A stretch of 64,000 bases of DNA from Macrostomum lignano (taxonomy: Eukaryota). Of the stretch, positions 1-64,000 are shown piece by piece. The translations under genes were made by a program, and so were the position numbers. The notes under the pieces are model-generated. The model was not told the DNA's origin. It did no database searches and saw only the letters and a program-made list of their open reading frames with translations. The stretch is from contig NIVC01001913.1 of assembly GCA_002269645.1 (NCBI GenBank), positions 1 through 64,000 of the forward strand. Direction: 5' to 3'. Position 1 is the first letter of the stretch, and every line of letters begins with the position of its first letter.

Positions 1-90
1 CGGGATTAGGGAATATTCGGGATTGGGGAATATTCGGGATTAGGGAATATTCGGGATTGGGGAATATTCGGGATAGGGAATATTGGGAAT
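1..90. repeat. 17-bp minisatellite (GGGAATATTCGGGATT[A/G]), truncated by window edge
   Basis: About 5 head-to-tail units are visible at the start of the window. Confidence 0.85.
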
Positions 91-834
91 AGTAAACAGC
101 GGACCCAGTTATTTTATGATGAAATGAAACCATTTTTACGAGCTATATCACCCAATTTTGCCTACACGCAGTTCAAAATGATACCGCTAAGTGAAGCGAA
201 ATGCCTACACATTCGAGCTGTTCGCACAACTGCTATCTTTTTTCGCCCTCCCTCGCTTTCCCCTCTCGATTTTGTTTTCGGCTCCGCTTGGCAACACGGC
301 TAACCGAAGCTTCGGTCCGGATAAATTCGTCCTGCCAACTTCGCTTAAAACTGCGGGCCAGTGCTTGGCCGCGGGAGCATTGCGTAGGGAAGACAGGGTG
401 CAACTTCTTATATAGTTACAAGCTTTAGTCCTCGGAGAGGCAGAACCGCTTTAGAAAAAGCAGAGGCGACACTTTTTCTGCCCAAAGACCCCGGTCCTAT
501 CCTCCCAATGTTGGAACATTTTTCACTCGATATTCTCTCTCCCCATCCACTAATTCTCTTAGGCTTCTGCATCTTTCTGGGTTTTTCAGTCTTCTCTTTC
601 GCCTCAATTATTTTCTTCTATTTTGTGCCCGTCTTTCTCAGCTCTCGTTCGGTAGCGAAATCAATTTTTGGGCATCTGACAGGGTCTGAATCGAGTTTTA
701 ATTAAATAAACTTGTTAATTTGTTGCTAATATAGATAGTAATACTAGGAATTTAAAAAGAAATATAGAAAAAAACTAATATACCTAAACAACAGATTGTA
801 CATTATATACAATAAACAAAAAAACCAATCGACA

Positions 835-1510
835 AAAAATCGCAAACCACAGACAGCAAATTACAAACCACAGATGAGTAACAAACCACAAGACAACAAA
901 TCACAAAACAATTGACAACAAATCACAAACCACAGACAACAAATCACATACCAATTGACAACAAATCACAAACCAATTGACAACAAATTTCAAACCAATT
1001 GACAATAAATCACAAACCACAGACAACAAATCACAAACCACGGACAACAAATCACAAACCACAGACAACAAATCACAAATCACAGACAAAAAATCACAAA
1101 CCACAGACAACAAATCACATACCAATTGACAACAAATCACAAACCAATTGACAACAAATTGCAAACCAATTGACAATAAATCACAAACCACAGACAACAA
1201 ATGACAAACCACAGACAACAAATGACAAACCACAGACAACAAATCACAAACCACAGACAACAAATCACAACCACAGACAACAAATCACAAACACAGACAA
1301 CAAATCACAAACCACAGACAACAAATCACAAACCACAGACAACAAATCACAAACCAATGACAACAAATTGCAAACCAATTGACAATAAATGACAAACCAC
1401 AGACAACAAATCACAAACCACAGACAACAAATCACAAACCACAGACAACAAATCACAAACACGGACAACAAATGACAAACCACAGACAACAAATGACAAA
1501 CACGGACAAA
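835..1510. repeat. 21-bp minisatellite (ACAACAAATCACAAACCACAG)
   Basis: Head-to-tail units with ATTG/ACAG variants; these produce the periodic ORFs at 901-1492. Confidence 0.9.
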
Positions 1511-2191
1511 TCACAATAACTTACCAAAGGCAAGGGCAAAAATCAGAGCGCAATACTTCATTTTGCTAGTAGAAGTTTTTCAATTTCAACAGACAATCGT
1601 AGAGTCCAGGGACAACAAACAGCAAGACACGACTTCAGTAAAGTTGATTGCAGCGCAAATTTATGCTTGACTCCCGCCCAACTGCTCCCGAGCTTGCTTA
1701 TCTCGCACCACTGCCTGCTCGATTCCCACATTTCGACATTTCCAGTTTTTTTGTCGTCAAGCATTTCTAAGACGTTTCTTCCGCTAACTTGAGCAGTTCA
1801 AATTGCTTTTTCTTGTCAGCGGGGAAGATCGCGCGAGAAGTTTTTTTACATAATTCTGCCTCCACACCTGTCAGAGTCTGGGAGTCGTCTCAGCTGGTGC
1901 CTCCGGCTGTCATTCACAGCCAGGCGGCCCCTACCTGTCAACTACATGTTCTTCTTGCTGAGCTCCCCATTTCACCGGCGCTCTGGCATTCGGCGACAGG
2001 TGGCAACAAATGTCACTGCTGGCAATTGTGTTATTGATGGCTGGCGTTTGGCGCGTTCTGTAATGTCTGTTCTGTCTAATATTTGTCCATTCTGTAACCC
2101 TGCATGCATACATTTCTTTGCATTTTTGAGTCGGTCTGTCCGTCTGTCTATGTGTCTTAGTGTCTTAGTGTCTTAGTGTCTTAGTGTCTTT

Positions 2192-2650
<459 letters not shown>

Positions 2651-3370
2651 TGTCTTTCTTACTTCCTCACTCGTATGATTGCTTCTTTCCCACAGTCTAG
2701 TAAAGCCAAGCCTAGACTCTTTTCTCAGGTCGTTTTTTGCCATAGTGTTCCGAGAAACATGGAGAAAGCAGGGGTTTTTACGCCAAAATCAACTTGATAT
2801 CAGAAATGTTAGTCTGATTTTGTCATTCGAAGCCTTAGTCACAAATTTTTACTTCAAGTTTTCTTTGAATGTCCACTAATTTTGCTCCACCGCGGATTCA
2901 ATTGCTTTCTTTTTTTCCTCTAGCATTGCTTGCCTCTATCCCGCCTACTTAATTACTGCTTATTTAGTTTGCAAGGAACTTTTGAACTTTTTTGCCAGTT
3001 CTCTGCCGTCTGCGCGGTTTGCCAGAAACGGTGATTACTTCTGGCTCGTGTTCTCCCGTTCCACACGCACCCTTCGCCAGCTTCAAGGCTGTCTGCTGCA
3101 TCAGCGAATAAAAGTGCTTCCTCCGGGGGGGATTTTCCAGGTGCAGCGATCCCCAAAGCCGGAATATTTTTTAGCACCTCTCCTCTTCCAGTCTTGAATA
3201 AATCTATTCCGACGGACAGACTGGCCGAAAGAAGCTTGATTGACGGCTTTGGATGCAGAGTTAAATTGATTGGATTACCGAAATGCGCGGCTGCTGGCGT
3301 CAGTCTGATAGCGCACTGGCACTGGGCTGCTAGCGCGAATGGCCTGCTTGACTTCAAAGGCTAAAAACAC

Positions 3371-4141
3371 TTTGAGCACAGTCAGTATTTGAGCACAGTC
3401 AGTATTTGAGCACAGTCAGTATTTGAGCACAGTTAGTATTTGAGCACAGTCAGTATTTGAGCACAGTCAGTATTTGAGCACAGTCAGTATTTGAGCACAG
3501 TCAGTATTTGAGCACAGTCAGTATTTGAGCACAGTCAGTACTTGAGCACAGTCAGTATTTAAGCCCAGTCAGTACTTAAGCACAGTCAGTACTTTAGCTT
3601 AGTAAGTATTTGAGCACAGTCAGTACTTGAGCACAGTCAGTATTTGAGCACAGTCAGTACTTGAGCACAGTCAGTATTTGAGCACAGTCAGTATTTGAGC
3701 ACAGTCAGTATTTGAGCACAGTCAGGATTTGAGCACAGTCAGTATTTAAGCACAGTCAGTATCTGAGCACAGTCAGTATTTGAGCACAGTCAGTACTTGA
3801 GCACAGTCAGTACTTGAGCACAGTCAGTACTTGAGCTTAGTCAGTATTTGAGCACAGTCAGTACTTGAGCACAGTCAGTATTTGAGCACAGTCAGTATTT
3901 GAGCACAGTCAGTACTTGAGCACAGTCAGTATTTGAGCACAGTCAGTGCTTTTGCTGTTTCTCTGAATGTCCGGGTTTGTTATTCCGAACGTATTTACGA
4001 ACGTTATTACGCTCGTAGTATTGTCTCTAGTTTGCTATAGCCATTTACGACAATAATCTGATCCAACTTGAGCACACTCAGTACTTGAGCACAGTCAGTA
4101 TTTGAGCACAGTCAGTACTTGAGCACAGTCAGTATTTGAGT
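3371..4141. repeat. 17-bp minisatellite (CAGTCAGTATTTGAGCA), interrupted at 3946-4066
   Basis: Tandem units at 3371-3946, resuming at 4067-4141. Confidence 0.93.
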
Positions 4142-4499
4142 CATTTTTCCAGGGAAACTCCTACAGGAACATTCGATTGGGACTCGAACGAAAAACGAAC
4201 CATGGAAATTCGAGAAATTTGACAAAGCCGAAATGCATGTTCGTGACTGAGGCTCAAGCGCAAAAATTTTGTGAATGAATTTGGATAGATAAAGGGCGAG
4301 GCAGTTCCGAGCGGCCAGAACACGCGATGCCTCATAGCCTCAAATCTCATCCTGGAGCTCCCAGTCATATGAGCAACCCACCAGTGGGGGCGGGGATTAA
4401 TTGCTATTCCTAAAGATCCCTCTTCCCCAAAAATAGAGTTCGTGCTGGAAAAGAACGCGTCAGGGATTCGAAAAGCTCAAAGAGCTCAAAGAGCATGGC

Positions 4500-5070
4500 T
4501 GATATGGAGTGCGGAGTGAGGTGCGAAGTGAGGTAGATGTGGAGTGGGGTGGTTGCGGAGTGGGGTGAGTGCAGAGTGAGGTAGTTGCGGAATGAGGTTG
4601 GTGCGGAGTGAGTTAGTTGCGGAATGAGGTGGTTGCGGAGTGAGGTTGGTGCGAAGTGAGGTTGGTGCGGAGTGAGGTTGGTGCGGAGTGAGGTTGGTGC
4701 GGAGTGAGGTTGGTGCGGAGTGAGGTTGGTGCGGAGTGAGTTAGTTGCGGAATGAGGTGGTTGCGGAGTGAGGTTGGTGCGAAGAGAGGTTGGTGCGGAG
4801 TGAGGTTGGTGCGGAGTGAGGTTGGTGCGGAGTGAGGTTGGTGCGGAGTGAGGTTGGTGCGGAGTGAGGTTGGTGCGGAGTGAGGTTGGTGCGGAGTGAG
4901 GTTGGTGCGAAGAGAGGTTGGTGCGGAGTGAGGTTGGTGCGGAGTGAGGTTGGTGCGGAGTGAGGTTGGTGCGGAGTGAGGTTGGTGCGGAGTGAGGTTG
5001 GTGCGTAGTGAGGTTGGTGCGGAGTGAGGTGGGTGCAGAATGAGGTGGGTGCAGATTGGGGTGGCGTGGA
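4500..5070. repeat. G-rich 16-bp minisatellite (GTGCGGAGTGAGGTTG)
   Basis: Tandem units; the same family recurs at 5785-6255. Confidence 0.92.
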
Positions 5071-5198
5071 TGAGATGTGCGTAGCAAACACAATTGTACT
5101 TTTTAGGAATATTAGAAACAGTTACTGCTTTTAAGGAGCAAGCAAACGCATACCATATTGAAATCTGCTAATCCGCACCAAATCTGCTTTCTCTTCAG

Positions 5199-5646
5199 CA
5201 CCGGAGATCATCCAAGGCAAGGGCTACAACCGCGCTGTAGATTACTGGGCCCTCGGGTTCTAATCTACGAAATGCTGGTCGGCACTCCCCCGTTCTACGA
5301 CGACAATCCGATGCAGATCTACCAGAAGATTCTGTCCGGCAAGTTCGACTTTCCTCGTGACAGTCCGGTGGATCCGGTCGCTCGCGACATTGTCCGCAAA
5401 CTGCTGGTGCAGGACCGCACCAAGCGGCTGGGCAATATGAAGAGCGGGCCAGACGATGTCCGCAACCATCGCTGGTTCAAGGGAGTCAACTGGCTGGACG
5501 TGGAGCTGCGCAAGATGGCGCCCCCCATTGTGCCCCAGGTGCAGCATCCCGGGGATACGCGCTGCTACGATGTCTACGACGAGCAGGATTGGAAGAAGGT
5601 GCCGTCAGCTAGCGCCGCGGGCCAGGAGCACTTCAGAGATTTTTAA
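5199..5646 (+). CDS. PRKX: Terminal exon of a PRKX / PKA-C3-like cAMP-dependent Ser/Thr kinase, with a 1-nt frameshift near 5255-5257
   Basis: Acceptor ctcttcag|CA at 5198/5199. The exon reads (A)PEIIQGKGYNRAVDYWALG, then in a shifted frame VLIYEMLVGTPPFYDDNPMQIYQKILSGKFDFP...KLLVQDRTKRLGNMKSGPDDVRNHRWF...PPIVP...FRDF*. These are kinase subdomains VIII-XI plus the AGC tail, closest to PRKX as I recall it. No upstream exons were found in the window. Confidence 0.85.
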
Positions 5647-5784
5647 AAATATCCCATTGGTTCTGTCACCCTGTCTGTGCTGTTTCCGAGCCCGTGTGCT
5701 TTTGCTGTTTCTCTGAATGTCCGGGTTTGTTACTAGTATTGTCTCCAGTTTGCTATAGCCATTTACGACAATAATCTGATCCAA

Positions 5785-6255
5785 AATGAGGTAGGTGCGA
5801 AGTTTTGTTGGTGCGGAGTGAGGTAGGTACGGAGTGAGGTGGTTTCTGAGTAGGGTGGTTGCGGAGTGAGGTGGGTGCGGAGTGAGGTGGGTACGGAGTG
5901 AGGTGGTTTCTGAGTGGTGTGGTTGCGGAGTGAGGTGGGTGCGGAGTGTTGTGGTTGCGGAGTGAGGTGGGTGGGGAGTGAGGTAGGTGCGGAGTGAGGT
6001 AGGTGCGGAGTGAGGTGGGTGCGGAGTGAGGTGGGTGCGGAGTGAGGTGGGTGCGAAGTGAGGTAGGTACGGAGTGAGGTGGTTTCTGAGTAGGGTGGTT
6101 GCGGAGTGAGGTGGGTGCGGAGTGAAGTGGGTACGGAGTGAGGTGGTTTCTGAGTGAGGTGGGTGCGGAGTGTGGTGGTTGCAGAGTGAGGTGGGTGGGG
6201 AGTGAGGTAGGTGCGGAGTGAGGTGGGTGGGGAGTGAGGTGGTTTCGGAGTTGGG
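5785..6255. repeat. G-rich 16-bp minisatellite family, second and more degenerate array
   Basis: GTGCGGAGTGAGGTGG-type units, related to 4500-5070. Confidence 0.88.
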
Positions 6256-7084
6256 TTGGTGCTGGGAGAAGTAGTTCTACCGAATCTTCTACCGACTAGC
6301 TTAGTCACTAGAAAAGTAGAAAATAATTTCCAAATTAGGAAAAAACGGCAAAACTTCACTCCTACAGTGTGTGCTAAGTCTGAGATTCAGACTAATACAA
6401 ATTCTACACGTTTGTATGTGTGCTGCTTTGTGAATGCCTCACTAGCTCTGTAAAATATCCCCAGAATTCCCTCGAATGCGCCACTGTGCACGGCTGCGTA
6501 TTTAACTGTAAATTTTCCCTATTTTTGTTCTTAGAAATGTCACAAAACTTTTGTTTGCATTGGAATCAACCCCTGTCCTCCCCCGAAACCACCAGCTGCA
6601 CCAACGTTATTCTGTTCCATTGTAGAATCACAGGACAGTATCTGTCCCATCACTAGATAGCATGTGACTACTGTTGCTTGATTATCGTGTGTGAATCAGA
6701 TTTAACTGCAAAGCTGAGAGCTCGATGGCCAAACAAGATTGGTAAGAGGATTGCAGCCGTTGAGCCTCCACTAAAAAGCAGCGCTAATAGCTCTTATTGT
6801 TTCCGTTTAGGATGCTTTCCGTTTTCACCGAGTGCATGTTGTAACTGAGATGTCTTTATAAACAGTTTATTTTGTGTTTGAAATTGCGACGAATCAAATA
6901 AACTTTGTAAGTCCGCTGTACACCTGCTGAAGGATTTTGTGTCTAACTGATACTTATACTAGAATTGCGCTATTTAATGCTTCAAATGCTTGTCCTTGTT
7001 TTACCCATTTACGAATCACTCTCGTATTTGCTGCGCTTCTCGCCTGTATTATCTCTAACCATTTTCTTACTTTTCTCTTATCGT

Positions 7085-7775
7085 TCCTCCTCTCCGATTT
7101 CTATTCTGTCCTCTCTGTCCTCTCTCCTCTCTCCACTCTGTCCTCTCTCTCCTCTCTCCTCTCTCCTCTCTTTCCCCTCTCTCCTCTCTTTCCTCTCTCT
7201 CCTCTCTCTCCTCTCTCCTCTCTCCTCTCTGTCCTCTCTCTCCTCTCTCCTCTCTCCACTCTGTCCTCTCTCTCCTCTCTCCTCTCTCCACTCTGTCCTC
7301 TCTCTCCTCTCTCTCCCCTCTCCTCTCTCCTCTCTGTCCTCTCTCTCCTCTCTCCTCTCTCCACTCTGTCCTCTCTCTCCTCTCTCTCCTCTCTATTCTC
7401 TCTCCTTTCTCTTCTCTCTCCATCCTCTCTCTGCTCTCTTCTCTCTTCCCTCTTCTCTCTTCCCTCTTCTCTCTTCCCTCTTCTCTCTTCCCTCTTCTCT
7501 CTTCCCTCTTCTCTCTTCCCTCTTCTCTCTCCTCTCTTCTCTCTTCTCTCCCCTCTCTCTTCTCTCTCCTTTCTCTTCTCTCTCCATCCTCTCTCCTCTC
7601 TCTTCTCTCTTCCCTCTTCTATCTTCCCTCTCCTCTCTCTTCTCTCTTCCCTCTTCTCTCTTCTCTCCTCTCTCTTCTCTCTCTTCTCTCTCTTCTCTCT
7701 CTCCTCTCTCCTCTCTCCTCTCTCCTTTTTCCTCTCTACTCTTTCCTCTCTGCTCTCTCATCTCCCCTCTCTCTC
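7085..7775. repeat. CT-rich polypyrimidine low-complexity tract
   Basis: Almost pure C/T sequence with short internal periodicities. Confidence 0.92.
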
Positions 7776-8162
7776 GTGAAACGCAAGTCAATTAAAATTG
7801 TATTAATCTGCGTTTGTGACGACAAAGATGCCAGTCTCGGCTCTACTGGTTGGCCCCAAATAAGGAAGAAACATGCCTTGCATACTTCTGTGTTAAGCTC
7901 AGTCGCTATCATCCTTGTTAAAGTTTTGCTCAATTTTCTTACTAGCAACGAGGCAAGGGCACAGCTGAGCCCACTGCAGACAGCAATGGTACTAAAGAAC
8001 TTACAATCTACTTCAATGCATTGTTGTTCATAAAGAGGCGTTGGTCCGTGCGAAAATTCTCACAAACCGCCTGATTAGTGCAACACTACTAAATAGTGAA
8101 GAAGCCTTTGAGTAATTTCTCAGTTTTTCTTCTCTCTCCGAACTCGACCCGAGATCGGCTCC

Positions 8163-8349
8163 ATGGGCGCAGGCGTTCGCTCGGCCAAGTCTCGGCTGCT
8201 CCGCTGGCTGCTGGTTGCCGGCTGCATCGGCTGCTTCACCTCAACCGTGGCCGCGGCCGCGCTCGACTTCTGGCGCATGGGCGAGTGCAGCACCAATGCC
8301 AGCTGCAAGTGGCATCGCGGCCTGCCTTGGGTCTACGATAATGGCACTG
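8163..8349 (+). CDS. Claudin/PMP22-like tetraspan membrane protein, exon 1
   Basis: ATG at 8163; hydrophobic TM1 (LLRWLLVAGCIGCFTSTVAAAAL) then DFW..C....C.WHRGLPW, resembling the W..GLW ECL1 signature. Donor G|GTGAGT at 8349/8350 (phase 1). Confidence 0.7.
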
Positions 8350-8391
8350 GTGAGTGCGGCATGTCAGCTGGATGGTGCTGCATTGGTGGGT

Positions 8392-8862
8392 TCCTGATTG
8401 GTCATGTGGGTTCCTGATTGCTCATAGTGGTTTCCTCATTGCTCATAGTGGTTCCCTGATTGCTCATAGTGGTTTCCTGATTGCTCATAGTGGTTTCCTG
8501 GTTGGTCATAGTGGTTTCCTGATTGGTCATAGTCGTTTCCTGATTGCTCATAGTGGTTTCCTGATTGCTCATAGTGGTTTCCTGATTGGTCATAGTGGTT
8601 TCAAGATTGCTCATAGTGGTTTCCTGATTGGTCATAGTGGTTTCAAGATTGCTCATAGTGGTTTCCTGATTGGTCATAGTGGTTTCAAGATTGGACATAC
8701 TGGTTTCCTGATTGGTCATAGTGGTTTCAAGATTGGTCATAGTGGTTTCCTGATTAGTCATGGTTTCCTGATTGGTCATAGTGGTTTCCTGATTAGTCAT
8801 GGTTTCCTGATTGGTCATAGTGGTTTCCTGATTAGTCATGGTTTCCTGATTGGTCTTAGTGG
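8392..8862. repeat. 21-bp intronic minisatellite (GGTTTCCTGATTGGTCATAGT)
   Basis: Tandem units filling intron 1 of the tetraspan gene. Confidence 0.92.
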
Positions 8863-9043
8863 TCTCCTGCTTCATGAAACCTTCAACAATTCTTAATGAA
8901 CATATACTCATAGTTTATTATCTTTATTTTTTAAAGTTTGCATTGTATCTGCATTTTAAAAACGATAAAAACGTGCATCCACTGCTACTCATACTTGACC
9001 AGCAGTAGTAATTCCAAGCCTCGCTCTCTTGCAACGCCATCAG

Positions 9044-9193
9044 CTTTCGCAGTGATTGTGCTGCTACTAATTGTCCTCTCGCTGCTGCTGCTGCTGGCGG
9101 TCCTGCTGGCGGTCCTGCTGGAGCTGCTGGTGCCCCGGCTGAAGCTCAACAAGCAGCTCATGATGACCATTTTTGCTCTGTTTATCGCTGCAG
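9044..9193 (+). CDS. Claudin/PMP22-like tetraspan membrane protein, exon 2
   Basis: Phase-compatible acceptor ccatcag|CT at 9043/9044. Reads AFAVIVLLLIVLSLLLLLAVLLAVLLELLVPRLKLNKQLMMTIFALFIAAG. Donor GCAG|GTATGT at 9193/9194 (phase 1). The acceptor position is less certain than the donor. Confidence 0.65.
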
Positions 9194-9258
9194 GTATGTA
9201 AAATTGTTAAACAAATTAGCCCGACACTCAGTACAGCAATAAAACAGGCAGGTTTTAC

Positions 9259-9717
9259 CACAGATACTAAAATAACTAGATGAGCCACTATTCAGACATA
9301 CATACTTATTAAAACAGCTTTCTACTTTCAGTTCAGTAGCAAAGAAGAATACATAAGCTATTTTATGAAAATAAAGCCGGCTGAAATGACTTTGATAAGT
9401 TTAGAAGCCCAAGCTTGCAGGCGTAAACAGCTTGCTAATTGGTTCAGCAATAATGTACATTAGCCAGTCCACTGAAATGTACATGGCAGCTTTAGGCTGG
9501 AATTCCGAGAAAGGCAATAAAATTGGGGCGGGGCGAGGGGGGTAGTGTGAAAAGGCGCGGTTGGAGGGTTTAGCTCGTAGCTAGAGGGTAAGAGCCAATA
9601 AATGAGCCTTGGCTATAAAAATACATTAAAATGCTTACCGTCTAACCTACTACTGAACTGAAAGTAGCTTGCACGCAAATGTGCTGAGTGGCCCATCTAG
9701 TTCTTATAGTACCTGTG
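9259..9717 (+). mobile_element. MITE-like non-autonomous DNA element, copy 1
   Basis: Imperfect terminal inverted repeats (CACAG.TACTA.AA.AACTAGATG.GCCACT ... AGTGGCCCATCTAGTTCTTATAGTACCTGTG) and an inner inverted CTACTTTCAGTTCAGTAG. Near-identical to 58883-59317 and, inverted, to 54563-54988. Confidence 0.8.
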
Positions 9718-9830
9718 AGTTTACTAATATAAGAACATTCGTTCTGTTTTAAAAACGATCTCTATTATTGCGTCTCTCAGTCCCTCATGTACTGCAAAAC
9801 TCAGCCTTCAAATAATTTTCTAAGCTGAAA

Positions 9831-9948
9831 GCTGATAAACTTTTGAGAGCAGCTCGGACAAAATGCCTGCTGGCTGCATTTGCAATTTGGAAGTCCAGAA
9901 GGTGAGAAATTGAGAATTCAGTGCTGAAAAACTGAAAACTTCCCATCT
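9831..9948 (+). repeat. Dispersed repeat arm homologous to 43288-43405
   Basis: GATAAACTT.TGAG.GCAGCTCGGACAAAA..CCTGCTGGCTGCAT.TGCAATT.GGAAGTCCAG.AGGT.AGAAATTG.GAATTCAGTGCTGAA is shared between the two sites. Confidence 0.8.
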
Positions 9949-9967
9949 AAAGCAGCCCCGATTGCGG

Positions 9968-12900
9968 AAGAATCTCGTCAGGGGAATTTCGGCAGGTGAA
10001 TCTCGGCAGGGGAATCTCGGCAGGTGAATCTCGGTGGGAGAATCTCGGCAGGTGAATCTCGGCAGGGGAATCTCGGCAGAAGAATCTCGGCAGGAGAATC
10101 TCGGCAGGGGAATCTCGGTGGGAGAATCTCGGTGGGAGAATCTCGGTGGGAGAATCTCGGTGGGAGAATCTCGGCAGGTGAATCTCGGTGGGAGAATCTC
10201 GGTGGGAGAATCTCGGTGGGAGAATCTCGGCAGGGGAATCTCGGTGGGAGAATCTCGGTGGGAGAATCTCGGCAGGGGAATCTCGGTGGGAGAATCTCGG
10301 TGGGAGAATCTCGGTGGGAGAATCTCGGTGGGAGAATCTCGGTGGGAGAATCTCGGCAGGGGAATCTCGGTGGGAGAATCTCGGCAGGGGAATCTCGGTG
10401 GGAGAATCTCGGCAGGGGAATCTCGGTGGGAGAATCTCGGCAGGGGAATCTCGGTGGGAGAATCTCGGTGGGAGAATCTCGGTGGGAGAATCTCGGCAGG
10501 GGAATCTCGGTGGGAGAATCTCGGTGGGAGAATCTCGGTGGGAGAATCTCGGCAGGGGAATCTCGGTGGGAGAATCTCGGCAGGTGAATCTCGGTGGGAG
10601 AATCTCGGTGGGAGAATCTCGGCAGGGGAATCTCGGCAAGGAAATCTCGGCAGGGGAATCTCGGCAGGGGAATCTCGGCAGGTGAATCTCGGTGGGAGAA
10701 TCTCGGTGGGAGAATCTCGGTGGGAGAATCTCGGCAGGGGAATCTCGGTGGGAGAATCTCGGTGGGAGAATCTCGGCAGGGGAATCTCGGTGGGAGAATC
10801 TCGGTGGGAGAATCTCGGTGGGAGAATCTCGGTGGGAGAATCTCGGTGGGAGAATCTCGGCAGGTGAATCTCGGTGGGAGAATCTCGGCAGGGGAATCTC
10901 GGTGGGAGAATCTCGGCAGGGGAATCTCGGTGGGAGAATCTCGGCAGGGGAATCTCGGTGGGAGAATCTCGGTGGGAGAATCTCGGCAGGGGAATCTCGG
11001 TGGGAGAATCTCGGCAAGTGAATCTCGGTGGGAGAATCTCGGTGGGAGAATCTCGGCAGAAGAATCTCGGCAAGGAAATCTCGGCAGGGGAATCTCGGCA
11101 GGGGAATCTCGGCAGGTGAATCTCGGTGGGAGAATCTCGGTGGGAGAATCTCGGCAGGGGAATCTCGGCAGGTGAATCTCGGCAGGGGAATCTCGGTGGG
11201 AGAATCTCGGTGGGAGAATCTCGGCAGGAGAATCTCGGCAAGTGAATCTCGGTGGGAGAATCTCGGTGGGAGAATCTCGGCAGGAGAATCTCGGCAGGTG
11301 AATCTCGGTGGGAGAATCTCGGCAGGTGAATCTCGGTGGGAGAATCTCGGCAAGTGAATCTCGGTGGGAGAATCTCGGCAGGAGAATCTCGGCAGGTGAA
11401 TCTCGGTGGGAGAATCTCGGCAAGTGAATCTCGGTGGGAGAATCTCGGTGGGAGAATCTCGGCAGGTGAATCTCGGCGGGAGAATCTCGGCAGGTGAATC
11501 TCGGTGGGAGAATCTCGGCAGGAGAATCTCGGCAGGTGAATCTCGGTGGGAGAATCTCGGCAGGTGAATCTCGGTGGGAGAATCTCGGTGGGAGAATCTC
11601 GGTGGAAGAATCTCGGTGGGAGAATCTAGGCGGGAGAATCTCGGTGGGAGAATCTCGGTGGGAGAATCTCGGTGGGAGAATCTCGGCAGGGGAATCTCGG
11701 TGGGAGAATCTCGGTGGGAGAATCTCGGCAGGGGAATCTCGGTGGGAGAATCTCGGCAGGGGAATCTCGGTGGGAGAATCTCGGTGGGAGAATCTCGGCA
11801 GGTGAATCTCGGTGGGAGAATCTCGGCAGGTGAATCTCGGTGGGAGAATCTCGGCAGGGGAATCTCGGTGGGAGAATCTCGGTGGGAGAATCTCGGCAGG
11901 TGAATCTCGGTGGGAGAATCTGGGTGGGAGAATCTCGGCAGGGGAATCTCGGTGGGAGAATCTCGGTGGGAGAATCTCGGTGGGAGAATCTCGGTGGGAG
12001 AATCTCGGTGGGAGAATCTCGGTGGGAGAATCTCGGTGGGAGAATCTCGGCAGGGGAATCTCGGTGGGAGAATCTCGGCAGGGGAATCTCGGTGGGAGAA
12101 TCTCGGCAGGGGAATCTCGGTGGGAGAATCTCGGTGGGAGAATCTCGGCAGGGGAATCTCGGTGGGAGAATCTCGGCAGGTGAATCTCGGTGGGAGAATC
12201 TCGGTGGGAGAATCTCGGCAGGGGAATCTCGGTGGGAGAATCTCGGCAGGTGAATCTCGGTGGGAGAATCTCGGTGGGAGAATCTCGGCAGGGGAATCTC
12301 GGCAAGGAAATCTCGGCAGGGGAATCTCGGCAGGGGAATCTCGGCAGGTGAATCTCGGTGGGAGAATCTCGGTGGAGAATCTCGGTGGGAGAATCTCGGC
12401 AGGTGAATCTCGGTGGGAGAATCTCGGTGGGAGAATCTCGGCAGGGGAATCTCGGTGGGAGAATCTCGGTGGGAGAATCTCGGTGGGAGAATCTCGGTGG
12501 GAGAATCTCGGTGGGAGAATCTCGGCAGGTGAATCTCGGTGGGAGAATCTCGGCAGGGGAATCTCGGTGGGAGAATCTCGGCAGGGGAATCTCGGTGGGA
12601 GAATCTCGGCAGGGGAATCTCGGTGGGAGAATCTCGGTGGGAGAATCTCGGCAGGGGAATCTCGGTGGGAGAATCTCGGCAGGTGAATCTCGGTGGGAGA
12701 ATCTCGGTGGGAGAATCTCGGCAGGGGAATCTCAGTGGGAGATTCTCGGCAGGTGAATCTCGGTGGGAGAATCTCGGTGGGAGAATCTCGGCAGGGGAAT
12801 CTCGGCAAGGAAATCTCGGCAGGGGAATCTCGGCAGGGGAATCTCGGCAGGTGAATCTCGGTGGGAGAATCTCGGTGGGAGAATCTCGGCAGGGGAATCT

Positions 12901-15900
12901 CGGCAGGTGAATCTCGGCAGGGGAATCTCGGTGGGAGAATCTCGGTGGGAGAATCTCGGCAGGAGAATCTCGGCAAGTGAATCTCGGTGGGAGAATCTCG
13001 GTGGGAGAATCTCGGCAGGAGAATCTCGGCAGGTGAATCTCGGTGGGAGAATCTCGGCAGGTGAATCTCGGTGGGAGAATCTCGGCAGGGGAATCTCGGT
13101 GGGAGAATCTCGGCAGGAGAATCTCGGCAGGTGAATCTCGGCGGGAGAATCTCGGCAGGGGAATCTCGGCAGGTGAATCTCGGCGGGAGAATCTCGGCAG
13201 GTGAATCTCGGTGGGAGAATCTCGGCAGGTGAATCTCGGTGGGAGAATCTCGGTGGGAGAATCTCGGTGGAAGAATCTCGGCAGGTTAATCTCGGTAGGA
13301 GAATCTCGGTGGGAGAATCTCGGTGGGAGAATCTCGGTGGGAGAATCTCGGTGGGAGAATCTCGGTGGGAGAATCTCGGCGGGAGAATCTCGGCGGGAGA
13401 ATCTCGGTGGGAGAATCTCGGTGGGAGAATCTAGGCGGGAGAATCTCGGTGGGAGAATCTCGGTGGGAGAATCTCGGTGGGAGAATCTCGGCAGGGGAAT
13501 CTCGGTGGGAGAATCTCGGTGGGAGAATCTCGGCAGGGGAATCTCGGTGGGAGAATCTCGGTGGGAGAATCTCGGTGGGAGAATCTCGGTGGGAGAATCT
13601 CGGTGGGAGAATCTCGGCAGGTGAATCTCGGTGGGAGAATCTCGGCAGGGGAATCTCGGTGGGAGAATCTCGGCAGGGGAATCTCGGTGGGAGAATCTCG
13701 GCAGGGGAATCTCGGTGGGAGAATCTCGGTGGGAGAATCTCGGCAGGGGAATCTCGGTGGGAGAATCTCGGCAGGTGAATCTCGGTGGGAGAATCTCGGT
13801 GGGAGAATCTCGGCAGGGGAATCTCAGTGGGAGATTCTCGGCAGGTGAATCTCGGTGGGAGAATCTCGGTGGGAGAATCTCGGCAGGGGAATCTCGGCAA
13901 GGAAATCTCGGCAGGGGAATCTCGGCAGGGGAATCTCGGCAGGTGAATCTCGGTGGGAGAATCTCGGTGGGAGAATCTCGGCAGGGGAATCTCGGCAGGT
14001 GAATCTCGGCAGGGGAATCTCGGTGGGAGAATCTCGGTGGGAGAATCTCGGCAGGAGAATCTCGGCAAGTGAATCTCGGTGGGAGAATCTCGGTGGGAGA
14101 ATCTCGGCAGGAGAATCTCGGCAGGTGAATCTCGGTGGGAGAATCTCGGCAGGTGAATCTCGGTGGGAGAATCTCGGCAGGGGAATCTCGGTGGGAGAAT
14201 CTCGGCAGGAGAATCTCGGCAGGTGAATCTCGGCGGGAGAATCTCGGCAGGGGAATCTCGGCAGGTGAATCTCGGCGGGAGAATCTCGGCAGGTGAATCT
14301 CGGTGGGAGAATCTCGGCAGGTGAATCTCGGTGGGAGAATCTCGGTGGGAGAATCTCGGTGGAAGAATCTCGGCAGGTTAATCTCGGTAGGAGAATCTCG
14401 GTGGGAGAATCTCGGTGGGAGAATCTCGGTGGGAGAATCTCGGTGGGAGAATCTCGGTGGGAGAATCTCGGCGGGAGAATCTCGGCGGGAGAATCTCGGT
14501 GGGAGAATCTCGGTGGGAGAATCTCGGCAGGTGAATCTCGGTGGGAGAATCTCGGTGGGAGAATCTCGGTGGGAGAATCTCGGCAGGGGAATCTCGGTGG
14601 GAGAATCTCGGTGGGAGAATCTCGGCAGGGGAATCTCGGTGGGAGAATCTCGGTGGGAGAATCTCGGTGGGAGAATCTCGGTGGGAGAATCTCGGTGGGA
14701 GAATCTCGGCAGGTGAATCTCGGTGGGAGAATCTCGGCAGGGGAATCTCGGTGGGAGAATCTCGGCAGGGGAATCTCGGTGGGAGAATCTCGGCAGGGGA
14801 ATCTCGGTGGGAGAATCTCGGTGGGAGAATCTCGGCAGGGGAATCTCGGTGGGAGAATCTCGGCAGGTGAATCTCGGTGGGAGAATCTCGGTGGGAGAAT
14901 CTCGGCAGGGGAATCTCAGTGGGAGATTCTCGGCAGGTGAATCTCGGTGGGAGAATCTCGGTGGGAGAATCTCGGCAGGGGAATCTCGGCAAGGAAATCT
15001 CGGCAGGGGAATCTCGGCAGGGGAATCTCGGCAGGTGAATCTCGGTGGGAGAATCTCGGTGGGAGAATCTCGGCAGGGGAATCTCGGCAGGTGAATCTCG
15101 GCAGGGGAATCTCGGTGGGAGAATCTCGGTGGGAGAATCTCGGCAGGAGAATCTCGGCAAGTGAATCTCGGTGGGAGAATCTCGGTGGGAGAATCTCGGC
15201 AGGAGAATCTCGGCAGGTGAATCTCGGTGGGAGAATCTCGGCAGGTGAATCTCGGTGGGAGAATCTCGGCAGGGGAATCTCGGTGGGAGAATCTCGGCAG
15301 GAGAATCTCGGCAGGTGAATCTCGGCGGGAGAATCTCGGCAGGTGAATCTCGGTGGGAGAATCTCGGCAGGAGAATCTCGGCAGGTGAATCTCGGTGGGA
15401 GAATCTCGGCAGGTGAATCTCGGTGGGAGAATCTCGGTGGGAGAATCTCGGTGGAAGAATCTCGGCAGGTTAATCTCGGTAGGAGAATCTCGGTGGGAGA
15501 ATCTCGGTGGGAGAATCTCGGTGGGAGAATCTCGGTGGGAGAATCTCGGTGGGAGAATCTCGGCGGGAGAATCTCGGCAGGAGAATCTCGGTGGGAGAAT
15601 CTCGGTGGGAGAATCTAGGCGGGAGAATCTCGGTGGGAGAATCTCGGTGGGAGAATCTCGGTGGGAGAATCTCGGCAGGGGAATCTCGGTGGGAGAATCT
15701 CGGTGGGAGAATCTCGGCAGGGGAATCTCGGTGGAGAATCTCGGTGGGAGAATCTCGGCAGGGGAATCTCGGTGGGAGAATCTCGGCAGGTGAATCTCGG
15801 CAGGGGAATCTCGGTGGGAGAATCTCGGCAGGGGAATCTCGGCAAGGAAATCTCGGCAGGGGAATCTCGGCAGGGGAATCTCGGCAGGTGAATCTCGGTG

Positions 15901-17078
15901 GGAGAATCTCGGTGGGAGAATCTCGGCAGGTGAATCTCGGCAGGTGAATCTCGGCAGGGGAATCTCGGTGGGAGAATCTCGGTGGGAGAATCTCGGTGGG
16001 AGAATCTCGGCAAGTGAATCTCGGTGGGAGAATCTCGGTGGGAGAATCTCGGCGGGAGAATCTCGGTGGGAGAATCTCGGTGGGAGAATCTAGGCGGGAG
16101 AATCTCGGTGGGAGAATCTCGGTGGGAGAATCTCGGTGGGAGAATCTCGGCAGGGGAATCTCGGTGGGAGAATCTCGGTGGGAGAATCTCGGTAGGGGAA
16201 TCTCGGTGGAGAATCTCGGTGGGAGAATCTCGGCAGGGGAATCTCGGTGGGAGAATCTCGGCAGGTGAATCTCGGTGGGAGAATCTCGGTGGGAGAATCT
16301 CGGCAGGGGAATCTCGGCAAGGAAATCTCGGCAGGGGAATCTCGGCAGGGGAATCTCGGCAGGTGAATCTCGGTGGGAGAATCTCGGTGGGAGAATCTCG
16401 GCAGGGGAATCTCGGCAGGTGAATCTCGGCAGGGGAATCTCGGTGGGAGAATCTCGGTGGGAGAATCTCGGTGGGAGAATCTCGGCAAGTGAATCTCGGT
16501 GGGAGAATCTCGGTGGGAGAATCTCGGCAGGAGAATATCGGTGGGAGAATCTCGGCAGGTGAATCTCGGTGGGAGAATCTCGGTGGGAGAATCTCGGTGG
16601 GAGAATCTCGGTGGGAGAATCTCGGTGGGAGAATCTCGGTGGGAGAATCTCGGTGGGAGAATCTCGGTGGGAGAATCTCGGCAGGGGAATGTCGGCAAGG
16701 GAATCTCGGCAGGTGAATCTCGGTGGGAGAATCTCGGTGGGAGAATCTCGGTGGGAGAATCTCGGTGGGAGAATCTCGGTGGGAGAATCTCGGTGGGAGA
16801 ATCTCGGTGGGAGAATCTCGGTGGGAGAATCTCGGTGGGAGAATCTCGGCAGGTGAATCTCGGTGGGAGAATCTCGGCAGGGGAATCTCGGTGGGAGAAT
16901 CTCGGCAGGGGAATCTCGGTGGGAGAATCTCGGCAGGGGAATCTCGGTGGGAGAATCTCGGTGGGAGAATCTCGGTGGGAGAATCTCGGTGGGAGAATCT
17001 CGGTGGGAGAATCTCGGTGGGAGAATCTCGGTGGGAGAATCTCGGTGGGAGAATCTCGGTGGGAGAATCTCGGCAGTG
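9968..17078. repeat. 7.1-kb 14-bp satellite (GAATCTCGG-TGGGA/CAGGG/CAGGT) with 1092-bp higher-order repeat
   Basis: About 500 monomers. Rare variants recur exactly 1092 bp apart (CTCAGTGGGAGATT at 12731/13823/14915; GCAGGTTAAT at 13281/14373/15465). Confidence 0.97.
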
Positions 17079-17701
17079 AATAATCCAGCTAATGCATTTC
17101 GCACGAAAAGATACGCTAGTGTAGCGCCCTTTCACTTTAATTATCCGTGATTCTTGTGTATGAACTTTTTTTCTTAGAAACTCTTCAGTTGCCACTCACT
17201 TCAGTAGTTCAAGTCGATCATAAATTGCATTTAGCACAGCTGACAAAGTCGGACTGAAAGTTAGACTGTCTAGTCATTCATAAAAATGAAATTATAGCTA
17301 TTAATAGTGATGTGTGTTCCACTTGAGAATCCTAAAGAAAATAAATCGGGGATCTGCTCAGTGCTAACTGTCCCAGTTTCTGGAACAGCTGTCATGAGAG
17401 TAATTGGAGTTTAAAATATTAGGATTTTGAGCTTATTACAGGACAACGATGACAAATTCTGCCAAAAGAATAAGAAAAATATAGCTATTGCCTGCAAAGA
17501 GAGAGGCTGCGATCGGAGGGTGCATGGGTCCAGATGAAGCCATGAGAAAATTTTATTTGCATTACACTGACCCCATATGAATGAAAACTTCCATGAACTG
17601 CTGGCTTAGAGTTTGAGTAGGCTAATAGGACGCTAGATTGCAGTTTAGGAGATAAAATAGTCCGCTTTATTTTCGCCATGAAGCATTCTATATTTACTAT
17701 T

Positions 17702-17957
17702 AGTCCCTCAGCCAACACCCCATAAACCCCAGTCCCTCAGCCAACACCCCATAAACCCCAGTCCCTCAGCCAACACCCCATAAACCCCAGTCCCTCAGCC
17801 AACACCCCATAAACCCCAGTCCCTCAGCCAACACCCCATAAACCCCAGTCCCTCAGCCAACACCCCATAAACCCCAGTCCCTCAGCCAACACCCCATAAA
17901 CCCCAGTCCCTCAGCCAACACCCCATAAACCCCAGTCCCTCAGCCAACACCCCAAAA
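17702..17957. repeat. 29-bp minisatellite (AGTCCCTCAGCCAACACCCCATAAACCCC)
   Basis: About 9 near-identical tandem units. Confidence 0.93.
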
Positions 17958-18055
17958 CCCAGGTCATTCTTAACTCCTCACAATAAAAAGTGTACAAAAA
18001 GTCAACAATATAATTTTGCACCGATTCCCTACGGCGGCAACCATTCCAACTCCAG

Positions 18056-18261
18056 GTGGATCCTATCTACTCACCTGGATTCTCTACCTAATATGGTCCG
18101 ACTACCAGACTGGCTATCCATCATTTGCATTCTGGTTCTGGCTGTCCTCGGGCCTGACGCTGTTCCTGTGCGCCCCGGTGCAGCTGCTGGCCATGCGCTG
18201 GGACTCCGAACGAGCGGCCAAGGCCGGCCTGAGACAGTCGCAGCCGCAGAAGCTGCAGTGA
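18056..18261 (+). CDS. Claudin/PMP22-like tetraspan membrane protein, exon 3 (terminal)
   Basis: Acceptor aactccag|GT at 18055/18056 (phase 1, matching the exon 2 donor). Reads GSYLLTWILYLIWSDYQTGYPSFAFWFWLSSGLTLFLCAPVQLLAMRWDSERAAKAGLRQSQPQKLQ*. GYPSF resembles the G(Y/W)SF motif before TM4. The spliced CDS is 543 nt = 180 aa. Confidence 0.65.
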
Positions 18262-18567
18262 GAATGTGGTGAAACAAAGTTAACAGTGAGTGATCTTGCC
18301 GCCAATTTCACTAACAGACCAAAGCGTGCCCCGTTTTCTTCAACTGTTGTTCATTAAAATACAAGAGAGAACTCAGCCTGACCCAGAAATGCAAATCAGG
18401 TTTACAGGCAAAAAAAATTTTCTCGCTAAAATTGCAGCAACTGTAGCAACCCCCACTGCGGCTCCCCTGAGTGCCGGTGACACTTGGAATTAGTTGCTTG
18501 ATTCTACTCAGAATGTTTAATCATGGTGCAGTGCGTAACAGCTGTCTGCAGTTGTATGCCTTGTCTG

Positions 18568-19531
<964 letters not shown>

Positions 19532-19609
19532 TCTGAATAGGGTATGTTTTTTTTCTATTGTTTTCGTCCTCTATTCGATATAGAAAGTGTGCTCCTCAAA
19601 AGGGGTAGC

Positions 19610-19930
19610 AAATACAGCAATTCAGGGAAGGCCTTTTGAAAAGAATTTTCGAAGATTGAAAACTGCCTCTTATTCCACACTGATTCAACTCTGGCACGCT
19701 GCTACAGCCCTAATGTAAAAAAACTCAAAATCGTTTCCAATACAACATCGGATCTCTGAGCAATAAAGCTTCGTGCCATTTCCGTACAACGGCAACGGGC
19801 TCCCCCCGATACAATGCTTCCTATTCTGCAACTGTTTCCAACCATTCTCAAATTTCTGAGCTTTTATTGTCTTCAGCGCAACTGTGAGATAGAAATCTTG
19901 CAAGGAAGCAATCATCGAACAAACAAGAGG
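19610..19930 (-). pseudogene. Decayed PIF/Harbinger (HARBI1-like) transposase fragment
   Basis: Minus frame reads VCSMIASLQDFYLTV...IKAQKFENGW...HCIGG...NDFEFFYI, and further on IFENSFQKA. This parallels the Harbinger pattern VC.AI..L...YL.VP...IA..FE..W.FP.CIGAIDG...D..Y.F.Y...DGGVF..S. The catalytic DG is lost. Recognised by eye only. Confidence 0.45.
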
Positions 19931-21055
19931 TGTGAGGGAAGCGCTCTGTCTCGATGGGAACGAGAGAACTGTAGAGGATTAGCGGCAGTTGATTGAAATT
20001 TTTTTGGAGAAAATTCCTGGGACTAAAGCAGTAAACAAAACGGCAGGTCTACGCTCGTAATTGCTACTTGATGCTTGACGAATCGAATGAGATATTGTAT
20101 GCTTGTTGAATCCATCGAATTACTATATATGGATACAGTTTTATTCAGATGAAATTCGAGAAATCTAAATAAAATCGAAGGTTATTTTTAGCTATTTGCC
20201 AATTCAACTGAACTGAGTTATTCAAAAGCGACAACGGATCATTTTGACGGCCATATGTCATGCTCAAAGTTGACCAGCCAATGAGAAATAAGCAGGGGAC
20301 GGAATTTAAATGTACGTACACCGCTAGGCACTGTACAGTGAGGTGATGGCTAAATAAGAAGCAGCCAGCCAATAAGAAGCCAATAAGAAGCCAATACAAG
20401 GGGAAAGAGTCTTGATGTACACAGAGGCATTGTACAGTTTACAGTGCTGGTTTTTTAGTGGCCAAGCAGCCAATAAGAAGCAAGCAGAGGGTACGACAAT
20501 TTACTCCTGCCAACAAATCTTACATTTCCCAGAGTCTCTCAAAATGACAGGTGTTGCAGCCTCAACAATCAATCAATAATCATGACAGTTTCTGCTTCTA
20601 ATGCACATAATTTAGAGTGTAAAACAATTAATTTTCAATAGTCCTTGACCTTATAAAACTTATTCTATAATAGCTACAATGATTTTATGCATTTTGCAAT
20701 ATGCATTTCGTAGCAAACCTTCGACATTGCATGATCACAAAAAACGCATTAAATCTGTGATTAAGATCAAATTAGCCTAGACGGCACGCAGTAAATTCGC
20801 CATATCAACCTTGTCATTGAGATGTTTTTGCCCCGCTTTCATCTTAACAGCGGGCGAAAACAGCAAGGCTTACCGAGGCTGCTGCGTTAGAGAGAACGGG
20901 ATGTTTGAGAACTGCATTTCTCTGTGGTTTCGAAGCTCTCTCAGTTGCCTGTTCGAGCCATCTGTTCGTCTTTTGTAACCTTTCCTTCTTAATCAAAGAG
21001 TCTTTCAGAGTGCACTCTCGATTGTCAGTGCATCATGTTGTTTAGTTAGCCATTT

Positions 21056-24179
<3,124 letters not shown>

Positions 24180-24447
24180 ACTCCATCAACAGAGCCATAA
24201 ATCATAGATTATCAATCGCATCAATGCTTGACAGATGCAGCAAGTCAGCTGAGCGGACCCAGCTAAATAAGTTATATGTATTTTTTTCAAACTGTGCCAG
24301 AAACATCGATGCATATTTTATATTTATATATATAATACACACTGGGCCAACGGTGCGACCAATTTGGTGAGTCATTAATGGGGGGGGGGCATCTCAACGA
24401 TGAAGTCTAACGGCCGGCTAGCATTTCATGCGCTCACAGTCTCAAAT

Positions 24448-24680
24448 TTATTTGATGCGCAAAATCTTTTTGAAGGCCTTCCTAAACTCGGTGTTAAAAA
24501 TAGTGTAAATAAGCGGGTTCATGAAGCTGTTCACGTAGCCGAGCCAGACTATGAACACGTTGATGCGCCTGTCGTAGCGGCAGATGGGGCCGATGCTGGA
24601 GCCGTTGCTCATCTTCTTCAGGCAGGCCGCCCACATCAAATTCGTGATGAAAAATGGCAGCCAGCAGAGCAGGAAGACGC
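24448..24680 (-). CDS. DRD2: D2-like dopamine receptor (class A GPCR), exon 4 (TM6-TM7, C-terminus)
   Basis: Acceptor cctgcag|GC. Reads [14 protein letters not shown]...[32 protein letters not shown], with CWxP and NPxxY motifs and the short C-tail typical of D2-like receptors. Confidence 0.9.
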
Positions 24681-24939
24681 CTGCAGGTGAGGAGGAGAGT
24701 TGGTTTGTAGCTGTTCTGTGCTGCTGTGTTGTGATGTTTCCGAGCACAAGTCTCAGGGGTTATTTAAGTCTATATGAAAATTAAGGTTCAGCTGCAAAAA
24801 AATCGACAAAAAAGCGACAGTCGATGTGGCAAAGCAGACATGCACATCCCGCTGACCCCTGAGTAAACAGGCGCACGCTCACACAGGGTGTACAGCGGCC
24901 CTGGCTAACCATCGTCAGGCATGCACACTCCTCGTGTTA

Positions 24940-25287
24940 ATCTAACCTAAACTCTAACCTTCGCCCTAGCTCATGTACCCTAACTCTATAGCCCCGACCT
25001 AAACCCTAACCAAAACCCTAACCTAAACAGTAAAACCCTAACCTAAACCCTAAAACCCTAACCTAAACCCTAAAACCTTAACCTAAACCCTAAAACCCTA
25101 ACCTAAACCCTAAAACCCTAACCTAAACCCTGTAACCCTAACCTAAAAAGTAAAACCCTAACCTAAACCCTAAAACCCTAACCTAAACCCTATAACCCTA
25201 ACCTAAACCCTATAACCCTAACCTAAACCCTATAACCCTAACCTAAACCCTATAACCCTAACCTAAACCCTATAACCCTAACCTAAG
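24940..25287. repeat. Telomere-like 20-bp minisatellite (AACCTAAACCCTAAAACCCT)
   Basis: Units contain CCCTAA and CCCTAAA variants; the array lies in intron 3 of the receptor gene. Confidence 0.88.
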
Positions 25288-25374
25288 AAACTAATCCTAA
25301 GCAGACAATTTAATTGCACGACGCTTCTGAGCACGGAATCGAACCCAAGCGACATTGAAAAAGCGCTTCCCTAC

Positions 25375-26416
25375 CGAGCACGATGGCCAGAGTCTTTGTC
25401 GCTTTCTTTTCCCGCCGCGCCGCCGACCTGTCGCTTTTCTTTTCTTCGATTTCTTCTTCAGCTTCAGCTGGAACAGGCGCTTCTGCGACTTGCCGCCAAC
25501 TGGCTCGGAGGCTTTCGACGGAGCCGACGCCGCCACCGCCGCCGCTGCCTCAGGCGCCGCCGCTTGAACTGTGCCGCTGTTGTCTGAAGTGGACGGTCCA
25601 GCTAAGTTCTGGCTCTCGCGCAGGGGCATCGGCGACTCCGCCATCTCGTTGGCGTAATCCTCCTCTTCCTCCTCTTCCCCTTCTTCGTCTTCCCCTTCGG
25701 CTTCGTAGTCGCCCTTGTCTTTGAAATCAGCCCGGTTGCCATGGTGACCGCCGGAGTCTCCATGGAGGCCACAGCTGTGCGGAATCGGTGCCTCCCCGGT
25801 GTAAATGCCGTCAGTGCGACAGGCCAGGCAGTCCCGGGCGGACACCGCTGAGACGCTCAGCCGGTCCGGCCGGCTCGGGTTCGCCCGCACCAGCAGCACC
25901 GCTGGCGTCCCGCCTCCGCCTCCGCCATCCTTCTTGCTGCTGCTGTTGTTCTTGGCGGTGCTCTTCTTTTGCTCAGTCAATGCGATGGCGACTTCGTCGG
26001 TTCGACCGGCAGTGGCGCCGGCTCCGTCTGGCGGCTGCTGCTCGGCATCGCCGCGGTTTTTCCGCCGGCTGCCGCCGCTGGCCTTGACGTTCTCGTAGAC
26101 TTTGCCCCGTCTAGTCGCGGCCGCTTTCTTAGCTCGAGCCCGAATAACGGTGAAGATGCGGTAGTACAGCACCAGCATCACTATGCAGGGGATGTAGAAG
26201 CTGCCCAGGCTGGAGTAGATCAGGAAGTCGCCGTTAAAAAAGGTGCAGACGTTGCGAAATTTCTTCTGATAGCGGACGCCCTGCAGATTCTGCAGGCCGC
26301 AGCCGATTGGCAGGGCGATGCCGATGGACAACAGCCAACTTCCGGCGATGGTCACGTGAGTGCGCTTGGAGTTCTTGTGCTTGGCGTACTTGATGGGCTG
26401 CGTGACCGCGATGAAC
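25375..26416 (-). CDS. DRD2: D2-like dopamine receptor, exon 3 (TM4-TM5, long IL3, start of TM6), with a 1-nt frameshift near 25435-25443
   Basis: Acceptor ttggcag|G. Reads (R)FIAVTQPIKYAKHKNSKR...FLIYSSLGSFYIPCIVMLVLYYRIF..., and after a 1-nt shift SDRSAARREKKATKTLAIVLG. Donor CTCG|GTAGG at 25375/25374. Confidence 0.88.
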
Positions 26417-26513
26417 CTGCCAATGGGACAGCGACGCGTTTGAGTACTGAGCTCTGGTTTTGAATAGCATTCAGCTGACAATGATCCTGAAATATAGATT
26501 TCTCAGCAACCCT

Positions 26514-27095
26514 GAGCACATTCGACCTTGAGCCTCTAGTCTCACCATGAGCACATTCGACCTTGAGCCTCTAGTCTCACCATGAGCACATTCGACCTTG
26601 AGCCTCTAGTCTCACCATGAGCACAGTTGACCTTGAGCCTCTAGTCTCACCATGAGCACAGTTGACCTTGAGCCTCTAGTCTCACCATGAGCACAGTTGA
26701 CCTTGAGCCTCTAGTCTCACCATGAGCACAGTTGACCTTGAGCCTCTAGTCTCACCATGAGCACAGTTGACCTTGAGCCTTTAGTCTCACCATGAGCACA
26801 GTTGACCTTGAGCCTCTAGTCTCACCATGAGCACAGTTGACCTTGAGCCTTTAGTCTCACCATGAGCACAGTTGACCTTGAGCCTCTAGTCTCACCATGA
26901 GCACAGTTGACCTTGAGCCTCTAGTCTCACCATGAGCACAGTTGACCTTGAGCCTCTAGTCTCACCATGAGCACAGTTGACCTTGAGCCTCTAGTCTCAC
27001 CATGAGCACAGTTGACCTTGAGCCTCTAGTCTCACCATGAGCACAGTTGACCTTGAGCCTTTAGTCTCACCATGAGCACAGTTGACCTTGAGCCC
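26514..27095. repeat. 35-bp minisatellite (GAGCACAGTTGACCTTGAGCCTCTAGTCTCACCAT)
   Basis: About 17 head-to-tail units with no spacers. Confidence 0.95.
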
Positions 27096-27374
27096 TTTTT
27101 CTCACCTGGAGGCCTGACCTTTAGCCTCATCATGACACTCCTTGTTAAAGAGTTTGTGCATCTCAAATTCAACGATTTCAACAGCAAGAAGGAGAGTATT
27201 CAGGCTAGCTCCCGTTCGAGTCAAAGTCGTGCGGAGGATTAAAATTTCTAAACCAACTTAACAGCCACAGAGTGAGGATGAAAAACTGATAAACAATTTG
27301 CCCATGAAGCTGGAGCTCATGCTCTATTGGACTCTCTCAGCTGCCTTCTCGGGCATTAAGAATTTTATTCTGAG

Positions 27375-27790
27375 TTTATTAGTGAGATCATTAGTGAGTT
27401 CATGAGTGAGTTCATGAGTGAGTTCATGAGTGAGTTCATGAGTGAGTTCATGAGTGAGTTCATGAGTGAGTTCATGAGTGAGTTCATGAGTGAGTTCATG
27501 AGTGAGTTCATGAGTGAGTTCATGAGTGAGTTCATGAGTGAGTTCATGAGTGAGTTCATGAGTGAGTTCATGAGTGAGTTCATGAGTGAGTTCATGAGTG
27601 AGTTCATGAGTGAGTTCATGAGTGAGTTCATGAGTGAGTTCATGAGTGAGTTTATGAGTGAGTTCATGAGTGAGTTAATGAGTGAGTTCATGAGTGAGTT
27701 CATGAGTGAGTTCATGAGTGAGTTCATGAGTGAGTTCATGAGTGAGTTTATGAGTGAGTTCATGAGTGAGTTCATGAGTGAGTTCATAAG
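27375..27790 (+). repeat. 12-bp minisatellite (ATGAGTGAGTTC)
   Basis: Tandem units; the same family occurs in the opposite orientation at 40087-40710. Confidence 0.95.
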
Positions 27791-28714
27791 TGAGGTTATC
27801 AGTTCACGACTGACTTTATCAGTTTATGATGGAGTACATAAGTGAGTTTACCCTGAGTTAGTGAGTTTACGAGTAAATTAATAGCTGATTGAGTTCATGA
27901 GCGACCAAGCACGCCAGCGAACAATTAAAATCGCTAGCATTATTTAGCCGAAAGTGCATCCGCGCCCGCCTGCAATAACAATGGCGGCCCTCGCCGAGCG
28001 CCCGTCGCCCAGGACGCGCCGACTCGCAGCAGCACAAAAAAGTTTTTGCTTTCCCAAAGCAGACCATTCACCCTGGCTGGGATTAGCAGCCTGTTGCTAG
28101 GGGGGGGGGGCAGTGCAGAAAGGGGATCTGGCAGTAGGACTCCACACAAGCTGACTCACTGTAACACCCGCGCACTGATGGGGATGAGAAGCGAGAGAGG
28201 AGCTGAAGCGTTTTTAATTGGCTCACCCCCCCCGACGCTGCCACGGTGAAATCCCATAAATGCGAAATTAGTGCCGGAAGGCAAAAGCGAAGGTAAAGCG
28301 GGCGAAAGCTTAAGGTAAGGTCAAATTAATGACGCTCTGTCCATCCAAAAAGTTGCCATTTAAAAGCTTGGGCCTGCCTATTGCCTACCGCGGATTGGAT
28401 CGGATGAAGTTGAAGCGGTTGAGTAGAAAAAAAGATGAGGTATCGATCGGGTCTGGTCTCCCGCACTCGTGTAGGCCAGCATTTATTTCCTCTGCTTCTG
28501 TCAAGCCCAGGGGGTGGTGCAGACGGCGCGGAGCCCTTACTCCGATTTTATGACCACTACTGGAGTTCTTAAGTAAATACTCTGAGCACATGAACCATAT
28601 TCTCTCAAAAGTTTACAACTATATCATTTTACACTTGCACCATTTTACAACTATATTGCTTGTACACTTACAAAATTGTACCTACAAAATTGTGAACCTA
28701 CTTCACCCTTCTGA

Positions 28715-29283
28715 ACCTACTACATCCTTGTAAACCTACAACATCCTTGTAAACCTACCACATCCTTGTAAACCTACCACATCCTTGTAAACCTACCACA
28801 TCCTTGTAAACCTACCACATCCTTGTAAACCTACCACATCCTTGTAAACCTACCACATCCTTGTAAACCTACCACATCCTTGTAAACCTACTACATCCTT
28901 GTAAACCTACCACATCCTTGTAAACCTACTACATCCTTACAAACCTACCACATCCTTTTAAACCTACCACATTCTTGCAAACCTTACCACATCCTTGTAA
29001 ACCTACCACATCCTTACAAACCTACCACATCCTTTTAAACCTACCACATTCTTGCAAACCTACCACATCCTTGTAAACCTACCACATTCTTGCAAACCTA
29101 CCACATCCTTACAAACCTATCACATCCTTGTAAACCTACCACATCCTTGTAAACCTACCACATTCTTGCAAACCTACCACATCCTTACAAACCTATCACA
29201 TCCTTGTAAACCTACCACATTCTTGCAAACCTACCACATCCTTGCAAATCTACCACATCCTTGCAAACCTACTACATCCTTGT
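28715..29283. repeat. 19-bp minisatellite (ACCACATCCTTGTAAACCT)
   Basis: Tandem units with point variants. Confidence 0.92.
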
Positions 29284-29846
29284 ACTCCAGAACCGTGAGC
29301 AGCAACATCCCCTCGTACGCATGCGAAGCCAGACTCAAAACATGGCAGATTCGAATGCAGATGAGGATTTGTCCAACAAGCCCCTTCAACACACGCCCGG
29401 AGCCCTGTCAGATGCACGAATCCCAATTGCAAAGCTTCTCCGGCCGGAGCCCCAATGCTCATCGGGGAAGTCACACTAATCCCGCTGTTTGCAAATAATT
29501 AACAAAAAATCAGCTTGGCAAACATCCAGAGACCAATTTGGGCAGCCAGGCTAACTGCATCATCTCCTTATCTAATCTACAAAGCCAGCAGGTGTTCCCC
29601 CCGACCGCTGGGATTACCTATCCGAGGGAACAGGATGGGAAAATCGCCAAGTTGTTGACTCAAATTGTAGCCGTCTTGACACGCCTTCATTATGGCCGCC
29701 CCAGTGAGGCATGAATAATGACTGGAAACCGTCTGGCCAGCTTTGCCTCAGCAATGCGTTAATAAATAACCCGTACTACTGATCTCGGCCAGCAAGAGTA
29801 ATTGAACCAGTGGTAAATATTGACCGCTATTATATGCATGCCTTAC

Positions 29847-29959
29847 CTGTCAATGCTGATGGCCACTAAGTTGAGAATTGAGGCCGTGCTGAATAATGCG
29901 TCACACATAATCCACAGGTCGCACAGGGTGTCGGAGAAATCCCAGTGGCCGTTGCGTAC
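29847..29959 (-). CDS. DRD2: D2-like dopamine receptor, exon 2 (ECL1-TM3-DRY)
   Basis: Acceptor ttgccag|GTA (phase 0). Reads VRNGHWDFSDTLCDLWIMCDALFSTASILNLVAISID(R), including the amine-binding Asp in TM3. Donor GACAG|GTAAG (phase 2). Confidence 0.9.
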
Positions 29960-30164
29960 CTGGCAATAAAATTGTGGGGTGGAGGGGGCGAGTTTCCATT
30001 CAAGCTCAGGGATTTTAGATGCCAATTTCCGCTGAATGAATGAGACTTCGGTAATGAGCTTAATAAGAGCTGCATATCTATGCGAAAGGTATCTAAGGAG
30101 TTGCTGTGAGGCAGAAGCCCTTAAAGCGGCATTGCACACTAAATACGGAGTCTTTCTAAAGCAG

Positions 30165-31297
30165 TGTGCACTATTGCTACAGAGCTTCTATGGTCCAGTG
30201 TACACCAATGCTACAGAGCTTCTATGGTCCACTGTGCTCCAATGCTACACAGATTCTATGGTCCAGTGTGCACCAATGCTACAGAGCTTCTATGGTCCAC
30301 TGTGCTCCAATGCTACAGAGCTTCTATGGTCAAGTGTACACCAATGCTACAGAGCTTCTATGGTCCACTGTGCTCCAATGCTACAGAGCTTCTATGGTCA
30401 AGTGTACACCAATGCTACAGAGCTTCTAAGGTCCAGTGTGCACCAATGCTACAGAGCTTCTATGGTCAAGTGTACACCAATGCTACAGAGCTTCTATGGT
30501 CCAGTGTACACCAATGCTACAGAGCTTCTAAGGTCCAGTGTGCACCAATGCTACACAGATTCTATGGTCCAGTGTACACCAATGCTACACAGATTCTATG
30601 GTCCAGTGTGCACCAATGCTACACAGATTCTATGGTCCAGTGTACACCAATGCTACACAGATTCTATGGTCCAGTGTACACCAATGCTACACAGATTCTA
30701 TGGTCCAGTGTGCACCAATGCTACATAGATTCTATGGTCCAGTGTGCACTAATGCTACACAGATTCTATGGTCCAGTGTGCACTAATGCTACATAGATTC
30801 TATGGTCCAGTGTGCACTAATGCTACATAGATTCTATGGTCCAGTGTGCACTAATGCTACACAGATTCTATGGTCCAGTGTGCATCAATGCTACATAGAT
30901 TCTATGGTCCAGTGTGCACCAATGCTACACAGATTCTATGGTCCAGTGTGCACCAATGCTACACAGATTCTATGGTCCAGTGTGCACCAATGCTACACAG
31001 ATTCTATGGTCCAGTGTGCACCAATGCTACACAGATTCTATGGTCCAGTGTGCACCAATGCTACACAGATTCTATGGTCCAGTGTGCACCAATGCTACAC
31101 AGATTCTATGGTCCAGTGTGCACCAATGCTACACAGATTCTATGGTCCAGTGTACACCAATGCTACATAGATTCTATGGTCCAGTGTACACCAATGCTAC
31201 ATAGATTCTATTATCCAGTGTGCACTAATGCTACATAGATTCTATGGTCCAGTGTGCACTAATGCTACATAGATTCTATGGTCCAGTGTGCACCAAT
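30165..31297. repeat. 34-bp minisatellite (CTATGGTCCAGTGTGCACCAATGCTACACAGATT)
   Basis: About 33 tandem units, with a gradient of variants from AGAGCT to ACAGAT to ATAGAT. Confidence 0.95.
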
Positions 31298-32109
31298 GCG
31301 GCATTTGCTAAGAAAGTCATCTAGTTGCCACCCACGCAGGTTAATTAAATGCACAACCAGCCGATCAGATTGTCGTCATTTCATCCCGCTGGCGCCATAA
31401 ATCATTGTGCCAGCCCTTCCCCCATAACCGAATTGACAGGTGAAGCTCTGGCACTCCCCAGACTGAGTGTCGGTGAATTTCTGTCAAGGTATACGTTTTG
31501 TGAGCGCATGAGAGACAGAGATGGACGTTGAGCTTCGTTTGGGAGCAACAGACAGTCTTGCGTGGGCTTTAGAGACGTCAGTTTCCGGGGGTTGGGGTGT
31601 AGCGGGACCAGCTCACAGGAGAACAACCGATAGGCAATCAAGATTAAGTGGGAGCGGAGCAGGGCCACACTGCGGTGGCGCCACAGCGTCCTTACAATTC
31701 TTTTCTCCCTCGCACACCCCACCCACCGGGGCTGATTGCAGGCTCCGTGCAAACTTTTCCTTTGCTCAATTATTCATCCCCAAGCAAGCACGAACAAGCT
31801 TGGAGCAAAAAATTAATGGTGGGCACCGCCGCGGGTCGTGTGGAGGGTGGGGGGGGGGGCGGCGACAGACGGAGGTGAATTTTTTTTGACAAGGAGGCTG
31901 CGACTCCGAGGGCTGCAGGAATGCATTTACCGAACAAGGGGCTACTATTGTTGACTTAACAAGACAGATGTATCATGCAGCTGAAATACAGTAGTTGTGA
32001 GGCTGAGCAATACTGCATTGTTACAGCAATTCAGTGTGCGCCTTTCAGACTTTGGGACTGGGTAAAGTCTTGCGGACTTATGCATGGCTCCATGCACTCT
32101 TAGTCATAG

Positions 32110-33925
32110 ATTAGCAATCCATTCTAATCCTAATATTTCAATGACTATAAGTTAGCAATTTATTCTAATCCTCATATTTATAGACTATAGATTAGCAATC
32201 CATCTTAATCCTCATATTTATAGACTATAGATTAGCAATCCATTTTAATCCTCATATTCATAGACTATAGATTAGCAATCCATTTTAATCCTCATATTCA
32301 TAGACTATACATTAGCAATCCATTCTAATCCTTATATTCACAGACTATAGATTAGCAATCCATTCTAATCCTTATCTATAGACTATAGATTAGCAATCCA
32401 TTCTAATCCTTATATTCATAGACTATAGATTAGCAATCCATTCTAATCCTTATCTATAGACTATAGATTAGCAATCCATTCTAATCCTTATATTCATAGA
32501 CTATAGATTAGCAATCCATTCTAATCCTTATATTCATAGACTATAGATTAGCAGTCCATTCTAATCCTTATATTCATAGACTATAGATTAGCAGTCCATT
32601 CTAATCCTTATATTCATAGACTATAGATTAGCAGTCCATTCTAATCCTTATATTCATAGACTATAGATTAGCAATCCATTCTAATCCTTATATTCACAGA
32701 CTATAGATTAGCAGTCCATTCTAATCCTTATATTCATAGACTATAGATTAGCTATCCATTTTAATCCTCATATTCATAGACTATACATTAGCAATCCATT
32801 CTAATCCTTATATTCACAGACTATAGATTAGCAATCCATTCTAATCCTCATATTCACAGACTATAGATTAGCAATCCATTCTAATCCTTATATTCATAGA
32901 CTATAGATTAGCAGTCCATTCTAATCCTTATATTCATAGACTATAGATTAGCAGTCCATTCTAATCCTTATATTCATAGACTATAGATTAGCAATCCATT
33001 CTAATCCTCATATTCACAGACTATAGATTAGCAATCCATTCTAATCCTTATATTCATAGACTATAGATTAGCAATCCATTCTAATCCTTATATTCATAGA
33101 CTATAGATTAGCAGTCCATTCTAATCCTTATATTCATAGACTATAGATTAGCAGTCCATTCTAATCCTTATATTCATAGACTATAGATTAGCAATCCATT
33201 CTAATCCTTATATTCATAGACTATAGATTAGCAGTCCATTCTAATCCTTATATTCATAGACTATAGATTAGCAATCCATTCTAATCCTTATATTCATAGA
33301 CTATACATTAGCAATCCATTCTAATCCTTATATTCATAGACTATAGATTAGCAGTCCATTCTAATCCTTATATTCATAGACTATAGATTAGCAGTCCATT
33401 CTAATCCTTATATTCATAGACTATAGATTAGCAGTCCATTCTAATCCTTATATTCATAGACTATAGATTAGCAGTCCATTCTAATCCTTATATTCATAGA
33501 CTATAGATTAGCAGTCCATTCTAATCCTTATATTCATAGACTATAGATTAGCAATCCATTCTAATCCTTATATTCATAGACTATAGATTAGCAGTCCATT
33601 CTAATCCTTATATTCATAGACTATAGATTAGCAATCCATTCTAATCCTTATATTCATAGACTATACATTAGCAATCCATTCTAATCCTTATATTCATAGA
33701 CTATAGATTAGCAGTCCATTCTAATCCTTATATTCATAGACTATAGATTAGCAGTCCATTCTAATCCTTATATTCATAGACTATACATTAGCAATCCATT
33801 CTAATCCTTATATTCATAGACTATAGATTAGCAGTCCATTCTAATCCTTATATTCATAGACTATAGATTAGCAGTCCATTCTAATCCTTATATTCATAGA
33901 CTATAGATTAGCAGTCCATTCTATA
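32110..33925. repeat. 40-bp minisatellite (AGATTAGCAATCCATTCTAATCCTTATATTCATAGACTAT)
   Basis: About 45 tandem units with no spacers. Confidence 0.96.
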
Positions 33926-35171
33926 GGTAATTAATTTGCACCGGAGATGGCATGCAATCTATCAGTACTGTGAAATATTCAACTCCCTTTCAAGCGAGAG
34001 CACCAGTAATTTAGAAAGCGGTCATTGGCGTATAGTGACAGAACACGAGCTAGCACCAGAGATTGTGTTATAGAAGGCTGCCCTTGAGCTGCTGCCCCAA
34101 CTCTAAAGAAAGATTTCTTTACTATTAATTTTTTTGAGCAATCAGAATCGCCGACATCTGCGCAGCGGTAGTGGCAAAAGCGGCAGGCACCTGGCAACCC
34201 TTTGATTTCGTAGAATGCAGTGACAACACACTGCGGCCGCGCAGACAACCCCATAGAAGTTTTGGTTGCGTGGTTCTCGCCAGAGTTCTTTTAATACGTC
34301 TCTCTCTCTCCCTCTCTCTCTCTCTCTCCCTCTCTCTCCCCCTCCAGTCCAGGTTTGCTGCGGTGTGGACTGCTGACCCCGCACCCGGTCCCTAGGCGGA
34401 AGCTGGCGTCAAAGAACCGGCAGGAGTCGCGGGGAGTCCAGCAGCAGACCCGGCATTCAAAAAGAAGAAACTCCCTTTTCAGAAAGCGGGGAAGCAGGCA
34501 TCTCGATCTGCCCCCGCTGCTGTATCCATCTTGGCCTCTCTTTCTCTTGTGTATCAGCAAACTCGTTCAGGGCTCTCCCTTCTCTTTATACGTCTGGCGC
34601 CAGGGGCACAGCGGGGAACCTCGGCCGCCTTATTGCTTGAGCACCCCCGACCAGCGCTTTCTATCCTTCTCAGCCGCTGATTTCTTATTTTCCAATATCT
34701 GCCAACCCGCTCTCTCTCTCTCTCTCTCTCTCTCTGAACGTCTGCACCTGAGTAAAAATTTAATTTCTCTCTGACTGAAGTCTTCTTACTCCTCTTAGAG
34801 ACTGTGACGACGCGCCAAGGAAAAAAGTGCACAAAGTCCAATACGGAGGGTGACGGATATAGTGTACCCAATAATAGGACTCTCTCAGCTAAGACCTCGA
34901 ACTCTCAGGCTAGAAAAAGTCCTCAATCTACATGACAGCCCCAAAAACATTGATTTCGAGGCCGAGGCAAACTAACAAATTGAATTCTGCTATTCGATAC
35001 AGAAAACTCGATTCTGTCTCGGACTTTTTGAATTTATAATTACTCGTAACTGGACTAGCGCCAACTCAGCTTTTCGGATTTTGTTTTGCAAAACTTTCCG
35101 AACTGCTCGATTCCCACTGACAGATGATCTCTCCCATCTCCTAAACTATTTGACAGTTTCTGTCCTATTGA

Positions 35172-36178
35172 AATAGATTAGCAATCCATTCTATTCCTAA
35201 CCCACATGCCATAGATTAGCAATCCATTCTATTCCTAACCCACATGCCATAGATTAGCAATCCATTCTATTCCTAACCCACACGCCATAGATTAGCAATC
35301 CATTCTATTCCTAACCCACATGCCATAGATTAGCAATCCATTCCATTCCTAACCCACACGCCATAGATTAGCAATCCATTCTATTCCTAACCCACATGCC
35401 ATAAATTAGCAATCCATTCTATTCCTAACCCACACGCCATAGATTAGCAATCCATTCTATTCCTAACCCACACGCCATAGATTAGCAATCCATTCTATTC
35501 CTAACCCACATGCCATAGATTAGCAATCCATTCTATTCCTAACCTACATGCCATAGATTAGCAATCCATTCTTTTCCTAACCCACATGCCACAGATTAGC
35601 AATCCATTCTATTCCTAACCCACATGCCATAGATTAGCAATCCATTCTATTCCTAACCCACACGCCATAGATTAGCAATCCATTCTATTCCTAACCCACA
35701 CGCCATAGATTAGCAATCCATTCTATTCCTAACCCACATGCCATAGATTAGCAATCCATTCTATTCCTAACCCACATGCCATAGATTAGCAATCCATTCT
35801 ATTCCTAACCCACATGCCATAGATTAGCAATCCATTCTATTCCTAACCCACATGCCATAGATTAGCAATCCATTCTATTCCTAACCCACATGCCATAGAT
35901 TAGCAATCCATTCTATTCCTAACCCACATGCCATAGATTAGCAATCCATTCTATTCCTAACCCACATGCCATAGATTAGCAATCCATTCCATTCCTAACC
36001 CACACGCCATAGATTAGCAATCCATTATATTCCTAACCCACACGCCATAGATTAGCAATCCATTATATTCCTAACCCACACGCCATAGATTAGCAATCCA
36101 TTCTATTCCGAACCCACACGCCATAGATTAGCAATCCATTATATTCCTAACCCACACGTCATAGATTAGCAATCCATC
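35172..36178. repeat. 38-bp minisatellite (AATCCATTCTATTCCTAACCCACATGCCATAGATTAGC)
   Basis: About 26 units; shares the core ATAGATTAGCAATCCATTCTA.TCCT with the 40-mer array. Confidence 0.95.
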
Positions 36179-36728
36179 TTTCTCAGTCAGCTGACTATTT
36201 GGTGCTAGAGACTCTCAGAATTTATAAGACTGCTGATCCAAATAAAGCATTAAGTAGCCAGACAGACTCACCCAGCTAACTGTGGTCCGCTGTCTGCCAT
36301 TCAGTTCGGAAGCAATAATTTACTGAGAATTGGGGAGCCAGCGAATTCCCCAGCATCTCAATTCTCGCCCCGTGACGTCTCGCTTACCCTCAGAAACTTC
36401 TCCTTAGGAGCTGAAACTAGTTGATAGCTCCAAGCCTTCCTCTTCTATTCCTCTTTCCCCAAACCTCCCCTCTCCTGTGCCGTTTGTGTTTTCAACCTTC
36501 GTTGTTGCCAAAGGATTCCACGATCAGAAATGTCCACGCTTGGATAATCGGCTTAGCCAAAAGAAACTCGGAGACGTGTCTGGCAACTCACCCCTAGGCC
36601 TCATCGCTTGTTGTGACTCGATTCGAGTGAATCCTGCCCTGCCCAACCGCTCCCATACCGGGGCTTGCAAAATGCACTTGAAAGATTCGCGTGGATAATG
36701 ATAATTTGCTTACCGAGTGGGCACTGGC

Positions 36729-36960
<232 letters not shown>

Positions 36961-37546
36961 CTAGGCTTTAGCACCAGGGGCTTTAGCACCAGGGGCTTTA
37001 GCACCAGGGCTTTAGCACCAGGGGCTTTAGCACCAGGGGCTTTAGCACCAGGGGCTTTAGCACCAGGGGCTTTAGCACCAGGGGCTTTAGCACCAGGGGC
37101 TTTAGCACCAGGGGCTTTAGCACCAGGGGCTTTAGCACCAGGGGCTTTAGCACCAGGGGCTTTAGCACCAGGGGCTTTAGCACCAGGGGCTTTAGCACCA
37201 GGGGCTTTAGCACCAGGGGCTTTAGCACCAGGGGCTTTAGCACCAGGGGCTTTAGCACCAGGGGCTTTAGCACCAGGGGCTTTAGCACCAGGGGCTTTAG
37301 CACCAGGGGCTTTAGCACCAGGGGCTTTAGCACCAGGGGCTTTAGCACCAGGGGCTTTAGCACCAGGGGCTTTAGCACCAGGGGCTTTAGCACCAGGGGC
37401 TTTAGCACCAGGGGCTTTAGCACCAGGGGCTTTAGCACCAGGGGCTTTAGCACCAGGGGCGCCAAAGCCGCTGCAGCGAGGCGCAATAAACTTATTGGGC
37501 CCACACCCATGACTACGCCCCTGAACTGTTTTAAACCTGATTTTAT
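36961..37546. repeat. Dispersed element copy A: ~33 x 15-bp (GGGGCTTTAGCACCA) array plus ~85-bp unique tail
   Basis: The tail GCGCCAAAGCC.CTGCAGCG.GGCGCAATAAACTTAT.GGGCCCACACCCATGACTACGCCCCTGAACTGTTTTAAAC.TGATTTTAT is shared with 38848-39075. Confidence 0.88.
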
Positions 37547-37620
37547 CCATCTATCCATCTATCCATCTATCCATCTATCCATCTATCCATCTATCCATCT
37601 ATCCATCTATCCATCTATCC

Positions 37621-37683
<63 letters not shown>

Positions 37684-37684
37684 C

Positions 37685-37769
<85 letters not shown>

Positions 37770-37770
37770 C

Positions 37771-37830
<60 letters not shown>
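37547..37830. repeat. (TCCA)n/(TCTA)n microsatellite
   Basis: Read directly from the sequence. Confidence 0.93.
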
Positions 37831-38182
37831 TGCCAGGAGCTGCACCGGAGCGGTTACGAAAATTAGATTTCTCGGTAGTTGCTCGCACTCTTTTGCACTA
37901 CTTGAGTAGTCTGATTTTCGAACGGCAGGCTGGTTCCAGCAGGTAGTTCCTCTGGATAAAAGCGCTTACCGCGCCCATTGGCTTTCCAGCTGCCTTAATC
38001 GTTTCCGGTGATCTTGTGTGCGTGCATTCAGCTTGATTGGCTGCGGCAAGCAAGCTCGAAAGAGCTCGCTTCGCTCGCTCTTTCTCGCTATCTACTATCT
38101 ATCTATATATCTATCCATCTATCTATCTATGGACATAAAATAGAATATCATAATGTAGAGAACGGGACTTCATCGGCCTCAC

Positions 38183-38644
38183 CTCTACATAAACAGACAC
38201 TGGCATGACGATCGCAGCCACCAGGATGTCGGCAAACGCCAGCGACACAATGAAATAATTGGTGACGCTCTGCAGTCCTCGCTCTCTGTACACAGCCAGC
38301 ACCACCAGGATGTTGCCAAAGATGGTGAACACCGGCACCAGGAACATGATCAGCACCCAGTACCGATTCTCCATCGCAGTTTTTTCATCGAACTCGTCGG
38401 TGCCGTTGCCATGGTGACTAGAATTGCCGACTGACGACGACGACAGCGATGTGCCGTTGAGAAGCCAGTCGGCAGCAACGGCGGCTGCGGCGGCTGCGGC
38501 CCCGGCTGGACTGGCGGAGCCGCCGGCACTCGAAGCTGCGGCGCCAGCAGCCGCAGCACCGGCGGCGGCCCTGGAAGCGTTCTGGGCGCCATTGCGAAGA
38601 TCCCGCAGAGCCCGCAGCAGCACAGTTCGATCTGCCTCTGTCAT
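38183..38644 (-). CDS. DRD2: D2-like dopamine receptor, exon 1 (N-terminus, TM1-TM2)
   Basis: ATG at 38644; Ala-rich N-terminus with N-glycosylation sequons, then [61 protein letters not shown]. Donor GAG|GTGAG (phase 0). The four exons total 1850 nt, or 617 codons if one missing base is restored. Confidence 0.9.
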
Positions 38645-38847
38645 TCAGGCAGGCGAGCCGGAGACAAGCAGCTTAGATTGGTTTGATTCACTCGCTTCGG
38701 CTCGTAGGGGACGGCTGGTATCCACTGCAGGCTCACCTTGAAATGTTCGGGGACGATCTACTACTTTAAAGAAGAAATTGATCCGATTGTCCGTGCGCTG
38801 AAGATTAGTTTAGTTGCGAGTGTTTTCTCGCGATAGCGCTGCCTCCC

Positions 38848-39075
38848 ACGGGGCTTTAGCACCAGTGGCGCGAGCACCAGGGGCTTTAGCACCAGGGGCT
38901 TTAGCATCAGGGGCTTCAGCACCAGGGGCTTTAGCACCAGGGGCTTTAGCATCAGGGGCTTCAGCACCAGTGGCGCCAGCACCAGGGGCGCCAAAGCCAC
39001 TGCAGCGGGGCGCAATAAACTTATGGGGCCCACACCCATGACTACGCCCCTGAACTGTTTTAAACTTGATTTTAT
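38848..39075. repeat. Dispersed element copy B: ~9 degenerate 15-mers plus the same unique tail as copy A
   Basis: Direct repeat of 36961-37546 with a much shorter array. Confidence 0.85.
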
Positions 39076-40086
39076 GACGCCATGCAACACGCAGGGCCCT
39101 GTAATTTTTCTATCATAGTAGCAGCGGTTTTGATCAATCCTGCAGCTTCTGTATTGAAGCAGCGGCATTCCAGATTTAGCTGCAGATCTTACAAGATCCC
39201 AGGAGAGGTGGATGGGGGGAGCTCAGAAAGATCAGCAAGAAATGTTCGACTTCGAGTGCTGCACCCCTATATATAGAAGGAAGCAGAAGGCAGAAGAAAG
39301 AAAAGAACGAAAAGCAAGAGAGGAGTGCAATCATTGCAATTGCCCTGCTTTGAGGCAGCCGTGAGGAGGTTGAAGAGGCCAAAATGCCTTGGAAAAATGC
39401 AAATTCATCTGTCATTGCGACCCGAGATGCGAAGCACCAAGGTCGCCTCCGTCTCTCTCCCCATCTCTCTCTCTCTCTCTCTCCCTCTCCCTCTATCCTC
39501 TACGCTCGTATTGGTTTTCAGTCCGCGGTACCCCGTGCAGGCAGTGGATTCCCCAGCGATCATTAGGCCACTATCACTCCTCGTCCATGCAGTTTCAGCG
39601 GCCCTGATTGAGGGGAGGGCGATCCGCTCTCAAGAAATTCCTGAGCCGAACTCTCTGACGAGGGGAGGGGGGGTCAAATTGACGGGTCCCCCCCCAGCTG
39701 CCTTCAAGTTTGTCTGGCGCGCAACTTTCCAAGCTGTTTATTTGTCCAGCTTTGATATTCAGCTGCGACTCCGCGGGACCCGAACTGGGTGTGGCAGACG
39801 TAGACATCAATCTAGAACAACAGATTTTTCCTTGTAGTTGATGTCGAGCAGCAAAATAGGGCATCGAATTTCAGATTCCTGATTCAGCAGCCGATAAGAT
39901 GCTTCAAAAATCAGAAATCAAGCAATGCTTTAAAGGGGAATCCTTCTCAAGGATGCAAGGAGAAATAAAGCTTTAAAAGCATCCCGACTGATTGAGTTCC
40001 AGATTCGGCGACTGACGAGATCTTGAGTTGACAAGGGCTTTTGCTCTTCGCTTCAATTCAGCCGAATGAAACACCGGTTTGCTCGC

Positions 40087-40710
40087 TCATAAACTCACTC
40101 ATGAACTCACTCATGAACTCACTCATGAACTCACTCATGAACTCACTCATGAACTCACTCATGAACTCACTCATTAACTCACTCATGAACTCACTCATTA
40201 ACTCATTCATGAACTCACTCATGAACTCACTCATAAACTCACTCATGAACTCACTCATGAACTCACTCATGAACTCACTCATGAACTCACTCATGAACTC
40301 ACTCATGAACTCACTCATGAACTCACTCATGAACTCATTCATGAACTCACTCATGAACTCACTCATGAACTCACTCATGAACTCACTCATGAACTCATTC
40401 ATGAACTCACTCATGAACTCATTCATGAACTCACTCATGAACTCACTCATGAACTCACTCATGAACTCACTCATGAACTCACTCATGAACTCACTCATGA
40501 ACTCACTCATGAACTCACTCATGAACTCACTCATGAACTCACTCATGAACTCATTCATGAACTCACTCATGAACTCACTCATGAACTCACTCATGAACTC
40601 ACTCATGAACTCACTCATGAACTCATTCATGAACTCACTCATGAACTCACTCATGAACTCACTCATGAACTCACTCATAAAGTCACTCATTAACTCACTC
40701 ATGAACTCAA
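40087..40710 (-). repeat. 12-bp minisatellite (GAACTCACTCAT), reverse complement of the 27375-27790 unit
   Basis: Tandem units, with a degenerate extension to ~40910. Confidence 0.95.
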
Positions 40711-41847
40711 ATAATTGACTCAAATCCTGAACTCCCTGATGAACTCACTGATGAACTCACTGATGAACTCCCTGATGAACTCACTGATGAACTCACTGAT
40801 GAACTCACTCATGAATTCAAATCATGGACTAAACTCATGAACTTACTCAAAATCACTCATAAACTTAAATCATAAACTCATGAATTCACTCATGAAATCG
40901 TGGACTCATAAACTTGAGCACTTTATCCTTCAGCGCACCACAGTCCTCAGTAATTATCAGTATTTGCACTGCGGAGCAAAACTAAGGGAACTGCGACTCC
41001 TTCAACTGTATTGCATTTTTTCTGCTACACTAAAAATAAAAAAATCATATTGCTCTGGCTCACACGGCTGAGTACACACGGATGCATAGTTGCTGAACTC
41101 ACTCCACAACCCCAGCCACAAAAATTCTCGGCATCTGATACGATTCAGCCGGGAAGAACTGAAAAGAACTCAGCTCAAAGTTGAGCTGTTCTCTTCCCTC
41201 CCAATTCTTTAGCCTGCTAGTTTTTCCTGGCATTATCTTCGGTCTTAGGTCCCCAATATATTGGTATTGGGCCTTTTTCTCCCAATTTGCATTTACTCAA
41301 ATTGGCTTTGTGTGTGCCTGTCTCTGTGTGTGTTTTGCATTATTTCAGCACACAACAAACAGAGCGCCGGTGCCCTGAGCACACAGACAGATTTGTGAGC
41401 CGTGACAGATGTCCTGCAGGAATCCATGCCGGATGTCACTGGTTGCAGGATGACACACGGATTAGCGGGGGAAAACACCTGCTCAATATTGGAAACTAAT
41501 GTTCGGGCAGGCAGATGCTGTTGCTAGGAGAGACGTTTTTCAAGACAGTGACGGAAGCAACTCACTAGTTGCACTATCATACAATCCGGAGTCAATCATA
41601 GCAACCAATCATTGTACTTTTCGTCAATTTCGAGGTCAGCGGCGGTGCATTCCAACCTAAATTTGTTGAAGCTGATGCGCAGACACGCTTTCTTAGAAAC
41701 TAGTTTATTTAAATCGGTCACCTGATGCGTGTCTAGAGCGTGAGAATCGGCAAAATTGCATCTCAACTGAGCACAGGACACTAGTTGAGTAGCTGTACTG
41801 TACTATAGGCTACTAAGTCTTTTAAGCTAGATTATTTGAAGGAGTGG

Positions 41848-42300
41848 GTTTCACAACCGCGGAACTTCACAACCACGAAACTTCACAAACGCGAAACTTC
41901 ACAACCGCGAAACTTCACAAACGCGAAACTTCACAACCGCGGAACTTCACAACCGCGAAAATTCACAAACGCGAAACTTCACAAACGCGAAACTTCACAA
42001 CCGCGGAACTTCACAACCGCGAAAATTCACAAACGCGAAACTTCACAACCGCGAAACTTCACAACCGCGAAACTTCACAACCGCGAAACTTCACAAATGC
42101 GAAACTTCACAACCGCGGAACTTCACAACCGCAAAAATTCACAAACGCGAAACTTCACAACCACTAAATCTACTTTCACAACCGCGAAACTGCACAACCG
42201 CGAAACTTCACAAACGCTGAAAATTTTGCACTCACTTTCATGAACGGCAGGCATGTCTTTTTAGCGGTTGTGAAGTTTCGCTTTGGTGAAAGCAACCCGT
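41848..42300. repeat. 16-bp tandem array (ACAACCGCGAAACTTC) with one inverted unit at the right end
   Basis: Units at 41850-42215; GCGGTTGTGAAGTTTCGC at ~42264-42281 is the reverse complement of the unit. Confidence 0.8.
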
Positions 42301-42999
42301 CTACATTAATTATATTTATAAGTCCATCGATATTGCTACTAATAATACTGTTATTATTATTAGAAAACGCACACTCTGAGAGGGAGTTGATTTGTATATT
42401 TTATAATATCATTTGAGGCGAATTAATTTATATACCAAAAAAAGAAAGAGAAAATTTAATGAATAAAAAACATATGAAGACTCAGGGGTTGAATTCTAGC
42501 TGGTTATCATCTCTTTGATAAATTTTGCTAGAATTCCCATTATGTTCTCTAATCTTCTTGAATTATTAGGTTAAATACTTTATCCACTGTAGACAGCTTT
42601 TTTATTCTCAATTAATCCGAGATTTGCTGGTCAAATTTAGCACAGAGAGCACTCTAAGAGTTCCAGCTGCACTTGAACAGGAATTGAACTTCACTTTCTA
42701 CCCCAACATGGCACTTTGGACAGGTCCCATCAGTCTCGCAGTCCTCATCGTTTAGCAGGCTGGTTTATGGCTTTGATAATCTAAGCTGTGATGGGGTGCG
42801 CTTCAATTCTGTATTGGAAATTTCTGGGTAATGGTGAATAGCTCGTAGATATAATAATATACCTTTCTAATAATTTTACAAACATAGAATTTTTTAACTA
42901 GAATAATGAAGCTTGATGAAGTTTGACTTGTCTATACTTTTGCTGAAATCATGTACAAACTGAGCAGAATGTCGACACCGTCGGCAGGAGGCTGCCGGT

Positions 43000-43405
43000 T
43001 TTCAGTATTTTCAGCACTGAATTCCCAATAAGTCACTGTCCGAACTGTCCGAAAGTCAGTGTTTTGTCCGAGCTGCGCTCACAAGTTGGTGGAGAAAAGT
43101 TTAAAAAGCATTTTTGCTGTGTTTCTAAAATGATTCCGCAAAGATTTGCAGTTCTGCGCAGCGCTGACTGGGGTTTGGCCATAGACAAATCCGTCCAGAA
43201 AAAAACACTGCAGAGACAGGAGCAGCTGCAATCTCGCCGCAACTTTGCTTGCTTGCCGGTCTCCGGCAGCAGTTCATGAAAAAGCAGCTTGATAAACTTG
43301 TGAGCGCAGCTCGGACAAAACACCTGCTGGCTGCATCTGCAATTCGGAAGTCCAGCAGGTAAGAAATTGGGAATTCAGTGCTGAAGAACTGGAAACTTCC
43401 CACCT
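43000..43405. mobile_element. Foldback/MITE-like element with long imperfect inverted repeats
   Basis: A perfect 29-bp inverted repeat at 43059-43087/43295-43323 and a perfect 20-bp inverted repeat at 43010-43029/43366-43385. Confidence 0.7.
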
Positions 43406-44760
43406 CGCCAGTGCAGTTCGCAGCGAAATCTGCACGGTTTGCGAGCGCAGCGGCCCTCTGCTTCAGCTGTCCATGACTGAAATAGAGTCATGAATAAAAG
43501 TTCACGACTGTAGCTGCTACCCAGATGCGGCACTTGAATTGCCCAGTCGAAGGCAATAAAACTTATAGGCAATATATACAATAACATTTTACAGTAGATG
43601 AGCAGTGCTGGCTGAGTAGACAAAAAGAATAAAATTGACGGAAACTGGGATGGGAGGATGAAGAAAGAATTTAGCTACTCCCTAGAGCAGAGCAGTGAGC
43701 GCTCCTCATCTAATAAGCATAACTCCCGCGCTCTCAGTGACAACATTCATTCGCGCAGTCGTTTGCCAATACCCGGCTATCTGTGTCTCCATGGTTTGCG
43801 CGCGATAATATAACAACGGGCTTTCTCATCAACTGGATTGGCATCTCGCGTCAGATAAAGCTAGGGTTCACCGCAGTCTGCGAGTACCTTCTCCATGCTC
43901 CCGCCAACCCTGTGCAAAGCTGTCGGCTGCACATGGCAACTACTGGGGATGGAGACTACAAAATAGCATCGATTGCTTCCAAAGAGCTGCACTATTGGGT
44001 GCAGCCATGCGGTAAACAGCAGTCAGCCTATGGGTGGATATGAAAGGCATTTTAATCGACAAAATTTTCTGCTAATTTGAGAACACTGCTTTGAAATGCT
44101 GGCGGATATCAGCAAACTTTCATCGCTAGAAGATTGTCTATATTCGAGACCACCCAAACGGAGAGCAAAGCTTATTTAATTAAAATTTATTAAATGCAAA
44201 CAGTGCGTCTGTGTGGCTCACCTCTAGACAGATCGCACCGGCGGTAGCGCAAATCTCGCGGAGTCAGCACAGTAACTTGGTGGTGAGAGCGGCTTCTGAA
44301 AGCAATTGCGACTCTCTCTCAAAAGGCTTTGTCTCCGAAGAGCCAGCTGGGAAGAGAAGCGCGGAAAGGAACTGGTGGGATGAGAAGAAGGCGAGCGGCC
44401 GGCCCGACGGGAGTGGAGGCAGGCGCGGATAGGCCGAAGGTGTCGCGTGGAACAGCCAATTGCAAAGCTGAATACTTCAATGCTTGCAGAGGACAGTGTG
44501 AGAACGAAGGGAGTGGATGGGATGAAGCACAAACGGCTGGGGTCGCGTATGGCAACTCAGAGAACTCGCGTCTTCTTTAGGGGGGGGGGGGTGAATAACT
44601 CGCATGGCAAGGATCAAGGATCTTAAAATAACCAACACCCGGACTGGAACCTGATCTAGCAGTTTCACGCAACCATATTGAAAATTGCAGATAAAGCACG
44701 TAAAGATATATATGACTAAAATGAGCTGGAGCTGGAGACCGTTGACTGCTCAGTCTTGAG

Positions 44761-45030
44761 CACAGTACGCAGGCACGAACTCATACGCAAGCTCACAGGG
44801 TTGTACATATGGATAGCTATTAAAGTAGAAGGACGCTGCGCTCGGCTTTCTTCGAAATCGAGCTGGAGACCAAATGGGATTTTCTCGACCGGATTTGTTG
44901 ATGGTGAAACCACATCCAGAGCTTGTGTGTCACCACAGAATACGCGACAGCGCCCTTCAGTTTGTTGTCCATGTTCCATATGTACACCCTGTGAGCTTGC
45001 GTGCGAGTTCGTGCCTGCATGCGTACTGTA
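44761..45030. mobile_element. Foldback element with ~50-bp imperfect terminal inverted repeats
   Basis: CAGGCACGAACTC.TACGCAAGCTCACAGGGT.GTACATATGGA at 44770-44813 pairs with TCCATATGTACACCCTGTGAGCTTGCGTGCGAGTTCGTGCCTG at 44975-45017. Confidence 0.65.
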
Positions 45031-46425
45031 CTACATCATGAGCACATGCAGCATCTGCTCATGGCTTACGTCTAGTTTAGCATCGAGGGGAAGGCTGCAC
45101 TTAGCCGGAAACTTATTGGAAATTTTCCAGTAATGTAAAAAAGTACATGATCTAGTATAAAGTTTCAGCAGCGAGAATTGACATGTAAGCTAAATTTGAG
45201 AACAGAATAAATTTGAAGATCAGCCTTGGAACCCTGTTCCCAGTCCAGATATATTTTAGCTGCCAGGAGTCCTTGGCCGGGAGTCCACATTCCCATCCCG
45301 TCCCAGGAGTCCTTCAAAACAGGAAGGCTGAGATGAAATTTTATTAGCCCAGTTCAAACGACTTCGGAACAGATGGCGAACACAAATGAGAAGATTAACA
45401 GGACTGAATGGGGAGGAGGCGGCAGTGGCTGAATGGCAATTCAATTCTGGGGAGGTCAGAGCGCATGATCTCAGGGCCGGGCTTTCGTGCCGGATTTAAT
45501 CGAAAAAAAGAAAAACTTCATTTGCCACAGATGGACGGCGAGGGCCTCAGGTGTGACAATCAGAATTTGGAAGCGCCAGATTTCCCGCGAGCGTTCAAAC
45601 AAAAAACAGAGTTTTTCTGAAACTCTTGGACAAAAAAGATTAGAAAACCAAATTGCATTTCAGAATTCAACTCTGAAAGACCGAGTGGGAACTCAGATGC
45701 AGGATATTAAATTCTTTCCCCGACCCCACTCTTCCCAATTCATTAAAATTCGAGGAGTTGAGAACGAAGCAAGGCCACAGAAGACTAAAGTCGTGAAATT
45801 TCCTAGTGTGTTCGTCAGAAGACAGAAGAAATAGTGTACAGCGGCCCTGACTGTCTAATCTTCAGGCATGTACCTTGGAGGCTGGCCCTCATGGGTGGGA
45901 ATCTCACGACATCCCTCCAGCCAAGAAGTTTTGTAAAATGAAAGCTAAGAAAGACAAATCCTTGCAAAATCCACTTAAAAATTGCAATAGCAAATTTAAA
46001 AACTTGAAGACCTGGATATTGCGAAATTTGGACCAATACAAAGTGCCAAACTCAGAGCCCACAGCATGGCCTGGTGTGAGCTCGTCAATTCGCAATATCC
46101 GAATTTATTTAGACTTAGTGATTTTTATCCAAAATCAAATTACAAGAAAATCAACTACAACATGCTCATTGCTCAGTAACTCTACAATTATTCTATTTCA
46201 CACTAATTGCTACAATTGCTACGCGACCAACAGTTCTGAGAGAGTTCGACAAATAAGCATCGAAAAATATATGCTAGCAGAAAATCGCACTACTATTAGT
46301 AGAAACGCAAGAGAGCAAAATGAAAAATACTTCAAGTAAGTGCGACAGCTAATTAGTGCAGACATAGGATGGGGAGACAAATGGGTCGCCAGGGGTTGCA
46401 GGATTTTGCAGTTTTTTTGCAAATT

Positions 46426-46582
46426 TTAGCGGGACTTGCACGTTTCGTGGTCTTTAGCGGGACTTGCACGTTTCGTGATGTTTAGCGGGACTTGCACTTT
46501 TCGTGGTCTTTAGCGGGACTTGCACTTTTTGTGATGTTTAGCGGGACTTGCACTTTTCGTGATCTTTAGCGGGACTTGCACT
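46426..46582. repeat. 28-bp minisatellite (TTAGCGGGACTTGCACGTTTCGTGGTCT)
   Basis: About 5.5 units. Confidence 0.88.
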
Positions 46583-46835
46583 TTTTGTGTGAATTTTAAT
46601 TGGACTTGTGGTGACTAAATTTTATCGGTGTTGCAGATATCAATCTTTGGCAAATTACACACACATAATTCTACTGTAAACCAGATCCTGTACTTCGAGA
46701 CAAGACGACACTGTTTCGTCAAATTATCCCATGGCTGAAGCGGTGAATGGAATAAGCTTTGAGCACGAGCTGATATCAAGATTGGCCAGCACTAGAAAGC
46801 AGACTTGCTAATACACATAGCAAATTTGTATCAAT

Positions 46836-47155
46836 TCACCGCTTCTTAGCATGGATTCGCCGCTCCAGCTCTCTCAGCTGAGCAGCGTTGGTCTCAGCTA
46901 TCATCGTGAGCTCATGCACCGAATTCACCAAGTCTTCCACCCTCTGTTTTGCCAGCTCCTCCTTGGCGCTGTCTCTGCGCGACTGTCGCTGATATTCAGC
47001 AATAATGGTGGCCGCGGCGATCAGGTAGATGACAGCCTCGCCAAGAATGGTGGCCCCGGTGTCCACAGCCTGTTCCGGGTTGAGCTTAGTAACAGCCTTT
47101 GGTTTGCCAAGACCCAGTGCCTGCATCTTGAGCCGGGTGTCGTACCAGTGGTGCA
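46836..47155 (-). CDS. OPA3: OPA3-like mitochondrial protein, exon 2
   Basis: Acceptor catcctcag|TG (phase 1). Reads LHHWYDTRLKMQALGLGKPKAVTKLNPEQAVDTGATILGEAVIYLIAAATIIAEYQRQSRRDSAKEE followed by a coiled coil and stop. Confidence 0.9.
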
Positions 47156-48318
47156 CTGAGGATGCAAAAGTTAAAATTGGAATGCTTGTAGATATTCAGA
47201 TATGAAATTTCTAGTTTGTCAAAAATCAAACCCCATGTAGAAAGCCAGTTGTTGAAGAACAAGAATTAAGACATGTGTACATTAAATACATTAAATAAAT
47301 AAGAAAATTAATATACTATTAAATGATATTTTAAATATTTAACAATATATATACTTTTAAGAAGTTTAAGCTTCATATAACTTTTTTTTGAAAAAAACCA
47401 ATAAAGAAAATGCCTCCAATAAAGTAAAAAGTGGCTTAATTTTTTTAGCATATATATCTTTTTAGTATGTTTGTGCAAGTATACCAAGATTCTAGGATTT
47501 TATTCCTTAGTATAGATCAAAAGAAAAGGGCAAACAACAATAAAACTATCATTGTTTGCCCCTTTTCCAAAATTTGCCAAAATTTGCTTGGTCTCTTTGC
47601 AATCTTTGCCCAAGGAAAGATAGCTATCCCCCCTTTAGCTATGGTTGTTAAGCTATGACATTGACAGTTCCTTTGTTTCCTTAGTTCTTTGGTTGATATT
47701 CACTGTTAATATTTACTGTGTATTTTATTTTGGTTATTTCAATATTTTGGTAATTTGTGTATTTAATATGTATTAGGTTGTATTTTTATGTATACTGATA
47801 ATGGTTAGCAATACTTTGTTTTATTGGGTTGGCAATACCTTATTTAACATTTTTAATTATATGGCTTTGGAGGGACAGTTCTTGGGAGCTTGGCTATTAG
47901 TCTTACTGCAAACAAGTTCATTATTACATGCATTATTAATGAATGTTATTTGCTAGATCTAGAATTGCACCTAATCTAAGTATTATCCTATAAGATCATA
48001 ATCTCCAAAGCCATCCCAACCTGATTTGTTACTTTGTTGGCTTATTAGTTACATGTGATTATTATACTACTACCATCCATTTGAGAAAAAATATAAGTCA
48101 TAAGATCAAATATTGGACAGTGGCCCAGTTTGTCATTGATCATAATCAAGGTTCTATGTGTTCATCACTAATTATTATGTGTTTTTATGTGTTCTTTTTA
48201 CTCTCGAATATTCATCACAATCACTAATAATCACTAGGCCTAATTAGATTTCTATTAACAGGCATACTGCATATATTGCTTAGTCAAATTCAAAGCAGAT
48301 TTTAAAGGTCATACTTAC

Positions 48319-48457
48319 ACTGTGCAGGTGGTATACAAATGTAATTCCGAAAGAATGAGCTCGATTTTGCTCGTTCCTTCAAGAAATTGGCTATTGGTTT
48401 TCCAAGCTGTCGAACAGCAAGGTACAGAAGTTTAGCAACAGGAAATTCCGCAACCAT
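48319..48457 (-). CDS. OPA3: OPA3-like mitochondrial protein, exon 1
   Basis: [46 protein letters not shown] matches the OPA3 N-terminus. Donor CAGT|GTAAGT (phase 1). The spliced CDS is 152 aa. Confidence 0.9.
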
Positions 48458-49465
48458 TATTTTTTTGAAATGCCAAAACCCATTCAAGAAATGCTAATTG
48501 CTATTGCTAAAAGTAAGGTAAAAACAGAGATTTTATTTGAAACAATTTTTTAGCAAACGGCGAGAGTAGATATATATTATATTTTGGCTTCAAATAGCAA
48601 AGTACTTAAATTCATGCGCGGCAATGCCTAACGGCTAACTACTTATTCATCTGACATTCAATTCAATTCATTCAACAAGTCGCATTTTTACGTCAGTTTC
48701 CACGAAAAATATAATGTTAAATTTAGGTGGTCATCTTAACAAAAATTAGGCCATCATTTTCAGACAACAAAAAGCTTAAGATAACACAGTTAAAGCAGAG
48801 ATAGCTGAGAAACTAGATGACGATTATAATGTAGTTATATCAGAGTCAGTATGTATCCGCGAGGCAGATGTGATGGCCCTAACCGGCCAAGGATTCTTCC
48901 AGAGACATCTCGTTGCAAAACGGTTCCCACCTGTCCTTTCTGTAGCTAGAAGATGAGACCGCGGAGCATCACATCACCTTCTGTCCTACATGTACTTCTC
49001 AAAAGGAAGGCGCGGCACAAACACCTCGATCACCCCCAGCGGATGGACGAGCTGTCCACCCGGACCTCCTCTGTGAACCTGCCGACTACTGGCGGGGGCT
49101 AGGCGCACAAGCCTTGTATGAATTATTTTACCTTGGGGTTGCGATAGGGGCCTCGCTGGTCACCGCGGTCTAATCACGGCGCTTGCGCCCCCGCCATACC
49201 GGTAGTTAATCATTTTTATAACGAAATCGAAAATAATGCATACTACTATATACATGCACATGTAAAGCTAAAGTTTTTATAAGTTTTATATGCATTAATT
49301 AAATCGAGAACATGTAGACTGGCCCAAGCACACGTGTATTCATCTTTGTTGATTCGAATCCATACACTGAATTTGTACGAGTATTTGAGGAACTTCACGT
49401 TGCTGAACCAATCAGATCCCGTTGGTCCGTTCGATGTTTGTCTATTGCTCTGCATGCGACATGGG

Positions 49466-49473
49466 TATAAATA
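49466..49473 (+). promoter_or_regulatory. Candidate TATA box (TATAAATA) of the neuropeptide precursor gene
   Basis: Canonical TATAAATA about 135 bp upstream of the ATG at 49602. Confidence 0.45.
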
Positions 49474-49601
49474 CCTCCTAGCACCCAGCAGTACAGAAGT
49501 TGCGCCAAGAAACTATAGTTGCACTCGACTAACCTGCACTCGAAAAGATTTTTTAGTCTCTAGGATCGATAATTCTCTACTAGCCAGCATCCAGCAGCAC
49601 A

Positions 49602-50001
49602 ATGCGATTTGCAATCATCAACGTGTCCATGGCTTTGCTAGCTATGACGCTGCTGCTCAGCACCAGCTGCTCCACAATGCGCATCTCTGAGCCATCCGAG
49701 CTGCTGCGATCTTTGTCGACCCGTCCGCGCCCTGCGTCGTTCCTGCTGGCTGGCGATCCGGCCGGATTCTTCGGCAACGCCTACAGCTGGAGTCCCAACT
49801 ACGTTCAGCGGCGCTCGGACAATAAGAACAAAATGTACAAAGCTCTGCTGGCCTCGCTGAAGCCCAACACGTACAACCCAAGCGATTTCAGGTGAGAATT
49901 TTATTGCTTAAATTCAATCATTTTCTAGTGTCGCTAAATCTATATATAGACACTCAATTCCAACCAAACACAATTTTAAACATTTCAGAGTTGGCCGCTG
50001 A
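49602..50001 (+). CDS. Small secreted amidated neuropeptide precursor (exons 49602-49891 and 49989-50001; 100 aa)
   Basis: Hydrophobic signal peptide (MRFAIINVSMALLAMTLLLSTSCST), dibasic RR, then SDNKNKMYKALLASLKPNTYNPSDFR|VGR*. The 97-nt intron TTCAG|GTGAG...catttcag|A supplies the G-R amidation/cleavage signal. Confidence 0.7.
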
Positions 50002-50152
50002 GCAAAAGGCCGAAAAAGACCAATTGACTCGCTGGACAGCTGGAATGACATTAAAACTGTAACAAGAAACAAGCGGCTAATGAGCATACGAGCTAGAACT
50101 AGATTGTGATTATTAACGCAGGCAAATTTGTACGAACATTAACCTATATAAA

Positions 50153-50158
50153 AATAAA
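50153..50158 (+). terminator. Candidate polyadenylation signal AATAAA for the neuropeptide gene
   Basis: AATAAA about 150 bp after the stop codon. Confidence 0.4.
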
Positions 50159-50324
50159 GATCATTTAAATCTATCGATTTAAACTACTATACACAAATAA
50201 ACTGCTGGAAGTTGTGTTTTATAAATTTATTGATCTGCAATGCGATGCATAAAAGCATCCGGCCCTCGGGTCATTTAAAACTTCACAATAGAAATCCGGC
50301 CCGCTTAAGATTTGTTTCTCTTCT

Positions 50325-50348
50325 CAGCTCTCTTCTCTCTCTTCTCGC

Positions 50349-50435
<87 letters not shown>

Positions 50436-50830
50436 CTCTCTCTCTCTCCCTCTTTCACTACCTCTCTCACTACCCCTCTCTCTCTCTCCAGCTCCCCTCT
50501 CATCTTTTTTCATCTCTCATTTCATCTCTGATCCTCTTACAGCCCTGACGAAGAATTTACCTAATTCGAAATATCGGCAATTCAACTAAATTGACCTTCT
50601 TCAGTCCTTTCTACCGTGTCGGTGCCTGGGATTGGAGGTGCCCTCCTCTCTCTCTCCCTCTCTCGCTCTCTCTCTCTCTCTCTTTCTCTTTCTACCTCTC
50701 TCTCTCTACCTCTCTTTCCAGCTCCCCTCTCATCTTCTTTCCTCTAACCTCTCCTTTCAACTCTCATTTCATCTCTGATCTTCTCTTTCCTCTTCTCTCT
50801 CCTCTATTCCCTCTTTTCTCTCTCCTCTAT
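50325..50830. repeat. (CT)n-rich tracts with a local ~60-bp duplication
   Basis: Read directly; CCAGCTCCCCTCTCATCTT...TCTCATTTCATCTCTGATC occurs twice. Confidence 0.85.
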
Positions 50831-51090
50831 TCCCCCCTATCCGAAGGAATAGAGGAGAGAGGAGAGAGATTCTGAACGATGTTTATGGTCGAAAGGCTTG
50901 ATTTTTAGCAGACTGCCAGTTCGCAGTTTCATGAGCGTAGCAGCTCTTCTAAAAGGACGCAAACTGTAACTGTTAAAGTTTAACATCCACGAGAGGCGGC
51001 TATAAGAATGCAGATTCCACTCTTCGACGCGCTTCGAGTAGCTGATCTCTCGGTCGATAATCGTCAGCCGGGAGAGTTCAAAGATCGCGT

Positions 51091-51290
51091 GACTTCAAGC
51101 AGCGCTTCCGAATGAATCCAGAAACGTTCAATCTCGTTGATTCATTGAACTTCCCTCTCGTAAACGGCCCAGGTAATCAAATTTTACTATTGCAACGCTT
51201 CATGGCCGCCGGGCAGAGTCAGCGACGCTAGAATTCTGAGAAACAGCAGTCTTTCAAAGACAATTCGAAGTCACGAAAAGCCGCTTCACT
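51091..51290 (+). pseudogene. Decayed PIF/Harbinger transposase N-terminal fragment
   Basis: From 51091: DFKQRFRMNPETFNLVDSLNFPLVNGPGNQILLLQRFMAAGQSQRR*. This matches the Harbinger pattern F..xFRM...TF..L ... QLLLALRF.ATGS.QR. In-frame stop at 51229-51231. Confidence 0.6.
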
Positions 51291-52285
51291 GGCCCTATGT
51301 CAAGGAGCTCTGGATATTTGAGCCCTCTCATCTATGTTTGTCTATGTCATAACCCTACTGCTAGTTAGCAGTGCTTCATGAAATTGTTCCCTAGGGTAAA
51401 AAAATTCGTCGAACCTCTGCTTCAAAGGATCGTCGGGGTATTAAGCTGGTTCGAGCTTATAAAATTTCGAGTTTTCGAATCGGATCGATCTATAAGATTA
51501 GATTATAGATTAGGAATCCTCCAGTCAGTGCTTAATAAATAATTCAGAGTTTGTTAACTTTAACTAGCTGCCGAACCCCCAAAGGAGGATTGCAAGATAA
51601 AAAATGCATTGGGAAATATTTCAGATGTTCCAATGGCACATCTGCAAAACAATCTTGGAATCAAAATAGATTATAAAGCTAAGCTTAAATCGTATAATCA
51701 AATTAGCAAGAGCAATAAATAGGTGATTAAGAAATGAGCTGAGCCAACTCTCGTTAAGCAGCTATTATCTAGAATTGATGTCTTTTCAGCGATAATAAAT
51801 TGTTGTTTTTTTCATGACTATACAGCCTCTTAGGTAAGCACGAAGTCCCTGATTCACTTGAGAATAGATTTACATGTACAGAGGGCTTCCCGCTGAAGGA
51901 CAACTCTGTTTGTCACACACGGCTCCTATTGAAGGATAGCCAACCTGTTATCCGAAAAAGCAGCCGTAAATGGTGTCTATAAATAGCAGAAATTAATTGC
52001 TAGCAACGAACTCGTAGCTAAAAGCAGCCACCTAAATGAAGAAATGTTGCTGCACTCGGTAGAGCTATACAGATACTTGGTCTGTTAGCTTTGCCTGTTC
52101 TTCAGTCCTTAGTTCCTTATAGTTTCCCTGGTTCCCCAGTTTCTTACTTTCCTTAGTTTCCCCAAGTCTCTTAGTTCCCCTGGTTCCTATAGTTTTTTTA
52201 GTTTATTAGCTTTCTTAGTTCCTTAGTTTCCTTGGCTCCTTAGTTTCTTAATTTCCTACTTTCTTACTAGTTTGTTAGCATCTTT

Positions 52286-53285
52286 GTTGTTGTTAAACGG
52301 GGGTGGAAAGCCAGGGGCTTACCGCGGATCAGCCCGAAAGGGGGCTCTACCGCAGGGATCTGACTGTGGGCCATACTGCCAGGGGCATGTTAGCCCGAGA
52401 GGCCACGATTGGGACCAGAGCTCAGGACTCTGGTGAGAACCTAGTGAATTGGTGCTACTAGCCCAAACCTACGGTATAAGACACCGCCAACCCAAAAAGT
52501 GGAATCAGGGACGGTGCTAGGACCGAGTTCACCCAGGCCACCACCCAGCAGACAAGTCCTCGGGAGTGCGCAGAAAAAATTGGAATTAGAGAAAAAAGCT
52601 TGGGTTACTACTGAAAGCGGTCCGAGAGCGGGGAAATCCCGAAGTCTACGGAAAATGGCTTAATTATTGGAGCGAGTCTGGAAGGCTTGTTTCCGAGGGC
52701 GAGACTCCAGGCAGGAAGACCGTCTACCGGCTACAAACCCAAGGGTATCGCCTATCCAGCTCAATAATGGAGGCCAGGCCAAGGGGTCGGGAAGGGGCAC
52801 GAGGAGCAAGAGGACCCGGACTCAGCCGGTATCCCCGATTCGGGACGAACATTCAACCCAGGACACCAATCCACTGTCAGGATGAGAGCCAGAGACACTT
52901 AGGCAGGGAGACAACCAGAGGAGCCAGCAGATGGACCAAGGACAGCGCAGGATGGACCGGGCAGGGAGGGCAGAGCTCATAACTCCGGAATATTGGAGCG
53001 GCAGTCAAAGGCCTTACATTAAGATAAAACAGATAAAACTGGGGATAAAAACAGGACGGAGGAGCACCTGAACCCTACTAGCAGGCTACTTACTACCTGC
53101 TTCCCGGGGCACAGCCTCAGGGCTGGCGTCAACTAGGCTCTACCGTACACCTTCGTGAATGGTCATTCTTTCCTGCAGGGCGGGTACGACCGGGGGGCTC
53201 AAGTCCCGTTCTAGCCACACTGCAGTCCAGAGTACGCACTCACTCCAGGTACACCCCCCTAAACCAAGGCCGAGGGCCGAAATAA
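52286..53285. mobile_element. ~1-kb GC-rich insert with long flanking direct repeats; candidate truncated non-LTR (RTE-like) retroelement
   Basis: A 48-bp exact direct repeat at 52238-52285/53394-53441 sits within ~150-bp similar flanks. There is (GTT)3 at the left junction. No intact ORF. Confidence 0.45.
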
Positions 53286-53984
53286 GTCTCTTAGCTCCTC
53301 AGTTTCTTACTTTCCTTAGTTTCCCAAGTCTCTTCCTCAGTTTCTTACTTTCCTTAGTTTCCCAGGTTTCTTAGTCCCTTAGTTCCCCTGGTTCCTTAGT
53401 TTCTTAATTTCCTACTTTCTTACTAGTTTGTTAGCATCTTTACGAGGTAGTTCCTTTGTTTCTTATTTCCCTTTGTTCCTTAGTATCCTTATTTTTCTTA
53501 GTTCCATAGTTCCTATAGTTTGCTGCCTCTGTGGCGCTCTGGTCAGATGAAGCTGCTCCGAGCCTCAGCCCGCGAAACCGAAGATCGCTGCGTGCGCAGC
53601 TGGAATTAAATGGCCGGATTGAGGGCGGGACGAGTCCATGGAGTCAAGAAACGCCTTCTCAGTAAACGCTCGATCTGACTTTCTTCAGCTGGTCTAGAGA
53701 GCCAGAAAAGTCAGCAGTCAGATCAGAGGACATGAGTAAGCCATGATCGGGTCGATCTTGGCCTAGTTGGAGGCAAGGAGCTTACAGTAAGCGGGGAGCA
53801 GCTGGAGTGTCGGTGGTGCTCTGGCAACGTTCAGTTGGCGGTTTTAAAAATATAAATCATTGCCGGAGGCGTGCGGACATCTTGGCGCAACGCCTTCTGC
53901 GACATCTTCCTGCAACCATGCAGCGCCGAGTCAGTTCTGCCCATTCTCCGCTGACTCCTAAGCACATGGTACAAGCGCGCCAAT

Positions 53985-54226
53985 ACTGTGTACACACGCT
54001 CACACAGGGTGTACAGCGGCCCTGACCTTCTAATCGGCAAGGCATGTTATGTACACTTTCTGCGCCTTGAAGGCCGGCTCTCGTGGGGTGTGAATCGCAC
54101 GACACCCCCCCCCCCCGATCCCTACAAGCCAATTTTCGTGCACACGAGCCCCGAATGTGGCTGCGCACGGAATCGAACCAGGGGTCGTGGCGTGAGAGGA
54201 TTCAGACGGGTCTACCGCTGAGCTGC
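53985..54226 (-). mobile_element. tRNA-derived SINE
   Basis: Minus strand GCAGCTCAGCGGTAGA (A box) and GGTTCGATTCC (B box) without a clean cloverleaf. The distal motif GTACACACGCTCACACAGGGTGTACAGCGGCCCTGAC recurs at ~24870-24903 and ~45835-45851. Confidence 0.65.
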
Positions 54227-54562
54227 TCATTGGTCAATTGGTCACAAAATAACGAATCAATCGAGAGAGATTCAATGAAACTACGAGATCCAATTGTTCC
54301 ATTTTGTCTGAGCTGGGCTGTGGGGGCTATGTATACTCAGCAACATTGAAAAGTCGCCACCTTTTGCCCCAGTGAGCAGTGTCTTTTGACCAGCGTCTAT
54401 CACCTGGCCAACCATCTTAGTGTAGAAAATGCTTGAAACAAAATGAAAACCGGGCGGAAGCTTCAATCCATTCAATCTTCGCCCCCCGCTCTTCCAAATC
54501 TCTTCCTCACCCAGCCCAACGCTGCGTCGCGTGGTGCAAGTTGCGTCACTCAAAACTCAATA

Positions 54563-54988
54563 CCACAGCTACTAAAAACCAGATGGGCCACTCAGCAAAT
54601 TTGCGTGTAAGCTACTTTCGGTTCAGTAGTAAGTTAAACTGAAGCTGTTTTAATTACTTTTAAAGCAAAGGCTCATTTATTGGCTCTTACCCCCGTCCCC
54701 CCAGCCTAAACCCTCCAACAGCCCCTTTCCACACTCCCCGTTCGCCCCGCCCTAATTTTTATTGCCTTTCTCGGAACTCCAGCCTAAAGCTGCCATGTAC
54801 ATTTCAGCTCAGTGGACTGGCCAATGTACATTGTTGCTAATCATTGTCGTTTCAGCTGGCTTTATATTTACAAAATAGCCTATGTATTCTTCATTGCTAC
54901 TGAACTGAAAGTAGAAAGCTGTTTTACTAAGTAAATATGCCAGAGTGGCCCATCTACATGTAGTTATTTTAGCATCTGACTTTTTAAT
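54563..54988 (-). mobile_element. MITE-like element, copy 2 (inverted, internally deleted)
   Basis: Reverse-complement match to 9259-9717, with the same AGATGGGCCACT termini. Confidence 0.78.
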
Positions 54989-55425
54989 TTTGTTTAGTAT
55001 ACACAAAAATAACAAAACAAATCCAATCGTGAGTGCAGTTTATATTTTTTTTAAAAACAGGAGCTAGGGCGTCCATTGCTGCATTAGTATTTTTTCATAC
55101 TCCCTAACTTGTTGGATCATTAATTATATTTTTAGGAATAATGATCTTATATTAAAGACGGCTAGTTTGGAAATTAGGAGAACGTAGAAGCCTGTTACAG
55201 AAACATAAGTCGACACTGGTGTAAGCAGTAGACTCTGGATATAAACAGCGGTTTATTTATTAATTTGACCTTATTTAACCTATTGCCAACCGATGAAGAT
55301 TCGGGATAAACAAAACGCACACAGAATTCAACTTGCCAAGTGCTTCCCTACCCGCAATAGCACATTGAAACAGCATCATATAATAGTAATAAGTTTTCAA
55401 GTCACTCATTAGTACCGGGCTAGGC

Positions 55426-55881
55426 TCAAACATCGTCATCGGAGTCGTGCTCCTCCAGTGCGGCCTTGGCATAGTTACTGGCCTCGGTCCATTGTTCCCC
55501 AGTAACTATCACGTGACGACCGGCCGTCTCGGCCGAGGTCAAGGACAAATCCAATTCGAAATATTTATCCTTGACCTCGTCGTGGCACGAGTAAATAATT
55601 TTAGCGGCCTCTTTCACCCCGTTGGCGGCAGACAACTCGGCTAGTTTTAGTTTCTCAATCTCTGTGCGAGCGTTCTGCTTGGCCTTGCCAATAGCGTAGC
55701 CATGGTAACTATAGTACACGCCAGACGGTTCGACTCCGTACAGCTGGGGCCGGCCGTTCTCGAAGGCGGCCAGCAGGACGCCGCAGCCGAACGGTCTAAC
55801 GGCGCTGTACATGGTGTAGGCGTGCATCAGATTGCTGACCCGGCTGGCCAGCTCCGATAGCGGCATCGGCTCACCGTGCGA
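55426..55881 (-). CDS. PSMA3: Proteasome subunit alpha type-3 (alpha7), exon 2
   Basis: Acceptor attcgcag|TCG (phase 0). Reads SHGEPMPLSELASRVSNLMHAYTMYSAVRPFGCGVLL...GKAKQNARTEIEKL...HDEVKDKYFELDLS...acidic tail*. Confidence 0.95.
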   Translation of the reverse strand, partial: SHGEPMPLSELASRVSNLMHAYTMYSAVRPFGCGVLLAAFENGRPQLYGVEPSGVYYSYHGYAIGKAKQNARTEIEKLKLAELSAANGVKEAAKIIYSCHDEVKDKYFELDLSLTSAETAGRHVIVTGEQWTEASNYAKAALEEHDSDDDV

Positions 55882-56440
55882 CTGCGAATAACACATTGTT
55901 GTTTATTGGTGTGGTGTTGGTAAAATAATATCTGCTTCAACTACTTCTTAGTAGTAGTTAATAGCCTAGCAAATGATACATAGATTTTTACTTAATATTC
56001 TTACTGACTAAGACGACATTTTAAGATTTATTGGGGGGTAGCAATTCCTTTGGAAATCTTAACGAGCCCCCGGATCTCCCAAGAATTTCCTAAGGATTCC
56101 CCGGATCTCCCGAAGATTTCCCGGATCACCTGAGGATTCTGTCAGATCTCTTGCGGATTTCCCGGGTCTCCTGAGGATTCTCCCGGATCTCCTGTGGATT
56201 CCCCGGATCTCCCTCCGGATCTCCTTCCTCCGGATCTTTTTAAAAGTCCTTTTTTTCTCAAAAGATTCCCCAGCTTTCAAGAAATTTCCCCAGATTTCCT
56301 AAGTGCTAACAGACTACCCGAAGATTCCTTGTATTCCTGGAGGATTTCTAGCAGGAATATTTCCAGAGATCTCCCTTATGATTACTGGTTAATTCTAGGT
56401 ATTCAGCCGGATTCTAAAGCTCCTAAATAACCCGGCTTAC

Positions 56441-56743
56441 CTGTCGATAATCGGCAGCCTCCTCGCGAGCGTGCCTAGCAACGGCCCTGGCGTCGGGCAG
56501 CAGGCCGGAGGCGGCCATGCCGATGTGCCTATCGATGTGGAACACGCGCCGATTGCAATTAGTCTCGTACAGCTTCGACGTGACAATATTTTCAACGGCT
56601 AATACGACACCATCCCGACAGCAGATGCCGACAGCGGTGCCGCTGGATTCAACAGCCTTGTGCGCGTACTCGACCTGGAATAGCTTGCCCTCGGGGCTGT
56701 ACTCTGATACGTCCAAATCGTAACCTGTTCCGATGCTGCTCAT
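56441..56743 (-). CDS. PSMA3: Proteasome subunit alpha type-3 (alpha7), exon 1
   Basis: [10 protein letters not shown]...[22 protein letters not shown] is the diagnostic alpha7 N-terminus. Donor CAG|GTAAG. An acceptor 20 nt upstream of the ATG (56764/56763) implies a 5'UTR intron. The spliced CDS is 252 aa. Confidence 0.95.
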
Positions 56744-56830
56744 TGTTGGATGTGGGCGCGCCGCTGCAAAGGGAAAAGTAGTAGTATGTCAAATAGTAGT
56801 ACGTATCTACCATAGCTTACAGAGGCTTAC

Positions 56831-57455
56831 ACTATATTGAGGCTTCCACTATGGATATTGAGGCTTCCACTATGGATATTGAGGCTTCCACTATGGATAT
56901 TGAGGCTTCCACTATGGATATTGAGGCTTCCACTATGGATATTGAGGCTTCCACTATGGATATTGAGGCTTCCACTATGGATATTGAGGCTTCCACTATG
57001 GATATTGAGGCTTCCACTTTGGATATTGAGGGTTCCACTATGGATATTGAGGCTTCCACTATGGATATTGAGGCTTCCACTATGGATATTGAGGCTTCCA
57101 CTATGGATATTGAGGCTTCCACTATGGATATTGAGGCTTCCACTATGGATATTGAGGCTTCCACTATGGATATTGAGGCTTCCACTATGGATATTGAGGC
57201 TTCCACTATGGATATTGAGGCTTCCACTATGGATATTGAGGCTTCCACTATGGATATTGAGGCTTCCACTATGGATATTGAGGCTTCCACTATGGATATT
57301 GAGGCTTCCACTATGGATATTGAGGCTTCCACTATGGATATTGAGGTTTCCACTATGGATATTCAGGTTTCCATTATGGATATTGACGTTTCCACTATGG
57401 ATATTGAGGTTTCCACTACGGATATTGAGGCTTCCACTATGGATAGAGGCTTCCA
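56831..57455. repeat. 21-bp minisatellite (ATATTGAGGCTTCCACTATGG)
   Basis: About 29 near-identical units starting just upstream of the PSMA3 acceptor. Confidence 0.95.
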
Positions 57456-57633
57456 CTTTAGAGGCCATCACACGAAACCAAAAATAAATAATGAAAAAGA
57501 ATGCAAATTAGAGTAGGATAAATAGTGATCATAGCTTATGTATGCATTTGTTTAAAACATAAGCTTATTAAGGACATGACAAACCCTCGCGGTTCATTAT
57601 TATAAAGATATTTTTGCAGACCACCAAATAGTT

Positions 57634-57682
<49 letters not shown>

Positions 57683-58054
57683 GGTGAACGCATACGTGTG
57701 AAAGCAAGAGACAAAACTTTCTGACAAAGGGGGAGATAGATATACACTGTATACTCATAAAGAATAAAAAATATGGAGACCCAAATTCCCTAACGCATAT
57801 ATATAGTTACATATTCGTACTGTTAAAGCTAAAACTCCTACTGCGCAATTCACCTTGCCGAGCAGACAGGTCTGACATGCCAACAAAGATGCAGTTATAA
57901 GCCTAGGATTCGGGGAGGGCGAAGGGCACATGCTGTATAAGACGAACGCAAAAGCAAAACAGAAAGAGTGCACACAGAGTATTAAACTGTCTAATTGGAG
58001 AGGGAGTGCGATGTGCAGCCTATTACAGCAGCATAGTTTGCATGGATACATTGG

Positions 58055-58385
58055 CTCTCCACATGGATTCCCACGTGAATAGTGGCTTCCCATATGGATT
58101 CCCACATGAATACAGTGGCTTCCCATATGGATTCCCACGTGAATACAGTGGCTTCCCATATGGATTCCCACGAGGATACAGTGGCTTCCCATATGGATTC
58201 CCACGTGGATACAGTGGCTTCCCATATGGAATCCCACGTGGATATAGTGGCTTCCCATATGGATTCCCACGTGGATACAGTGGCTTCCCATATGGATTCC
58301 CACGTGGATACAGTGGCTTCCCATATGGATTCCCACGTGGATACAGTGGCTTCCCATATGGATACGGTGGCTTCACATGTGGATA
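58055..58385. repeat. 33-bp minisatellite (CACGTGGATACAGTGGCTTCCCATATGGATTCC)
   Basis: About 10 tandem units. Confidence 0.92.
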
Positions 58386-58882
58386 CAGTAGTATTTTCGT
58401 TGGACACGCAAGGACTCTCCCTGCTACAGAGGTCTTTTTCATAGATAACTTCTATAAGCCTACTATTAGTATTATAGCAAAATTCTAAAATTTGATATCC
58501 ACAGCAAATTTTTTGTTGCCAGCTAGATAAAGTACGTACATGCGCAATTGTGTTCGAGCTACGAGTGCAAATTGGCAGGCAATGACAAAACAAAAATTCA
58601 AATTAACATAATTGAGAAAAAATTCTAATCGTACCAATTTGTTAGAACTGAGCTCTGTATAGTCTTCCAGAAGCAGAAGTCGAAACAGACTTGCCTCAGT
58701 ATTTGTAAGGCATAAAAACAAAAAAACAAACGATATCATTTCGGGGTGGAATGGGTTTGAGTTTTCCATTTAAAAAGAGAGATAGAAATCTACTATTGAC
58801 TTGATTTGAAAATTAAACAATAGTAGTCAAATATATAATAGTGAATACACAGAGCAACATGTTAAAGTTTTCAGCCAGAAGC

Positions 58883-59317
58883 CACAGATACTAAAATAAC
58901 TGGATGGGCCACTACTCAGACATACATACTTAGTAAACCAGCTTTCTACTTTCAGTTCAGTAGCAAAGAAGAATACATAAGCTAATTTTATAAAAAATAA
59001 AGCCAGCTGAAATGACTTTGATAAGTTTAGAAGCCCAAGCTTGCAGGCGTAAACAGCTTGCTAATTGGTTCAGCAATAATGTACATTAGCCAGTCCACTG
59101 AAATGTACATGGCCGCTTTAGGTTGGAATTCCGAGAAAGGCAATTAAAATTGGGGCGGGGCGAAGGGGGTAGGGTGGAAAGGCGCGGTCGGAGGGTTTAA
59201 GTGGGGGGTAAGAGCCAATAAATGAGCCTTCGCTTTTAAAATACATTAAAATGCTTCAGTTTAACTTACTACTGAACTGAAAGTAGCTTACACGCAAATG
59301 TGCTGAATGGCCCATCT
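58883..59317 (+). mobile_element. MITE-like element, copy 3
   Basis: Co-linear and highly similar to 9259-9699. Confidence 0.8.
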
Positions 59318-60116
59318 ATCTATGCCAGAAACCAGCGGCCAACTTGTCTCAGATATCAACCCAAAGTCACAGTTGGATTAAACCTGTCAATGTCAGTTCC
59401 TCATGAACTTTGACACGTTACTGAGTGTATACTATCGTCTGGAATACTACGAGTACAGATAATCTTTAAATAAAAATAAAGCAAACGATTACAAGCCATC
59501 CGACGACAGATATAATAATAGATAATGTACAAGTAAATCGACATTAATTATTAACATTTCCAAGTTATGATTAAATCACCTATGGTACTGTCATAGGGAA
59601 ATACTAACTAAAGAAACTTATATAAACGGATATTGTTACACAAAAAACTGAACAATAGCATAGTCTACTATTAAACTAACTAAAGTGAAAAGGTGTATTA
59701 ACACAAAGCAAGATATTAGTTCACTGCAACTGTGGTACTGACTGGCTTTTTAAATAAAAAAGCACAAAGTAAACAAACAACCAGATCGCCATACTACTCA
59801 CTAATAAAAAACGTAAGCAAAAAACACAGAAGGCAATAGATTAGAGACAGAAATTTCTTTCAATTTTGCCAGAAACAGAAGCAAAAAACAGACAACGAAA
59901 ATTAGCAGCAAGTTACAATAGAAAAAAAATTAACAATCTACCTCACACAAAAGTTTTCTGTTGTTTTTTTAACAATATAGTTTGATAAACAAAAGGACAA
60001 TGATTCACCAATAACTACTTCTATAAATAAATATAGTTGATTCACATTCAGGCAAATATTGTTCGTCACATATTAGACAGGGGGGATCAGGTCCCGCGTC
60101 TTCCTAGTCTACTGTT

Positions 60117-62767
60117 TCAGTCGATCTTGATCGCGCCGTAGATTCGACGGACAAACCAATAGGAGGCGTAGAAGCCGACTGTGCCGGTAAAGATCCAGAA
60201 CACAATCACCATCAGCATGGAGTAGCCGAAGTAGAGGATCACGGATACAAAGTCTGTGAGGCTCAGCTGAAAGGTGTTAGGTAAGGAAAATCAACCAATG
60301 AGTGCTTGTTCAGACTGAGGATCTAGGATGGATGCCCAGCAATTGAGGACCCGGGATGATGCCCAGCAACTGAGGATCTGGGAGGCTGGCCCAGCAACTG
60401 ACACTCTGGGAGGCTGGCCCAGCAACTGACACTGGGAGGGGCCCAATAACATAGGATCTGGATCTGGGAGGCTGGCCCAGCAACTGAGGATCTGGGAGGC
60501 TGGCCCAGCAACTGATCTGGGAGGCTGGCTCAGCAACTGAGGATCTGGGAGGCTGGCCCAGCAACTGAGGGTTTGGGAGGCTCAGGGAGGTTTGGGAGGC
60601 TCAGGAGGATCAAGGAGGGCAGGGGTATCCCAGTTTAAACATCTGTGAGAGTAGCATGTAGCAGTGTAAACTGAAAAGGATAATGTAGAAGGGTGTATTG
60701 CCATAAGTCTTTACTGTTACTTTTATTATTTTAAGCATGTATTTCAACCCCAGCCACGAAACGCCATCTCACCTTGGTCACAAAATAGAAGATAGAATAG
60801 ACCAGAACGTAGAAGGCGCAGCCGCCCGAGATGATAAACGAGCGCCACCACCAATGATAATCCTGCAATTAAAGAAACAATACATATAGTTAATGAAGTT
60901 ATTCGCATTCGCTAGTTTACATAGACTGTTGATAAGAACAAGTGGGGTTTACAAACCTCTGAGCATAGCTGAAAATAGGTCATGACAACGGAGATCTGCG
61001 CGCAGCTAATAATGAGGATAATGAATACGGCCAGCAGGAAACCAAATAGATAATAGAACTGCTTCTCCCAGATAGCGGTCAGGATGAAGAACAGTTCAAT
61101 AAACACGGCGCCAAACGGTAGAATCCCGGTGATTAGGATGGAGATAAGCACGTTGCTGTACCATTTCTGATCTGGCACAGCGCGCGGGATCTGATTGGTT
61201 CGAACCGGGTGCTCGTACGGCTGCTTGCGGAAGCCGAAGAACGAGCCGGCCATGACCAGCGGGACGGACACGCACAGCCACAGGGCCAGCAGAGCTACCA
61301 TGGTGCCAAATGGCACAGCTCCAGACGAGGCCTTGGCCCATACAAAGAAGTTAATAAAGAATCCGGTGCCAAGCACAATAGCCGGCAGTAGCAGGCCAGT
61401 TAGCAGGGCGGCAGATTTCCATTGTACACCTTTCATTGTCTTGTACATCCTGGCCGAGAAATAGCCGGACACCAGGCCGGAGAACACGTAGAAGAATGTG
61501 GCCGCGGTCATCAGGCTGCCCCGGCTAGCCGGGCTCAGCATGCCCAGCGCGGCCAGGCAGATGGTGGACAGAAACATCATGAACAGCTGGACGCCGGAGC
61601 CCAGCAGGGCGATCAACAGGCGGGCCCGTCTGGGCGGGCGGAAAACGTCGCCGTGGACAAGCTTCCAGCCTGTCTCTTCTAGCGTCTCCTCCAGGTCGTC
61701 GTCTCGATTGTATTTGGCAATGTCACGGCGAAGGGTGCGCACCATGATCATGGTGACAACGCCGGCTAGGAAGAAGATAATAACAATCGAATTGATGATG
61801 GAGAACCAGTGAATCTGGAAGTCTTGCATAGTCAGGTAGATATCCCAACGGCTGGACCAGGGCACCTTAGACGGGCGCCAGACAACTTCGTAGGTGTACA
61901 CGACCTTATCCAGAGTGTTAGTGACCTGCTGAGGCTCCAACCGGCTGCCGGCCTCCTCCTTGAAGACGCACCGATCGACGCCGGAACTGCGATCGAAGCT
62001 AACTTGGCTGGCTTTGATTGAAGACGGCTCAACTTCGAAGCCAACAATTCGATACATCTGATGCTCGTCCAGATTGTAACTGACAATAAACTTGAGGTGA
62101 TTGTGCACAAACAGCTGGGCCTTGTCCTTCAGCTCGTAGCCGAGTCTGTAGCCAAGTTCGTATTGAGTCTCCCCTGTGCCCAGCATCTTGAACTTGGTGG
62201 CCACTGGCAGATTGTCGGCCATCAAGTGCACAGTGTACTTATTGTGGATCCGGTCAGTGAGCATAGTGGCCTGCTCAGGTTGCAGCGGCACCTCGCATAA
62301 CTTGCGACATTTTTCATCCCTGCCAGCCTTCAATACGTAGGGCGTGTTCACTATGCGGTCGCCTTTGAGAATTTCGCCAAGATTTTCAGCTTTGTACTCG
62401 AAGCCCTTTTCCGGAGTGCAGAACGGCATCGAGTAGTATTCGTAGGGCAGCTGGGTCTTCACGCTAGTCAGCTTCACCGCCTGCGATGCGAGAGGGTGGG
62501 ATACTTCTATGTAGTTTGTTTGCAATGCACTTTAGCGTGCTTAGGATTAGTAGAAGTTGAAGGACTGGGGTTTAGTAGGTCACTGAAGCACATGGAGTTG
62601 GTAGCAAAAACTGACTGATAAAACTGTTGATTTAGTAATAATATTTTAGTGCTTACCTTAACTTCAACATGATCATCTTTGGAAAATTCCACAGGGGCTA
62701 TTCCAGGAATGTAAAATGCCTGAGTAGCACCTAGGAAAGCAATCAGCAATAGGACTGGAGCTTGCAT
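60117..62767 (-). CDS. TM9SF4: Transmembrane 9 superfamily member 4 (exons 62767-62657, 62480-60957, 60862-60773, 60266-60117; 624 aa)
   Basis: Signal peptide, then [80 protein letters not shown] and C-terminal KID. All junctions are GT-AG phase 0. Confidence 0.95.
60318..60610. repeat. ~28-bp intronic minisatellite (GATCTGGGAGGCTGGCCCAGCAACTGAG)
   Basis: Degenerate tandem units in TM9SF4 intron 3. Confidence 0.85.
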
Positions 62768-63005
62768 TGCAGCAATTGTTGCTTAACTTTTACTGAAATA
62801 ACAATATAATGCAAACTTTAATTAGTGCGACAAAAATATCAAATTTCCATAAAACAGTTAATGACATTGATTAACTATCAATATGAACAGTTTCATATTT
62901 TCTAATAATTCCTAAAGGCTATTGCACTAAGCTAAAGTCTAAGATTCTAAGATTCAGTCTAAAGATGGAAATAAACAAATAAAATGACAGGATAAAGTTG
63001 TTAGG

Positions 63006-63067
63006 AGGTTTTAGCCTAGTGGTAAGAGTGTTCAACTCATAGCTAAAAGATTGCAGGTTTAATTTCC
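63006..63067 (+). other. Degenerate tRNA-like / SINE-head remnant
   Basis: TAGCCTAGTGGTAAGA resembles an A box and GCAGGTTTAATTTCC a decayed B box, at tRNA-like spacing. No complete acceptor stem. Confidence 0.35.
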
Positions 63068-64000
63068 AATTCCCAAATTACTTATATATTGCCTATAGAT
63101 ATTTTACGTTAAGACATATTGTCCTCTTTTTTAGGATTGAATTTTTGCCTAAAATAAAAATGTAGAAATTTTAAGGCAAGATTAAGTTTTATTCTATTAT
63201 ATATATTCAATTGTGAATGCAGGTTAGGTTTTTGTTTTTGAACCGCAGAGGTTTTTGACCCACATTCATGGTCCCAATGCCAAGGTCAGGTTTTGTGAAT
63301 TTCAGGGCATTTTTGACTAAGACTCCAAAGTAAAAAAAATTGCATGTCTCTGCCTTTTTATAGAGTGAATATTAGGGTCCATGATAGGAACAAATCTTGC
63401 AGCTGCTGTCTTGAAACTTTGTGCTTGATTAGCTCTATTTGTGGTTTTCTTTTAAGTAAGCATAGAAGCACTATATGGTGTGTATTTCTATAGCCAAGGG
63501 TATATGAACAAATGCATGCTGCTTACAGCAAGAAGCACTTATAAAAATCAGACTTTCTTGGCATGAAAGCTAAAATAAGCTGCTACCTTTTAAGGCATAT
63601 GACTTTTTAAACATATTAATAGGCCCTACTTGTAGAAGCAAGCAAAGGTGATACTACTTCTGGGATACCCCTTGTAATATGTGCCTATGCATAGCATTTA
63701 TATATTTTAATATGCTTAAGAAGTACTAAAAAAGACAGGCCCTAGAATTACCTTAGTACTGATTATGATAATGTTACTAGACCTTTTAAGTCAAGGCAAG
63801 GTATCTAGAAACAATTATTAGTTTATAGTTTATTAATAAAATTAGGATAAACAAACTAAACTATAAATATATATGCTTAAGCTATGAAGTAAATTCTAAG
63901 GAACAATCATTATGCTTTTTTTAAATTGTTTTGAAAAAACAAAAATATAATTCAAATTGATTGGAAATAAAAAATAAAAAGATGCTAAGTATAATTAAAG

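What the first reader, a model, noticed from the sequence alone, without database searches (positions are those of the whole stretch)
49602..50001. Candidate novel RV-amide neuropeptide with an NPY/NPF-type intron
Seen in the sequence: signal peptide, a ~45-aa pro-region, RR, then a 27-mer SDNKNKMYKALLASLKPNTYNPSDFRV followed by G-R-stop. The amidation signal exists only after splicing; unspliced, the ORF stops at DFR. The intron is phase 2 inside the Arg codon preceding the amidated residue (AG|A). Established knowledge: this is where NPY/NPF genes are interrupted in their RxRF/Y-amide motif. However, the peptide lacks RxRF, lacks the typical Tyr spacing and does not directly follow the signal peptide. 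Inference: a strongly diverged NPY/NPF offshoot or an undescribed family. It also has a TATA box and a poly(A) signal.
Basis: partly seen in the sequence, partly recalled or inferred. Interest (0 to 1): 0.7.

Follow-up and report, generated by a model that had tools for sequence, protein, structure and literature searches.

The report
Orphan flatworm amidated-peptide precursor gene
This is a real, transcribed two-exon gene of the flatworm Macrostomum lignano that looks like the precursor of a secreted 27-residue peptide ending in RV-amide; it has the intron position typical of NPY/NPF hormone genes but no detectable sequence likeness to them or to any other known family.

Summary
Window 49602-49891 plus 49989-50001, joined across a 97-nt GT..AG intron, encode a 100-aa protein. 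It has a signal peptide, a 45-aa pro-region, an RR site, the 27-mer SDNKNKMYKALLASLKPNTYNPSDFRV, then G-R-stop. The intron is phase 2 inside the Arg codon (AG|A).

The window is the start of Macrostomum lignano contig NIVC01001913.1. The same spliced protein is already deposited as hypothetical protein BOX15_Mlig023917g1. That annotation is built only from RNA-seq transcripts, so the splice has indirect RNA support. Two further syntenic copies (g2, g3) are 99% identical.

I confirmed the same phase-2 Arg split in a cestode and a snail NPF gene. Every sequence test for NPY/NPF membership fails: hhalign probability is 0.2%, and an NPF HMM gives -0.9 bits, no better than shuffles. Atypical planarian NPY-11 and NPY-7 score 34 and 25 bits as controls.

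Searches of 5.8 and 1.84 billion proteins found no true homologue. UniRef's "BBE domain" label is not reproducible, and "FRVamide" is absent from the literature library.

Verdict: a plausible lineage-restricted amidated signalling-peptide precursor with no assignable family. NPF ancestry is possible (about 25%). Neural expression, amidation and receptor remain untested.

The parts
49466..49471 (+). TATA box (TATAAA), about 30 nt upstream of where sequence conservation among the three gene copies becomes perfect
   Evidence: It is unchanged in all three copies. Its function is inferred.
49501..49601 (+). Putative 5' UTR. The start point is inferred, and there is no upstream ATG.
   Evidence: 0 differences in 101 columns among the 3 copies. 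No ATG between 49480 and 49601.
49602..49673 (+). Signal peptide, residues 1-24 (MRFAIINVSMALLAMTLLLSTSCS). The cleavage site is approximate.
   Evidence: Hydrophobic core with Kyte-Doolittle values up to 2.4 and small residues at -3/-1. AlphaFold helix over residues 2-24. Heuristic only.
49674..49808 (+). Pro-region, residues 25-69 (TMRISEPSELLRSLSTRPRPASFLLAGDPAGFFGNAYSWSPNYVQ)
   Evidence: It carries one of the two amino-acid differences between copies (T40A); the other, A14V, is in the signal peptide. Its GFFGNAYSWSPNYVQ motif gives only spurious hits to prokaryotic repeat proteins.
49809..49814 (+). Dibasic RR prohormone-convertase site (R70-R71)
   Evidence: Invariant in the 3 copies. 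Cleavage is inferred.
49815..49891 (+). Exon-1 part of the predicted mature peptide: S72 to F96 plus the first two bases (AG) of the Arg97 codon
   Evidence: Two synonymous and no non-synonymous differences among the copies.
49892..49988 (+). Intron: 97 nt, GT..AG, 72% A+T, phase 2 within Arg97 (AG|A)
   Evidence: The same splice is in the deposited transcript-based gene model. The position is equivalent to NPF genes checked.
49989..50001 (+). Terminal coding exon segment: third base of Arg97, Val98 (predicted amidated residue), Gly99 (amide donor), Arg100 (basic residue removed by carboxypeptidase) and the TGA stop
   Evidence: Invariant in the 3 copies. Processing is inferred.
50002..50220 (+). 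Putative 3' UTR with AATAAA at 50153-50158 and 50196-50201 (and ATTAAA at 50050). The end point is inferred from where the copies stop being alike.

Best explanation
A lineage-restricted (orphan) prohormone gene of Macrostomum lignano.

Shown:
- It is transcribed from a TATA-containing promoter and spliced once.
- It encodes a 100-aa pre-pro-peptide.

Inferred steps:
- The signal peptide (about 24 aa) sends the product into the secretory pathway.
- A PC2-type convertase cuts after R70-R71.
- A carboxypeptidase removes the C-terminal Arg100.
- Peptidylglycine alpha-amidating monooxygenase converts Gly99 into the amide of Val98.
- The product is SDNKNKMYKALLASLKPNTYNPSDFRV-NH2, calculated [M+H]+ 3113.62. 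It has an N-terminal amphipathic helix and a proline-containing tail, and carries about +4 net charge.

The amidation signal exists only in the spliced mRNA. I take the peptide to be an extracellular signalling peptide (neuropeptide or peptide hormone) acting through a receptor, most likely a GPCR. I cannot assign it to any described family. The NPY/NPF-type intron is either the last trace of an NPF origin or a coincidence, and the data here cannot decide which.
For: - Gene anatomy and splice.
- An identical spliced protein is already deposited, and the annotation is purely transcript-based.
- Three syntenic copies share a conserved transcription unit within diverged flanks. Substitutions are 4 synonymous to 2 non-synonymous, and neither non-synonymous change lies in the mature peptide, the RR site or G-R.
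- The architecture has precedents among planarian prohormones validated by mass spectrometry and in situ hybridisation, including pro-region plus C-terminal amidated peptide and G-stop endings (PMC2953531). PC2-dependent processing is established in flatworms.
- No homologue in 5.8 billion or 1.84 billion proteins, in PDB or in NCBIfam.
- No sequence affinity to NPF, PDF or BBE profiles.
Against: - There is no direct evidence for secretion, cleavage, amidation, neuronal expression or a receptor.
- No orthologue from another species was available, so conservation of the processing sites is shown only among three 99%-identical copies of one genome. The intron and UTRs are just as conserved, so the selection signal is weak (one-sided binomial p about 0.03 on 6 substitutions, my calculation).
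- Short peptides are poorly represented in protein databases, so 'orphan' may reflect sampling.
- The peptide is cationic and amphipathic, which also fits a non-neuronal secreted peptide.
Confidence: 0.45

Rival explanations
1. A strongly diverged paralogue of the flatworm NPY/NPF superfamily. The ancestral gene structure survives (a phase-2 intron in the Arg codon before the amidated residue, then X-G-basic), but the RPRF/Y motif and the helix signature have been replaced. It might still act on an NPF-type or derived GPCR.
For: - The intron position and phase match NPF genes checked here in a cestode and a snail and those described for vertebrate, planarian and other bilaterian NPY/NPF genes.
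- Flatworms have expanded and divergent NPY families: 11 genes in Schmidtea, including NPY-11 with non-aromatic RPRL-amide, NPY-7 with a 39-aa N-terminal region and G-stop, and NPY-3/4/5 with pro-peptides.
- A 13-nt terminal coding segment is an unusual structure to arise by chance (inference).
Against: - hhalign of the planarian NPY profile against the peptide gives probability 0.24%.
- C-terminus-anchored PSSM: z = 0.55, p = 0.28.
- A 35-sequence NPF HMM gives -0.9 bits, and 57% of shuffles score as well. Leave-one-out controls give NPY-11 34.3, NPY-7 24.5 and NPY-2 40.8 bits.
- There is no RxR motif. Tyr residues are at -8 and -20 rather than -10 and -17.
- No Pfam PF00159 hit is on record.
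- AG|R is a favoured proto-splice site, so independent intron gain inside an AGA codon is possible (established knowledge).
Confidence: 0.25
2. A secreted peptide that is not a neuropeptide, for example an epidermal or gland product, an antimicrobial or defence peptide, or a reproductive-tract peptide. It would be made by the same signal-peptide, convertase and amidation route.
For: - The mature peptide is cationic (5 K/R against 2 D/E, with an amidated C-terminus). Residues KMYKALLASLK form an amphipathic helix with hydrophobic moment up to 0.48, and AlphaFold predicts a helix over residues 65-85.
- It is a lineage-restricted orphan, as is common for defence and reproductive proteins.
- Several planarian prohormones are expressed outside the nervous system.
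Against: - The pro-region is not acidic (net about +1), unlike typical antimicrobial-peptide precursors (sequence, my count).
- There is a single peptide copy with a classical dibasic site plus G-R end, and a Pro-rich flexible C-terminal tail typical of receptor ligands (inference).
- The gene ID was not found in the stored parts of the tables of reproduction-related or in-situ-annotated transcripts. Those files were truncated, so this carries almost no weight.
Confidence: 0.18
3. A young or non-functional transcribed ORF whose prohormone-like features (RR, G-R-stop, intron position) are coincidental.
For: - No homologue anywhere.
- All three copies are so similar (intron 1%, UTRs 0-2% substitutions) that conservation says little.
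- The gene lies next to a very repeat-rich region.
- At exactly 100 aa it only just passes the usual ORF-calling minimum (own knowledge of the TransDecoder default).
Against: - It has a complete, coherent set of signals: TATA box, clean 5'UTR, good splice sites, signal peptide, dibasic site, amidation signal and poly(A) signals.
- All three copies keep the frame and the sites, with a 4:2 synonymous to non-synonymous ratio.
- The transcript level was sufficient for inclusion in the core gene set.
Confidence: 0.1
4. A relic or fragment of a berberine-bridge-enzyme-like FAD oxidase, as UniRef's name 'BBE domain-containing protein' suggests.
For: - The UniRef cluster name.
- By eye there is a loose resemblance of Y..L...K..YNP..FR and DPAGFF to the BBE motif Y.RL..vK..yDP.N.Fr (alignments).
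Against: - phmmer of the protein against PDB at E<=10 hits none of the more than 60 BBE-type chains.
- An HMM built from 7 PDB BBE domains gives 1.9 bits, and 10% of shuffles do as well.
- NCBIfam gives 0 hits. No Pfam hit is on record in this collection.
- There is no FAD-binding domain, and the protein is only 100 aa long.
Confidence: 0.02

Closest known systems
Flatworm NPY/NPF superfamily, especially Schmidtea mediterranea npy-11 (atypical, RPRL-amide) and npy-7 (long N-terminal region, G-stop); prototype Moniezia expansa NPF
   Same: - A single amidated peptide at the C-terminal end of a small precursor.
- A phase-2 intron splitting the Arg codon immediately before the amidated residue.
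- A non-aromatic amidated residue has a precedent in npy-11, a pro-region before the peptide in npy-3/4/5/7, and the lack of a C-flanking peptide in npy-7.
   Different: - There is no RxR motif (DFRV against RPRF/Y/L) and no Y-17/Y-10 signature.
- No profile similarity: -0.9 bits against 24-41 bits for true members.
- The peptide is 27 aa with a Pro-containing 11-residue tail after the helix.
Generic invertebrate amidated neuropeptide prohormones with 'signal peptide, associated peptide, dibasic site, C-terminal amidated peptide, G-K/R-stop' architecture (for example PDF/cerebrin precursors)
   Same: The overall precursor layout and size, about 100 aa, and an aliphatic amidated C-terminus (own knowledge of PDF precursors).
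   Different: No sequence similarity: a PDF/cerebrin HMM gives -0.6 bits and 61% of shuffles do as well.
Arg-aliphatic-amide peptides of Spiralia and arthropods: flatworm NPP-1 I/L-amides (GFVRI-amide, AFVRL-amide), FxRI-amide, and PRX-amides such as CAPA/periviscerokinin (FPRV-amide)
   Same: A C-terminal Arg followed by an aliphatic amide, with a nearby Phe. FxRIamide is listed as a spiralian family in PMC8557429. The rest is own knowledge.
   Different: - Those are short peptides, usually 5-11 aa and often in several copies per precursor.
- The motif register differs: F-x-R-I or F-P-R-V against D-F-R-V.
- No similarity was detectable, and 'FRVamide' is not found in the literature library.

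Membership tests
NPY/NPF superfamily | Phase-2 intron between the 2nd and 3rd base of the Arg codon that precedes the C-terminal amidated residue | tested here: met
   Ours is TTC AG|GTGAGA...TTTCAG|A GTT GGC CGC TGA. Controls read with the same tools are the Sparganum NPF-like gene CG|GT..AG|G TTC GGA AAA AGG and the Bradybaena NPF gene AG|GT..AG|G TTT GGA AAG AGG. The feature is defined in PMC7314547 and PMC2953531.
NPY/NPF superfamily | C-terminal R-x-R-F/Y-amide (flatworms: GRPRF/Y; the most atypical accepted member is RPRL) | tested here: not met
   The peptide ends S-D-F-R-V-amide. Only the penultimate Arg is shared (and the alignment).
NPY/NPF superfamily | Detectable profile similarity to the family (Pfam PF00159 / NPF HMM) | tested here: not met
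   - hhalign probability 0.24%.
- NPF HMM gives -0.9 bits, and 57% of shuffles score at least as well. Leave-one-out controls score 24.5-40.8 bits.
- Anchored PSSM p = 0.28.
- No Pfam hit is on record for the protein, while most NPF hits carry PF00159.
NPY/NPF superfamily | Conserved Tyr (aromatic) residues about 10 and 17 residues from the C-terminus within an amphipathic helix | tested here: not met
   Tyr residues are at -8 and -20. The family pattern is visible in the 25 aligned NPFs.
NPY/NPF superfamily | Peptide of about 29-40 aa directly after the signal peptide, usually followed by a C-flanking peptide | tested here: inconclusive
   Ours is a 27-mer after a 45-aa pro-region with no C-flanking peptide. 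However, planarian NPY-3/4/5/7 also have N-terminal pro-peptides and NPY-7 ends in G-stop.
NPY/NPF superfamily | Activates an NPY/NPF-clade GPCR | not testable with these tools
   This needs receptor expression assays.
Amidated neuropeptide / peptide-hormone prohormone (generic) | N-terminal signal peptide | tested here: met
   Heuristic only: M-R followed by a 17-residue hydrophobic core and S-C-S|T, plus an AlphaFold helix over residues 2-24. SignalP was not available.
Amidated neuropeptide / peptide-hormone prohormone (generic) | Basic convertase site(s) flanking the peptide, and a C-terminal Gly followed by a basic residue or stop | tested here: met
   RR at residues 70-71 and G99-R100-stop. 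All are invariant in the three copies.
Amidated neuropeptide / peptide-hormone prohormone (generic) | Mature peptide more conserved than the pro-region across species | tested here: inconclusive
   Only three 99%-identical in-genome copies were available. Both amino-acid changes lie outside the mature peptide. No orthologue was found.
Amidated neuropeptide / peptide-hormone prohormone (generic) | Expression in neurons or endocrine cells, and detection of the processed amidated peptide | not testable with these tools
   The expression tables that would answer this (PMC7336406 supplements) are truncated in the held copy.
BBE (berberine-bridge-enzyme-like) domain, PF08031 | Significant match to the BBE C-terminal domain, normally following an FAD_binding_4 domain | tested here: not met
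   No BBE chain was hit at E<=10 in PDB. A BBE HMM gives 1.9 bits, and 10% of shuffles score at least as well. NCBIfam gives 0 hits. There is no FAD domain.
PDF / cerebrin | Sequence similarity to the N(S/A)E(L/I)IN...L(P)K... amide core | tested here: not met
   The HMM gives -0.6 bits, and 61% of shuffles score at least as well.

The most novel reading that the evidence does not exclude
The gene is a true descendant of the NPY/NPF lineage that has lost every sequence hallmark, including RxRF/Y, and kept only the diagnostic phase-2 Arg-codon intron and the X-Gly-basic end. It would be an 'RV-amide NPF'. This would show that gene structure can outlast sequence in neuropeptide evolution, and it would widen the ligand repertoire of the expanded flatworm NPY system. 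Alternatively, it is the founding member of a new macrostomorph peptide family.
Probability: 0.25. Interest if true: 0.55.

Novelty: new member of a known kind. Interest (0 to 1): 0.4.

Why it matters
Macrostomum lignano is a transgenic, RNAi-amenable flatworm model. I found no catalogue of its neuropeptides in the searchable literature, and no canonical NPF of this species turned up in the protein search. The annotation's ORF-length cut-off may exclude most small precursors.

A validated new amidated peptide would add a tractable ligand to flatworm peptidergic signalling. That field is of interest for regeneration, reproduction (planarian NPY-8) and anthelmintic targets.

If the NPY-type intron reflects descent, the gene would be an extreme case for using exon-intron structure to trace neuropeptide homology where sequence has been erased. 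If it does not, it is a cautionary example that this 'diagnostic' intron can occur outside the family.

Tried and rejected
- **Second copy or tandem paralogue in the window.** tblastn found none.
- **Homologue searches.** The word-indexed search of 5.8 billion proteins returned only the gene itself. Full HMMER against 1.84 billion representatives returned the gene itself plus five prokaryotic repeat proteins. Their 'GASFTGNTFSWTPSYTQAG' repeats match the pro-region motif GFFGNAYSWSPNYVQ, and I rejected them as spurious multi-repeat score accumulation.
- **NPF membership by sequence.** Rejected.
- **Canonical M. lignano NPFs for comparison.** A planarian NPY profile search found none in the protein collection. 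The M. lignano genome itself is not searchable with these tools.
- **BBE-domain reading of the UniRef name.** Rejected.
- **PDF/cerebrin.** Rejected.
- **Planarian prohormone list.** Searches for RV-amide, FRVG and DFR motifs found only an unrelated GAEFFLRRV-amide.
- **Literature.** 'RVamide' gave one cnidarian paper. 'FRVamide' and variants gave nothing relevant. 'Mlig023917' is not in any main text. McVeigh 2009 and Koziol 2016, the main flatworm neuropeptide catalogues, are not held, so comparison with their npp families rests on memory only.
- **Expression look-up.** The supplements of PMC7336406 and PMC5816591 are truncated in the held copy, so the absence of the ID is uninformative.
- **Rfam and tRNA scans of the window.** Nothing found.
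- **AlphaFold.** The single-sequence model has low confidence (mean pLDDT 62.9), so I did not search for similar folds.

Full report
**1. Observation**

The region reads exactly as the first-stage reader described.
- An ATG at 49602 opens a 97-codon ORF that stops at ...NPSDFR* when unspliced. The stop is the TGA created by AG|GTGA at the 5' splice site.
- Joining 49891 to 49989 across a 97-nt, 72% A+T, GT..AG intron gives a 303-nt reading frame (5'ss CAG|GTGAGA, 3'ss TTTCAG|A).
- The product is MRFAIINVSMALLAMTLLLSTSCSTMRISEPSELLRSLSTRPRPASFLLAGDPAGFFGNAYSWSPNYVQRRSDNKNKMYKALLASLKPNTYNPSDFRVGR*.
- The intron is phase 2 inside the Arg97 codon (AG|A). Val98, Gly99, Arg100 and the stop lie on the 13-nt second coding segment.
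- TATAAA lies at 49466-49471, no upstream ATG occurs in the putative 5'UTR, and AATAAA occurs at 50153 and 50196.

**2. Origin and reality of the gene**

- The protein is 100% identical over its full length to PAA62646.1, 'hypothetical protein BOX15_Mlig023917g1' of the free-living flatworm Macrostomum lignano.
- The encoding record is NIVC01001913.1 of assembly GCA_002269645.1. The gene has the same coordinates there as in the window, so the window is the first 64 kb of that contig.
- The GenBank annotation of this assembly was produced only from RNA-seq-derived transcripts (StringTie/TACO plus a de novo transcriptome) with TransDecoder ORFs (PMC5730564). The 49891>49989 junction therefore has indirect RNA support. 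I could not look at reads directly.
- Two further copies, g2 and g3, each differ by one amino acid (T40A and A14V). They lie on other contigs in the same order: OPA3-like gene, this gene, proteasome alpha-subunit gene. This fits the partly duplicated genome of the sequenced line.
- In a three-way DNA alignment, 49501-50200 is a conserved island, while 34-40% of flank columns differ.
- Exon 1 has six substitutions, four synonymous and two non-synonymous. Neither non-synonymous change touches the mature peptide, the RR site or the G-R end.
- This is compatible with purifying selection but weak. The copies are very young and the intron is equally conserved.

**3. What the product looks like**

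- The N-terminus has a basic residue, a 17-residue hydrophobic core and small residues at -3/-1. AlphaFold puts a helix on residues 2-24.
- A 45-residue pro-region follows, then RR, then a 27-mer, then Gly-Arg-stop. This is the canonical substrate for a prohormone convertase, a carboxypeptidase and the amidating enzyme.
- The predicted product is SDNKNKMYKALLASLKPNTYNPSDFRV-NH2 with [M+H]+ 3113.62.
- It has five basic and two acidic residues and an amphipathic stretch, KMYKALLASLK, with hydrophobic moment 0.48. AlphaFold predicts a helix over residues 65-85.
- The 11-residue tail contains two prolines.
- These processing steps are inferred, not shown.

**4. Comparison with NPY/NPF**

The literature defines a conserved NPY/NPF intron between the second and third base of the Arg codon of the C-terminal RF/RY (PMC7314547). 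[quoted passage not shown]

I checked the feature with the same tools in two annotated genomes:
- Sparganum proliferum NPF-like gene: ...GGA AGA CCA CG|GTAGGA ... TTTAG|G TTC GGA AAA AGG.
- Bradybaena similaris NPF gene: ...GGA AGA CCC AG|GTAAGC ... CTGCAG|G TTT GGA AAG AGG.

The Macrostomum gene is interrupted at the equivalent place. NPY-3, -4, -5 and -7 carry N-terminal pro-peptides, NPY-7 ends in G-stop, and NPY-11 ends in RPRL-amide.

At the sequence level, however, nothing links the peptide to the family.
- hhalign of a nine-member planarian NPY profile against the peptide aligns one column, with probability 0.24%.
- A PSSM of 25 non-redundant NPFs, anchored at the C-terminus and therefore at the intron, scores the peptide at z = 0.55, p = 0.28 against shuffles.
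- A 35-sequence NPF HMM gives -0.9 bits, which 57% of shuffles equal or exceed.
- The most atypical accepted members score far higher in leave-one-out tests: NPY-11 34.3, NPY-7 24.5 and NPY-2 40.8 bits.
- The RxR motif is absent and the Tyr residues are at -8 and -20 instead of -10 and -17.

Membership is therefore supported by one defining feature and contradicted by three.

My rough weighing is as follows.
- About 20% of planarian prohormone genes are npy genes.
- The intron coincidence favours descent by some tens-fold.
- Complete loss of sequence signal disfavours it by a similar factor.

This leaves NPF descent at about one in four. That estimate is inference.

**5. Other identities considered**

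- No true homologue exists in 5.8 billion clustered proteins or 1.84 billion representatives scanned by full HMMER.
- The five extra HMMER hits are prokaryotic Ig-like repeat proteins whose repeated 'G.SF.GN.FSWTP.YTQAG' motif resembles residues 55-69 of the pro-region. I regard them as spurious.
- UniRef names the protein 'BBE domain-containing protein'. I could not reproduce this:
  - No BBE-type chain appears at E<=10 in PDB.
  - An HMM from seven PDB BBE domains scores 1.9 bits, and 10% of shuffles do as well.
  - NCBIfam gives nothing.
- PDF/cerebrin precursors share the layout but not the sequence.
- Arg-aliphatic-amide families (flatworm I/L-amides, FxRI-amide, PRV-amides) share only the last two residues in a different register. 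'FRVamide' does not occur in the literature library.
- The two main flatworm catalogues (McVeigh 2009, Koziol 2016) are not held. A match to one of their npp families cannot be formally excluded.

**6. Most likely mechanism and rivals**

- Best reading (0.45): a lineage-restricted prohormone whose spliced mRNA, and only the spliced form, encodes the amidation signal. It would yield a secreted RV-amide 27-mer acting as a neuropeptide or hormone of unassigned family.
- Rival, diverged NPF paralogue: 0.25.
- Rival, non-neuronal secreted peptide (defence, gland or reproductive), which the cationic amphipathic helix would fit: 0.18.
- Rival, coincidental features in a young, non-functional ORF: 0.10.
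- Rival, BBE relic: 0.02.

The tests that separate them are listed under the decisive next steps:
- junction reads;
- the full positional expression table;
- orthologues in other Macrostomum species;
- the canonical NPF genes of this genome;
- peptidomics at m/z 3113.62;
- in situ hybridisation and RNAi;
- receptor assays.

**7. Novelty and score**

The gene model is already public but unnamed. I found no description of the peptide, and it belongs to a well-known kind of gene, the small amidated-peptide precursor. I class it as a new member of a known kind.

The NPY-type intron in a peptide with no NPF sequence is a real curiosity and makes a testable evolutionary question. Function and expression are unknown, and flatworms have many lineage-specific peptides, so I score interest at 0.4.

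Noticed in passing
window 822-46589: The first 46 kb are almost entirely tandem-repeat arrays. They include a 14-nt unit AGAATCTCGGTGGG repeated about 500 times (9969-17073), (TTAG)n of about 785 copies (21042-24179), (CTAT)241 (18568-19531), related 40- and 38-nt satellites (32106-33923, 35173-36177) and a telomere-like CCCTAA-variant 20-mer (25012-25286). The window begins at base 1 of the contig, so this may be a subtelomeric or pericentromeric contig end.
   Followed up: no
window 50328-50488: A (CT)n microsatellite lies directly 3' of the peptide gene. From about here on, the three genomic copies of the locus no longer align well.
   Followed up: partly
window 46836-48457 (-) and 55426-56761 (-); L002, L003: The flanking called genes are an OPA3-domain protein (152 aa) and a proteasome alpha-type subunit (258 aa). 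The same gene order is found around all three copies of the peptide gene, which indicates duplicated genomic blocks rather than dispersed copies.
   Followed up: partly
window 49764-49808 (residues 55-69 of the precursor): The pro-region motif GFFGNAYSWSPNYVQ resembles the repeat core 'GASFTGNTFSWTPSYTQAG' of long prokaryotic Ig-like repeat proteins. This produced misleadingly good E-values (down to 2e-14) through repeat accumulation.
   Followed up: yes
protein P0001 (window 49602-50001): UniRef labels the protein 'BBE domain-containing protein'. No test here reproduces a BBE match, so the public name is probably a false-positive domain call.
   Followed up: yes
protein P0001; one search hit list: The precursor is exactly 100 aa, the usual TransDecoder minimum ORF length (own knowledge). 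No canonical M. lignano NPF appeared in a profile search that found NPFs of planarians, cestodes, molluscs and arthropods; typical NPF precursors are 67-86 aa. The deposited M. lignano proteome may therefore systematically lack small neuropeptide precursors.
   Followed up: partly
window 49363, 49441 and 50024 (relative to L002/L003): The window copy (g1) lacks 7-bp and 15-bp segments in the promoter region and a 9-bp segment in the 3'UTR that are present in copies g2 and g3. The TATA box and the transcribed 5' region are unchanged.
   Followed up: no
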